Assembly (NCBI GenBank): GCA_022813865.1
Contig: JALDZX010000009.1
Coordinates: 310,001 to 374,000 of the forward strand
Reading direction: 5' to 3'
DNA length: 64,000 nt
From: Xylographa opegraphella
Taxonomy: Eukaryota
Part shown: positions 1 to 64,000 of the stretch, piece after piece
Position numbering within the stretch: the stretch's first letter is position 1
Layout of the letters: every line of letters begins with the position of its first letter
Program-made: the position numbers and the translations under genes
Notes under the pieces: generated by a model
Database searches by the model: none
Seen by the model: only the letters and a program-made list of their open reading frames with translations
What the model was told of the DNA's origin: nothing

Positions 1-1290
1 AAGCGCTGGAACCGTCATCTACTGGACTTAGCCCGGATCAAGCTACGCTTTGAGCGCGTGTAAGGCGTTCGTAGAGTTCTTGATTGTATATCCACAGTGC
101 GTAAATCGTTTATTTTTCGGAGAGTTTGGGGGGCCATACAATGCCTCATGTCTGCAAAAAAGCTCGGGTATATCGTTGTTGTTGTAGATAGCCTTCGATT
201 TTCTACTACGGAACTACGCTACTGTGTAGGCTAGGGCTTATACACGCCGCTAGTCTGAGCACGTGATCCTTCCTCCTACATCGGTAAGCACAATCCCTCC
301 ACCGCGAGGTCGATATCTAGCCATACTTTATTCTCAGCGCTTATAGCACGCTTTCATTCCTCAAGTCCCGTTTGCCAATCAACCCCTCCGGTCCTCCGGT
401 CCTCCGGTGATCAATAGCAGGTGCTCCCTCCGCTGCATGCTTCAGACTCCATCCCCTCGCCACAAAAGTGCCGCCAAGCCTACAACCGAGCGACTAGATA
501 CGTCTCGTCCGCTGTAACTGGTCGCTGCTACGTGCGGGATATCGTTGTCAATGGGAAGGATGTTTTAATCACCGAGTACGGGGACGGCTGGGTATCGGAC
601 TGAACCAAGATGGATATAGTGCTTTGCAGAGCCGAGGGGCGGATGGTTTTGCTGCTCGGCGGTTGGGATACCAGATAGGTGGGACATCGACACCATGGAG
701 CGGACGCTGGGAAGGTGGATGAGAGCGCCGGGGGACTTTTGTGGGAGGTACGCGCGCTCTTTGCGGGCCACTATGCCACTATACATGGAGGCCATTTGCG
801 TGGCAGCACCGCTGCTTGGCCTGTAGCGTAGTATCAAATACGGTATCTACAATAACTCGTCCTCAGGAGCGGAAGGCGCACGTTGTACGTGCTCTCCCAT
901 CATGGATTTGAGGCAAGGAGCACGATTTTATGTAGTACACTATTAGACTGGCAGACGGTCTGGCAAGTCAGTCGGACAGAAAGGAGTTACCGCCGTAGAG
1001 TCCCGTAGCCTCCTTGCTCGACCTGTATTCGCCATATCCTGTCGTAGCCCGAAGGGCAATATGCCCCGCTCAACCACCGGTCGGCGAGAACACCTGACAC
1101 TAGAATGGGCATTATAACCACGAGCATCGCGGGATGGGTGCTTGAGTGCCATTGGCGAGCTTCGATATCAAAAGTGCTCTGCACAGATAGATATGTATAG
1201 GGGTGTCATGCGGACTGGGAGGTTGGCAGGACCGTCCCGTACTTCGCCGCTGGAGTCGTTGCTTGGATGGTTGCGGTCCATGGATTGTCC

Positions 1291-1450
1291 CAGGACGAGG
1301 TGCGTATCATCGCAACCTGTACTCTTGCTGGAGACCCACTATCATGCGGCATCAAGGCTTCCTAAGTCCTAGGACTATGTCCGTATCATCGTAACCTGTA
1401 CTCTTGCTTGAGACCCGCCATCGTACGGCATAAAGGCTTCCTGGGTATCC
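1291..1450. repeat. Diverged tandem duplication, ~79-bp unit x2
   Basis: gtatcatcgcaacctgtactcttgctggagaccc...aaggcttcct (from 1304) recurs as gtatcatcgtaacctgtactcttgcttgagaccc...aaggcttcct (from 1383). Confidence 0.8.
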
Positions 1451-4400
1451 TTCGATCTCCAGGCATCGCCGCAGAAGTAGCAAAATGATCACTCACGAAA
1501 CTATAACGGCGAACTGGAGAAATGTAAAAGGCTGATCTGCCATCACGCCCGCTCTGCACTGTCAGATTGTCGGTCTGGACACGCACGTAAAAAAAGTTAT
1601 CGAACAGAAGGAAGCGCAGTCCGCGACGGGTAGTGCGGGTCTCGTCTCTCGCATCCAGTGGAATCGGAGACTACCATAGGCAGTGCGAACAAGTTTCCTT
1701 CCTCGGATCGGGGTTTGGTGTGCATTGGATACTTGCTCAACAGTAGCATGGAGAGATGGCCTGAGTCGATGTTGACGAGGCGATCTCCGGTGCTACGAGC
1801 ACACACCCTCGGAAGCCGCCTGTCGCTCGAGAAAAGTTCAAGACGACAATAGACAAAGAGAAAAAGCTGCACGTCTCAAGAAAAAGAGGGTATTGAGTCC
1901 GCTGGCTTCCGGTCCACGTCTTGCGTGACGAAGGGGCGAAAGGGGATGAAAACAAGCGTGGACATGCACCTGCGAAAGAGAAGCAAAACAAGCCGACGAG
2001 GCCAGGCCGCGGAGAACAATAGAAACTACAACACCTGGCTTCGTGGCTGGTAAGCAAAGCTCCATCGAGGTTCCAAACGGTCACATCAAAAAGCCTCATC
2101 GGCTCGTGCTGATGGTGGAAGCATACTCTGTAGTCGGCAAGAACAGCTCGAGGGAAGATGAGCCAGTCGCATGACCTCACAGATAGACACACGCAGCAAG
2201 GCCGTGGCGCAGACAAGTATCTCGAGTCCTGGCACGAGAAGTCCTTTCCCTGTGGCCGGGGCCTGTCTCTCCACACCGAAGTCCTGCCAAGCCCCGCGCC
2301 TCGCACTCGGCCCACGAACATGAGCAACGACCAAAACTTACCCCGCCCTCATCGGAACGAAGCGGTCAGCCAGCAGATCTAGACTTTAGGATATCGGATC
2401 GGAAGGGCTTCAGCGGCCAGCGGTCAGCCGGGGGGGGATCTTGATATCGGATGAGTTACGCTTGGGATGCAAGCCACAACATCGAAGCATCTAGAGTACT
2501 TGGTAGTCTCCCTTCACAGGAATCATTGAGGCGGAAGAAGCATCTGGTATGTGCATCCGGGGAGCCGTATGAAGGGTATCCTAGCCGCTCCATAGCCGCT
2601 CCAGCCCCTTCGTGCATGCCGTGCAAGCCAAAAGTGCGTCGCATCGATTTGCTGCTGCACCCCCCCGTGACTTTGCTCGGCGAAAAGAGCCCCAGTGCTC
2701 GCCGTACGTGCAACACAAGCCGCAGGTTCAGCAAGCATAGGCGCTGGTGCTGCAATCCGACAGCGCGTCCTGTTTCCATCACTCCTGCCGCTGTCCTCCG
2801 TGTCGGGAGATCTGCAATGGAGGCATTTCGTTTGATAACTTTGATAGCGGACTTCGACGCCTCCATCCATCCTTTACTGGCCAATCACGATGCATGGAAT
2901 ATTGGCATCGATGTGATCTGAAGTGTCATCGCCCACGGGATGGGAAAAATCCTCGGAGTCATTCGGGTTACGGCTTACAGCTAAACCTCCTGTTCTGTTC
3001 GCGCGCGTGGCACACAGTCGAACGCATGGAAGCACAATGGCTTGACACGTTCTCGAAACCCTTGCCGACGACATCTCTCCCGCCTCTCGACCGCAAGCTA
3101 CACCGAGGAGTCAAAAGGCCAGGATGTGAGCGAAATTATGGGCGAGACCGTCACCGGCGTGGCTTTACGGACACCTCCCCGGCTGCTGATGGCTGAATCT
3201 AATGACTGGTAGGATCGAAGCCCACCCCGTCACCCGGACGGAACGATGAGGGCGTGGAGCGTGGTCAAGCTTCTGGAGTCGCATCTCGGCTGGATGGTCT
3301 ACTCGGCCGAAGTGGCCGGCGCAGTAGCATCATTGCGACGTTGACTTACTGTGCATCCGTCCGACAGGCGGCACAAATCACCACCAACTCGTACAGGGCA
3401 TCTGTCGTAGGATGTGGGTTCTGTCCACACCGTTCCCAGAGGACTTGGGCCGAGTACGAGTTGGAGTGGAATTGCATTTCCGCTCACCCGATTGAAATGC
3501 AGATCTCCAACAAGCACGCTGACTGTCCCATTAACTTCTCCAGCATCCAGGAATGCACTTCGGTTGGCTGACGGAAGGAGCTTTTGCCACCAGAGTACCT
3601 GATAGGTACCTCGGATGCTTCGGGCGAGTTGGAGTTCTGTGCTGTGTAGTCGCGCATCTTTTGATCGGTCGATGAGCACCTCGCTCTCGCGACGTTATGT
3701 GCATTAGGATATCGAAAGCCTGCATCCTACTACTCAAAGATACTACAAACGCATGCGGTGGGTGAGAAAATCGGGGAATAAGTTCGCGAGACTTGCATCT
3801 AGTTCGGCGGCTTCGCCCAATGGCATTTCGAATCCGTCCCAAAATTGCATGAGATATCTTGGTCCGGCCGTGGGAAGTCGATGAGCTTGACCGGGTAATC
3901 TCTAAGAAAGAGCTGCGAGGGAATGCCCGTGCTCGATGCTAGTACGTCGTCGTTGGCACACGAGCCGATCATCAAGTGTACTGTGGTCCTACGTCGTAGG
4001 TACGCATTTACTACGCACTCCTAGTACCCAACGATCATGGAAGGCCTCGTGTGTCCGATGATCAGGATTGCTTCCTAGGTTGGCGGATTCCCGTTGCTGT
4101 CGTGGATCAAGTACTTCCGGCACCACTCCGTACGGAGAGGACGACTGGAACTCTGGTGACAATCACGCACGGCCATGGCGAAGAGGCCCGATGTTGTACT
4201 TTGTACTTTGTAGCAGGCGATCAAGTCGAGACCGTCCACAGCAAAGCCGGTAGTAGTACCTCCGTACTTCCTACTCTCTTCACGGAGTTGGCCGCCAAGG
4301 ATCCAACCAGTCGTGTGGTTCAGAGTCGAAGTACATACCACAGTAATACACCGTGCACAAGTACGACTGATCCAACGGAGCAAGGACTTGCCGCAAGGCC

Positions 4401-7306
4401 AAGAAGAATCCTGCCACAGCCAAGCTTGGTTACGCCCGGCGAGCCCAGCATGCATGGACAAGTGTGAGCACTGAGCACTTCCCTAGTCGCTCATCGACTG
4501 ACACGGTCGATGGACGCACTCGTTTAGTTCATGCATTGCATGTTAGGAACTGGCCACTGAACGGCTACCGCCCATACTATTTCAGCCATCTAATCAATTC
4601 TTCTGAATCTTAATCTCCGACCAAACAACTGCAGCTGTGCCATTCGGGGGCGTTTGACCTTGCCCCAAGCCAAAGGATGTGGCAGAGGCAAACGGCCGGG
4701 CGCAGAGGCGGACCAGGACTGGTTTATGCTCGATAATCTGATTGGGCGTCACCCTCCCATCACACCGACATCAGACACGATATCTGACTCGGACGTGCAC
4801 ACCCTGTGCATCCCACCGGCAAACTCTGCCTCTGAAGACTATTTGAGCAGTAAGGTAATGGCAAGGGGCCTTGAGCGTACGCAAGCACTACCTACCTACC
4901 TGACCTTCCGAGGCGCTGTGCTGGAAATGGCGCCATCGGGACAGGCAGCTAGCAAGTGACGGGTGAAGGGGGTCAGACACGATGCACGGTCAGCCATGAT
5001 GGCCCGCGGCCGGCCAGCTCAGACGGGAAGCGATAGGCCCGAGTTTTGATGCAGGAGGGTGGATGAGTGCATGAGGAAACGACGGTACAAGCCTCATCGC
5101 CAGCACGCAGCCGGGGCGACCATAGAAGAGGGGCCATTGGGCGGGCATCCAACGATTTCACAAGTGATGCACTTATGCACAAGGCTGGGTTCAACCGCCG
5201 GTGCAACGAACGACGACGACGACGACGATGACGGGGCAAAGCGGATGCGAGGCCCCAAAATGATTCGCGTGGGCGTGCATCATCTCTTTCCAACCCAGCT
5301 TCTGCGATCATCCCAGGAGTCAAGGGTGGATAGGTGGGGTTGTTGGGGGGGGGGGGTGGAGTTGTCGCCGTCGGCAGTATGCGCAGGGAGAGAGTTTATT
5401 CTCTGGCAGAAGCCTTGCGCTGCTTCCAGCCAACGCTGGCCGTCCATTTGGGCATTATTGGGTAGTGCCGTTCCAGAGTTTTGCAGTTCAGTCACACAAG
5501 CACCCACACACGCGCACACGCACACACACACGCCAAGTTTCCATCCCCAGCAATGCATGAAATTGGAAAAAGACGCGGTCGGAATTGGATCAGCCGAAAG
5601 GAAGGGAAACGTCACGACGACTAGGCCCGGAATGGCTAGCGGCAGTTGGCGCTAGAGGACGCGGCCCCTTGGCTCGGGTCATGTGAGCGGGCTGACGCGG
5701 AGGGGGGGGGATGAGCCAATCACGGGCTCGGCGGCCTCGAAAAAGGACAGCTGTCCAAGTCGGACGACGAAAGCAGAATGAGGCGACGCTGTGACAAAAC
5801 TTACGTCGCTAGTCGCTCGCCCCGGGCGTATTCGCCAGCACCTGCCTGGCCAATCACGACGCACTGACCGCTTTTCCCTTTCACACCCGCGGCCCGTGTT
5901 GCTTGCTCGTTTCTGCCTTCCTTGGGAGTCTCGGAGTCTTGGATTCTTTTTTCGGGTCACGAGCCAACGGAACGCTTCCACGGTCGAGAGTGACAAGTCA
6001 ATCGCCCCCAAGGCATCATTCCGGCAAACGATGACTCTCAACGCACAAAGGGGAGAGGACGCTAACCCAACACAGATTGGCCTCCAACCCCAACGGGGCT
6101 ACCGTCCTTCCGGTCCACGTTCCTCTCAACATCATGGCCGCCTAGGTACATGACGGGCGCCAGAGAAGCCCAAGCCCAGAATCCTTTGACGGAGTACGTA
6201 GTAGTACAGTACTGGAGTAAAACGCCCCATCGCTGGTCTCGCTTGGCTGCTTTTTGAGCGAGCGTTGTCGTCGGATTGGCAACGACGTCTTTGCCACTGA
6301 GGGCGGGTCACTTTCCGTCGCACTCCACCGTCCATCTTTGTCCCGAAACAGCGCAGGACTTGTTTTTGAATTCCTGTTCGCTCATCAGTCATCAGCCCAT
6401 CAGCCATGCGCCAAGTGGTCCATCGAGGCACCCCCCCCCAGGGTGGTCGGGATGCCCTGCTGGCGCTCGGCCTTGTTCATCGGTCTGACTTAGCTTCCCT
6501 TGTGGCCCCCGCCTTCACCCACGCCCCGACCCTGATCCCTGCAAGCGTGGAGCGAGTGATTCACACCGTATCAGCATTTAGCAGCTTCACCTTCTTCCCA
6601 AAACGCCCCGTCTGTTCGATTCGGACTCTTGAGCAGAAGCAGTACTGCACGCCTCCATCACGGCCCCCCGGCTATGTAACTTACCTCACCTGCTCCCTGC
6701 CCTCACTACACTACTACCCGCTAACCCCAAACCCTCGCTGGGGCCCGCCTTATTTGATCTGCTGTTGCTGCATCCCCTCCAACCAGAATCCGTTCACGCT
6801 ATCCCCCAAACATTTACAACCTGCCACACCCACTTCCCCCCCCCCTCCTCCAACTTGACTGGCCACCTGCTAGTCAACTGGAACTGAAGCTGCCTTCAAA
6901 AGCGAAATACAGTTCCCGCCATCATACCTTACCACCACCNCCCCCAAACAACAAACCCCACTACAGCTTCAACTTCATTATCCTCTCGACGCCGGCTTCC
7001 TTCCTAATCAACCTTGCGCCCCGCTACGCTTCCTCACTCCCATCGTTCCAATTCTCACATTCCTTTGAAACCTCTTGGTCGCCTATCTTGGGCCTATCCT
7101 GGTGATCTTCCTCCTCCCAAAGGTCAGCCTCATTAAACCCTCCGCCAGCTCCATATATTGCAGGTCTCCAGAGCGAATCTATTGCCACTTGGGAAAGAAA
7201 GGAAATCAAAACAGCCCACGGAAAGAGCCCACTGTTGTTGTTGTTGTTGTTCTTGCTGTTGCTCGATCTGCTTGTGCTTGGTACGGGTATTGTGCGGACT
7301 GCCATC

Positions 7307-8664
7307 ATGTTGCCCACACCGCCGCCATCTCCGTCGTTAGGATATTGCGCTCCAGAGGATCGACTGGGCCTCTTGCTGGCAGGCCGTCTGGAGCTCACCG
7401 GCATCCTGGGCGTTGGCGCCTACGGGGTCGTATACACCGCCGTCGACATCTTTACAAACACCCCATATGCCGTGAAGGCGCTGAACAAGATTGGCTTGGA
7501 TCCCCGCCAGCGGCGATTTCAACAACGGGAGATCCAGTTGCACCACGAGGCCAGCCATCATCCCAATGTAGTGTCCCTGGTCAAGATCATGGATTCCAAG
7601 GACTGCACCTTTGTCGTCCTGGAGTACTGTCCCGAGGGAGACTTGTTCACAAGTATCACCGAAGGCGGGTACTACATCGGTAATGATCATTTGGTCAAAC
7701 AGGCCTTTCTGCAGATCCTGGATGCCGTAGACTTTTGTCATTCCATTGGCATCTATCACCGTGACCTGAAGCCAGAAAATATCCTGGTCACCGATGCTGG
7801 ACGCACCGTGAAGCTGGCAGACTTTGGACTTGCGACCAAGGACGAAATTACCTCGGACTTTGGCTGTGGATCGACATTCTACATGTCGCCAGGTAGGGCT
7901 CCCGCGCTCTTTCTTCCCCGGGGTTTTTTTGTATTTTTATTTTTTTTACTGACCTTGTCGACCCATCAGAATGTCAGTCGTCGGCTCCAAAGCCGAGTTC
8001 GTGCTATGCCTCCGGACCAAATGATATCTGGTCGCTCGGAGTGATCCTAGTAAATCTCACATGTGGACGTAATCCGTGGAAGCGAGCATCCGTTGAGGAC
8101 GCCACCTTCCGGGCCTATCTCAAGGATTCTCATTTCCTAAGCTCCATCCTGCCTCTTTCTCCCGAACTGGATCGTATCTTGAGACGCATCTTTGAGTGTG
8201 ACCCTGCCAGACGGATTACTCTTCCAGAACTGAGACAGCTCATTTTGAGATGCCCACGGTTCACCACTCGCCAGACCTTGCCACCCACTCCACCTTGTGG
8301 AATGGATTTTGCTCAAGAGGTTGTTTACCAGGCTCCACCAGTGTTTGTCAATCAGGCCGAGCAGTTCAACGGCCTGACCTTCGCACCCCCATCGCCTTCC
8401 TCTCCAACGCACATTACAACGCAACACTCGAACCTCACCTCCATCTCGACTGGCTCCTCCCCATCGGAATCCGGATCCTGCTTCTCCGCGTCCTCGTCAT
8501 CTTCCTCAATGTCCGCTTTCGAGGCCGACCCTCCCCGCCAGCCGAGTGAGTGCGTTGTCATTCAGCCGCCAGGCAACTTTTACGGCAACATGTTCCCCTC
8601 CATGGATTGGACGTCGAAACCATTGGTCCCGCAACCCTTCATCTCACCTATACCATGCTACTAA
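7307..8664 (+). CDS. Ran1/Pat1 (SKS1/VHS1)-family Ser/Thr protein kinase, 2 exons
   Basis: GVGAYGVVY loop, YAVKAL, HRDLKPEN, DFGLA, GCGSTFYMSPEC and VNLTCGRNPW. A GT-AG intron at 7893-7969 joins ORFs 7235..8044 and 8041..8664. Ser/Pro-rich tail. Confidence 0.93.
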
Positions 8665-9365
8665 GGATTTTTTTAATACGACCTGTACTGGCGCCTTGCC
8701 CATCTCTTGCTTGTGTATTTGACTATAGATTTTCTTGCCACGATCACGACCGCGAAAGCTTTGCTACCGTTTTAATGCATTTATGAAGAAAAAAAGCGAA
8801 AAAAATTAGACGGAGGTCATTCTTTGATTTTGAACAATTTTTGGTGGAGGGCAAATGTATTACTGGCGCAACGAGGTCTCGGGAGAGAGAGCCACACGGA
8901 CCGAGACGTGCATATCTTGCGGATCCCTACGACGGAGGATTGGCCTGGCTGTGGTTGTTGTTTTTGTTTTTTTGTGGCACTGTTGCCACCCGTTTGAGGG
9001 GATGAGGTGGGGCATGTCCGTCAACTGTACTTTTTCCACTTTCACTTCCACTTTTACATAATTCGTGCCCAATTTTTGGCGTCAAAACATCGGATATACC
9101 ACTGCGGACAAAGGGCGGAAGGTGGGGCTGGAGAGGCTATTTTGCGTTTTGCGGGCAGAGAGAGAGAGAGGAATGGAGCGACGACATGGACAGCGCAGGC
9201 ATCCTCTACCCACGAAGGGAGAGAAGAAACGAGAGCTGCACCACACCCACACCCCACCGGCTCCGCTGAAAAGAAGTATCCTGGGCTAGGGCTGGTGCGG
9301 GTCTCCACCCTAATTTTACACGCTATTTTCGAGACAGGACGAGCACGAGCACGAGCGAAGAAGAC

Positions 9366-9368
<3 letters not shown>

Positions 9369-9407
<39 letters not shown>
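9369..9407. repeat. (AG)n microsatellite
   Basis: Uninterrupted AG dinucleotide run of about 19 units. Confidence 0.95.
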
Positions 9408-9410
<3 letters not shown>

Positions 9411-11370
9411 GGATATTGAATGATACGTGGGCCCGCCAATGCCTTATGCAGAACACAGGACCTACCTCCTAGAGGACCGGGCTCGTCTCAGCTCAGCTCA
9501 GCTCAGCGCAGCTCGGTGTCGTGCGCGCAGACCACAGCTGCTCGGCTGCTCAATTTGTCTGTTTCACTGCGCTTTCCTCTTTGCTTGCTGCCGCTATTTG
9601 GCGTGATGTGAAGTGTTGTGTTGTGATGCTTGTGCTGTGCGGATCTGCTTGACCCTTTCGCGCTGCTTTGACGCCCACGCCTGTTGGTGCGTGCAGACCG
9701 GAGCAGGCCGCGTTTACGGAGGACATCCATCAAGAATCGAGAATCGACAATCAGTCGAACCGCGCGGGTCGTTTAATCTACCTCAGGAACGTGAAGTCAT
9801 CGAGCCCGTTGAGCTAGCGAGTCCCGTGCCCCCCTGATTGTGCTGTGCGTGCTGTGCTGTCCCGTGCTGGTACAAGTACTCCTTTACCCATCTACCTACG
9901 ATTCAATTGTTTCTGGAGATTTTATGTAGTGCGTCAGGATGTGGGATGTGTCCGTGTCCGTGTCCGTGTCCGGGAGAGCGTTGTAAGGGGAGGCAAAGGG
10001 AAGGGAAGCTTATGACATGATATGATATGAGCGCCATCGGGTCCGTTCATTCATGCATATAGGTATCTATCCACGAAAGTATCTATCCAAAAACATCCCA
10101 ACCAATTCCTCCCCGAGGATTCGAACCACCTCTTTTAGGAGCTTAGGTAAGCCAGATTCGATCGACTTCGCTCCTTTTGGGATACGCAGTCGGCCCGTGC
10201 CATGATAAGGTAGCCAACCTTCCCCAAACTTCCATAGACCGTGAAGTCGAGGAAGCGGCAGAGTGAAGGTAGACTAACCTTTAGCTAAAGATACCATGCC
10301 CATGCCTTATTACGGAGTATGTACCTGCGAAAGAGTCGGGCGTTGCTTAATCCTTCGCTGGTCCAATTGGCCCCCCCCCCCCTCTAAATCCCATTATGAG
10401 ATTTACTCGCTTCCGCGTGGTGGATTGCTAGACTGGAATACTGTATATCTACCTACATTGCTTGGTGCCGCTTTCGTGCGTGACAGGCTGGTGGTTTGGT
10501 GGCTTGGACGCTGCTGGCACGCACGCTTGTTCGCTTCACTTTCTGGGCTAGGTGCTGGGTTGGAAGGGTTCGAAAGTGGGTAGTGGCTAGGGAAGGTGGT
10601 GATTGGCCGCCCTGTCTCGCCCTCCTATGCCCTGCTCTGCTCATGCGCTGCGCGTGATGTGTGCCGTGCTGCAATGACGTGCGAAGTGCGAAGTGCGCAG
10701 TGCGCAGTGCGCATGTGGACCGGCGGCATGACGACCTCTGTTTTTTTGGTTTTGTGTGCTTCTGTGCTTCTGGAAGGGGGGACGGAGGGAGAATGGGAGA
10801 GAGGGAGGTTGGGCGACCAGGGAACGGAGGTGCATTGGAAATTGTGCAGTGTGCATTCGGTGTGGTGGGTATCCTTCCTGCTGGCCGTTGGGCCTGGTGT
10901 GTTCCGGGTGATGCTTGGAGGTTCTGCTGCTGGTGTTTATGTCGGTGATTGTTCACGCCGCGGCGAGTGTGCATGTGTGTATGCTTCATGCTGATCGTTC
11001 ACGCTGGCCGTTTGGACTGCTGCGCCGGTTATGCGTGTCGTCTATGCCGTGGTAGCTTTGTGTGTGTAGTGCATGTGTGCACGGGGGATGAATGGGCATC
11101 ACAGTGGCTTAGGGGCGCTGGGATTTGGGAGAGAGGAGCGGAGAGGAGGTTGATGGAGGGTGAGGAGAGGTTTGGATGCACGGGTGGTGAGTCTCGATTG
11201 CAGTAATGTGTGGTTTGGTGATTGGGATTCGGATCTTGCTGCTGCCGAAACGAAGTACTGGCTGTCTACCTGCTGCGGTGATCGTCGGGGACGTCGTAGA
11301 GAGGTCTTCGGCCCCCAGTGTATCGTCGGCCTTCCTCTTGCTGGTCGTGCGTGTCAGGACGATAAGTCGA

Positions 11371-12330
11371 TCAAGCCGGGAAGCCTCCACCTGTGGGTAA
11401 TGCTTCTGAGGTGATCGACTGCTGCCAGCATTGACACCCAGCCCGGCTTTCTGTAGGACTGCTCTTTTTGATTCGCGGCTGTGTTTTTAGATTCGGCAAT
11501 CCGTGTGGGTCTCTGCAGTCGGCTGGGAAACACGCGTCAGTAAAGTTCTCAATTGTTTCGAGAAGATCTGCCATGGCAGCAGCCCAGGCAGATTCTGTCC
11601 TGTGAGTCCGAAGAGATGTGGAGGGTGTCTCTCTTCGGCCCACGGGGGGGCTAAGATCGTTTAGTGCTGTCATTGCTTCCGATAACGTCCCCTGTGCTTG
11701 CTGGAAGGGAGGTATGAGTGCATGCAGGATTTCTCTCAGTACTACAAACATTGCCCCGTGCTTGTTCTCAAGGGCGGTCTCCGAACAGATACCATGCAGG
11801 ATTTCTCTTGGTAGTCTACCACAAACTTTGCCCGAGCTTGTTCTCACAGGACTTCGGCCAGACACCATGCAGGACTCCCAACGGGATGATCTCCGCGTCT
11901 GACGGCTCTTCAGCAACGCACTTAGAGTCTGAAGATCCAAGATCCATGGCTGTAGCTTCTCCGCCAGGCTGTTCATGGCCCATCATTGTGGCATCGACTA
12001 GCGATGTGCGCAGCACATGAGCCAAATCGCATGGAATCCTACATGCTGCAAGATGGAAAACACTCGAGAGGTAAGGCAAGGCAGGTACCACCAGCTTATG
12101 CGCTAGAGTATAGCGAGACTAGTGCGGTATTGTGTATAGTATCCGACACCTCCAAGTCCCCTTCTCAGCAGCACATCCAAGACGTAAACCGCCGTCAGGA
12201 TCTCTGCGCCGAAGTCCTCTCATCATGGCTTGCCCCTCCACCAGACCTGCACCTCGACTGCATCGATCCGAGATTTCTGTGCTGCATATCGTTCAACCAG
12301 GTCTCATGCCACATCCACTGTCCAAAGTCC
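11371..12330 (-). pseudogene. Probable decayed coding remnant containing a ~72-bp tandem repeat
   Basis: Protein-like minus-strand translation broken by stops (DLVERYAAQKSRIDAVEVQVWWRGKP**EDFGAEILTAVYVLDVLL). catgcagga recurs at 11721, 11793 and 11866. No family recognised. Confidence 0.3.
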
Positions 12331-13331
12331 TTCCGTGGCAGTGCAGCCAAGACTTACTACCGATGCAGTCATCTTGACAGCGCGTCAACTAATCATCACG
12401 GGATTACACAGAAACAGGTTGTGACGCAGGCTCCCACTCCGTCCAGCCACCGCAAGCTGGCCCATGTCTGTCAAGATTCCGCTCACGAGGCTGGCCAATC
12501 GACGTGGAGCACAGCTGGTTTCGGAAGAGGCCATCGGCTTTGATGCGGATTGCGACATACATCTGCTCTCACCCACGCCGTTGTGAAGGATGACACCGGG
12601 TAGTTGAGTTTGCCGTTGGGCTGGGCCCCAAGGCAAGGCAGGCCTGCTTTCTCGTTGCAAGGTTGACCACTTCGATTCGGGAAGCTGCCCCAGATTCCTG
12701 CACGCTAGTGCTAGTCAGACAGAGCATATCTATGTGTCACAGCGGTCAAATATGTACTCTTCATGGTCTATTACACCGGAAATGGAAGGCAAGGAATCTC
12801 GGAATCCACAGATTTCCAATACGTCAGTGCATAAGGATCTTACACAAGGCAGTCTGACACGGAGACTGGGTATTGGTAGCACAAAATAACAGGACGCTCA
12901 GTCCGGCTGTTGGCGGTTAGGCCTGGGCTGTGTGGATCGTAAGAGCCTTTCAAGTCAGAAGAAGGGAATGTTGGCCCATGGGTTTTGGTTTTATCTGAAG
13001 GTATGTTGAAACAGACGAGGTAACTGTGAGTTAATGATGGCTCTGCAGGGAGAACGGTGATCGGATCTAATGTTTATTTGTTTCTCTTGCATCTTTGATA
13101 TCGCCTTTACTTTCTGTCTCCGATATGCAACATTTAGATCTATGTGGCACACATAGGCTTCATATTCTAAAGCACGTCTCGGAAACTTCTGATCATGGTA
13201 GACAGTAATGCGCAGACTGGAGTATGTTCAAGGCTTTAGCGTCACCAAACTACTGTTATCAAGTATGGGGGCTGCCAAGTTTTTTGTCCTTGCCACATAC
13301 ATAATTGGTTGCAAATTGTATCCCCTTTCCA

Positions 13332-14336
13332 CTACGGATCTACCCCTTCCTTAGCATGCAGTCTCAGGGTCTGTTGAAGGAAATACAGAAACAAGGAGGT
13401 GAATAAGCCGGTCACAAGTATGATTGCACTGAAGATGAGGGCGATTGCAAACATGCTGAATCCGTATGCCATGTTGTTGAGACCTCTCGTCAAGTTTGAG
13501 GTCGCTAGAACTACCTGGAGGGCTCCAAGGACGACAGAGAGGCATGCAAACATCACAAAGAACCATGCGAAGTTTGATGTGAAGAAGTGACTGTACTCCG
13601 TATATGGCGAAAAATAATGCCTCTCCAAATGACACAAGCGATAAATCTGATTGAGCCGTGAGAGACGTAGCTCTCCGTACAGGTAACGTTTGTTGATGGT
13701 GATGGGATATTTCCGACTGAATGACTGTGATAACACACACCATGACTCCCAAGACATGCTGGCTGGAAGGAGGCCGAGTTTATGCGCTATCTTGAAATCA
13801 CTTGGGTGGCAGATAAGGCGAAGATATGTCGAGAGGAAGCCAGTCGCCAGAATTTGGACCTCTACCGGCGGCCATTTTTGATCAATAATGCTCTCCCAGG
13901 AGACCAGGAATGTGGGCAGAGGTTTGATGAATATCGTTGAGTGATACCATACCAAATGTAACGAAGGATCCTCGGTGACCAGAATCTCTCGGGACAGCAT
14001 CCGCTGACGATGCAGAGGGCGAATGTTCCCAGGCCGTCCAGCCCACCAAAGGTGTCTATGGATACTGTTCAATTTTCGCACCTCCAATTCCTGCTGTAGG
14101 GAGGCAAGAGTACATTTTCCGGAGGCATCGAATGTTGTGATCTTCCCAGGAAAAGTCATAATGGCACTCGAATCACAACCACTACTTTTCTCCAAATTGT
14201 TGAGCGCTTGCGCAGAGGCCTCCTGTATCTTCAATGAATCAAATTTCACGATCGCTTAAAAACCAATATTTCCGCTTACTTGACATGGCCCAGCCATCTT
14301 CCGTGAGCCTATTTCCTGGGGGGATGGCCTGTTCAT
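13332..14336 (-). CDS. DUF6601-like fungal protein with two C-terminal TM helices (start uncertain)
   Basis: Motifs LNSIHRHLWWAGRP, RPLHRQ, ILVTEDPSLHLVW, IFIKPLP and YLYGELRLSRLN, plus a hydrophobic C-terminus. Probable intron 14223-14279. The true start may lie further upstream. Confidence 0.75.
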
Positions 14337-15053
14337 CTCCGTGGCAGACACAAGGGATTCCAGAAGCGTTCGGAAACACCCTTCGTCAAGAAACGGAGGC
14401 ACAGTCACCTTACAAATACATTCTCAAACATGCGGCGTAGTACCTTGGAAGGTCTCCGTCGGCTTCTACCGGCAGCGGCGTGTTTCTGGACTTCAAATCG
14501 GTCGACACCTACTGCAAATACCCAAAAACGTCCAAAACCCGCTTCTTTCGTTCGTCCGTGGGCCTGTCTGCATCGGAAGGTTTTGCACATGTGTGTGACA
14601 CGAACTCTGTTCCATGACACTGAAAGCCAATCGGGTCATGCATGGAAGGGCTGAGGAACTAAAGGAGGTCAAGCTGGCGGATCACTATTTCGGATCTCCC
14701 CGATGCGAACCGGTTCCGTAAGGTCACAGTGATGTGTCGAATGGGATCACTGTCTGATAGAACACCGGAGGTTCAACGCGGTGTCTACTCCAAAATCACG
14801 TTTTACTGTGTCCGTGCTTGTCCAATTCTGAATTTCTATGCATGATATTCAGGATTATACCATATATGCCAGGCTCTATAAGCTGCGACAATAGAACAGT
14901 CGTCTCCTCATTCATACTTCCTTTTCATCGAGTCTATACTGTTGCCAGGATTGCCATTTCATATCCATCAGGCTGTCCAGACTCATGCATCATACGCCAT
15001 AGCCTGGTCTGTGTAACAAGTTTGTTAGCTCAGCCTTCATCTGCGATCCACCG

Positions 15054-17255
15054 ATGTCTGGGTCTTCAATCAGGTGGGCCTACAGGGTCCAATCAATACC
15101 CAATTCTATTCAGAGTACTTTGGCCGCAAAAAGTTTTCTCAGGCAACTTTTCAGCGCCAACCAAATTAGCACGGGCTTTGTCATTCGCACGCTGTCGCCG
15201 AGTTTGAGCACTGCGCGACACAAGACCGCCATAGTCACCTTCGATGTTGCAGATCCGGCGTCGCCTATCAAACTATTCAATCGTGCTAGCGCTACATGGA
15301 AACTCCTACTGCCACAGCTTGGAGAGGATGCAGTTCAACAAGGTTCAGAGCTCGAAGACGAAACACCAGCCAGCGTAAGCATTGACGACAAGTTTCTCGG
15401 TTTCACGATACTATCCGCACCTAAGCCTGAGCACCATAAGCAGGAGTGAGTCTTTCCCAATATCCTAATTAGTTCTACTGTCATGGTTGACAAATCAGCA
15501 TTGTTGTTATGCATGGACTCGGCAACGGTCATGCCTATGGGTCATTCAAAGAACGAGGAAGTGAGCATATGTGGCTACTTGATAATCTGAAGAAGGATTG
15601 TCCCAGTGCGCGCATACTTACATACGGATATGACTCCAAGCTTGAAAGCAATAGTTTCCAAACCTTGGAAGATCTTACCATTGCATTCGTCAAATCACTG
15701 CAGGTAGTTAGAGAACAAGACCTCGTAAGTGCCGGTACAGCTTTGCTTTCGATCGTACACTGATCCGTCCAGTCTGCGGCGCTTGCGCCCAAGCCAATCA
15801 CTTTTCTGGCGCATAGCTTGGGTGGCCTGATATTAAAGCAAGCAATGATACACATGAACAGACCAGGAGCCCCCTTATCCTATCATGACACACGACTAGC
15901 GACCAGCGGGATCATTTTCTTCGCGGTTCCTCATCAAGGCTTAGACACAAGCTTTGTCAGAGCAATTGTGCACAACCAAGCCAATGAAGATCTCATTCAT
16001 GGATTGCGGCCAAACTCCCCGCTTCTACTGGATATGCGGAGAGACTTTAATGACGCCTTTCCATTTCGAGACTCTACTATCGTCTATGTGTACGAGACGA
16101 AGAGATCTCCGACAGCACAGAAGGTAAAGCACCCATGCCACGCATATCGTGATGACAAAATGAGCTGATTTGGCAGCCAGAATGCGTCTGGCAGGTGGGA
16201 GATGAACGGTCCGGAAGTTGTCCTGGTTGACAAAGACTCTGCTACTGCTGGGCGGCACTGGGAGAATGAACCACATCACATCTTATCGGTGAATACGAAC
16301 CACTCAGACATAGTGAAGTTTGGCGACAACGATGAAGACTATGTTCGAGTCCGATCTCAGCTGCGAAGAATTCTCAGTGAGAGCGAAGGGATAATCCGGA
16401 ATCGCTTCCGACGCAATATGGTCAACCCGTTACAAAACCTCAACTGGCATTCAACTAGCGATTTAGCGGATAGTACAATCTATGTCAACGATGCAGCATC
16501 GAGCCATATCCAAGGTCAGACCTCGTCCCTCGAGTCTGTAGTCGATCGTTTCGATAACAAGGCTGTGAGCAGAGACCAGGATTATATACTAGAACCGGAG
16601 TCTGCACCCCGTAGGACCTGGTTTCCACGAAGCTTATGGCATTGGTCGACTCAGTCATCCACCAACACACGGGTCTCCCTCGCGATATCCATTGTTATAG
16701 TGATTTGCATTGTCACAGCTATGACTCTCACAATCTCGATTCCCGCCGCTTCTCCAAAGCCAAGGTATATTGATATTTTGCAGTCATCCGAGGAGACCTG
16801 GGCGTTGCAGCTAATCGCCTTCACCTAGCTTGCCATCCTTAACCAACTCGCCACTCACGAATTATACTTCTTCTTCGTCCTTCCAACCCTCGACGTTCCG
16901 AGTTCCAGATAACAAAACAGTTTCCAACTCGTCAACCACGTGCACGATCCCCGACATCGCAATTGCTCAATCCACGACAGCATATACCCCGTCATTTCCA
17001 ACAAAATCTTTCTCGTCTTTCTCGCCAATACCGTCGATCTCTATCTTTTCTCCATCTTTCTCTAGCCTAGTTACCACTGCTATCTCGCCGTCATCTCCTT
17101 CCTCCATATCCTCCATAAATCCTGCGACCCTTCCGCGCCAAATCCCCAAAGCGACGCTCACAACCTCCATCACCAACTCCAGTACCCCCTCCAATTCCAC
17201 TGGCACGACGCCGCCACCCCCCACTTCATCCAATTTCTTCAGCACGCTTGTTTGA
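15054..17255 (+). CDS. SesB/DUF676 (SERAC1-like) alpha/beta-hydrolase + TM helix + Ser/Thr/Pro-rich stalk
   Basis: DIVVMHGL, MWLLDNL, RILTYGYDS, nucleophile elbow AHSLGG, FFAVPHQG, YETK and NHSDIVKF. GT-AG introns at 15446-15498, 15725-15772, 16124-16180 and 16765-16828. TM segment VSLAISIVIVICIVTAMTLTISI at ~16673-16743. Confidence 0.8.
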
Positions 17256-18182
17256 GAAGGATGGCTCGGTGCCCCGTGCCAGGAATACAACGTTTGCCCG
17301 GATTCATGGCGTTCCGTGAGCCGAGTTTGTGCTAAAGCTACGGGTTGATAATAAGGGGTGGGGAGGTTTGGTGCGTTATGAGTTATAAGCTGGATAGCGC
17401 ATTCATGTTTGTTGAGGAGAGATGGAGTCTAATTCGTATGGATATAGTGGATTGCTTTTTTCATGGGGTTTTGCAGTCCATTGGTTAATCAGGTTGTCAG
17501 TTAGAGGGAGACAGCTTCCGATATGCTCCATGTTGAGCTATATAGTAGACATACTGTGAAATACGTGGGCTTTCGCTTTCGTGATGTGATATACGCATGT
17601 ACGTCGCCGGGAACAGCAATCAGCGAGCCAAGAAAAGCTTGTTTGGGTGTCTAGCTCGTCCGTCCAGCATCGTCGTTCTTCCTAACAGTCATTGCTTCTC
17701 AAACGAAGACTGCAGAGTTTCTGATGACAATAGAATATGGCGCATAGTCACGCTGAGTCACCATGGAACCTGCCACAAGTGGGTCTGCGTTCTGTAGCCT
17801 TTTGTGAATGCGGCCATGCATAATAAGAACATGGCTCTTCACAGCATTGTCCTTTGTTACACCATATGGGGAAATTAGCGACGTCAACCGATCACATATG
17901 ATTGCTCGTATGATTCTGCAGCTATTCATGGTATCGTAATGTGTCCGATAATGTGTATGAATGGGCTGCGGTATGACTGCTGCGTTGGAGTACCCATTTT
18001 CTTAAATTATGATGAAGCTTGACACGCAGTTCTCTTATCACTTGTTCTGAGGTGCGGAATACTTTCACGCGCTCAGCGCATGCTGAGCTTTTCCTTTTGA
18101 TATATGTCTTTCCGGACGTCTTTCTGAGATCTCTTCTACGACGGCTCAGCTAACCCACGTACGATCTGCGCAAGACGTCAAG

Positions 18183-20026
18183 ATGGAAATCGGTCCGTCT
18201 CCTAACGCGAACGGAAGTATACAATCTACTATCAGCAGTATTGGTGGTTGGGCAATGAATACAGAACTGGCACTGGAGGCTATTCTTAAAGGTCGGGGAG
18301 CAAAAGCAGACCCTGTTAAGGTCATCGAACACACAAGGAAACAAGCGCGCCACTATAAGAATGGAAAGACCATCCCCTCTTTCTCAATGAGGGACATCAA
18401 CCTTGGAACTTCCGTCCCTGTCGTATCTGCAGTTGACTTGGAAAGGCAAACGTCGTCAGAGGACTCGAATGCAGCAGCATCCAGCAGGGATCGAAACTTG
18501 GTGAGTACCAGTGCGCTAGCTAATGCCAGGCGCGTGAGTAACGAGGCAGCTAATCTTGACGTGAAGGTCACTTGGGATGGGCCTGACGACGTTGCAAACC
18601 CGAAGAACTGGAGCTACAAAATGAAGTGGACGGTCACTATTGTCATCTCCTTGTACACTCTGATTTCAAACATATCTACCTCGATCATGGCCCCTGCTCT
18701 TACGAATATAGGGACCGACCTCAATATCCACCGCCCTTTTCAACTTTATCTCACCTTGTCGATTTTTATACTGGCATATGCTTTCGGTCCTTTCCTCATC
18801 GGTCCACTATCCGAGATATACGGCCGAGTCTTAGTATTGCAATTATCAAACTTGTTTTACCTGATTTCAAATACTGCTTGTGGCTTCGCACAGAGTGCTG
18901 GCTATCTGACTGCCTTCCGATTCCTCGCTGGTCTTTGCGGAGGGTATTTACTCGATATCCCCTACGTTCTTTCCGAAGGATATAAGCTGATACCATGTAG
19001 TGCACCGTACACCATTGGCGGCGCGATTTTGGCCGATTGCTGGGCCGCTGAAGAACGTGGACGATCAATCGGAATATACACCTTAGCACCCCTACTTGGC
19101 CCCGTCATCGGCCCTATCATTGGCGGACTGATCACACAGCATAGTACTTGGCGATGGGTCTTCTGGGCTACATCTATTGCCAGTGGGATTGTCCAGTTTC
19201 TAGGTTTCGTGTATCTACGGGAGACTTATGCACCCAGAATTCTCGCCAAGAAAGCTCGGAAACTTCGCCTTGCTACACAAAATCAGGCCTGGCATTCCAA
19301 ATGGGAGACATCTGATCGCACCCTGACTAATGCTCTTAAGGATGCACTTATGAGACCGTTCGTCCTCCTAGGTACGCAGCCGATTATCCAAGTCCTCTCA
19401 CTCTACATTGCCTACCTTTTCGGTCTCACTTATCTTGTACTCGCTTCACTGGCTTCTATTTGGACAGACATCTACCACGAATCAATAAGTATGGGTAGCC
19501 TGAACTATATTTCTCTTGGCATCGGGTACCTGATGGCATGCAATCCACCGCGCGCCTCAACGATGCCATCTATAAGCGTCTCAAGGAAAAGAGTGAAAGC
19601 GGTCTGGGACAACCTGAATTCCGCCTTCCTCTCATGATACCAGGCGGCATACTCCTACGCCTGGGCCTTCTCTGGTACGGGTGGAGCGCTCAAGCGCATG
19701 TCCATTGGATCATGCCCAACATCGGCATTGCCATTTTTGGTATGGGCGTCAAAATTGGAACGCAGTGTACGCAGACGTACGCGGTGGATGCTTACACTCT
19801 CTATGCTGCATCAGCGAGTGCTGCAGGGACCTTCCTGCGGTCACTGTTCGGTTTTGCCTTCCCGTTGTTTTCGCCGTACATGTACAGGAGTATGGGCTAT
19901 GGATGGGGAAACAGTCTGCTGGCACTTATTGCCGTTGTACTACGCATCCCGGCGCCGTTGCTGTTGTGGAGTTATGGGCCATGGTTAAGGGCGAGAAGCC
20001 TTTATGCGGTGGGAGATGGGGAGTGA
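18183..20026 (+). pseudogene. DHA1-type MFS multidrug transporter with a frameshift
   Basis: WDGPDDVANPKNW, GPLSEIYGR, WRWVFW, ETYAPRIL, PEFRLP and GYGWGNS. In-frame intron 18944-19000. The frame breaks at ~19533-19537 (GYL-atggc-MQSTARL) with no intron there. Start is 18183 or 18387. Confidence 0.8.
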
Positions 20027-20260
20027 GTCGCTACGTTTGGTTACTGTACGCTGTATATAAGTTTGGGTTTTTCCTAGACAAGGGCGTAAGGTAATGCAGG
20101 CGCATAGCACATTGTTGTATGTGTGAGTAGTGATGGAGATACCTGGCGCTCAGCATCAAAGTCAACCATTGCCTCTGCTCCTTCGACGTGTCGAGCTCTG
20201 TATTCGTAATTTTTGGCATTCATTGGGACTTTATCCGGAGCCCCATTCTCGATCGGCGCG

Positions 20261-20910
20261 TATTAGCGTGTGCAAAAGGCTTGCATTCTTTTGGCGCTCA
20301 AACTTTGCTCTCCCCCACCCAAAATGGCAACGAATTTCACTAATTCTACGTTTTTTAGGATTTTAGGTCCGCCACTAACGTTTGCATATATATATTTTAA
20401 TAGAATCCTATTTGTTTTAATTAAGGCTATTAGTCGCGCGTACTTTTACTGTCTATATGCGTAATTAATACAACATCGAAATTTAATATTATAATTAATA
20501 CATTTAACGCACCAAAATCCATGTTACTATGTTATATTAAAATGTATATTGTTACAGCTCGCTATCTCACCAGAAAAACAGGCCTAGAACCACAGCTATA
20601 GGTAAGCGATTTCAACCTAGAATAATATAAGGAAGCAAGTTTAGTAATACACGTAGAAGTTAAATAAACAGTGCTAGCGCCAAGACTCCTAACCGCTTTC
20701 GAACTAGCCTGAGTCCCGGACGCGCTTTAGTCCTGTTCCGTCTATCACTTATTAAGGTGCCATGTAACACGCCGTTACATATATACTTAAACGTTAGTGG
20801 TAGACCTGGAATTCTGAAAACGTGAAATCAGTAAAATTCGCAGCATTTTTGGGTGGGGGAGAGCAAAGTTTGAGCGCCAAGAGAATGTAAGTCTTTTGTA
20901 CACGCTAATA
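20261..20910. mobile_element. Non-autonomous DNA transposon (MITE) with ~130-bp terminal inverted repeats
   Basis: The left end tattagcgtgtgcaaaaggcttgcattc...ctctcccccacccaaaa...ccactaacgttt matches the reverse complement of ~20781-20910. TA at both outer edges. AT-rich interior with no ORF. Confidence 0.88.
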
Positions 20911-21556
20911 GTCTCGTGACTTGCCCTAGCTTCATTACCATTCCGTCCCACTGTCTCCTGCATTTTTCCCATTCACTCCTCGTCTTGCTGTGAACCTTCT
21001 CTGCTCAACGTGACTCTGAGCTTTGTTATACAGCTCCGTAATAATGCCGTGCATTGTCGCAAATATTATTTCGACCTCTTTTGGTTATCCCCAATATCCA
21101 TGGTCGGTATCGTCGAGGTGGTTCCACTGCACGTTTACAGCAGTACCAGTACTCTGGTCCGGCCATGGGAGATGGAGGTTTCTAAGAACATGTGGAGCAT
21201 GAAGTTTTATTCACTTCTTTCAGTGACTGCTCGTTGCAGACAACTATATGACTACCAGCATGGCATTCCCTATCTCATCCATGACTATACTCATGACCTG
21301 TACGCTATACAAGAAGCTTCGCAGGCTCTGTGTCATTAACCAGATACAACCGAATTGACCATCATATGCTTTCAATTCTTCAATCTTATGCAGTAGGATT
21401 TTCCTGTCTTTCATAAGACTATTTTGCACTCTGCTACTTGATTTTTAATCCTCTTGTTCGATCGTGCTTCTCATAAGCATCCGCGGTATACTCTCCATAA
21501 ACTACCACCTCTTGTCGTTTTGTCGAAGATTCGCCGCATTCCAAGTGCTGCTCATT

Positions 21557-23299
21557 ATGTCTGAGGGCGTACTCTACGTTACTGACTCCCGAACATCTCA
21601 GCGATATGAGATCCCCATCTATCGGAATACGGTACGGGCGTCCAGCTTTCAGGCCATCAAGGCTCCCGCGGCTGGAACAAACCGGGCTGACCAGGTTGCT
21701 AATGGCCTCCGACTGTACGATCCAGGCTTGAAAAACACGGCAATCTCAGAGTACAAGCTAACATCTTTGTAATTATCCCTTCTCTGCATGTGTTGATGTA
21801 AAACGAAGGCTGTGCTGACTACTGCTTGTCAGAGACGGCTCAATGGGCATTATGCAATTCTGGGGCCACAATATAGCCGACTTTTGGGAGACTGCCGACT
21901 TTGAGGATACGACCCATCTACTGCTCTGGGGACGCTGGCCTACTGCGTCGGAGAAGGAGGTCCTGCGAATGGGTCTCATCAAGGCCGCTCAGGATGTCCC
22001 GGGAAGCGTGATTAGAGTTATTCAAGCATTCCCGTATGTGTTTTAGTACTTCTAAATTCTGGTACATTTTCACTGATCGTGCCTCCAATTCACGCAGAAG
22101 AACGGCTCCCCCGATGCAGATGGTTATTGCCGGCCTTGCGGCATATGTAGGAGAAAATCCGAGCAGCATTCCGGCCAACGCTTGTCGCAATCTCTACCAT
22201 GCTAATATGCCTGCAGTGGACAAGGCAATTATTCAAACACTAGCGGCTTTCCAGGTTTGTGTTGGTCTTGCCGCTTGTCACCGAGCTGGCATTCCGCCAA
22301 GACCTGTTGATATTAACGGCTCTTTTCTATCTAACATGTTCCTGACCACTGGCAATGTCGACAAGGACACCGGCAAGCCCAATTCTAAATCTGTATATCA
22401 TCTACAACGTCTATGGGCTCTAGGCGCAGATTTAGGGCATACGAATAACACGGCCGCTTTCCTTCTCGGAGCCTCTACCCTAGCTGACCCTCTCTCCTGT
22501 CTCATCTCTGCCCTCTCATCCGGCTACGGCATCATGCACTTTATGGCCGCGGAAGCTTCAATTAAGTCTCTCGCAGCCATCGGAGGCAAACAAAACGTCC
22601 CAGATTCTGATTGCGAGAGTCAAGCGACGCGAGGCAAAGCTCTTCGATTACGGTCACCGAGTCTTCAGAACCATTGATCCTCGGATCCTCTTCGCAGCAC
22701 AAATCATGAACGAGCTGGGCTCGGATCACCCACTGTTGCAGGTCGCCATGGAGATCGACCGCATTGCTTCCGAGGACGAGTACTTCGTCTCCAGGAAACT
22801 GCAGGTCAACTCTGATCTTTATATCGGCGTGGTTTATACTGCCCTACATTTCGAACCCTCCTTGGTTCCCGTGATGATTATGTTGATGCGATCGGGAGGC
22901 TTGATGGCGCATTGGCGAGAAGCGATGGGCCAAAAGGCTAACATATGGCGCCCACAGCAGTTCTACACTGGGGATGTCGGCGGTTATCCAACGGACTCCT
23001 ACGACGCTGTTGCGTCAGAGTGGAAATCTGCGGGCGCCGTGGGGAATCTGAACAATCTTCGCACATCTTCTCCGTCAGACAGTATGGGAAAAGACGTCGC
23101 GGTAGATGTCGCAGCCGGTCGATCAATTGCTAGAGAAGATGCCCAGACACCCAAGACGACCACTACGGAGCCGGAGCCGACGCCAGACGTACCGGCGACA
23201 TCTGTCGCGAAGCCAGACGCGGACGAGGGTGAGCCTTCGATTTGGCACTCGACGCTCTCGGAGATCAAAGACCTGACGAGGCTGATGGCCTTACTTTGA
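21557..23299 (+). pseudogene. Citrate-synthase-like gene (alkylcitrate synthase type of secondary-metabolite clusters), frameshifted
   Basis: N-terminus LYVTDSRTSQRYEIPI...GLRLYDPGLKNTA, then STLADPLSC, YGHRVF, DEYFVSRKLQVNSD, MAHWRE and IWRPQQFYTG. Two GT-AG introns. A +1 frameshift at ~22603-22606 precedes LIARVKRREAKLFDYGHR. Confidence 0.8.
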
Positions 23300-24114
23300 T
23301 GGATAGCATTTTGGGAGTAGAAGCAGCCATTACTGCAGGAGTATGTCCGCAGGAGGGTTTGCACATGTGGTGGATTTGATGTTTGCGAAAATATAAGGTT
23401 GATGTCTGGAGATGAATTGTCACATTCATTGCGTTGGTAATCGACTTGGTTGCATGCATTGAAGTTGTGTTTTAATGTATGTTAGGAGTCCAGATATCTT
23501 TTCGATAGGAATGCAACTGCTCTCAACTATTGGTGTCCATGACACGGTGGCTAAGGAGGGGACGTAGAACAGATCCCACTTCGACACGTCCAGTCATGGC
23601 TAGCCTAGCAATATAAACTGAAATTGACAAAGCAACCGTGATCTTCAGACTATATATCCAAGTCTCCCTCGCCAGCGTTTGCTCTTGCCATTATATGCCA
23701 ACTCCCGCCCCTTCTTCAGTATACACTGTTACTGAATTGCCAATGCTCGTGAGGGACATTACAGTTAGCCACACAGCGCTAATCGGCTTTCTACTCATGC
23801 ATTCTTTTCGTTCGGTGGCTTACGATGACGAGCACGAGTCAAGTTACTATACACACACATACGTAAAACCGTGTTCTCAGCGTGGCATAAACGCGGCTCG
23901 GCACCCGCCACAAGCAAACGGCGGAGAATTTGCCCCGCCGCCGACGAGCCGAGGTCCAAATCCCAAGGTAACCCCAGATCCGCCTCGCCACCGCCCCGCC
24001 TCACCTTTCATTTATTATACGACTCTTTCCCCTTCCTCACCGTTTCGCACTCCCCATCCCACATCCACAAGCCCAATTTCTTTTTCCTCCATCCCTCCTC
24101 CCTCGCACGATACG

Positions 24115-25587
24115 ATGAGCGACCCCGGCTCCACGCCCGTCTTCGACGTCATCATCATCGGCGCCGGCATCTCGGGCATCGACACCGCGTACCGCGTGCA
24201 GACGGAGCTACCCTCGGCCTCGTACGCCGTGCTTGAAGCGCGCGCCGCCGTCGGCGGCACCTGGGACCTCTTCCGCTACCCGGGCATCCGCTCCGACTCG
24301 GACCTCTACACCTTCGGCTTCCCCTGGCGGCCGTGGACGCGGCGGAAGGTCATCGCGAGCGGCGAGGCCATCCGTGACTACATCCGCGAGTCGGCGGCGG
24401 CGGCGGGCATCGAGCCGCACATCCGCTGCGGGCACCGCGTCGTCGCGGCCGACTGGGCGGCCGAGCAGCAGGCGTGGCGGCTGCGTGTGGATGCGGGTGG
24501 CCCGAAGGAGGAGGTGCTGTGGGCCTGCTTCGTGGTACTGGGGACGGGGTACTATGATTACGCGCAGGCGCTGCCGAGCACGGTGCCTGGCATCGAGAGG
24601 TTCGCGGGGCAGGTGGTGCATCCGCAGTTCTGGCCCGAGGGGCTGGACTACGCGGGCAAGAAGGTGGTGGTGATCGGGAGCGGGGCCACGGCGGTGACGC
24701 TGCTGCCGGTGCTGGCGGAGAAGGCTGAGCGGGTAACGATGCTGCAGCGCAGTCCCGGGTATATCGTGTCGGTGCCGTCGGTGGACCGGTCGGCGCAGTG
24801 GCTCGGCCGCTTCCTGCCCGCGTGGCTGACGTACAGCCTCATCCGGCTCAAGTACCTGGTGATGCCGACGCTATTCTTCAAGTTCTGCAGGAGCTTCCCG
24901 AACGCGGCGCGGAAGGTGATGCGCAAGGGCACCGTGGAGCTGCTGCCCAAGCACGTGCCGCACGACCCCAACTTCGAGCCAAAGTACAATCCGTGGGAGC
25001 AGCGCCTGTGCGTCAGCCCGGACGGGGACTTCTTCAAGTCCTTGCACAGCGGCAAATCGGACGTCGTGACCGGCGTCATCGAAACGGTGACGGAGACGGG
25101 CATCCGCATGGAATCGGGCCGCTCGCTCGACGCCGACATCATCATCACGGCCACCGGGCTGAAGCTCCAGGTCGGGGGCGGGGCGCACATCTCGGTCGAC
25201 GGCGAACGCGTCGAGATGACGGACAAGTTCATCTGGCACAACCTGATGCTGCAGGACGTGCCCAACCTGGCCACGATCGTCGGCTACACAAACGCTTCGT
25301 GGACACTGGGTGCCGATTCCGCAGCCCTCCACATCTGTCGGTTGCTCAAGTACATGCAGGCCAACAAGATCACCTCGGCCGTGCCGCGCATGAAGGATCC
25401 GTCCAGCGTCAAGGCCGTACCTCTGCTGAACCTCAATTCGACTTACGTCGAGAGGGGCAAGGGTGCGCTGCCGAAGGCTGGAGATAGGGCGCCTTGGAAA
25501 CCGCGGTCGACATACTTGCGCGATATGTGGGACGTCCGTTTTGGAAATCTCAGTAACGGGTTGCAGTTCTCTAGGGTGTCCGGGTGA
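24115..25587 (+). CDS. EthA-like FAD/NADPH Baeyer-Villiger-type monooxygenase, intronless
   Basis: GAGISG, GGTWDLFRYPGIRSDSD, FAGQVVHPQFWP, GSGATA, YNPWEQRLC, ATGL and GYTNASWTL. Single open frame from MSDPGST. Confidence 0.92.
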   Translation: MSDPGSTPVFDVIIIGAGISGIDTAYRVQTELPSASYAVLEARAAVGGTWDLFRYPGIRSDSDLYTFGFPWRPWTRRKVIASGEAIRDYIRESAAAAGIEPHIRCGHRVVAADWAAEQQAWRLRVDAGGPKEEVLWACFVVLGTGYYDYAQALPSTVPGIERFAGQVVHPQFWPEGLDYAGKKVVVIGSGATAVTLLPVLAEKAERVTMLQRSPGYIVSVPSVDRSAQWLGRFLPAWLTYSLIRLKYLVMPTLFFKFCRSFPNAARKVMRKGTVELLPKHVPHDPNFEPKYNPWEQRLCVSPDGDFFKSLHSGKSDVVTGVIETVTETGIRMESGRSLDADIIITATGLKLQVGGGAHISVDGERVEMTDKFIWHNLMLQDVPNLATIVGYTNASWTLGADSAALHICRLLKYMQANKITSAVPRMKDPSSVKAVPLLNLNSTYVERGKGALPKAGDRAPWKPRSTYLRDMWDVRFGNLSNGLQFSRVSG

Positions 25588-26872
25588 TCAGAACCCTGGT
25601 ACAGTTCGAACTGACCTCTGGCAATGTTGAGAGTGCCAGTGATAGGGCCGCGAGACAGTAGCTCTAGAATTCTGCCCTTATTACGCACTTGATTACCGCT
25701 CTGACCTCTAACTCTCGAGATCGGTAGTCGTTGAGCCTCGGACATTGAGTTTACAATATGCTTATAATGCTATCAAATAGATTAGCTGAAGCCTGGGATC
25801 CGGTATCTTCATGTAAGCAGGAATTAGAGAAGAAAAAAATATAGAATGTCCATAGCCAATCACAACATCGTCATGCGAACAGTAAGCTCTCCTTCTAACA
25901 ATAGAGCTTTCCAGCTGTATTAAAAGGTTCATGAAGTTGTACCTTGTGTTGCATATAGCTAATGAAAGTGGTGGTTGTCTGAACAAGGTTCTTGAATAAG
26001 CACTGTAATTACATGTGGCAGAGACTCAGATACTATAAATGCTAGGGTCCGGTCCGCCTGCAGTAAGATCTCGTAAGCCTCTATGATACTCGTTTGCATT
26101 GGCTATAATCACGTCCCTGGTATTGAGGGCAAAGTCTATTCTGTATGCCATATGCTTTCATTCACAAAGTCCCGCGGACAATACGTACACTAGACGTAAG
26201 AAATACGTGAGATACTTAGAACATATGAGGCCATGAGGCGCTGGCCATTTATGGGACACAGTAGCCGTATACCCAACATGTGCCTCGACAGAAAGGCAAT
26301 TCAACACGTGTGAAAGAGGAGTACAGGCGTTACGTTTCGTGACGATAGCAAGCAGTACCGGAAAGATCTCAACTCACCACTTACCACGATAAGACAGCTT
26401 GCGGACGGCCTATATCATTTCGGTAAAATCGAGTACACCAAGCTATCTCGAGAGCGTGCAATGTTAGTGGTCAAGTTGTCAAGTAGTTCACAGTCTCTCA
26501 TCCTGTATAAGCTTAATCTAAGGTGATACCATCGTTTGCCCGTTCGGGATACCTATCGGAGCCTTGATACTTCGGAGCGGCCATGTTCACTCGAGCACTT
26601 TGGCTGGCATTTGGGCCTCTATTGGGCTGTCAGTAAACTTCCCCATGCGTATTGTTACGAATTTCACTGGTTGGTCGATGCATTATTCCAGTTAAGTGTG
26701 TGACTCGAAGATTATCCATACCTGGTTCGTTCATAAGTTCTTCACAGAAACATCTTGGCATTGATCTTGTGATGCAGGAGATCGATGTCTTTGAGGTTGG
26801 TTTCAAATATTTCAGCAAAACAATTCGTTGTGGCTGAGCCTCTTGCAGCAGGTGGTGAAGGTTTTTGTTCCC

Positions 26873-29800
26873 CTACACCTGGATCGTCAGGTCTGGTGTT
26901 GAAGAGGCACGGGTCAATGTTATCGGTCCAGTCCTACAAACAATTAGCATAATCGTCGTCTCCACTATTGGGGAATTCCACCAATGCTGTTCGGTTGTAG
27001 TCTCGGATGAAGCAATAGGTTGAGATAAGGACCGCTGCCTCTCTTTACTATCTCTAGCAGTCTTGATCGAAGCAAAACGCCAACTCATCTCCGGAGGAAC
27101 ACTGTACCAAGGAGCAGGTGGCGTTGTATATGATTCGATGTTCAATTCTTTGATAGGAGGGAGGTTCTGTCCTCTGACCATGCTGTTTTCTATCAGGAGA
27201 TTCATAATGTCTTGATGGCCAAGTCCGAAGGCATAGTCTACCGCATTATTCCCTAGACGATCCTGTGTTTCGAGCTTCGCACCCTTTTCAAGCAATAACT
27301 GCACAGTGTTTTTGCGGTCCTGAGTGAAGGAACCCCTTTGGTTTATTGCAAGCATAAGAGGGGTTCTTCCTGCAAAATCTCGCGCCTCCAAATCACCATT
27401 TATTAGGATCAGCACCCGTGCTATAGATTCGTAACCTCGGGACGCAGCCATTACAAGGCAAGTATCTCTATCAGTCCAGAACTCCGGTAATTCAGTATCA
27501 ACCAGCAAGGCCACAACTGCTTCCAAGTGATTGCCAGCTGTTGCCAGGAACAACGGCGTGGCACCTGTTGTAGACTCGACGACACGATTTGCGCCGCGGT
27601 CGCACAATAGTTTTACAACTATTTCGTGCCCTTCAGAAGCCGCACAATGTAACGGCGTCTCCCCAATGCGGCCCATTTCGTCGCCCTTTGCCTCAATATC
27701 AGCTCCATGGTCTAATAGCAATGTCGCAACATCAGTACAGCCGTTTCTCGCTGCAACGTGCAACGCAGTGGTCCCGCTCCCATTGGATTTTCCCAAGCTT
27801 GACCCACTGTCTAAATAAGTAGACACTATCTGTGGGAGATTGTAGCACGTAGCCAGGAACAAGCCTGGAACTTCGTACTGAAAAGCCGTGCGAATGGACC
27901 GGAAGGCTTTAGGTAACGGTTCCCTTCGGCCCTTTGGCCAGACATGTCCGTCCTCTGGCCACAAGACCATAATCAACATGTCAATATTGGTTTCTCGTTG
28001 AAAGAAACCAATAATCAGATCTCTCAATTCCATCTCCGGCTGACCTCTTGCATGTGCTCCCCAGTTGCGCGCAGCGTAAAACGCAAACGGAGATTCTTGG
28101 AAGAAAGATATTGATTCAGGTTGTGAGTCTGACTCATGAGTAGCGAGCAGGCTCTGGTCCTTATAAGCTGAAGAGAAATCATGAGCCGAAGCAGCCAGCG
28201 AGAGGTATATGAGCGAGGACTGGGCGATTTCGAGCGAGGCCTCCCCAAACCACTTTTCACCATTGCGCTCGAAGTATCTCTGTGTCGTATAGTGTACAAG
28301 GCGTATGACACCACTTTCTACGTCAATGTCAACCAGACCGGCGCAAACGGACACTAAATCATCCTCGTAAGGTAATGCCTCTTCATCCAATTCTGTTGCG
28401 CCGGGCACACTAGCCAGAGCGTATTGAAGTTCCCGAACTTGCAACGATGTAAAAGCTTTTGAGATCCATGTCAAGACTTTTGTGGCAAGTCTCACATCTT
28501 CGGCATCTTGTTGGTGGATCCTTCGCATAGCTTCATCGTATGTATTGTCAAGGGTGGCCGGAAGATGATTCAGGGCTTCTCGAACGTCTTTCTTGCTGGA
28601 CTTCTTCGCTAGGAAATCCATGTGCAATTGAGACAGCAGAAACATCCCCTGGGCGCTTTCAACCAATGTCTCCACGATTTTGGTAGACAAAGTATGATCC
28701 CCTCGTACGTGTCTAGCCATCCGTCTTTCATTGGTCATCCGCGCCTCGACATATTTTCTAACATCTTCATCACTAGCCCGCACCTCGAGACGAGCCGAAA
28801 ACTTGAAATCATGCTCGACCACGGACAAGTATCTGGATGTTACCATAAGTTGTGCCCCAGACTTGACAAGCTCCTCAAGAAATGTATATCGAATAGTTTC
28901 CAGGCACTCATCTAGAGCGTCAATAACGAAGAACACTTTGTGTAGCTGTTGAATCTCGCCGTGCAGAAGACTGGCCAATTCACCTAGTTGAGGTTTGGCT
29001 CGTGTCAACTTCATTTTGTCATAAAGCGTGACAATATCATCGGAAAACCGATTCTGTCGCTGAATTAGTTGTAATAGAAAATTCCCGATAAGCCCGACCG
29101 TCGTATGGTTCTCATGTTCCTTGTAGCTACAGTAGATATAACAAACACGAACATCTGGGTCATTATGAAACTCGTTCTCGAGATGCTCAATGACAATGGA
29201 TGCAAGGACGGTTTTCCCGGCGCCTGGTATACCGGGACACCAGATTGTTCGTATATTACTGTTCTGAGTCCAGCTTCTGAACTCCGGCATATCCAGCAAC
29301 CATTTACCAGTACCTTCTTGTCGTCGACTGAGGACGTCTGATTGCTTGGTCGAGAACTCATAGGGTGACAGCCAGCTGCATATGGCATTTCGAGTCTGCT
29401 TCTCCTGACCAGCCTGGACGTCATCGATTCTGCCTAGGACTTCCTTAACACTATGCTGTATTGTTTCATTTTGGCCTTTGATATGTAATGATAACTCGAA
29501 GTTGTCCTTTTGTAAAGCTAGGCTTACCAGTGTTTTGGTACGTTCAATCTTTACTAGGATAGCATTTATTTGCTTTTCTTCAAAAGGCCAACCAAATGCT
29601 GTCCTTACGGTATTCCTTGGACGAAGCTTACGAGCTATATCCTCAAGATCTTGCTTGAATATTCCTAAAGGGCTCTCAAGTGAGCGGACACCTGCGAACC
29701 ACGCACTTGACTCATCATTTTCTTCAACTCGGTATCGCAGATCCGTGAGAAGCATCAGAAGGCTAGATGCCTCCCGAGCCAATCTCGCTCTCTGTTTAGG

Positions 29801-29899
29801 TGCATCCTTGACCTCGTTTATATACTGGATAGTCTGTACAGTGACATCTATCAACTGTAGAAGCGATGCGACTAGTCCGATAACAGAGACAGGGTCCAT
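26873..29899 (-). CDS. Fungal NLR: HeLo-like/SesA-type N-terminal domain + NACHT + ankyrin repeats
   Basis: MDPVSVIGLVASLLQL N-terminus, RRQEGTGKWLL, P-loop GIPGAGKT, Walker B VIDALDEC, GMFLL and RLVHYTTQ. Ankyrin repeats GTTALHVAARNG, GETPLHCAASEG, GATPLFLA and GRTPLMLA. Confidence 0.92.
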   Translation of the reverse strand: MDPVSVIGLVASLLQLIDVTVQTIQYINEVKDAPKQRARLAREASSLLMLLTDLRYRVEENDESSAWFAGVRSLESPLGIFKQDLEDIARKLRPRNTVRTAFGWPFEEKQINAILVKIERTKTLVSLALQKDNFELSLHIKGQNETIQHSVKEVLGRIDDVQAGQEKQTRNAICSWLSPYEFSTKQSDVLSRRQEGTGKWLLDMPEFRSWTQNSNIRTIWCPGIPGAGKTVLASIVIEHLENEFHNDPDVRVCYIYCSYKEHENHTTVGLIGNFLLQLIQRQNRFSDDIVTLYDKMKLTRAKPQLGELASLLHGEIQQLHKVFFVIDALDECLETIRYTFLEELVKSGAQLMVTSRYLSVVEHDFKFSARLEVRASDEDVRKYVEARMTNERRMARHVRGDHTLSTKIVETLVESAQGMFLLSQLHMDFLAKKSSKKDVREALNHLPATLDNTYDEAMRRIHQQDAEDVRLATKVLTWISKAFTSLQVRELQYALASVPGATELDEEALPYEDDLVSVCAGLVDIDVESGVIRLVHYTTQRYFERNGEKWFGEASLEIAQSSLIYLSLAASAHDFSSAYKDQSLLATHESDSQPESISFFQESPFAFYAARNWGAHARGQPEMELRDLIIGFFQRETNIDMLIMVLWPEDGHVWPKGRREPLPKAFRSIRTAFQYEVPGLFLATCYNLPQIVSTYLDSGSSLGKSNGSGTTALHVAARNGCTDVATLLLDHGADIEAKGDEMGRIGETPLHCAASEGHEIVVKLLCDRGANRVVESTTGATPLFLATAGNHLEAVVALLVDTELPEFWTDRDTCLVMAASRGYESIARVLILINGDLEARDFAGRTPLMLAINQRGSFTQDRKNTVQLLLEKGAKLETQDRLGNNAVDYAFGLGHQDIMNLLIENSMVRGQNLPPIKELNIESYTTPPAPWYSVPPEMSWRFASIKTARDSKERQRSLSQPIASSETTTEQHWWNSPIVETTIMLIVCRTGPITLTRASSTPDLTIQV

Positions 29900-30245
29900 A
29901 CAGTCCGCAGTTGCTGCTGCTAAACACAAGGAAATAGTTGAGAAGACATGTGCGACACACCATGCAAACTTCTATCCGGTAACAGGAAATCACAGTCTAC
30001 ATATGAGCAAAAGAATAAAAAGGCAACATAAGGAGGATGATAGTGAGCTCCAAGCTAGGATCCGTAATGGCTTCGGCACGGACCACGCTAGAACTAACCC
30101 TTGAACTGCCAAGGCATTTCCGATGCAGCAGCTCACAGTCCGAAAGGCCCCTTCTGATCAGGCAAAACCTCCACAATCCTTCCAATCGTGCATTCACTCG
30201 AACAGCCAGCACTCATTTCGCAGGACGAATCACGCTCTTTATACC

Positions 30246-31104
<859 letters not shown>

Positions 31105-31344
31105 GGGGAGGAGTTCTGTCCACGAGTTTCAGAAGATACCACTTGTCGCCTAATTAGGCTCATATACTGAGAAAAAGACTGGTCATAATGCTGTAGAAGC
31201 TATCTTCACTGAATGTCTATCGATTGAATATTTCAATTTCTGAAAGAGAGCCCGAGCTCACCACTCCCTCAGTCACAGATATTCTTCGAGATCAATTCGG
31301 ATATTTCGATAATTTAACTGTTTACACGCAGCTTTCGTCGGACC

Positions 31345-32606
31345 TTACATGTTCCTGCCACCCGTCACCATGATTGTTTGCCCGTCCACATAACTGAAGA
31401 GCGGGCTCGCTACCGCTAAAATCACACTCGCGGCCTCCGTCGCCGTACCTGGCCTCCGCAACGGAATATCAGCGTGTGCATCCCCACCCTTTGCCGCGGT
31501 CTGCGCTTTTGGAATCCCAAGAGCGACCTTGGAGCCGTCCGGTGTTGTCGCGAATGCCCCTTCTTCCTTGGCGGCCGTGAGTCGAGTGAGGATGTGTCCA
31601 AACGCAACACTGTGCCCGGTGAGTCGGTGCAACAAGCTTCTCGAGACATTGCCTAAGCTGGAGGACTTACGTGTTCGCTCTTACACCAAACTGTGGACCC
31701 CATTCCTAGCATCGTCAGTGGCAGTACCAATTCGAGGCGCTTACACCATCAACATACCTTTGCGATAACTTTCGAGAGACCGACCACTCCCGCTTTGGCC
31801 AGGCCATAATTCGCCTGGCCTCTACAACCACTTCAGTATCTCTGCCAGTATTCTCAGGAGTCGTACTAAGACTCACGCATTGCCGTTCACCCCGCTGGTG
31901 CTGCTTATATTGATGATATTCCGTGGCTCTCCGTCCTTCACCCGGAAGTAGGGCGCGGCCGCCCGCACGAGCTTGAAAGGTGCGGTATTGTGAAGCGCGA
32001 TGATGGTATCCCATTGCTTGTCGGTCATCTAACCTCGCAGACCGAGTCAGCGACACACTTGGGAACACGGATTGACCCAACCATTACCACTGTCCGAAGA
32101 GCGCCTTTTCTCCCGGGCCAGCTCTACCGTGGAGAAACCGAGGATTTATACCTTGTGAATGACCCCATCCCACGTAAAGCCCGCATTATTGACAATAATA
32201 TGAATCTTCCCCTGCCCAAACTCCGCCGCCCGCTTCACCAGCTCATCGATGTATGCCGCATCCAGCATATCACCCGGAACAGCGACCGCCTGACCGCCAC
32301 TCTCGTTGATCGCTTTCGCGACCGCCTCGGCCTTAGCTACCGGATCGCAACAAGTCTCAGCCCTGGTGCCCAATATATTCCCAGCACCTTTCGAAGGCTT
32401 TGGACCGCCGTTCTTGGTGGCCAGCAGAGGAGCTCACCGGCATCTATATCTTGCACGACGACCTTTGCGCCCTCGTTCGCGAACAGCCGCGCTGCTTCCG
32501 CCCCTATGCCTTGCCCGGAGCCTGTGATGATGGCGACTTGCCCGGCGAGCATGCCGCGCGGGAAGTTGAGGTGCCCGGCGATCTGGGCGGCGCGCTGGGA
32601 CGCCAT
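31345..32606 (-). CDS. Short-chain dehydrogenase/reductase (3-oxoacyl-ACP reductase-like)
   Basis: TGSGQGIG, VNNAGFTWD, NISSTSG and catalytic NYGLAK. Five GT-AG introns give a continuous frame ending VTGGRNM. Confidence 0.9.
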
Positions 32607-33180
32607 TGTGGATGGCCGGTCGGCGGGGCGAGGATGTTAAAGCGGAAACAGTGAGTTAATAGGTAGAGGATAAGATCAACAAACTGAATAGTTGTAGGTA
32701 ATGGCTGGTACCGGTTGATGATCGAGCTTTCCCCAGATTTCGTAGAAGTGCTCCGAGGGCCGAGGTCCGTTCGGGAGGGGAGTTGTGGGGAAGAACTTCA
32801 TTGGCTGGGAGCTACCAGCTTCGAAAGTTGTTCGAAAGAGGGATTTTCTGGATATCGCTTCGCTGATGAGATGAGTATTGCTAATTATTCAGGGATTCCT
32901 TGGGAACAGGTGAGTGACTAGTGATTGATTATCGGGTACTTAGATACTGCATCTATTAGATTTTTATATATCCTACTCAAATCGATATACAATTGTGACA
33001 GAATTCTAAACTTCGTAGATGAGTGTGAACTCCGAGGACACCCAACGCAACCTCGAGAATATTCGATGCAATTCTCAATGTCAGGATTTTGAATGGTAGA
33101 AATCGACCACGGCCTGGTATCACCAGAACCGAAAAGACATGAATCTTAGGAAGGAGACCTCCCACTGATAACGAAAATGC

Positions 33181-34517
33181 CTAGACAATGGCCCTTTCCA
33201 ATGCATTCCGGCACACATCCTGTGGCACAGGCACCATATGGTCGCACTCACAGCGACACCCAAACGTCGCCGGCGGCGCATACGGGCAAGCTTGAAACTG
33301 CCCATGTATATACCCTACATCTGAAAAACGATGCGTCTGCTCCGGCTTCAGTAGCAGCGCCACGGCTAGTGAATGGATAGCCGCGTCCCCCCACTGCCTT
33401 CGTCAGTGTACTTCCCAAGAGACAATGCACGATCATGACGCACCCGTTCGTAATGGAATCCTCCCGTTTCGTCCAGCGCCTGGAAAAAATCCCGATACTC
33501 GTGGCTTCGGAACCAGTCCATGTCCGCAATTTCAAAGTTGCTCCAATAGTGACAGAAATTCCAGGCGTCGCCGTGGGAGTCCCGGCCGGGGAGATAGCGC
33601 AGGAAGGGACGAATTGGTAAAGGAGCCCACGAGGGGTCGACGAAGGACTTCCAGAGGGGGCTTGAGGGTATACCTCGTAAAAGCTTATAGGTGGCAACAT
33701 GGCTGAAGAGGCTGGGAACGGTGTTACCGAGTTCCCAGAGGCCCATCACCCAGCCATATACCTTGTTAGCCTTTTGCATGGCGAGAAAAGGATCGCTGTT
33801 CTCGATAAGAATAATCCAATTTAAGGATTGTTATAACTTACTATGTAATAGCACAAGTAAAACGTACATCTGGTTCCACCCGCCAGTACCACTTGTAGGG
33901 CTTCAAAGCCTCATGGTCGAAGAATTTACTAAGTCCGTTAGTGGAGATTTCCCCTTGTACACGATAGGCTTGCTATACCCGGAGTAAAACCGGCACATAT
34001 GATGATAGTTCTCCAGTCCCGCATACTTGATCCCCATTTTTTCCTGCTCGGCCATACGTGTTCTGGCCTTTTCAGTGTCCACCCAGTCCGGGAAACCCCA
34101 CATATTAGAGCTATTGGAAATTGTTTCAAACTGTACCTGCCCGCTGACGACCCGTGTCAAGGAATCCACGAAATGCTGATCGAATGGTTGGTCATTGAGG
34201 AAAATGACTGGGTAGTGGAACCAGCCGTTGAATTGTTTCTCGAGCGATGCGATCGATTGAACCGCTCCGTTGACTTCGCTATTCCGTGCCAGCATAACTA
34301 TCGCAGCATTGGCACGCGGACCAGCGATATCTGGCTCGACGCATTCTGTGGCGAAGGGCTGATCTAGAAGAACAGGGGCTTTTGGAATACGGTAGCTGTA
34401 AATATGCAAGAAATGCTCAACTGAAAGAGCTAAAATAATCACAATGGCAATATAAGACGAGAGCGCGCGCCGAAAGATGTAACGATTTAAACGCCTCGAT
34501 TGGTTAAACATGATCAT
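33181..34517 (-). CDS. GT15 (KRE2/KTR family) alpha-1,2-mannosyltransferase
   Basis: N-terminal TM, MLARNSE, YHHMCRFYSG, WYWRVEPD, CHYWSNFEI and ERWGDA. Three GT-AG introns. Confidence 0.92.
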
Positions 34518-35120
34518 ACTTCTTAGCACCTCGCATCTCTGCAAAGCAATAATGGCTCAGAGGGGGCAGTATGAGATTACAAATGGTGGTTTTGCCAGGA
34601 GGAATAGGAGGCTTGGTACGCTGACGACGCCTCTTCCTTCGCATCCTGCAACGCCGTTTCGCGGTATTTGGCGATCGAAGCGCGCAGCCCAAACGAAGCT
34701 CAACGGTCTCCTTGCATTCTGGTGAGACGATTTACTCTGATATGTATCTCCAGATGATGCACTTAATTGTTGTAGTGCTGTAGATCTGCAGAGCTGTTAT
34801 GTACAAGCCAGTGGCCGCTCACACGAATCATGGTTTTTAGAGACGCAGGTGTAAGCGTAAGTAGTAGTTTCTCTGACAAAATGCCAGATGAAGGTAATTT
34901 CTTCAGCGATTGAAGCTCCTTCCTTCATCGGATAGTCCATAGCAACTGCCCATACTTTACATGGCAGGCACGGCAGGGTAATTTGTACCCCGCCATGGTG
35001 ATGCTTTTCCCTCCGAACGCCAAGATTTTGCGCCGATAGCGGCAAATTACGTCTGACTTTTGAACATCTCGCACGCAGCTGTGTCGAAGCCTTGGAATTG
35101 AAAGGCAAGAGGATTGGATT

Positions 35121-36972
35121 ATGGCAACTGTTGTTCTGGGATCCCAAGTAAGCCATCTCCGTTATCATGTCTCAATTGGCCAGAGCGCAATTCTAAAGAG
35201 TGGTTAGTGGGGAGACGGTATGAATCGCAACACCAGATTTCTCGAGACACTCTAACAAGAAGAATTTAGAGGGCAAGGGGAAGCTGGTATGTCATTGTCT
35301 CCTCGTACTTGGTAGAGGCTAATCGCGCATAGATCGATATTCTCTCCAGCAAAGCACAGCTCTGCGCTCGTGCTCAGTAAGTAACCACAACCAAACGCTC
35401 CAACCATTGACTAACTCAATGGTGTCTCAGGGGAGGGAACAATGCTGGCCACGTATGGAAGCCCCAGATGATTGAATAAATCTCCACTGACCTTGGCTAG
35501 ACCATTGTTGCGAACGGCAAGACCCTTCACTATCATATAATACCAAGCGGGCTTGGGCTTGGGAATAAGAGATGCCAGAACCTAATCGGATCTGGTACTG
35601 TTGTCCATATACCCTCGTTTTTCGAGGAGCTCGAGGCATTACAGAAACATGGAGTAGATACCAATGACAGGATATTCATCAGTGACAGGGCGCACGTTGT
35701 CCTTGATCTGCACCAGCGCGTGGATGGTCTAGAAGAGGCAGAGTTGGAGGGCGGAGGATTGATGAAGATAGGAACCACAAAGAAGGGCATTGATAAGTGT
35801 GGCCATGCCGAAGGAGATCTACCCTGCTAATTCGGATTTCACGCCCAACTTATTCCACTAAAATGACAAGATCTGGCATTCGAGTAGCGGACGTATTTGA
35901 CCAAGAGCTTTTCGAATCAAAGGTACGCCGACTGGCGTCTGGTTTCAAGAAACGGTATGGCGACCTCCTCGAGTACGATGTCGAAGCCGAAATCAAAAGC
36001 TTTCGCGATTACCGTGAAAGGCTTCAGCCATATGTGATAGACCAAATACCTCTTATTCAATCCGCCAAAGAACAGAAAGCCAACATACTGATAGAAGGAG
36101 CGAATGCTATAATGTTAGACATAGGTATTTGTACACAATTTCTGAAGACAATGTCAAAACTCATTAAGGATAGACATGGGAACTTACCCTTACTGTACTT
36201 CGAGTAATACTGGACTAGGCGGCGTTCTAACTGGTCTTACTATTGGTTGGCGATCAATCAAAGAAGTCATCGGAGTGGTAAAGGCGTTTACCACACGTGT
36301 AGGGTCTGGGTAAGTAACATAGTTTCCGGTATGGCTCCCCTTGAGCTTACGCTTCTTCCTTAGGCCTTTCCCAACCGAACAACTGAACGAGATCGGCGAG
36401 AAACTACAGTTCATAGGCAAAGAGTTCGGTGTAACAACAGGAAGGAAGCGAAGAACGGGCTGGTTCGATGCCGTAGTCGTACGGTAAGTCGAACCCTTTA
36501 CAGCAGTCTACCAACGGAACGACATGCTGATCTGTACAGGTATTCCCATGTCTGCAATGACTATACTTCCCTCAACCTTACCAAACTCGAGTACGTCCTT
36601 CCCCAGCTGGATGACGAGCACATCATATGCTAACTATATGGAAGTGTCCTTGATGATTTTGAGGAAATCAAAGTTGCCACGGCCTACACGTATCAAGGCC
36701 AGACTCTCGAGTCATTTCCGGCGAGTACGGAGATTCTTGAGAATGTCGAAGTCGTATATGAGACGTTAGCTGGCTGGAAGCAGCCAACGACGAGTGTCAA
36801 GACCTTTGAAGAGCTGCCGCTCAATGCCAGGAAGTACGTGGAATGGATAGAGTTGTTTGTGGGAGTGCCGATCACTCACATCGGAACGGGTAGGCACACT
36901 TGTCGGCATTTGGGAACGCCTGCTAACTATGCACCACCAGGGCCTGACCGAGAGAGTATGATCTTCCGGTAA
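35121..36972 (+). CDS. ADE12: Adenylosuccinate synthetase, 12 exons
   Basis: Spliced translation gives [80 protein letters not shown] and IGTGPDR. Ten GT-AG introns plus one AT-AC intron. Confidence 0.96.
35793..35842 (+). other. Non-canonical AT-AC intron (50 nt) with U2-type signals
   Basis: ...GGC ATT G|ataagt...gctaat...tttcac|GC CCA ACT TAT. Removal restores GIGPTYSTK. Retention reaches an in-frame TAA at 35828-35830. Confidence 0.9.
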
Positions 36973-37453
36973 GCTATCGAGCGACGATGCTGCAGTGGTG
37001 CCATTATCAGGATATTGTGTGTTTGTTGTCATATATTTATCTTGTTCTACTACACTCGATAGATGTACGGTGTGCAAGTAAAAATAGATTCTCATAGACA
37101 TTCCTTCAATCTCCCCGTCTTGATTCCCAATACTGTCGATGTAAATGAGCCACGAATAATGGCATTCGTGTAGACCAGCTGAGGTAGACTTGACCGGCAA
37201 TTTGACATTGCAGCGACATCGTATTGAATCCGAAAGTATGTTGGGCAACTTCCACCAACCCCAGATATATCATCCCAGGGTCCGAACTTGGTTATCGAAA
37301 GCACGAAACCGCATGGGTGTGGTACGCCATGTTTAAGCTATTAAGGCTAGCGAGAAGGCTGACCGGACTGGGACTAACTATAGTCCGCACAAAAGTCGCC
37401 TCGGCTACGTGGACCTCTTCATCCATCCCGCACCGCTGGAGCTCCTCGATGGT

Positions 37454-39105
37454 ATGGCTCTCCTCCGGCGTCCATCGATGCTCCATAGATTCGCCTGTCC
37501 ATTCTCGGCCATCAATGGCTCCAGAAATGCCTATCGGCAACTTGCGACCGCAGCCATCCAGTCGCCCATTCTGCCACTGGCCGGCGTCAGAATTCTGGAT
37601 ATGACCAGGGTCCTGGCCGGGGTTCGTTGTACCTTCTGGACTTATTGAATAGAGATCCAATCGCTAATGCTGGTCGATAGCCATACTGTACCCAGATATT
37701 GGGAGATCTTGGGTAAGCGGCAGCAGACTCAGTAAGCTCTAGCTTTCAGCCCCACTCCTGGAAGCACGCAGCCCGTGATATGGAGTTTGGTCTGAAACTG
37801 TGTTCAGAGCAGAAGTGATCAAGATCGAGCATCCGACGAGGGGGGATGATACGAGGGCGTGGGGCCCACCATACGCCAAGCACGTACGAGGCGACAAGAC
37901 CGATGGGCCTGGGGAAAGCGCATACTTCTTATCGGTCAGAGCCGGGAGGTCTTTGTAATCCGTCAGAACTGACAGCTGAGCTGCTGCTTCTAGGTCAATC
38001 GGAACAAGAAATCCCTCGGACTCTCCTTTGCACATCCGGCGGGTGTGGAGGTCCTCCATAAGCTGGCCCGGACCTGTGATGTGCTCGTGGAGAACTATCT
38101 GCCAGACACTTTGAGGAAGTACAGCATGGACTTCGAGACTATCCATGAATTGAATCCAAGCCTTATATATGCTAGCATCACTGGATATGGACAAACGGGT
38201 CCGTATCGTAAGAGAGCAGGGTATGATGTGATGGTAGAGGCCGAGATGGGCCTGATGCACATTACCGGTTCGAGAGACGGCCCTCCAGTCAAAGTCGGCG
38301 TTGCCGTGACGGATTTGACAACAGGCTTGTACACGTCGAACTCGATCATGGCCGCATTGCTAGGTCGAGCGAGAACCGGCCAAGGCCAGCATATTGATGT
38401 GGCCCTGAGTGATTGCCAAGTAGCTACACTAGCCAACATGGCCAGCTCAGCTCTCATAAGCGGCCAGCCGGACAGTGGCAGATGGGGAACGGCGCACCGT
38501 AAGACGATGAATGTGTCTGACGTCGGGGCTAAGCTAAGCTGAAGCAGCCTCCATTGTTCCCTACAAGGCTTTCAAGACAGCTGATGGCGATGTCCTGCTC
38601 GGTGGCGGCAACGACAGGCTTTACGGCGTCCTGTGCGACAGGCTTGGAAAACCCGAGTGGAAGACCGACGCCCGCTTTCTCACGAACAGCCTCCGCGTGG
38701 AGAACCGAACCGTGCTCGAAGCCATGATCGAGTCGATCACCAAGTCGAAGAGCACAAGCGAATGGCTGGATATCCTCGACGGCAGTGGCATGCCATATGC
38801 AGCTGTTAACGACATCCAAGGCACGCTGAACCACGAACACGGTACGTTCCTCTGTCGCGTTATTCCCGATCCCAGAGATACTGATCCTGGTAGTCCTCGC
38901 CCGCGGTATGGTGGCAGAGGTCGAGCATCCGGCGTGCGGGCCCATGAAGCTCGTCAACACGCCAGTGAAGTATTCCTTTTCCGAGCCCGGAATCCGCACC
39001 CCTCCACCGCTGTTGGGCCAGCATACCGATGAGGTCTTACGGGACGTGCTCGGTATGGGGAATGCTGAGATCCGGGGTCTGCGCGCCGAGGGCGTGGTAG
39101 CGTAG
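37454..39105 (+). CDS. CoA-transferase family III (CaiB/BaiF-like), probable mitochondrial presequence
   Basis: [59 protein letters not shown] and PPLLGQHT. Five GT-AG introns. Confidence 0.92.
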
Positions 39106-40127
39106 GGGGGACTCTGGGCGTCATGGCATTGCACGAAGCTACGAGGTGGTGTGTATTTGCTCAACTGGGAAGCGCGCTCACAGAAATGGGGATGATTATT
39201 TCCTCGACTACTTCTACTGCTCGCTGAACCGTGTCCCCTGATCAACGTCCGATGCGAGCACATTGCATCCCAAGGACCGCCTCCTGCAACGGGCAAATTT
39301 CCCCATCCGCCAACCCTTTTTTCCATCGACCCTCACGACTATATGATGTTCTGCCACCTATACTTAATCCAAAATCCTGTTCGCACCTTCCGGTATGCAC
39401 CGTTCACCCTCAAAACTTTACCGCCAGCTCGGGCGAGGCGAATGCAGTCCATCCTCCAAGTCTCGTACGAAACCCTCAGACGAGAAGGAACTCCCACGCA
39501 AGCCGTCTCCCCTCAAACGCACGTGAGCATGTAGAGCCGAGAAGATATCGCACCTGGCATGAAGAATTCCTTTGCGAGAAAAAGGGGAAAGGGGGGGGGG
39601 GGCGTATCTTGCCCGCTCTAGCTTCCTATATGAAAGATACAAGACGCGGGTTTTTCGTACCTATTCACTCGTCGGAGCGTTCAACGTGACGACTACGTAA
39701 AATACCAAGGGATAGGGACGCATCAAGGACGTAGGATGACAGCTACTATCGTAGTACCCCTCCCAGGAAGTTCTTGATTGAAACCCCTCAATCCATGCAC
39801 AAGCCGTTTCGTAGCCAGCACGGAGATAAACATGTTTCCTATGTATGCATCCGCGAGAAAACAATCTAAGCTACACCGCGGCACATGCTATTGAGACTCG
39901 AGACAGCCGAGTTGCCTCATTGCCTCACGCAGGGACCCAACAGAAGCTGCAGCGACAAGCAAGAACACCCCCATTTCAGCCAGCGGGCAATGGCGCAAAC
40001 TCGTAGTCAAACAACGCCGCGCTGCATCATACCCAATCGTGCTCGTCGTGATCCGAAGTTTCCAAATACCCATATGCTCACACGCCAGAACCGCAGAGAT
40101 TGCTACGGAGCAAATCTGCCTTTGGGA

Positions 40128-41515
40128 TCAATGTCCGTTGCTCTTCACCTTCTTGCTGCCTTCCGGCTCTTTCTCCAATGATTCTCCCTCTCTCTTCTTT
40201 CCTTTACTGCCACTCACTGCACCGGCCTTGGTCCGGCGCCAGTTGTCAAAAGGGCTTGCCGTTCTACCATGCTTGACAACAAAGCGAGATTTCACCTCCA
40301 CGGTCTCAGGACCCATGGGCGAACTGTCCAATGCTGCTTTTTTGGTGCTGGCTCTTGTGGCACGGCCGGTGCTCGGAGGTGATGTTGGAGTGAACGATGG
40401 CTTGACGGGAGTGACAAGAGCCTCTTCCCCAGTCTCGGGTGCCAACTCGGTCATATCGCTATCGTGTGCGTGAGGATCTTCGATGTCAGTGACTGCCTCT
40501 TCGTCGGTAACGCCTGTGTCCGGGTGCTCTGTCTCCGGTTGAGGCGTATTGGGAAAGAGAAGTCGAGGCTTGATGGACGAACGAGTGAGAGGTCGATGAC
40601 CTGTGGAGCCTTGGGCAGGCGACACAGCCATCTCATCGGATTCATGGGCATCTGGATCAACCTCGAATTTACGGTAGATCTTTTTGCCGCGGCTGGGAGA
40701 CGTTAGCTCTATTCATTCCATCGGGAAAGTACAACTCACAAGACGTAGACCATGCCTTCGTCGCGTTTGAGCATCTCTTGCACTTCTTCATTGTGGTTGG
40801 GTTCATCGTTGACCTTTCTCCTCTTCCCAGCACGTTTGGTAGTCATCGGTTCCGTGCAAGGTTTCACATAGAATGGGTTGTCTTCGCTCTCATCCACCTC
40901 AGGAAGCCTATCCTTTGAGTCTGTGTAGATCTCGATTTTTCCTTCCGAACTTCCATCTCCGTCATCGAAGCTATCTAGCGAAAAGCCGATATGCTTCTTA
41001 GGTCTCCTTCCATGCTTCGTTGGAGTAGGCATAGCTTCATCAATGTTATCTGGTCGATTGGGGAATAATACTCTGGCAGCACCAGTAAGAACCGGCTGTG
41101 TGTTTCGCTTCCGAGGTGTTTTGGCAGGTGTCGGTAGCATCATCGTCGGATCCACCGTGAGGTTATTCGGAGCATGGTGGGGGTTTACATCTTCAGTAGG
41201 CCCAACAACATCGTTCCCAAGGTCTGACTGCTCCTTGGTGCTTCTCCGAATACGCTTCTGTGGAGAGGTTTGTGTTGATGAAGGAGGCGAATATGTATGT
41301 GCTACCGAACGGACTGCAGAGCTTTTCTGGGAGGTTCGAGCATTTCTCTTCTGCGGTACAGGAAGTGAGTCCGGCGATGGCGTTCTCGCAGCGCGTTGTG
41401 TCATGAAGCGCGTACTTTTGCGAGTATTGTAGGTTTGATAAGAATCGTATTTGGCTCCGTGCAGCGGTGTAGGCGGGGTTCGCACTGCCGAGAGCATCGG
41501 AGGAGTTGTGGCCAT
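40128..41515 (-). CDS. Disordered S/T-P-rich protein, Rum1/Sic1-like CDK inhibitor candidate
   Basis: Intron 40693-40739 joins the two ORFs and creates EGMVYVFRGKKIYRKF. Also LPTPAKTPRK, DNPF, IKPRLLF and many TP/SP sites. Confidence 0.75.
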
Positions 41516-42599
41516 TGCCTCGACCACCGATTGTAGCTCTTTCGCAATATCTCAAGTCGCGCCTTCTCGTTGTCGCAAACGTAAGGGACAAAAAAAAGTA
41601 TCTTCGGGTATTGGGTAGAGTTTAGAGGTTGCCTCGATTGTTGTTTCGAATTCGTAAGTGTCACTTGATCAGAAGGGGATAATAAGCTGGTCTGAATTAC
41701 AGCAATGAAGGCGGAAGGCAAAGACCAGAGCAAGGGATTATGCTATGGCATGTGGTAGCAATGGTCTAAAGGGATGAAGTGAAGATTCTCGTCCTGATAT
41801 GGAGGCTGGGTTCACAAACGAAGGCTGGTCGAGTGCCAAGCCCGCCAAGCAGATGAGGTCAACAGTGCCTGTGATTGGCTGTGCCGAGGACAGTGTTTCA
41901 ATTCACTGCAACGGCCATCTCAGGCAGGACGAAGTGTTGTTCAACCACCACTCAACTACAACCGTCTAATCAAACAAGGCCAAGTGGAAGTAGAGTAATT
42001 AGCCACAAACCTCTTACCACAAGACCTCGATTCTACTGACCAACTAGGCCAAAGCCCTGCGGCGCACTTCCATTGTCCACCTATTTCCGCTTTTCGATAC
42101 TTGATTCTATACCCATAGCCCAGCTTGAAGCATATTGTAGTCTAGTTCTGGGGGTCAACAGTTCTTGTCGGCCTAGACTTCATGGTAATAGAGTAGAGCG
42201 CGTCCCGACGTTCTGCCTCTTTCAACACGTGCTCACGACCGATAGCTCAGTGTTTTATTACAGTATAATGGTGTCTTAGATTCTCAAAACACAGAGATAC
42301 ACTTCGGGGTATAGTATAAACACAGACTGAGATGCCACAGCCCATTCCAGACTAAGGAAAAGAACAGAAACTTTCTGAAGCCTGTCTCGCATCGGTGATT
42401 ATATACAAAGGTTGCGATCGATCAGATCCTCCAGGACAATCAACCCAGAAGCTGCCCCCGCCTTGGGTATGAGGCCGGGAATAGTACAAGTAGTAGTCAA
42501 AGCAATGCCAACTCCTGTTTCCCAAAACGCCGGTCCACCGCTATCTATCGCTTGTGAAATCAATTCGTAACCTCGTCCGGCTCCCCGGCAGCCTCTCCG

Positions 42600-44666
42600 T
42601 CACCCATCTCGTAAAGGCCAGATGTCGTCCTCGTGGGAGTCTCTCCGATCAGTCGAGATGGGGGATTGCTCTTCGACCGATCGCTCATTGCCCGTAGCAC
42701 TTGTCGGGCTGATTGTCAATGGGGGACTGCTTGGTAGCCAGCCGCCGTGCCCGAGGCCTGCGTCATCGCTCCTTCTGTGGCCCATCTCCACGTCCCCTTG
42801 GGTGTTGATACGGTGCGTAAAACCGTCTGGAGGTGCTGTGAGGGCGCCGCAACAGGCACCGAGACAGGTTGGTGACCAACGGACAAGATGGTTGCGGATT
42901 TCACGCTCGGCGTTTCGAGCCTCGTGCCGCTGCTGCCACGATTTTGCGAGTCCCCGCCGTGCGACCCCTATGAGGGCCGTAAGGGCGAAGAACGTGGCCT
43001 CGCTGCGGGTATTTGCTTCCTTTTCGAGCTTGTCAAGCCATGTGGATGCTTGTCCTAGGTTCACATGGAACGAGCTGTCTGGTGGGGCTCCGCCTCGGCC
43101 GGCAGTCACATTGAGTTTGCCAAGGTGGTCGCGAAGTGAGTCGGGCGACCAGCGGGATTTCGATATTGAAGAGGATGCGAGGTAGAGGACGGAGGTGAGA
43201 AGGTGGAGGTGTATGGTCGCTAAAGAGAATATGTCAGAGGGGTAGGGATCTGGAATTGCATCGTGGGAGAAGGTATTGAGAACCGTGGTTCTGGTGCCGG
43301 GGATGGTCGTCTTTTCCGAGGTTCTAGAAGCCGTTGTATGACTAATAGAATTATTCCTCGCCGTCGATATGGGAGAGGTGGGTATTGAGAAGGAGACCGA
43401 AGCAATTGGGGAAGTGGGGGTGACGGAGGGTGTGACTGGTGTTATGGGATCGTAAAACTCGTTATCCAAAATGCCAGTTGGTTGATCGGGAGATGTCGCT
43501 GAGGTAGTGGTGGTGTTAGTTGCGAGTTTCAGGAGCCGAGTTGAATTAGAGTTTGTCCGTGGTCGAGATGGAACCAAGGAAGGAACCTTGTACGTAGTTT
43601 CTTTGGGATTCTTGAGACGACGATTTGTCCGCCCACCACCGTGAAGCGTGGTGCGGAGAGGAGCCACTTCCTGAATGATCGGCTTCCGCTGCCATTTTTC
43701 TGGTGGTTCGTATTCGTAGGCTTCCTTTTTGTATACAGGTTCCACTTCCTCCAGAGCATCCATCGCTGCGTATTCACCAAGAAAGATAGTGTTCCGTTCG
43801 TCCACGAAGATATTAGAGGGGCGAATGGACTGGTGCGCATAACCGCTTTCATGAAGATATGCTACCGCTTCTGTGAGGCAGTGAACCCAACGGATCAAAA
43901 TTATTCGCTTCTCAGGTTTGCTAAGTCCCCTAAAAGACTTCGGAGGATCCTCGAGGAAAGACTTGAGTGAGGTATCGCACATAGGACCGAGCAATACATA
44001 TGCGTATTTGCCTTGGGTGTATGTGGACCACACAGAAAGAAGGTGAGGATGTTGAAGGCTCTGCAATGCCTTAAAGTGCATCACAAAATGAACCTTGTCG
44101 ACTCCAAATTCTCCTTCTAGGTCCATTCGTCTCCGGAAGTACATCTTGTCTGCTATGCATACTTTGTCGACGTCGTCACTTGATAAGAAGCCCCTGGACT
44201 TCTTCGTAGGCTTGACCGGTATAATATCATCAGGGCCATAATCTACATGCTTTCCAGGCCCGAGTTCTTGAATGGTGAAATGAAACTGGCGACGAAAGAA
44301 CTTTTTATCCAAAGCAGTACTTTTGCCAGAACTGAGATTCAATTCCGAGATCTCTGCTTCAGCAACAGGTCTATTGGACGATTAGTCATTGACTCGGATA
44401 AGAAGCAGAATCACATACAAATCCGAATCGTCCAAGGACTTATCGATGATCTTGAAGATATTCTCAGAACACCCTATATCGTCCAAGATCAAGAAAAGAC
44501 GCTTGCAGTAAGAAATTATCCAGTCCAGATACGTAGCATTGGTGAGACCTTGACCGAAAGCAATGGGCATATGAAGCTTTGCATGGTGCTTTGGTCCGAG
44601 CTTCTCGAGGATGTATACACTCTTGACAACGGCATCAACCTTGTCGTTGGTCCACCAGTCGGTCAT
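42600..44666 (-). CDS. Fungal protein-kinase-like protein, predicted pseudokinase
   Basis: N-terminal domain FGQGLTNATYLDWI...KRLFLIL. Intron 44371-44418. Kinase-fold motifs LQHPHLLSV, AVAYLHE and SDIFSL, but HQSIRPSN and GEYAA replace HRDxxxxN and DFG. Confidence 0.82.
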
Positions 44667-47201
44667 GGCTATAGTTGTTAAAACAGCACGTGAACCGCGA
44701 CCATGGAGAATATTTTGTCGCGTGATGATTGGTGTTGATGATCGCCGTAGACCGAAGAAAATTGCAGGTGATGCTCCTGGGTACTTTGAATACGGGCACT
44801 GATACTCTATGAAGAGGAGCTCAGCGATTGACGATCTCGCCTATGGTGAATTTGATCGAGACCGAACGGCAAGCTTATAGCCTGTTACTCGCAAGACAAT
44901 GGATGAATGGTATTCCACTGTCAACAGTCCAACTCATGGTAATCCTCATGAAGACGTCTTGACAAGGTTGTAAAGGAAACCATCTGCAAGTGATGTTGAT
45001 CTGGCGTCCGCCCTATGCTAGCAATAAGGTATAAAGAGACGAAGCGTTGGATAGGTAAGCCTGATCGAGGTGATGACAAGCCAGATGGGGGACAGTTGAC
45101 ACGAAGTAGGTTGAGGTGCGTCCTGTTTAAACGTGTCAAACACCCCATTCGCCGGACACTGCGGCTTGCATGATTAGCCTCAATTCACAAGGCGCTCGGA
45201 AATGTCGAAGGGACATTCATGCTCCGGAGGAGGCGCCAGATGATTGGCCTGAGCTTGAAGGTCGGTGGAGCTCGACGTTTTCTCCACTGCTTGTCCTTTG
45301 GCCCCACGGCGCTGTCAAGACCACGCCGCACAATGCCTTACCAGCCACATGGCATCACAGCTCGGCTCAATGGGGAACTCCGATTGTACGAGGAAGGTCG
45401 AGAGGTCTGTCTGGTGTGATGCTGGCGAGCTTCCAGAGCGCACCTGCTGTCGTACTCGCTGGCCCCAAGGCCCCCCCTCTCCATCCACACTTGCGTCTTC
45501 TGATCGTCCGGCTCGATAGGACGCCCATGGTTCAACGACGAAAGCCCGATCGGAGCTCGAACGTGATTGGATTTGCTGGCTGCATCGACGAGAACCAATC
45601 CAATGGTGAGGTCTGCCGTGTCATGCATGGGATGCTTGCTTGCCTCGAGATCAATGGAGGATCCCTCATGCTCTGCCGTAGGCACAGGATCCGGCCCAAC
45701 TTTTCCAATCAAGATAAGCAATTGCAAGCGTGGGGTCCAGCGGTGCTGAGCCGTGGTACGACCTGCCCCCGAGAGCCCTAATCAGCGGCCTCGCAGTGCC
45801 TGTCCCGGGGGCTTAGCCGCCGTAGTGTGGGGCGAGCTGCAGCTGTGCCAGGGGGATCGACTACCGACAGCCTGCACGGCGTTTGGGCTGTGAACTAAGG
45901 TAGGTAAGGTGGACTACGACTACCTAACCTACACGCCATACGGACTGGGTAGGTATGTGGTAGGCAGAGAGATAGATACCTTATCGATGCAGTGTGTAAG
46001 CGATTATAGGCTTCTTTCGTACCTGCCTCTGCTGTGACGAGGTTGTCGACATTCATTGAAGGAAACAAGAGTGGTAATTGAAATCATATGGGAGCGGCAG
46101 ACTCATGATGTCCACGAGTTGTTCTTTTTTACAGCGAATGGGATATTCTTCATCCCAATCGCCGTTGGGATCAGTTCTTCATCCTGCTCTGACCCAAAGG
46201 CATCTTGGCGATGCCGCAGCCAGGCCTATTGCGTGTGGCCGAGCCCGCCCGAATGGCAGGCACGGGAGGCACCTGGGTCGAGCCACATCTGGTACACGTT
46301 AGCATCAAGCTTACGTGTGTGGACGTGGAGCTGAAAGGCCATACATTGGGAATAGCGGTCCGCTGGCGGGAGGTGGCTTTCACCCTCCCAGTGCCGCAAA
46401 AAGATTGAGGCCTAGCCGCCTCAGAGGCCGTGACCTCATATATATATATAAAGATATATTCATATATACAAAATCATTTATATAAGCCTAGAGAGCAGGC
46501 CGCTGCCCGGTACGAGAGTCCACCACGAGGTGGACCTCTCGACCGGTGCAGGAGTTGAGGTTGAACTGAGATCGTGCAAGGACGCGTCAAGTTCAGATCT
46601 GGACATGATACCGCTGACCTAAGCGCCGCGACAGGCAGCACCGAAAGCGTTGGGGCTACCGCTATTACGGAATTTCATACGGGGAAGCGTACTTGAGACC
46701 AGCGGGCAGCTAGTTCTGTCCAGCTACATGACGGGACCGAGAAAGGAGATGCTCTGCTCCGCAGAGCATGACGTCTAACAGCTTTCCTGACGTATCAATA
46801 CTGGCTGTCGTCGTAAGAAGTCCATCGCCGTGCAACTAACGACCGACGAACTCGACACAGGTGCCGCCGACAGGAGTGTGACATGAGCTCAGTCACGGCA
46901 ACGGACAAAGCCTCCGCTGCGGGTCCGGCCTTTGGTGTCGGCTGCTGATATCGAAAGCAAGAAGCAAGGTCACGTCGGTAAGTTTATATCATACTCTGCT
47001 CCCTGAGCGGAGTATATCACATGGCCGCTGATAGATCACATGTTGCAGAAGCGTATCAGAAGCAAACGCGATGGACAATCCGAATACCTGAACGCAACGT
47101 TATTCTCAACGAGTGAGTCGAGCTTCATTCGTCTACCCACGCATAGATACACAATCACAGCACATCGGAAATAACGCTGTTTGTTCGATCTTTTTCGTCT
47201 C

Positions 47202-47669
47202 TCATCGTCTCCCACTCCCTCTACTGCCTCCTCTACTCCCACTTCCCCCTCCCCCTCCTCTTCCCCCGCTCCCTCCACTCCTTCCACCTCCTCTTCCCTC
47301 ACTTCCTCCACTCCTTCCACCTCCTCTTCCCTCACTTCCTCCACTCCCTCCCCCTGTTCCACTTGGACCGGCCCCGCCAATCCCTCCCATCTCTCCGCTC
47401 CCAAACCTCCCATTCCAATCCGGATCGTCCAGGTAAAGCTTTAGCAACCTCTGTACCGGCAAGCCCTTTCCACCAGCCACCTCCCACGGCCGCTCCGGGT
47501 CCAGCACCCAATAAGACCGCACCACCTCAGTCGCTACGCTCCGTCAGCCGCCCACTGCCGCACTGCGGTCCGAGCCCGACAAGGAAGAGGAAGAGGTAAA
47601 GGAAGAAGAGGTAAAGGAAGAAGAGGTAAAGGAAGAAGAGGTAAAGGAAGAAGAGGTAAAGGAAGAAGC

Positions 47670-47705
<36 letters not shown>

Positions 47706-48486
47706 AGAAGGAGAAGAAGAAGAAGAAAGAAAAGATCCACTCACGAAGCTCCCAGCTGACCATCGGCACCCGCGTGCCCCACACCTCATACATCAACTGT
47801 TCGTACCTGGCCGTGCGGTCGATATACCCAGCCATATTGGCGTCGAAGAGCTGCTGCCGCAGCAGGGCGGCCTGGGTCCGAGGCACGGGCCGCCGCGCCC
47901 CGATGCGGTCGATGATCTTCTGCAGCAGCACCATCTGGCCGCCGCCTCCGGCGGCCGTGAAGGCGGTGACGGCGTCGAGCAGCACGCCCTTGCCCGTGGC
48001 CGGGTCGAGCAGCTGCTCGTTCGTCAGCTGCGAGGTGCCGAGCGGGAAGGTGGCGAGCCCCTTGTCGCTGCCCTCGATGGGCAGCATGCGGCCGAGCTGG
48101 TTGGTCGGGATGGCCTGGGGCGTGTTCCCGTGGCTGTGCTCCATGAGCGAGGGCGCGAGGATGACGGCGTTGCGGGGAAGGCCGGACTTGATGGCCCAGA
48201 TGTTGGTGATGTACGGGATGCCGATGTCGATGCGCGTGTTGGCGAACGGCGACGGGAGGTTGCGGAAGTAGAGACGCACGGTGCTGAGGGGCAGGGTGCC
48301 GGCGGCGCCGATGTTGGCGGGGGGGGTGGGCGGGATGGGAATGCGCTGGCTTTTGTCGATGAGGAATTCGAGGAAGACGTTGCGGGTCAGGGGGTCGGAT
48401 GCGTCGGGGTTGGTGCCAGTGTCGGCGGGGTGGGCGAGGGGGAGGGTGGTGCTGAGAAGGGCAAGGAGGACGAGGGCGCGAAGCAT
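47202..48486 (-). CDS. Orphan secreted protein with Gly/Ser/Arg-rich C-terminal tail
   Basis: Signal peptide MLRALVLLALLSTTLPLAHP and strongly GC-biased codons. A phase-1 intron at 47534-47744 (gtgagt...gctgac...tag) joins WELP to TEVVRSYW...GGRSGGSEGRGGG. Confidence 0.7.
47581..47733. repeat. Purine-rich compound repeat: (aggtaaaggaagaag)x4 + (GAA)n, intronic
   Basis: Read directly from the sequence. It lies wholly inside the predicted 47534-47744 intron. Confidence 0.9.
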
Positions 48487-51400
48487 TGGGGGTGATAGGG
48501 GGCGGTCAGGTGCTGGTGAGAGTGTGGGCCATGTTAGGAGTGTCTGGGAAGGAATTCTACGGAGCCAAGAGGGGGAACAAGGAATGTGTGGGGTCTGATT
48601 TTGCTAAATAGAGAGACGAATGTGACCACGAGTTCATTATGGTGTTTCGTGGACATTGCGGTCTGTCGCTTGTAGCGCCCACGGTCCTTGGGGTCGCATG
48701 CCCCATCACGACGTGGGTGCTGTTGCGGTATAAGCGCCATCTGAAGGACTTGGGTGCTTGAGCCGGAGTCGCTTTTCTGGGCGTGGGCTTTCGACTTTGG
48801 CACTCTTGGATCGATTCCGTTGAGGAATGTAGAGCCTCACTCATGACGGGACAGCACATATTTAGAGGAGATATAGATCGTGTAATGTCGATCATAAAAA
48901 TTGTTTATCCGCAAATGTGCCAGATACTGAAGCTATCAATGCACATAGTGCAGCATATCCCAAAACAAATCTGACACCAAACTCTAAAGAGAGTCGAAAA
49001 TCAGTGGTCTCCGAAACGCAAAGAATGCAAATAGGCCTCGTCACTTAGGGGCAGCTTGAGACTTCGGGTCTCCACGATCGAGACCAAGTCATCCGGCCAG
49101 CTGTGATTGCGGAGAAGATGAGTGGGTTCTTGATAGTCCTATGCTATGGTTTTGTTGAAATCATGAGTGAAGTTCGATATGTAGCAATGAATAGAATTGT
49201 GGGGATTTCGATGAATTGATGATGTGCCCCGAACTCGAAGATGCGTGGAAACAGCGAGAGGGGTCACGTGATGAAATCTCCGCTGCTGACCGCGTAAGGC
49301 TTAACGCAGGGAGGGATTCTCTCTTCATGATGACTATCTGCTTCAGATATTGCTGATGGGAGTTTGTCTGATTCCTGGAACTACATACGACAAACTCCCT
49401 TCCTCCATGCGTAGGCAAGGTTGATGGATGCCAGCCCGTGATTCCATGTGTGATTGAGCCCGCCGCTATCAACATCTCGGACCTATCCGCCTAAGCTGGC
49501 TCGCTTCTCTGAAGTGCGTAGACGGTCGACTCGACCTCGGGACCTCAGTAAGTCGGCTCACAATTCAAGCTAGGGCGGCCCCGAGCTGGCTTAATGCTTG
49601 AAATGTTAACACATTCCCTTGTCTTTACTATATAAACACTGATCAGGTCTTTCAAATGTGGATTCGGAGTACAAAAACTTACTATACTTTTAATATTCAT
49701 GTTGATTTGCTGTATGTACATCCGATGCATATGTATGACAAGCTGTGAATCATGTCAATAAGACCGGACTCATATGCTCAGTCGGCGCGGCTTGCACCGC
49801 TGGTTTCAGAGTCGATCTGGCACGAAGGTCGGAAGCTGGGAGATCTCCATCTGTGAAATCATTTAACGAACGAAGAAATCCCGGATGTTCTTCCCGTTCA
49901 GAGCGAGGATGGGGACTATGCTGGATGAATGTCGTGCATGCTGATAGGAATAGGGGCTAAAGCTCGTCCTCCGTTCGATTTAATTAAGCACTGTTACTCA
50001 GAAAGTTAAAAGTTCCTGGGTAAGTCGGACCTCTTCATCATCCATCCCCTGGGTATGAATCAAATGGTCGTCTTCTGGTAGTTGTGCTCTCAAAGAAAGA
50101 ACAAATCTCGATTTGTATCTAGTAACGTCCATCCGTCATCCGCATTATGTTCGTCAAACTCGATCGGGACTACGACCAAGCTCAGTTTTTTCAGACACTT
50201 GTTGTCGAAAAGCGGTACTTGATGTTCAGTCGCTGTTCAAATTTCTCTTTGTAGGACAATTGTCTCAATACTGGAAGATACTAAATGCTATTTCCGAAAA
50301 CTGTATCAAAACCCACGAGCGAAGCTATAATACTACTATACTACTACTACTGCTCCTGTTCCAAGACTATTCCCTACTAACCTTACGACTCCTAATGGAC
50401 CAACGGATGCGGCGAAATACCATCCACCATGGAAATCATATCAGAATCAAGCAGCGAACCCAGCTATGCCCATAGCCATAACGAAAACGGCCCCCAAGAT
50501 CCACGACGAGACCTGAAAACCGATGAAACGAGTATGTATGAATCCCTAAAAACTGACAGAAGCAAAACCCAGCATCTCCCTCAACCCCGTCCAAGACCGC
50601 CCAGCCAAAGAAAAGAAGTCACTTCCCAACACGGGTTCATCTTTAATCATCCAGCACCTCAAAGCCATTCCCTGAAGTTGACTCAAGAGCGGAGATGTCA
50701 GAGGCCACCTGAGCCTCCCATTCCCAAAAAAGCCCTAATGATACAAACACCCCAATTCCAACCGGACCTATCCCCAAAGCTGCACGATGCCGTCGGAAGC
50801 AAAAGGGCCAGTCCGTATCAGCCAGCACTCGTCGTCCTCCAAAAGTATGATTCCTTTTTCTCTCAAACCAGCCCGCTCAAACCCTTTCCGAAGTCTCATC
50901 ACTATATCAAATGAAGCTTCTATACGCTAGTCATCCCACACACACCACACAATCTGCAGGCCTTTTATCGAGAGACTTGGTTTCCCAATCGGTGTCACTC
51001 GCCGTGTAGGTAGCTACTATACTCCGACGGAGAGCACTCGGGTGCGAGAAAAAGCCGCTGTCAAGTTCTCCGCGCTCGCAGACGCCTATGACGCTTGGTG
51101 CTGAATCGCCGGCTTGGCGATGTTGATAGGTCTGACATGTGTGGGACGAGGTCGTCGGTGGGGGGTTACATGGCCAGTGGTGCCTGGATGGGTGGGAAAA
51201 TCGGCGCTGGGGAGAGCCTCGTGCACGTGGGAAGGAAAGCGAAAGGACCAGCGCGCTTGAGACGGGGTTTGGAAGTCTGGAAATGGACTTCGCTTACTAG
51301 GTCTTGTACCTGTAGCTCGAAGAGTGAGTGCGAGCTGGGTGTGCCTAGCCCGTAGGTAGGCGTACTTAAAAGGGGTTGCACATCGCACCGATGGCGTGTG

Positions 51401-51626
51401 GAGCGACTTCGCGTTCTGTCACGTCACGACAATAGCGGTGTGGCAAATCATGGTTGAAAGTATGAGTTCAATTATTACGTTCTGCTTCTATGTTCTGGGT
51501 ATCAATATATCTCCTGCACGTAGTGGTATCTTCGGAACGCCCCATGCCAAACCATCTAATCCAGACCTGCCCTTCCCGTGTATTCAACGCCCAACAGTGA
51601 CAAGCGGTATAGTTTGCAGTAGCAAG

Positions 51627-52685
51627 CTACGATGTTAAAGATTTCACGCTCACGATAGTGTCCCCCTGCTTGGTACAAGATGCTGCGGTGCTGGCCTTGG
51701 TCGTATCGGCCAGCAATGTGGTCCAGCAGGAAACAAATATTTCCCGCATCCGTTCCTGTTCCTCTTGCAGCAGTGTTCTTGTTTGTCGCCTGCTAAATAT
51801 AGACGAAGGTGTCCTTATCAATTCCTCGGCGTGAACATGATAAGGCGTCGGACAAGCCAAGATCCGTGGTTGTACCGGAACATCTTCAGTAGAAGACACT
51901 ATGTCACTGAGCTCCTGACACTGCAGGATAAGCTCCTGAATTCCCCATTCGAGCTGTTCGGCTCTTTCCTCAATCCCCTTGGCCTGTGCAGGACCCCAGA
52001 ATGGATCTCGGTCGAGGACTTTCCGAAGCGATGACCGCCAGAAATCAAATAATGGATAGCCGTGTTCCTTGGATTGTTTACGAAGAGAACGAGACAGACG
52101 GCAAGCAGCAAGGATAAGTCGAATTGTCGGTTCGGAATTCAGGACGTGTGCTACCACACACGCTAGAAAGTGTCAGCCTGTGGTACGGAGCCCAAAAAAA
52201 TATATTACGGTACCGGGACAGCCACGAGTCGTACACCACTCCTCTTCCTCCACGATGAGACACTGCAGCCACGAGAACACCCCCCGTGCCTCACCCCGAA
52301 ATGCAAGTTCAAGATCGAAGGCGCTTTGCGAGCAGAGGAATGACTGTGCCATTGTGGATGCTTGACGATAGACGTGGATAACGGGGAGGATTATAGCATG
52401 CGTGATATCTCTATGTAGCAACCACGCCTCTTCGTCCGCTGGACCTGCCGATACATGGTGCTCGCAGAAGCTGAATGCACATTAGATATGGGCCTCAATA
52501 AAAAACTGGTTGACTTCAAGCTACCTCGATTTCTGCTGACTTGATAGCAGAGTGCGAATGGCTTGAAATGCCCTTGACGATTCGAGAATCTCCCGGTCTG
52601 TAGACCTGACTGCAAAAGGAGACTTTCGGATCTGGTATTCTGGCTGTGACATAGGGAATGCCAGTGGTGGGGTATACGCCATCAT
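51627..52685 (-). CDS. Conserved-looking fungal hypothetical protein with a CxxxxCxxC motif
   Basis: Three exons (introns 52471-52524 and 52163-52213) give an open frame MMAYTPPL...FCEHH...LHRDITHAIILPV...EEEEWCTTRGCPACVV...DPFWGP. Confidence 0.68.
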
Positions 52686-53881
52686 TCTTGTAGGACAGCT
52701 TTCCGCGGAAGTGATTGCAATTGAAAATCATGAAAATGTGAGGATAACATGGAACCCAGGATGCTCCGTAGTTAGGTAGGGTGTTGTCATCCGGACGTCA
52801 GACAGGTTCAGTCCGCTGTTATAGATCCGTGAGTATGCAGCATACATAGGCCCTCAGAGCTGGTAGTGGCCATTGCGCAAGAACAACAGGCTCTGGCGGT
52901 TCGGGACTGACCAAGCCATCCCACTGGAAAAGGAGCTGCAGCATGGATGCTGCAAATTGCTGCACGAGATCAGGTGGGTGAAGTTATCGTTCATGAGGAG
53001 CTACCTATGGAGCCCCCACACATCGAACCAGGGTACGAAGGTGTGATCCACGCAAAACGTGTTACCATACAAGAGCGTGGCGTTGGCAGCTCGAGCCTGA
53101 ATGAGAAGTGTGGGTACGAACATGACGATAAAGCTCTGAAGCGGCCAATGATTTGACGCTTTATCTCACGGTGTCTCATTTCCTGTATCGCGCCAATTAC
53201 CGAACTCGGTTCTCTAGCACAGCCCAGCAGCTCACGTGCAAGCCACTAGTCTGGATCTGGAATTCTCTAGCCTAAAGCTTCCCGACTTTGAAATGACCGG
53301 TACACGAAACTCAGGAGAAAGTCCAGACTCCTTAACGTTGATACTTGAGGCTGGATGCTCCACTTCATATTGAGTATGCACCATCCTCAGATGAAAAGCT
53401 TCTATCCACGCGTGCCAATGATTTCATGATTTAAAGACTTTAGAATGGCAGCTGAAACGCAAAGCGACTTGGTGGTTAAATTATGAATGTGATTCCAGCC
53501 ATCTTCCATAATGTGGTCTCACTTTCCATTTATTGCTGTTCATGCAAGAAATTGCAAGCAGAAGATAGTGGCCGAAGTACTTCTTAAGTCTTCAGCTGTC
53601 ATCATTATAACAATATATGTGGCCACCACCTATGGTGCAATACCAGATATGTCGTGGAAAGGTAAACGAACCGTCACTCACGTTCCAGAAGCTGCCAAAC
53701 GGCACAGACCAATTGATATTTGATATCAGTTGGTGTATATTACTAGGTCTTCTCTATGTCTCGAAAATATCCAAGCTCAATGCTGCCCTCAAACAAACAG
53801 CCACCCCTGGCCAATCAAATGAACTCCACAACTAAAACAAATACGACATTGTACTGATACAACATCTCTCCCCGTTCAAAG

Positions 53882-54742
53882 TTATCCAAAGATCAGCGCC
53901 CGCACCTCAATGCTCTCCCTCGGCTTACTCTCCTTCCCACTGCGGGGGTCCACAAAGGCGGTATGCGGTACCCGGCCCGCCGTATTCTCGCTGTCGAAGC
54001 ACTGCAGCAGCAGCCGATCCTCGTCGCTCATCCCGCTCCAGTACCACCATTTCTGCCCTTCGTTGTACTTCACTCCTGCCGTCTCTCCCGTCCGGTCCGG
54101 ATACCGATGCTCAATTCCCACGAGATCCTCATCCTTCACCGTGCTGCTGTCTGCCACCGCGAGCGGGAACGACTCCACCGCACCGTTGATTGGTCGCCAC
54201 ACATTGATGATGCGGTAACGACCTTTCAGTAGGGTATCCGCTTCCTCGGGTAGATGCAGCCGCACCCGCGCCGCCGCCGACGAGGGTGTCTGATCTATGT
54301 GTACTCTTGTGACAGGCGCGCGGGCAGCGTCAGGATTCGCGCGGCGGATTGTGTGGTCGAAGAGTATGATCCGTTGCGCACCCGGGACTCTCTCGAACAG
54401 TAACTTTTCGACCTCGGGATAGTAGACCTGCTTGATGTGCGCATCATCCGCGAAGGCGGTTTCTTGCGAGGGGATGTTGGTGAGAGTGTCGAAGGCGTTG
54501 CGGTCGAGGGAAAACTCGGACTCGTGGCCGCGCAGATCGTGGATTTGCACCTGCTGGTTGACGGCGCCGAAGTTGTCCTGCGGCTGGCCGGCTGGAGGGG
54601 CTTCAACGTAGTGGAAGGGGGCGGAGCCGTCGCTTGGGGGCGAGTAGAAGGAGAGAGCGGCCGTGACGGGGCCTTGGGGTGGAGAGCGGGACATGGGAAG
54701 GGAGGACTGGAGTTTGGTATGTGTTTGTGTGGTTGTGGTCAT
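53882..54742 (-). CDS. AsaB/CmcJ-like (cephem-methoxylase P8-related) oxidoreductase/methyltransferase-like protein
   Basis: YYPEVE, FDHTIRR, VHIDQT, RIINVWRPI, PLAVAD, PHTAFVDP and RESIEVR. Intronless. Confidence 0.88.
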   Translation of the reverse strand: MTTTTQTHTKLQSSLPMSRSPPQGPVTAALSFYSPPSDGSAPFHYVEAPPAGQPQDNFGAVNQQVQIHDLRGHESEFSLDRNAFDTLTNIPSQETAFADDAHIKQVYYPEVEKLLFERVPGAQRIILFDHTIRRANPDAARAPVTRVHIDQTPSSAAARVRLHLPEEADTLLKGRYRIINVWRPINGAVESFPLAVADSSTVKDEDLVGIEHRYPDRTGETAGVKYNEGQKWWYWSGMSDEDRLLLQCFDSENTAGRVPHTAFVDPRSGKESKPRESIEVRALIFG

Positions 54743-55254
54743 GATGGCGACGGTGCTTGTGGGTGTTCTTGACGTTGCTTCCTCCGAACAAGCTGGGATT
54801 GTAGGATTCGTGATTTGATTGTTATGCAAGTATTGTGTGTGGCAATTGTTAGGAAGTCAATGGGAACTGGACGATGCCAATCTTTATATGCGTTCAATAT
54901 TCTGCTCAATGGATTATGCAGCAAGAATTGTTTGTAATAATGTAAAAACTACCATCCCCACGTCATACGCACTTCCTCTGATGCCATACACGCCTTCCCG
55001 AGCATTCGTAAGGCGCCGGAGAAACGGCTACAGCGGAGCACGCAACTACCGCGAGACTGACTAATGCCTCGGCGGTACCCGGGCCGGGATACTAACCTAG
55101 ACGGTCGAGCATACCGTGTTCGAGAACTATTGCATTCATATGATATGAGTGAACACCTCCATACCACGTATATACGATCAACAGGCGTCCTAATCTACAA
55201 CTATTCCTAAAAAACGAGCGACCTAGGCTACTACTTCCCTCCTGCTAATGGCGA

Positions 55255-56635
55255 TTAGGAAGCAACAATGCTAAAATCATACTGGGCGAACACGACCGCA
55301 GGCTCAGAGTCTACAGTGTAGATCTGATACTGATCCTGGCCCCATTCAGGGTAGTTGATACCATCTATCCACTGCTGTGTTTCGATCACGACCTGAGTAT
55401 CAGAACGTTAGCCGGGTTTTCTGTTCCGCGTCCCTTGTGATGTGCGCATACACAGCCATATTTTTCAACGTAAGTAGTTGTGGAGCCGTGCTGCTGACTC
55501 GCCTTCACTGGAATTGTCCCGTTCATATTATTGCACGAATAAATCTGTAAGCTCTGTTGGTTGGTTCGGATATCCAGCTGAATTCCAGTGGCGTTGCTGG
55601 ACATGGTCAGCACCGAAAGATCCGTGGCCTCGGGTGCCGAGTAACGGGGACGGTCAAGGATAAATGCATTATCGTAGCCAGTACAGTTGTAGCCGCATTG
55701 GTGCGCGTTACTTATATTATGCCCCATCTGCATTGGTGAAGTGAAGTCGAGAAAAGTCCCATTGACGATTTCCAGTCCCCCCGTAGGCACCTCGATACTG
55801 TCTATCTTAATCGCGCGGGTGGCGTACGGCATATGTAGACTGTCGTTGAGGACTGTTGTCGCTTCTGGATCGACGAAGGCTCCCAAATTCCAGTACACGT
55901 GATTAGCCAGCATTATGGGAGTTGGTTCATCGAGCGGAATTGAGACAAGTCGAGAAGTCCATTGATTCGGAGACACAGTGTAAGTAGCATAAGTAATCTG
56001 CCATGAGAAATTAGCTCGATTCATAATATTGAAGTAATAATTGGAAGGGGGAGGGTCTCACAATGGTACCTGGGAATCCTTCGAAAGCTTGGTCCAGTAA
56101 GGAGAAAGTAATGGTAGTAGCGTTATGGGAGACAACGGTCCAATTGCGCTAAATCATTTCAACAACTGCTTGACTGTGCCTTCAATTGTTCATACTTGAT
56201 CATAACCAACGATTCCCCCGTGCAGAGTGTCCTCGCCATTATGTTCATTCTCTGGAATGTGAGAAGTTACACCCTCGACCGTGAATGTGCCGTTCTTGAT
56301 TCTATTTGCGTAACGTCTATCTCCCAGGTCAGTAATCGATTGACTCGGGAAGAAAAAGTGCATAGCTGAGCCCACCCTACGACGGGCCCGAAATATGTGT
56401 GCACAGTCTCTGTATCGTGCAAATACTGAGTACCATTGTCGTAACCCAGGACCACGTCTTGGGAATTGCCGTCCTTGTCATTGACGTACAAATTGGTAAT
56501 ACGGGCGCCGTATGGGATGAAACTCGCACTGATACCCGGGGCACTGATCGTGTATTTTGTGAACGGGGACGCTTGAGCAAAAGCACCTGCAATCAATGGA
56601 AACGCAAGCCGCAAGAGATTACACAGTGAAGGCAT
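55255..56635 (-). CDS. Secreted aldose 1-epimerase (galactose mutarotase-like)
   Basis: Signal peptide, DVVLGYD, GRYANRIKNG, LHGG, GFPG, NHVYWNL, GYDNAF and VIETQQWIDGIN. Four GT-AG introns. Confidence 0.9.
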
Positions 56636-59600
56636 ACTTCTAATTACTTTCAAGTCAATACACGTTCAGCTAGGTGAGAACAGAGTTGGAGAAAAGAAAG
56701 GGAGTGAATTGGCTTTATGCAGTCTCGAGTCATAACCTCGACCTCGATGCATGGTGTGAGCTCAGGTACGAGTAATCATTTGACCCCGTAGTTGGGGATC
56801 TCCATGCCTACTGCTTTGCGGGGTTGTACCTTTCCAAAGTGGTACAAGTTCAAGCAGGCCGTCCATCAACAGTTGGGTTTCTTAGATTCCAATAATCTCA
56901 CGAGCCTTGGTCTCACCATTGATACGGTCGCCAATCGTATGACAGACAAAGAAAGCGATGGGCGAATTTTAAAATGTTCGTAGATGTTTACAAATTGGCG
57001 GGATCGAAGTTGTAAATGGAGTTTGAAAAAGCCCCTGACGATGACGAGTGTGGGGAAGGACCCCGGTCATGGTTAGTGAGGCCAGATTCGCCAGCGGTCA
57101 AAACCAATCAAAAGCTCATCACGGAAGTCCACGATTCTGGGTGCTTTATGGCACTCTGCAGTCTTGTTTTCGAAGATACTCTTGATTGGCCACGGCGCCT
57201 AGAATAAGTGACGGGGGGCGGGTTCTCCCAGAACAGTGTTTTATCCTTGCACGTGACAGCGAGCCTTGCAACTACCGTAGGCTGTGTCAGAGCATGCATT
57301 GATAGTGTACTCAGGGTGGCAAAATATCTGGTCGTTGAGATATACTAACAAAGCCATTTTCTTGCAAGCAATGGGAGTTTTGTGCGGACCGTTCAACATT
57401 CTGCCTCACCAACGCTGATATGTTTGTCTCGCTGTCTTGAGCTGCTGTCGTATTTCTGTGGCTTGTTATGACATTCGGGTTCACACCCACAGCACAAGTG
57501 CACTTGCTCGACTCAATTGTGCACAATGTATTCAATTTTCCACTGGATTCACAGGAGCCTATTCCCGCCAGTCACCGTCGCTACGCCCTTATGAATGGAA
57601 GCTGGAACGAGGTGCTCCGACTACGAAGGGAGCTTGGCATTATGACCAGTCGACGCTCTGTAACAGTACCGCAAGCTACATTTGGTGAAAAGGCAGCCGT
57701 CTGTCTTCGTTAGTGGTCTGGACACTTTACCACCAACGCTCTGGTGAACGACGGTAATATAATGCCGGCTGTTGAGAGCACATTTCGAGCAATGAAGTGG
57801 TATTCATGTTTCCTATCCATAATCTGTTCGCAATATGCGATATTTCACCATCATGGTTCCAAGACAATCGGGCAAGACTTGTAAATCCATTCCAGTGCAA
57901 TGTTGTGACAGCTTCAGCAATAGCAATGATTTCGACAATGATGTTAGCTGATGTAGTCAGTGGAGAGTACATTTCTGCCGCAAGTTTTGAGACGTAAGAC
58001 TGACCGTCATAGCAGATATTATGGCAGCCGAAGGCATGATAGCTTGGACCACACCAGCCGTCCACTCATCCCATTCGGAACATGAGCTGTACTGAGCTAT
58101 TCAACAAACCATCAAATCCAGGTAGAATCCTTGGTGGCTAAGGATTGAAAGCAACAGAAATTGCTAGCCTGAAAGATGATGCTCAGTCTTGGGATACCAC
58201 TTGCCTAATTCCCCAATTGGAGCGTGTGCTTTCTCACCCGACCGTCATTATGTGGCCAGTACATGGCAGTTTGAAATACCCCGGGAACTTGCAAGCTGTT
58301 AGAGTCAGACCTTGTTCAGTGGCGACATCAGCAACAGCAAGATTTGGATATTCTGCTGGATTGCCTACCCGGCATCGTACTTTCCCGGCTGTGGTGTAGC
58401 GCAGGATCATCGAATCCGGGGGTGCGCTTCCGCAAAAGCCAACCCGGATGAAAATCTGCTTAGATACCACCGGCGACATTACTCGGAGCCAAGAACTTAC
58501 AGGAAGAGGCCTCGGACTCGGAGACATACGAAAGTCTCGACCCTTCACGGACACTACCTACGCCATTATGCAGTGATGATCGGAAGATCTACAGAAGGTG
58601 GTAGAAGGCCGGACCTAATAAGGAAAGGAGACGGAGTTGCCTCGAATAAGGCAGGAAGTCACCTCGCTATGGGACCACAGGCTAGACCACAATACTAGTT
58701 TCCTACACAGTACACACATGCAACGAGATTCGGGCTCTGCGTCTGCTTACGTTAACATCGCTAATAGAGGTGAAGAGAGATTTTGCAGCAGCGGTCCATC
58801 ATCACTGTGCCCTGAGCTGCTCGTTACCATCTTTGTCACGCGCTTCCGATTCCCGGTCTCGCCTGCAAAAGAGCCATATTCATATGTTCACAACCTTTCA
58901 CAACAAGCCACAAATGCTTTTGTGGGAACCGAACGGAGGACGAATGGACACTAGTGACCAGCATCGGGGTGAAGCTAAAGTTGCATATACCTGGTCAAGC
59001 CATGGGAGGATTCATATCCCAACAATGCTAACCACACGCAGGAGAATTCAGATTCAACACTCGAATCATGAAGTAAATGCATATATAGGGATACTACCTC
59101 ACCCCCACTTTGCAGACACCATTAAGAGTATAGATAGAGACACATTTCGGCAGACCCATGAGGTCCATAGTTGGTACCTCGGAAGTCGTTGAATGAAAAG
59201 CGTGGGCCGGCCCGTTTCATCACGTGATGCCAAGGGGGCTGGCTGCTCGGCACTTCCCAATTGACAGGGGAGCACCGTTGAGGCCTTGCCGCATTCAACA
59301 CGGAAGTGCCCACAGCTTCCCACGCTTAGCTGCAATATCATTTGACTTCTGGCATGGGACCACAACTCGTTCTTTTGTCATCTGCCTCCGTGAACCTCGA
59401 TGATGGCAAGTATTACCCCAGATGCGGGGAAGCTTGCAGTGTCCGGCAAAAAGTAAGGACAAACTGGGACGAGGTGAGAGAGAGGGAGGAGTTACCCTGG
59501 CAGCCAGCAGGCATATTTGAGGCTCGGTCCACTTGGGCGTTGATCTAGAGCCAATCAGCTGTTTTCGCTTTGCATTTCGGTATACTTCAATAAATCCACA

Positions 59601-59729
59601 CATACCTCAATATATGCACGGCGTGCCTAGTCCGTTTACATAACGGACCATGGCGAGCCTCAGTGTACCACTTTCGTGACGGGCCATGTCGTTGTACGCT
59701 TGCTCGACCTTGTTGCCACCAACTGCAGC

Positions 59730-60054
59730 GGCTAGTACCTTTTACCACCCGAGTTGTGGGACATAGCGGACCACAAGGCCTGGGGTACCGTGGGGTACTG
59801 ATCTCAACGGCTAGGCATGGCCCTCATTATTGGCAAATCCGGAGATCTGGATGTCCCCCAAAGCGTGCCCCAGTGTGTTCTCTGCAGGGACTGCCCGTGT
59901 AAATGGGTAGCCTATCCGTCCACCACCACCTCCCTCTCACGAGCACCTCCTCGTCGATCTATTTGCCGAAGCATCTGGATCGTCTCCGGACTGGGGGAGC
60001 GGCGAAAAATTTGTTTGGTCCATCCTAATTGTCTCCGGAGTCAAGATGTATAAA
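59730..60054 (+). promoter_or_regulatory. Putative mannanase promoter: TATA box with CreA-like and XlnR-like motifs
   Basis: TATAAA at 60049. SYGGRG matches at 59780, 59790 and 59991. GGCTAG at 59730 and 59809. These are short motifs and could be chance matches. Confidence 0.4.
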
Positions 60055-60133
60055 GTATGCGTCCTCCCTCGTATTTGGCAAACATTGCAACATCAACTCT
60101 ACACAACGAAGCAGTACATCCAATCTTGCCAAG

Positions 60134-61504
60134 ATGAAGACCTCACTGGCACTCCTCGCGACTGTTCTCACCTCCGTCTCATCCTTGGTGGTACCACGGG
60201 CGAACCCCAAGACCACTCATGCCTATGCGAATGGCAGACTATTCAACATTGATGGAAAAACACAGTATTTCGCAGGTGAGGTTATTGTGGTTCATACCAC
60301 CAACTCATATTGACTTGCGGTTCAGGTACCAACACTTGGTGGCTTGGACATCTGATGTCCGACGCCGATGTGGAGACTGCTGTCTCCGAAATGGCATCTG
60401 TAAGTTTATATGTTCTCCCAACGCGGTTCGAAGCAGCTGACCGTGATTTAGACTGGACTTAAGGTTACCCGAGTCTGGGGTTTCGGCAACGTGAACACTG
60501 CGGCTGTAGGTTTCGCCTCCTGAACCAGTGTATTGCTCAGATCGCTTACACATCACATCATAGGGCAATGAGAACTCCGTCTACTACCAGATTCTCAACG
60601 AAAGTCTTCCAGGCGGCCAACAGATCAACATGAATGCCAATGGTAGGAAGCCAATCCCTGTCATCTTCCTGCTTTTATTAAGTTTTCATTAGGTATTGCT
60701 CGTCTTGATTCTGCCGTTTACACCGCACAAAAGTACGGAATTCAGCTAGTGCTTCCCATGCTGAACAACTGGGGTGATCTTGGAGGAATTTCCACTTACA
60801 CCAACGCCTTCGGAGGAAACGCCACCTCGTTCTACACAGATGCAAAGTCGCAAGCTGCATACCGAAACTACATCGAATTCATCGTCAACCGATACAAGAA
60901 CACCAACGCGATCTTTGCTTGGGAGCTCTGCAACGAGCCGAGATGCCACGGATGCGACACCAGTGTCATCTACAACTGGGCCTCGGAGACCAGTGCATTC
61001 ATCAAGTCACTCGACCCCACCCACATGGTCGCGCTGGGCGACGAAGGCTGGATGGCGCCACCGACCGGTGACGGATCGTACGCCTACTCGGGTGCAGAAG
61101 GTGTCGATTTCATCAAGAACCTTGGCATCTCGACGCTCGACTACGGTACCTTCCACATGTACCCAGATCAGTGGGGCTACAATTTCACCTGGGGCAACAC
61201 CTGGATCGAGCAGCACAACGCCGCCGGCAAGGCCGCCGGTAAGCCAGTCGTGCTCGAGGAGTACGGTGCGCCGTACGCCAACAACAAGACGGCGATTGCG
61301 CTCCCATGGCAAAACACCGTCGTTATGGACACCAGCATCGCCTACGACTCGTACTGGCAGTTCGCCACCGTCCTCCCCAGCGGCACCAACGACGCCGACA
61401 ACTATGCCATCTACTACAACACCGCCCCCGGCAGCGATTACGACACACTCTTCATCCAGCACGCCAAGGCCATGGCAGCCAAGGCGCCAATAGCGAAGGC
61501 ATAG
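60134..61504 (+). CDS. GH5 endo-1,4-beta-mannanase, secreted, no CBM
   Basis: [21 protein letters not shown], acid/base [20 protein letters not shown] and nucleophile VLEEYG. Four GT-AG introns. Confidence 0.93.
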
Positions 61505-62579
61505 AGAATGGGATAAGCGGGTTTGCATTTCTCCTGTACATATTTGTCGTCCGCATATATAGCATGGCATGAATGAAATGTTTCTACGACATTGAACCGT
61601 TGCTTCCTTCCCTAGCTCGGTCACCATGTGATTCTAGAGTGGTGCTCCTGCTAATGATCACTGGCGGTTCCGACACCGACGCACCTTGACTAAATATGGC
61701 TCTTCGACTTGGAAGAGCCCTCCATAGAGAGCGTAGAGAAGTGGCAGAAACACATGACGCGATATTTTAGCTCGTTCATAGTCCCTATGTCAAAGACTGG
61801 TTCGGCGATAGCTGGCTATTATTCTTCGGCGACAGACGTCAATGCTTCCGGGTAAATCTCCGCTCCTTCAGGTAAAGTCCAACGGCTATTCGGCGAAGTG
61901 TCGATCTCCAAATTGAAGCACCACGGTATTCTCCATATCCAACTACCCGTAATAGCAAGCAAGCATAATTGCTTTGAGTTCGAGTGAGAGTGGTGCTATG
62001 ACGCTATGGGAAGTTCAAGAAGTGGAAATGAAATGTTTCTTGTTTGTGAAAAGCTTGGGTCGCGGAGGGCAATCGCAGGTGCTTATCAGGCCATAAACAG
62101 TGGAGCTTGCCCCTGTGCAGCCTAGCTCCACACGCTATCGCCGCCTGTCCCGGCGACCTGTTGCTCACTATCCCCGTAGGACCTCCCCACCCTTGTTTTT
62201 TCCTGCCGCCAATCTCAGCACGAGGATTTGTCCCGTTCGGGTAGTCGAGGCCCTACTCTAGAGCCATATCTCATCACGCCTTTGCTCTCTCCCTTTCCCT
62301 CCCTCTACTCTTCCGGTGTTGTCACCGCCCGTACGCTCGCTCTACCCATCGTCGACGTAGTCAATTGGAGCGGTGAGCGAGGAAGAAAGAATCTCCCGTC
62401 GCTACCTGGGCAAGTTTTCGATTATTTCTGGCCGGCCCTTATCGAAAACTTGAAAACAACAAACATTCGTTCGATAGCTTCAGAGGTGCTCTTTATCAAC
62501 ATTCGCTCTTCAGAAAGGCCTGAACTGGTCATCACCGGTCGCTTCGCAAGCATTCACGCAAGACAGCGTGCTTAATATA

Positions 62580-64000
62580 ATGTTTACACACCTATTGTCC
62601 GCCGCTGCAGTTTTTGCCACTATTGCCGTTCGCACCGCATCTGCTATACCTACCATATCACAGGTGGGCTCGAAGTTCTTCACCTCAGATGGCAAGCAAT
62701 TCTACATCAAAGGCAAGACATCAAGCTCACTTGTTCTCGACGCAACCTAACGGGTCCCCATAGGTGTTGCCTATCAGCTAACGGGTGAGGCCTTCTGCTA
62801 TGCGCCCTCCTACTTGGTCTGATAAAGTGCTCATCTCTCGATAAGAGGCCGATCCTTTGATCGATACCAATCAGTGTCAGCTCGATGCTTCTCTTATGCA
62901 GCAGCTAGGTGCCAACACGATCCGAGTTTACCACGTTGACGCCAGTGCCAACCACGATGGCTGTATGTCGGCGTTTTCAGACGCTGGTATCTACTTATTC
63001 GTCGATCTGGATACGTTCAATACAGCGATAATTCAGGTAATACAGTCAGCCATGAGAGCAGTTGGCCAATACTTACATCGCGCTTCAGGAGGATCCTATG
63101 TTCAATCAAACCCAGCTGAATGATTTCCAAGCAGTGCTAGACACATTTCAGGTAGGACCTGAATGTACAAGCAGGATCTAAGATTGTCGGTGCTGAATTA
63201 TCACACAGCAATATGACAACCTTGCTGGAGTGTTCGTAGGAAACGAAGTTGTTAACTTCGGTACGAACCTTAAGGGAATATATCCGCATCGTCGCTAATC
63301 TCTGAGTCTAGCTAATGGCTCAGTCTCTGCTCCGTACATCAAAGCTGCAGCACGAGATGTTAAAGCTCACCGTGACTCGAAAGGATACCGACCGATTCCG
63401 GTTGGGTATTCAGCGGGTATGCTGGTTCACGGTTCTCTAATGCTGGAACACGGCTGACAAATATCCAGCTGATATTGCTGAGTTACGACCGTACCTGCAA
63501 AACTTCCTTGCCTGTGGTGGTGATCCTTCAGCGACTGTTGATTTCTTCTCCTTGAACGCTTACGAGTGGTGCGGTCCCGCTTCATATACCTCGTCTGGAT
63601 ACTCGCAACTCCAGGTAAACGCTTCGGATTATCCGCTCCCAATCTTCTTCTCGGAAACTGGCTGCAATACTGTTCCACCTAGGACTTTCTTAGATCAGGC
63701 AGCTATCTTCGGATCAGAGATGGTCGATACATGGTCTGGTGCTATCATATACGAATGGATCGAAGAGGCAAACAACTATGGTCTCATCAGCTACGGCCCC
63801 GAAGTTGCTGCAACTGCGACTGAGGGTGTAGGAGGCTTCATACGATCAGGGACTCCGACTCCGATTTCACCGGATTTTACAAATCTGAAGAACCAATGGG
63901 CTACTCTGACCCCTACGGGTGTATCACTCTCCGTATACTCCGTGTCTGTCTCCCGCCTTTCAACGCCTGCATGCCCAACCTCAACGCCAAATGGCTGGCT
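62580..64000 (+). CDS. GH72 1,3-beta-glucanosyltransferase (Gel/Gas family), truncated by the window end
   Basis: Signal peptide, QFYIKGVAYQ, GANTIRVY, AGIYLFVDL, GNEV, VGYSAAD, NAYEWCG, FFSETGCN and WSGAIIYEW. Six introns, the first of which is GC-AG (62713-62763). Confidence 0.93.

Follow-up and report, generated by a model that had tools for sequence, protein, structure and literature searches.

Natural U2-type AT-AC introns, also called type II introns, are extremely rare and have barely been documented in fungi. A survey of ~610,000 introns reported 24 of them (PMC1557818), and AT-AC has been described as a minor class in fungal annotations (PMC7072748). The animal representatives in SCN4A/SCN5A and TAF2 (Sheth et al. 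2006, PMC1557818) have the same termini as the intron described here and share with it the /ATAAGT start, an ordinary branch site and conservation among orthologues. Generally, known U2-type AT-AC introns follow a strong /ATAAGT consensus at the 5' splice site, while U12-type introns follow /ATATCCTT (PMC5029451). In yeast, which is without the minor spliceosome, an engineered A...C intron has been reported to be spliced (PMC5029451; Parker and Siliciano 1993, cited in PMC5029451 and PMC1557818), and a G-to-A change of the first intron base has been reported to be rescued by a G-to-C change of the last base in both yeast and human, with lower efficiency (PMC1557818). The nested AT-AC intron of S. 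cerevisiae RPL30 (PMC5029451) is also a natural AT-AC junction in an ascomycete without U12 machinery. Among filamentous fungi, xylanase genes were proposed to hold type II introns (PMC1557818), and RNA-seq studies reported AT-AC junctions in Fusarium graminearum (PMC3577648) and Trichoderma longibrachiatum (69/14305; PMC4324775). No paper linking AT-AC introns to adenylosuccinate synthetase (AdSS) was found in the open-access library searched; the only co-mention concerns Schistosoma and is unrelated, and published junction lists may hold orthologues.

Intron 6 of an AdSS gene in the window, that is, the whole 64-kb stretch of DNA that was analysed, is an additional case of this known and very rare intron class and involves no new mechanism. 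With a probability of about 85%, the segment 35793-35842 is a genuine and functional spliceosomal AT-AC intron of this gene, in which the terminal G...G pair has been replaced by A...C and which would be removed by the major (U2-type) spliceosome. Unlike the animal type II introns, it belongs to a filamentous ascomycete, is 50 nt long and interrupts a purine-biosynthesis gene, and its splicing is predicted here. Its terminal bases are identical to the compensating pair of the engineered yeast intron; however, the latter is a laboratory construct of reduced efficiency, whereas the AdSS intron represents a natural state across species. The RPL30 junction has been reported as a side product of 1-2% with a 5' site unlike /ATAAGT, whereas the AdSS intron has the exact /ATAAGT and must be the productive splice of a gene for an essential-type enzyme. 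The Fusarium and Trichoderma junctions belong to the same phylum-level group and to the same junction class, but in the accessible text of those reports they are list entries without conservation analysis, and none of them concerns adenylosuccinate synthetase. With U12-type AT-AC introns, intron 6 has only the terminal dinucleotides in common, as the 5' site and the branch motif differ. Since it lies in a core purine gene, in a phylum without the minor spliceosome, and is shared by several species, intron 6 would be a clean equivalent in nature of the classic first-base/last-base suppression experiment. For annotation it serves as a warning, as a gene predictor limited to GT-AG and GC-AG introns must either break the AdSS gene or drop ten residues of the IMP-binding loop.

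The features of the gene and of its sixth intron are listed below.

35121..36972, + strand: adenylosuccinate synthetase gene (ADE12/purA type), 12 exons, CDS of 1278 nt, 425 aa
35501..35792, + strand: exon 6, ending GGA ACC ACA AAG AAG GGC ATT G, which encodes GTTKKGI and the first base of a Gly codon
35793..35842, + strand: intron 6, 50 nt, phase 1, with termini AT (35793-94) and AC (35841-42)
35793..35798, + strand: 5' splice site ATAAGT of intron 6, the U2-type consensus with A replacing G at +1
35826..35831, + strand: putative branch site GCTAAT, with branch A at 35830
35828..35830, + strand: in-frame TAA inside the branch motif, which closes the stop-to-stop ORF 35501..35830
35840..35842, + strand: 3' splice site CAC of intron 6, its AC being the first AC 3' of the branch A
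35843..36124, + strand: exon 7, starting GC CCA ACT TAT

The exon model was drawn by eye from the sequence and then checked by a script, the translation of which gave 0 internal stops in the CDS. The predicted enzyme can be aligned without gaps to a relative of 427 aa (P0003) at 86% identity, and it shares 76% identity with the Pseudogymnoascus enzyme (P0004). Exons 6 and 7, which flank the intron in question, score 92.6 and 79.5 bits, respectively, against the Pfam family PF00709 (cut-off 27), and are matched by AdSS chains of the PDB with E values of 1e-21 and 3e-17. Among the named relatives, Pezizomycotina score best, with Pseudogymnoascus first and many Dothideomycetes next, which makes the filamentous ascomycete host assumed by the earlier note a reasonable assignment. 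Among 144 columns conserved in at least 95% of 82 full-length relatives, the window agrees at 140. The four deviating residues, which are encoded in window exons 8-9, are C239 (for V), F270 (for Y), T308 (for C) and F311 (for L); P0003 has the window's residue at all four positions, and P0004 has it at T308 and F311 only. These residues thus read as substitutions of the lineage, a lineage-specific signature and not decay, and the AdSS gene appears to be full-length, intact and under constraint.

Among the 11 introns of the gene, ten are GT-AG and intron 6 alone is AT-AC. Its 50 nt fall into the range spanned by the other ten (46-60 nt), and its branch motif resembles the CTNAY motif (CTAAC, CTAAT, CTGAC or CTGAT) found in nine of them at 9-16 nt from the end, so that intron 6 departs from the other AdSS introns solely in its terminal bases. 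The elements described in the earlier note can be read directly from the sequence: the 50-nt segment 35793-35842 starts with ATAAGT and ends with CAC, the GCTAAT motif stands 11 nt before the intron end (12 nt as counted from the putative branch A), and the TAA at 35828, at which translation of an unspliced AdSS transcript would end, is real and corresponds to the end of the ORF 35501..35830. The first AG downstream of the putative branch A is at 35869-35870, which is 40 nt beyond it. Accordance with the other ten introns also extends to the architecture as a whole, and the proposal of a U2-type AT-AC intron in the IMP-loop region of AdSS is supported as far as sequence can support it.

The position of the junction is exact to a single base. 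In the PF00709 alignment, the match to exon 6 spans positions 38-130 and the match to exon 7, counted from 35845, spans 132-224, and only position 131 is missing. Likewise, the PDB chains leave one residue between the matches to the two exons (154/156 in 5i33, 167/169 in 1iwe and 133/135 in E. coli 1ade). This residue is the Gly of GIGP, the codon of which is composed of G(35792) and GC(35843-44); a shift of both intron borders by one base would place Arg or Asp there instead of Gly. All frame-keeping GT-AG, GC-AG, AT-AC, AT-AG and GT-AC pairs around the site were enumerated, and removal of 35793-35842 was the sole one that restored the motif of the GTTKKGIGP region; no GT-AG or GC-AG pair among the enumerated in-frame pairs restored it. 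The claim that AT-AC removal restores the loop motif is therefore borne out by Pfam, by the PDB and by the enumeration of pairs. The accompanying claim on GT-AG pairs of plausible length, that none does the job, stands in that none restores the motif and has to be amended in that one in-frame pair of plausible length exists:

35797..35870, + strand: cryptic in-frame GT-AG pair, 74 nt, which yields GIDKSGIRV with the loss of ten conserved residues and which annotation restricted to GT-AG might select

If the main product were made by this cryptic pair, the gene would encode an AdSS variant lacking ten residues. The frame stays open, 74 nt is a plausible intron length, and a GT at +5/+6 is inherent to ATAAGT; however, the ten removed residues are conserved in all full-length relatives aligned, and they include an Arg that is aligned, by an ungapped PDB offset, with Arg143 of the E. 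coli enzyme. An Arg at this position presumably has a role in IMP binding. In addition, the donor TAA/GTGTGG (with the slash marking the cut) is poor, the acceptor lies 40 nt past the branch A, and use of the cryptic pair would leave the conserved A at +1 and the non-G 3' end unexplained. Splicing by the cryptic pair is consequently considered highly improbable in comparison with removal of the AT-AC segment.

The sequence pattern alone is less telling. The window contains two copies of the bare pattern ATAAGT..CTRAY..YAC, compared with an expectation of 0.88 from shuffles, and at least two copies were found in 20 of 100 shuffles, while the GT-AG version of the pattern is enriched in the window (6 against 0.91 expected). 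Because the bare pattern is expected about once per window by chance, the significance of intron 6 comes from its exact placement together with its conservation.

As for the splicing machinery, the major spliceosome could recognise intron 6 by the G at exon position -1, the TAAGT at +2 to +6, the CTAAT and the typical length. A minor-spliceosome (U12-type) intron is the obvious other candidate, as most AT-AC introns of animals and plants have been reported to be U12-type (PMC7072748). Against this, the 5' end of intron 6 reads ATAAGTGT and does not match the /ATATCCTT consensus (PMC5029451), and the minor machinery has been reported to be missing from Ascomycota, in which, according to the same source, neither minor introns nor snRNAs are convincingly documented (PMC10639083); on this point the literature agrees with the earlier note, according to which filamentous ascomycetes are not known to have the minor spliceosome. 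The sequence ATATCC is absent from intron 6, and its branch region, CTGCTAATTC, fits the CTRAY of the other AdSS introns. The region near the 3' end reads CCCTGCTAATTCGG, and neither it nor CTGCTAATTC matches the U12 branch motif. A U12-type identity is thus extremely unlikely. An Rfam scan of the 64-kb window gave 0 families and no snRNA, a span that is uninformative about the genome. Use of the major spliceosome is most likely, a judgement based on the signals of the intron and on literature at the level of the phylum and not on this genome. Of the features expected of a U2-type AT-AC intron, the termini, /ATAAGT after an exon-final G, the branch distance and, as read from protein fragments, conservation among orthologues are found here.

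The following course of splicing can be proposed. U1 and U6 would recognise the TAAGT core, and branching would presumably take place at A35830. In the second step, the A at +1 together with the last C might replace the usual non-Watson-Crick contact between G and G, so that the acceptor would be the first AC 3' of the branch point (35841-42). Joining of G(35792) to GC(35843-44) would then remake the GIGP glycine and the loop. Two further ideas, bypass of the 50 nt during translation and RNA editing of the A at +1, were rejected, since neither has any evidence in its favour and the segment shows the full anatomy of an intron.

Conservation of the intron termini was assessed in relatives through their proteins. 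Many entries of the protein collection are naive ORF translations of fungal contigs, which run from an exon into the intron until a stop, and the reading of the fragments given here assumes that they are such translations of genomic DNA. The sample of 239 relatives' proteins was classified by the residues that follow GTTxxG. The site is not covered in 22 proteins, and in 184, mostly full-length gene models, the sequence is continuous through the site and uninformative; the full-length model P0003 carries GIGP. A further ten are continuous and demonstrably genomic, as they run into intron 7, so that these are intron-less here. Fourteen proteins, a few of them doubtful, diverge directly after GTTxKG, which fits a GT intron that splits the preceding Gly codon in phase 1, 6 nt upstream, and one has an in-frame insert after Ile that is read through. 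In four (P0128, P0130, P0152 and P0154), the position after GIG is E, M, E or a stop, which fits an intron with G at +1 (G/GTGAG or G/GTATG, with the slash marking the splice site) at the window's phase-1 position. The remaining four (P0141, P0142, P0172 and P0174) read GIDK.

The GIDK fragments are those closest to the window, with 88-91% identity in exon 6. In each of them GTTKKGIDK is followed by divergence. Asp (GAY) at the split codon requires an A at intron position +1; the Lys (AAR) after it fits AAG at +3 to +5, and the next residue, Cys, Ser or a stop, fits ATAAGT. The tails beyond this point differ (CHGRL; stop; CGHAEENSLC; SALAEFENKG...), so that the intron bodies appear to have diverged in the window and the four relatives while the A at +1 stayed. 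The exon-7 fragments P0225, P0222, P0215 and P0217 would represent the downstream exon on the contig of each A+1 fragment; the pairing (P0172 with P0215, P0174 with P0217, P0141 with P0225 and P0142 with P0222) is deduced from equally sized contigs.

At the 3' end, one relative is assessable. The fragments P0141, P0142 and P0172 stop inside the intron, and in a search with exon 7 for fragments running from the intron into this exon, all close ones start at an internal Met, so that only P0174 is informative. Its tail of 25 codons ends in HVPRTRPR and a stop. A script enumerated all back-translations of this tail against (G)PTYSTKM of exon 7 read in another frame, and two nucleotide strings were compatible, both of which give a 53-nt intron with CA and then C or T before GT CCC ACG TAC; among random peptides, 6/20000 were compatible in the same test. 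The P0174 intron would thus have A as its first base and A plus a pyrimidine, not AG, at its end. Moreover, the TD codons of the tail would allow an ACTGAC branch motif at a distance of 13 nt from the intron end. As regards the conservation of the termini, a point raised in the earlier note, the protein fragments point to A at +1 in 4/4 assessable close relatives and to a non-G last base in 1/1.

These relatives bear on two less favourable readings of the locus. One is that a sequencing or assembly error masks an ordinary GT-AG intron. The window does contain one N (at 6940) and, elsewhere, one apparent frameshift; nevertheless, an error would have to consist of two independent substitutions at a distance of 49 nt, Asp and not Gly is encoded at the split codon in four independent assemblies from relatives, and the intron of one relative (P0174) ends in a pyrimidine. 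The chance of an error of this kind is practically negligible. The other reading is that of a dead gene: the segment of 50 nt would be inserted DNA or an intron whose mutation prevents its removal, and the organism would depend on another AdSS copy. A lone G-to-A change at +1 is indeed a classic splice-killing mutation, and the apparently frameshifted MFS transporter gene in the window indicates that broken genes or assembly errors occur here. On the other side, A at +1 is found in 4/4 assessable close relatives with diverged intron bodies, and the changes at the two termini are the only pair known to restore splicing. Furthermore, the remainder of the gene is undamaged: the other ten introns are canonical, the protein aligns to P0003 free of gaps, and the mere 4/144 conserved columns that differ are the same in P0003 at all four. 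A dead gene is accordingly very unlikely, and a functional AT-AC intron is the preferred reading.

The distribution of the intron was examined with a tree of 40 hand-picked rows out of 241 proteins (P0001 and P0002 included), for which the exon 6+7 region (188 columns) was used. The window's group has 8 rows (SH-aLRT 90, not starred) and contains P0172/P0215, P0218, P0214, P0174/P0217, P0003, P0141/P0225 and P0142/P0222; A at +1 is present in 5/5 assessable rows of this group, as placed by a hand-picked tree on a short alignment. The group is nested in a 22-row set (support 98), the members of which have a GLGL insertion in common. This set also holds groups with the intron at the site 6 nt upstream, including Pseudogymnoascus, and an intron-less group. 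The fragments with G at +1 at the window's position group with Alternaria-like sequences outside the 22-row set. Relatives with the intron 6 nt upstream are P0123-P0126, P0131, P0133 and P0134, and relatives without an intron at the site are P0005, P0006, P0012, P0162 and P0220.

The position of the intron near GTTxxGIGP thus varies among related fungi: it may interrupt the GIGP Gly or the Gly that precedes it by two codons (phase 1 in both cases), or the intron may be missing, and the AT-AC intron reads as a character of the window's clade. As the AT-AC state is old enough to be common to a small clade of relatives, it is most likely maintained by selection. Since the nearest sisters have their intron 6 nt upstream or none, descent from a GT-AG intron at the identical site is plausible and should be taken as no firmer than that; descent from the GT intron 6 nt upstream and a new gain are the other candidate origins. 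Exactly 6 nt separate the intron position of the AT-AC clade from that of these sisters, and the canonical GT intron of the sisters is also in phase 1 of a Gly codon. It is conceivable, though doubtful, that the AT-AC state arose together with this two-codon shift of the intron, in a slide that either went via the non-canonical termini or was fixed by them. If this were true, and clade and sisters had the same intron, the locus would offer a natural case of intron sliding linked to non-canonical termini.

A role in regulation has also been suggested, in which AMP synthesis would be tuned through the AT-AC intron as a step that is deliberately slow or coupled to NMD. AT-AC double mutants have been reported to splice below wild type in both yeast and human (PMC1557818), retention of intron 6 would lead to the premature TAA, and the AT-AC state is conserved in the clade. 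However, a premature stop upon retention is a property of most introns, and sister lineages have a GT intron 6 nt away or none. Conservation of the AT-AC state would be equally expected without regulation, because the two terminal bases depend on each other and either single reversion would do harm. A regulatory function of the AT-AC intron is therefore regarded as unlikely.

Several other observations were made in the window. A single N is present at 6940. A gene for an MFS transporter (Pfam MFS_1) lies at ~18087-20026 on the + strand and shows a frame change at 19535-19550, between GIGYLMACN and STARLNDAIYKRLKEK; there is no intron-like signal at this point, and apparently one base is missing or two are extra, which would point to a genuine frameshift (and a pseudogene) or to an error in the assembly. 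The other occurrence of the AT-AC pattern (19485-19548, + strand) is located inside the coding sequence of this MFS gene (ISMGSLNYISLGIGYLMACNP) and is a chance hit. Upstream of AdSS and on the opposite strand, the ORF 33906-34556 (- strand) matches Glyco_transf_15, glycolipid 2-alpha-mannosyltransferase (E = 9e-33), and is probably one exon of a KTR/KRE2-type gene.
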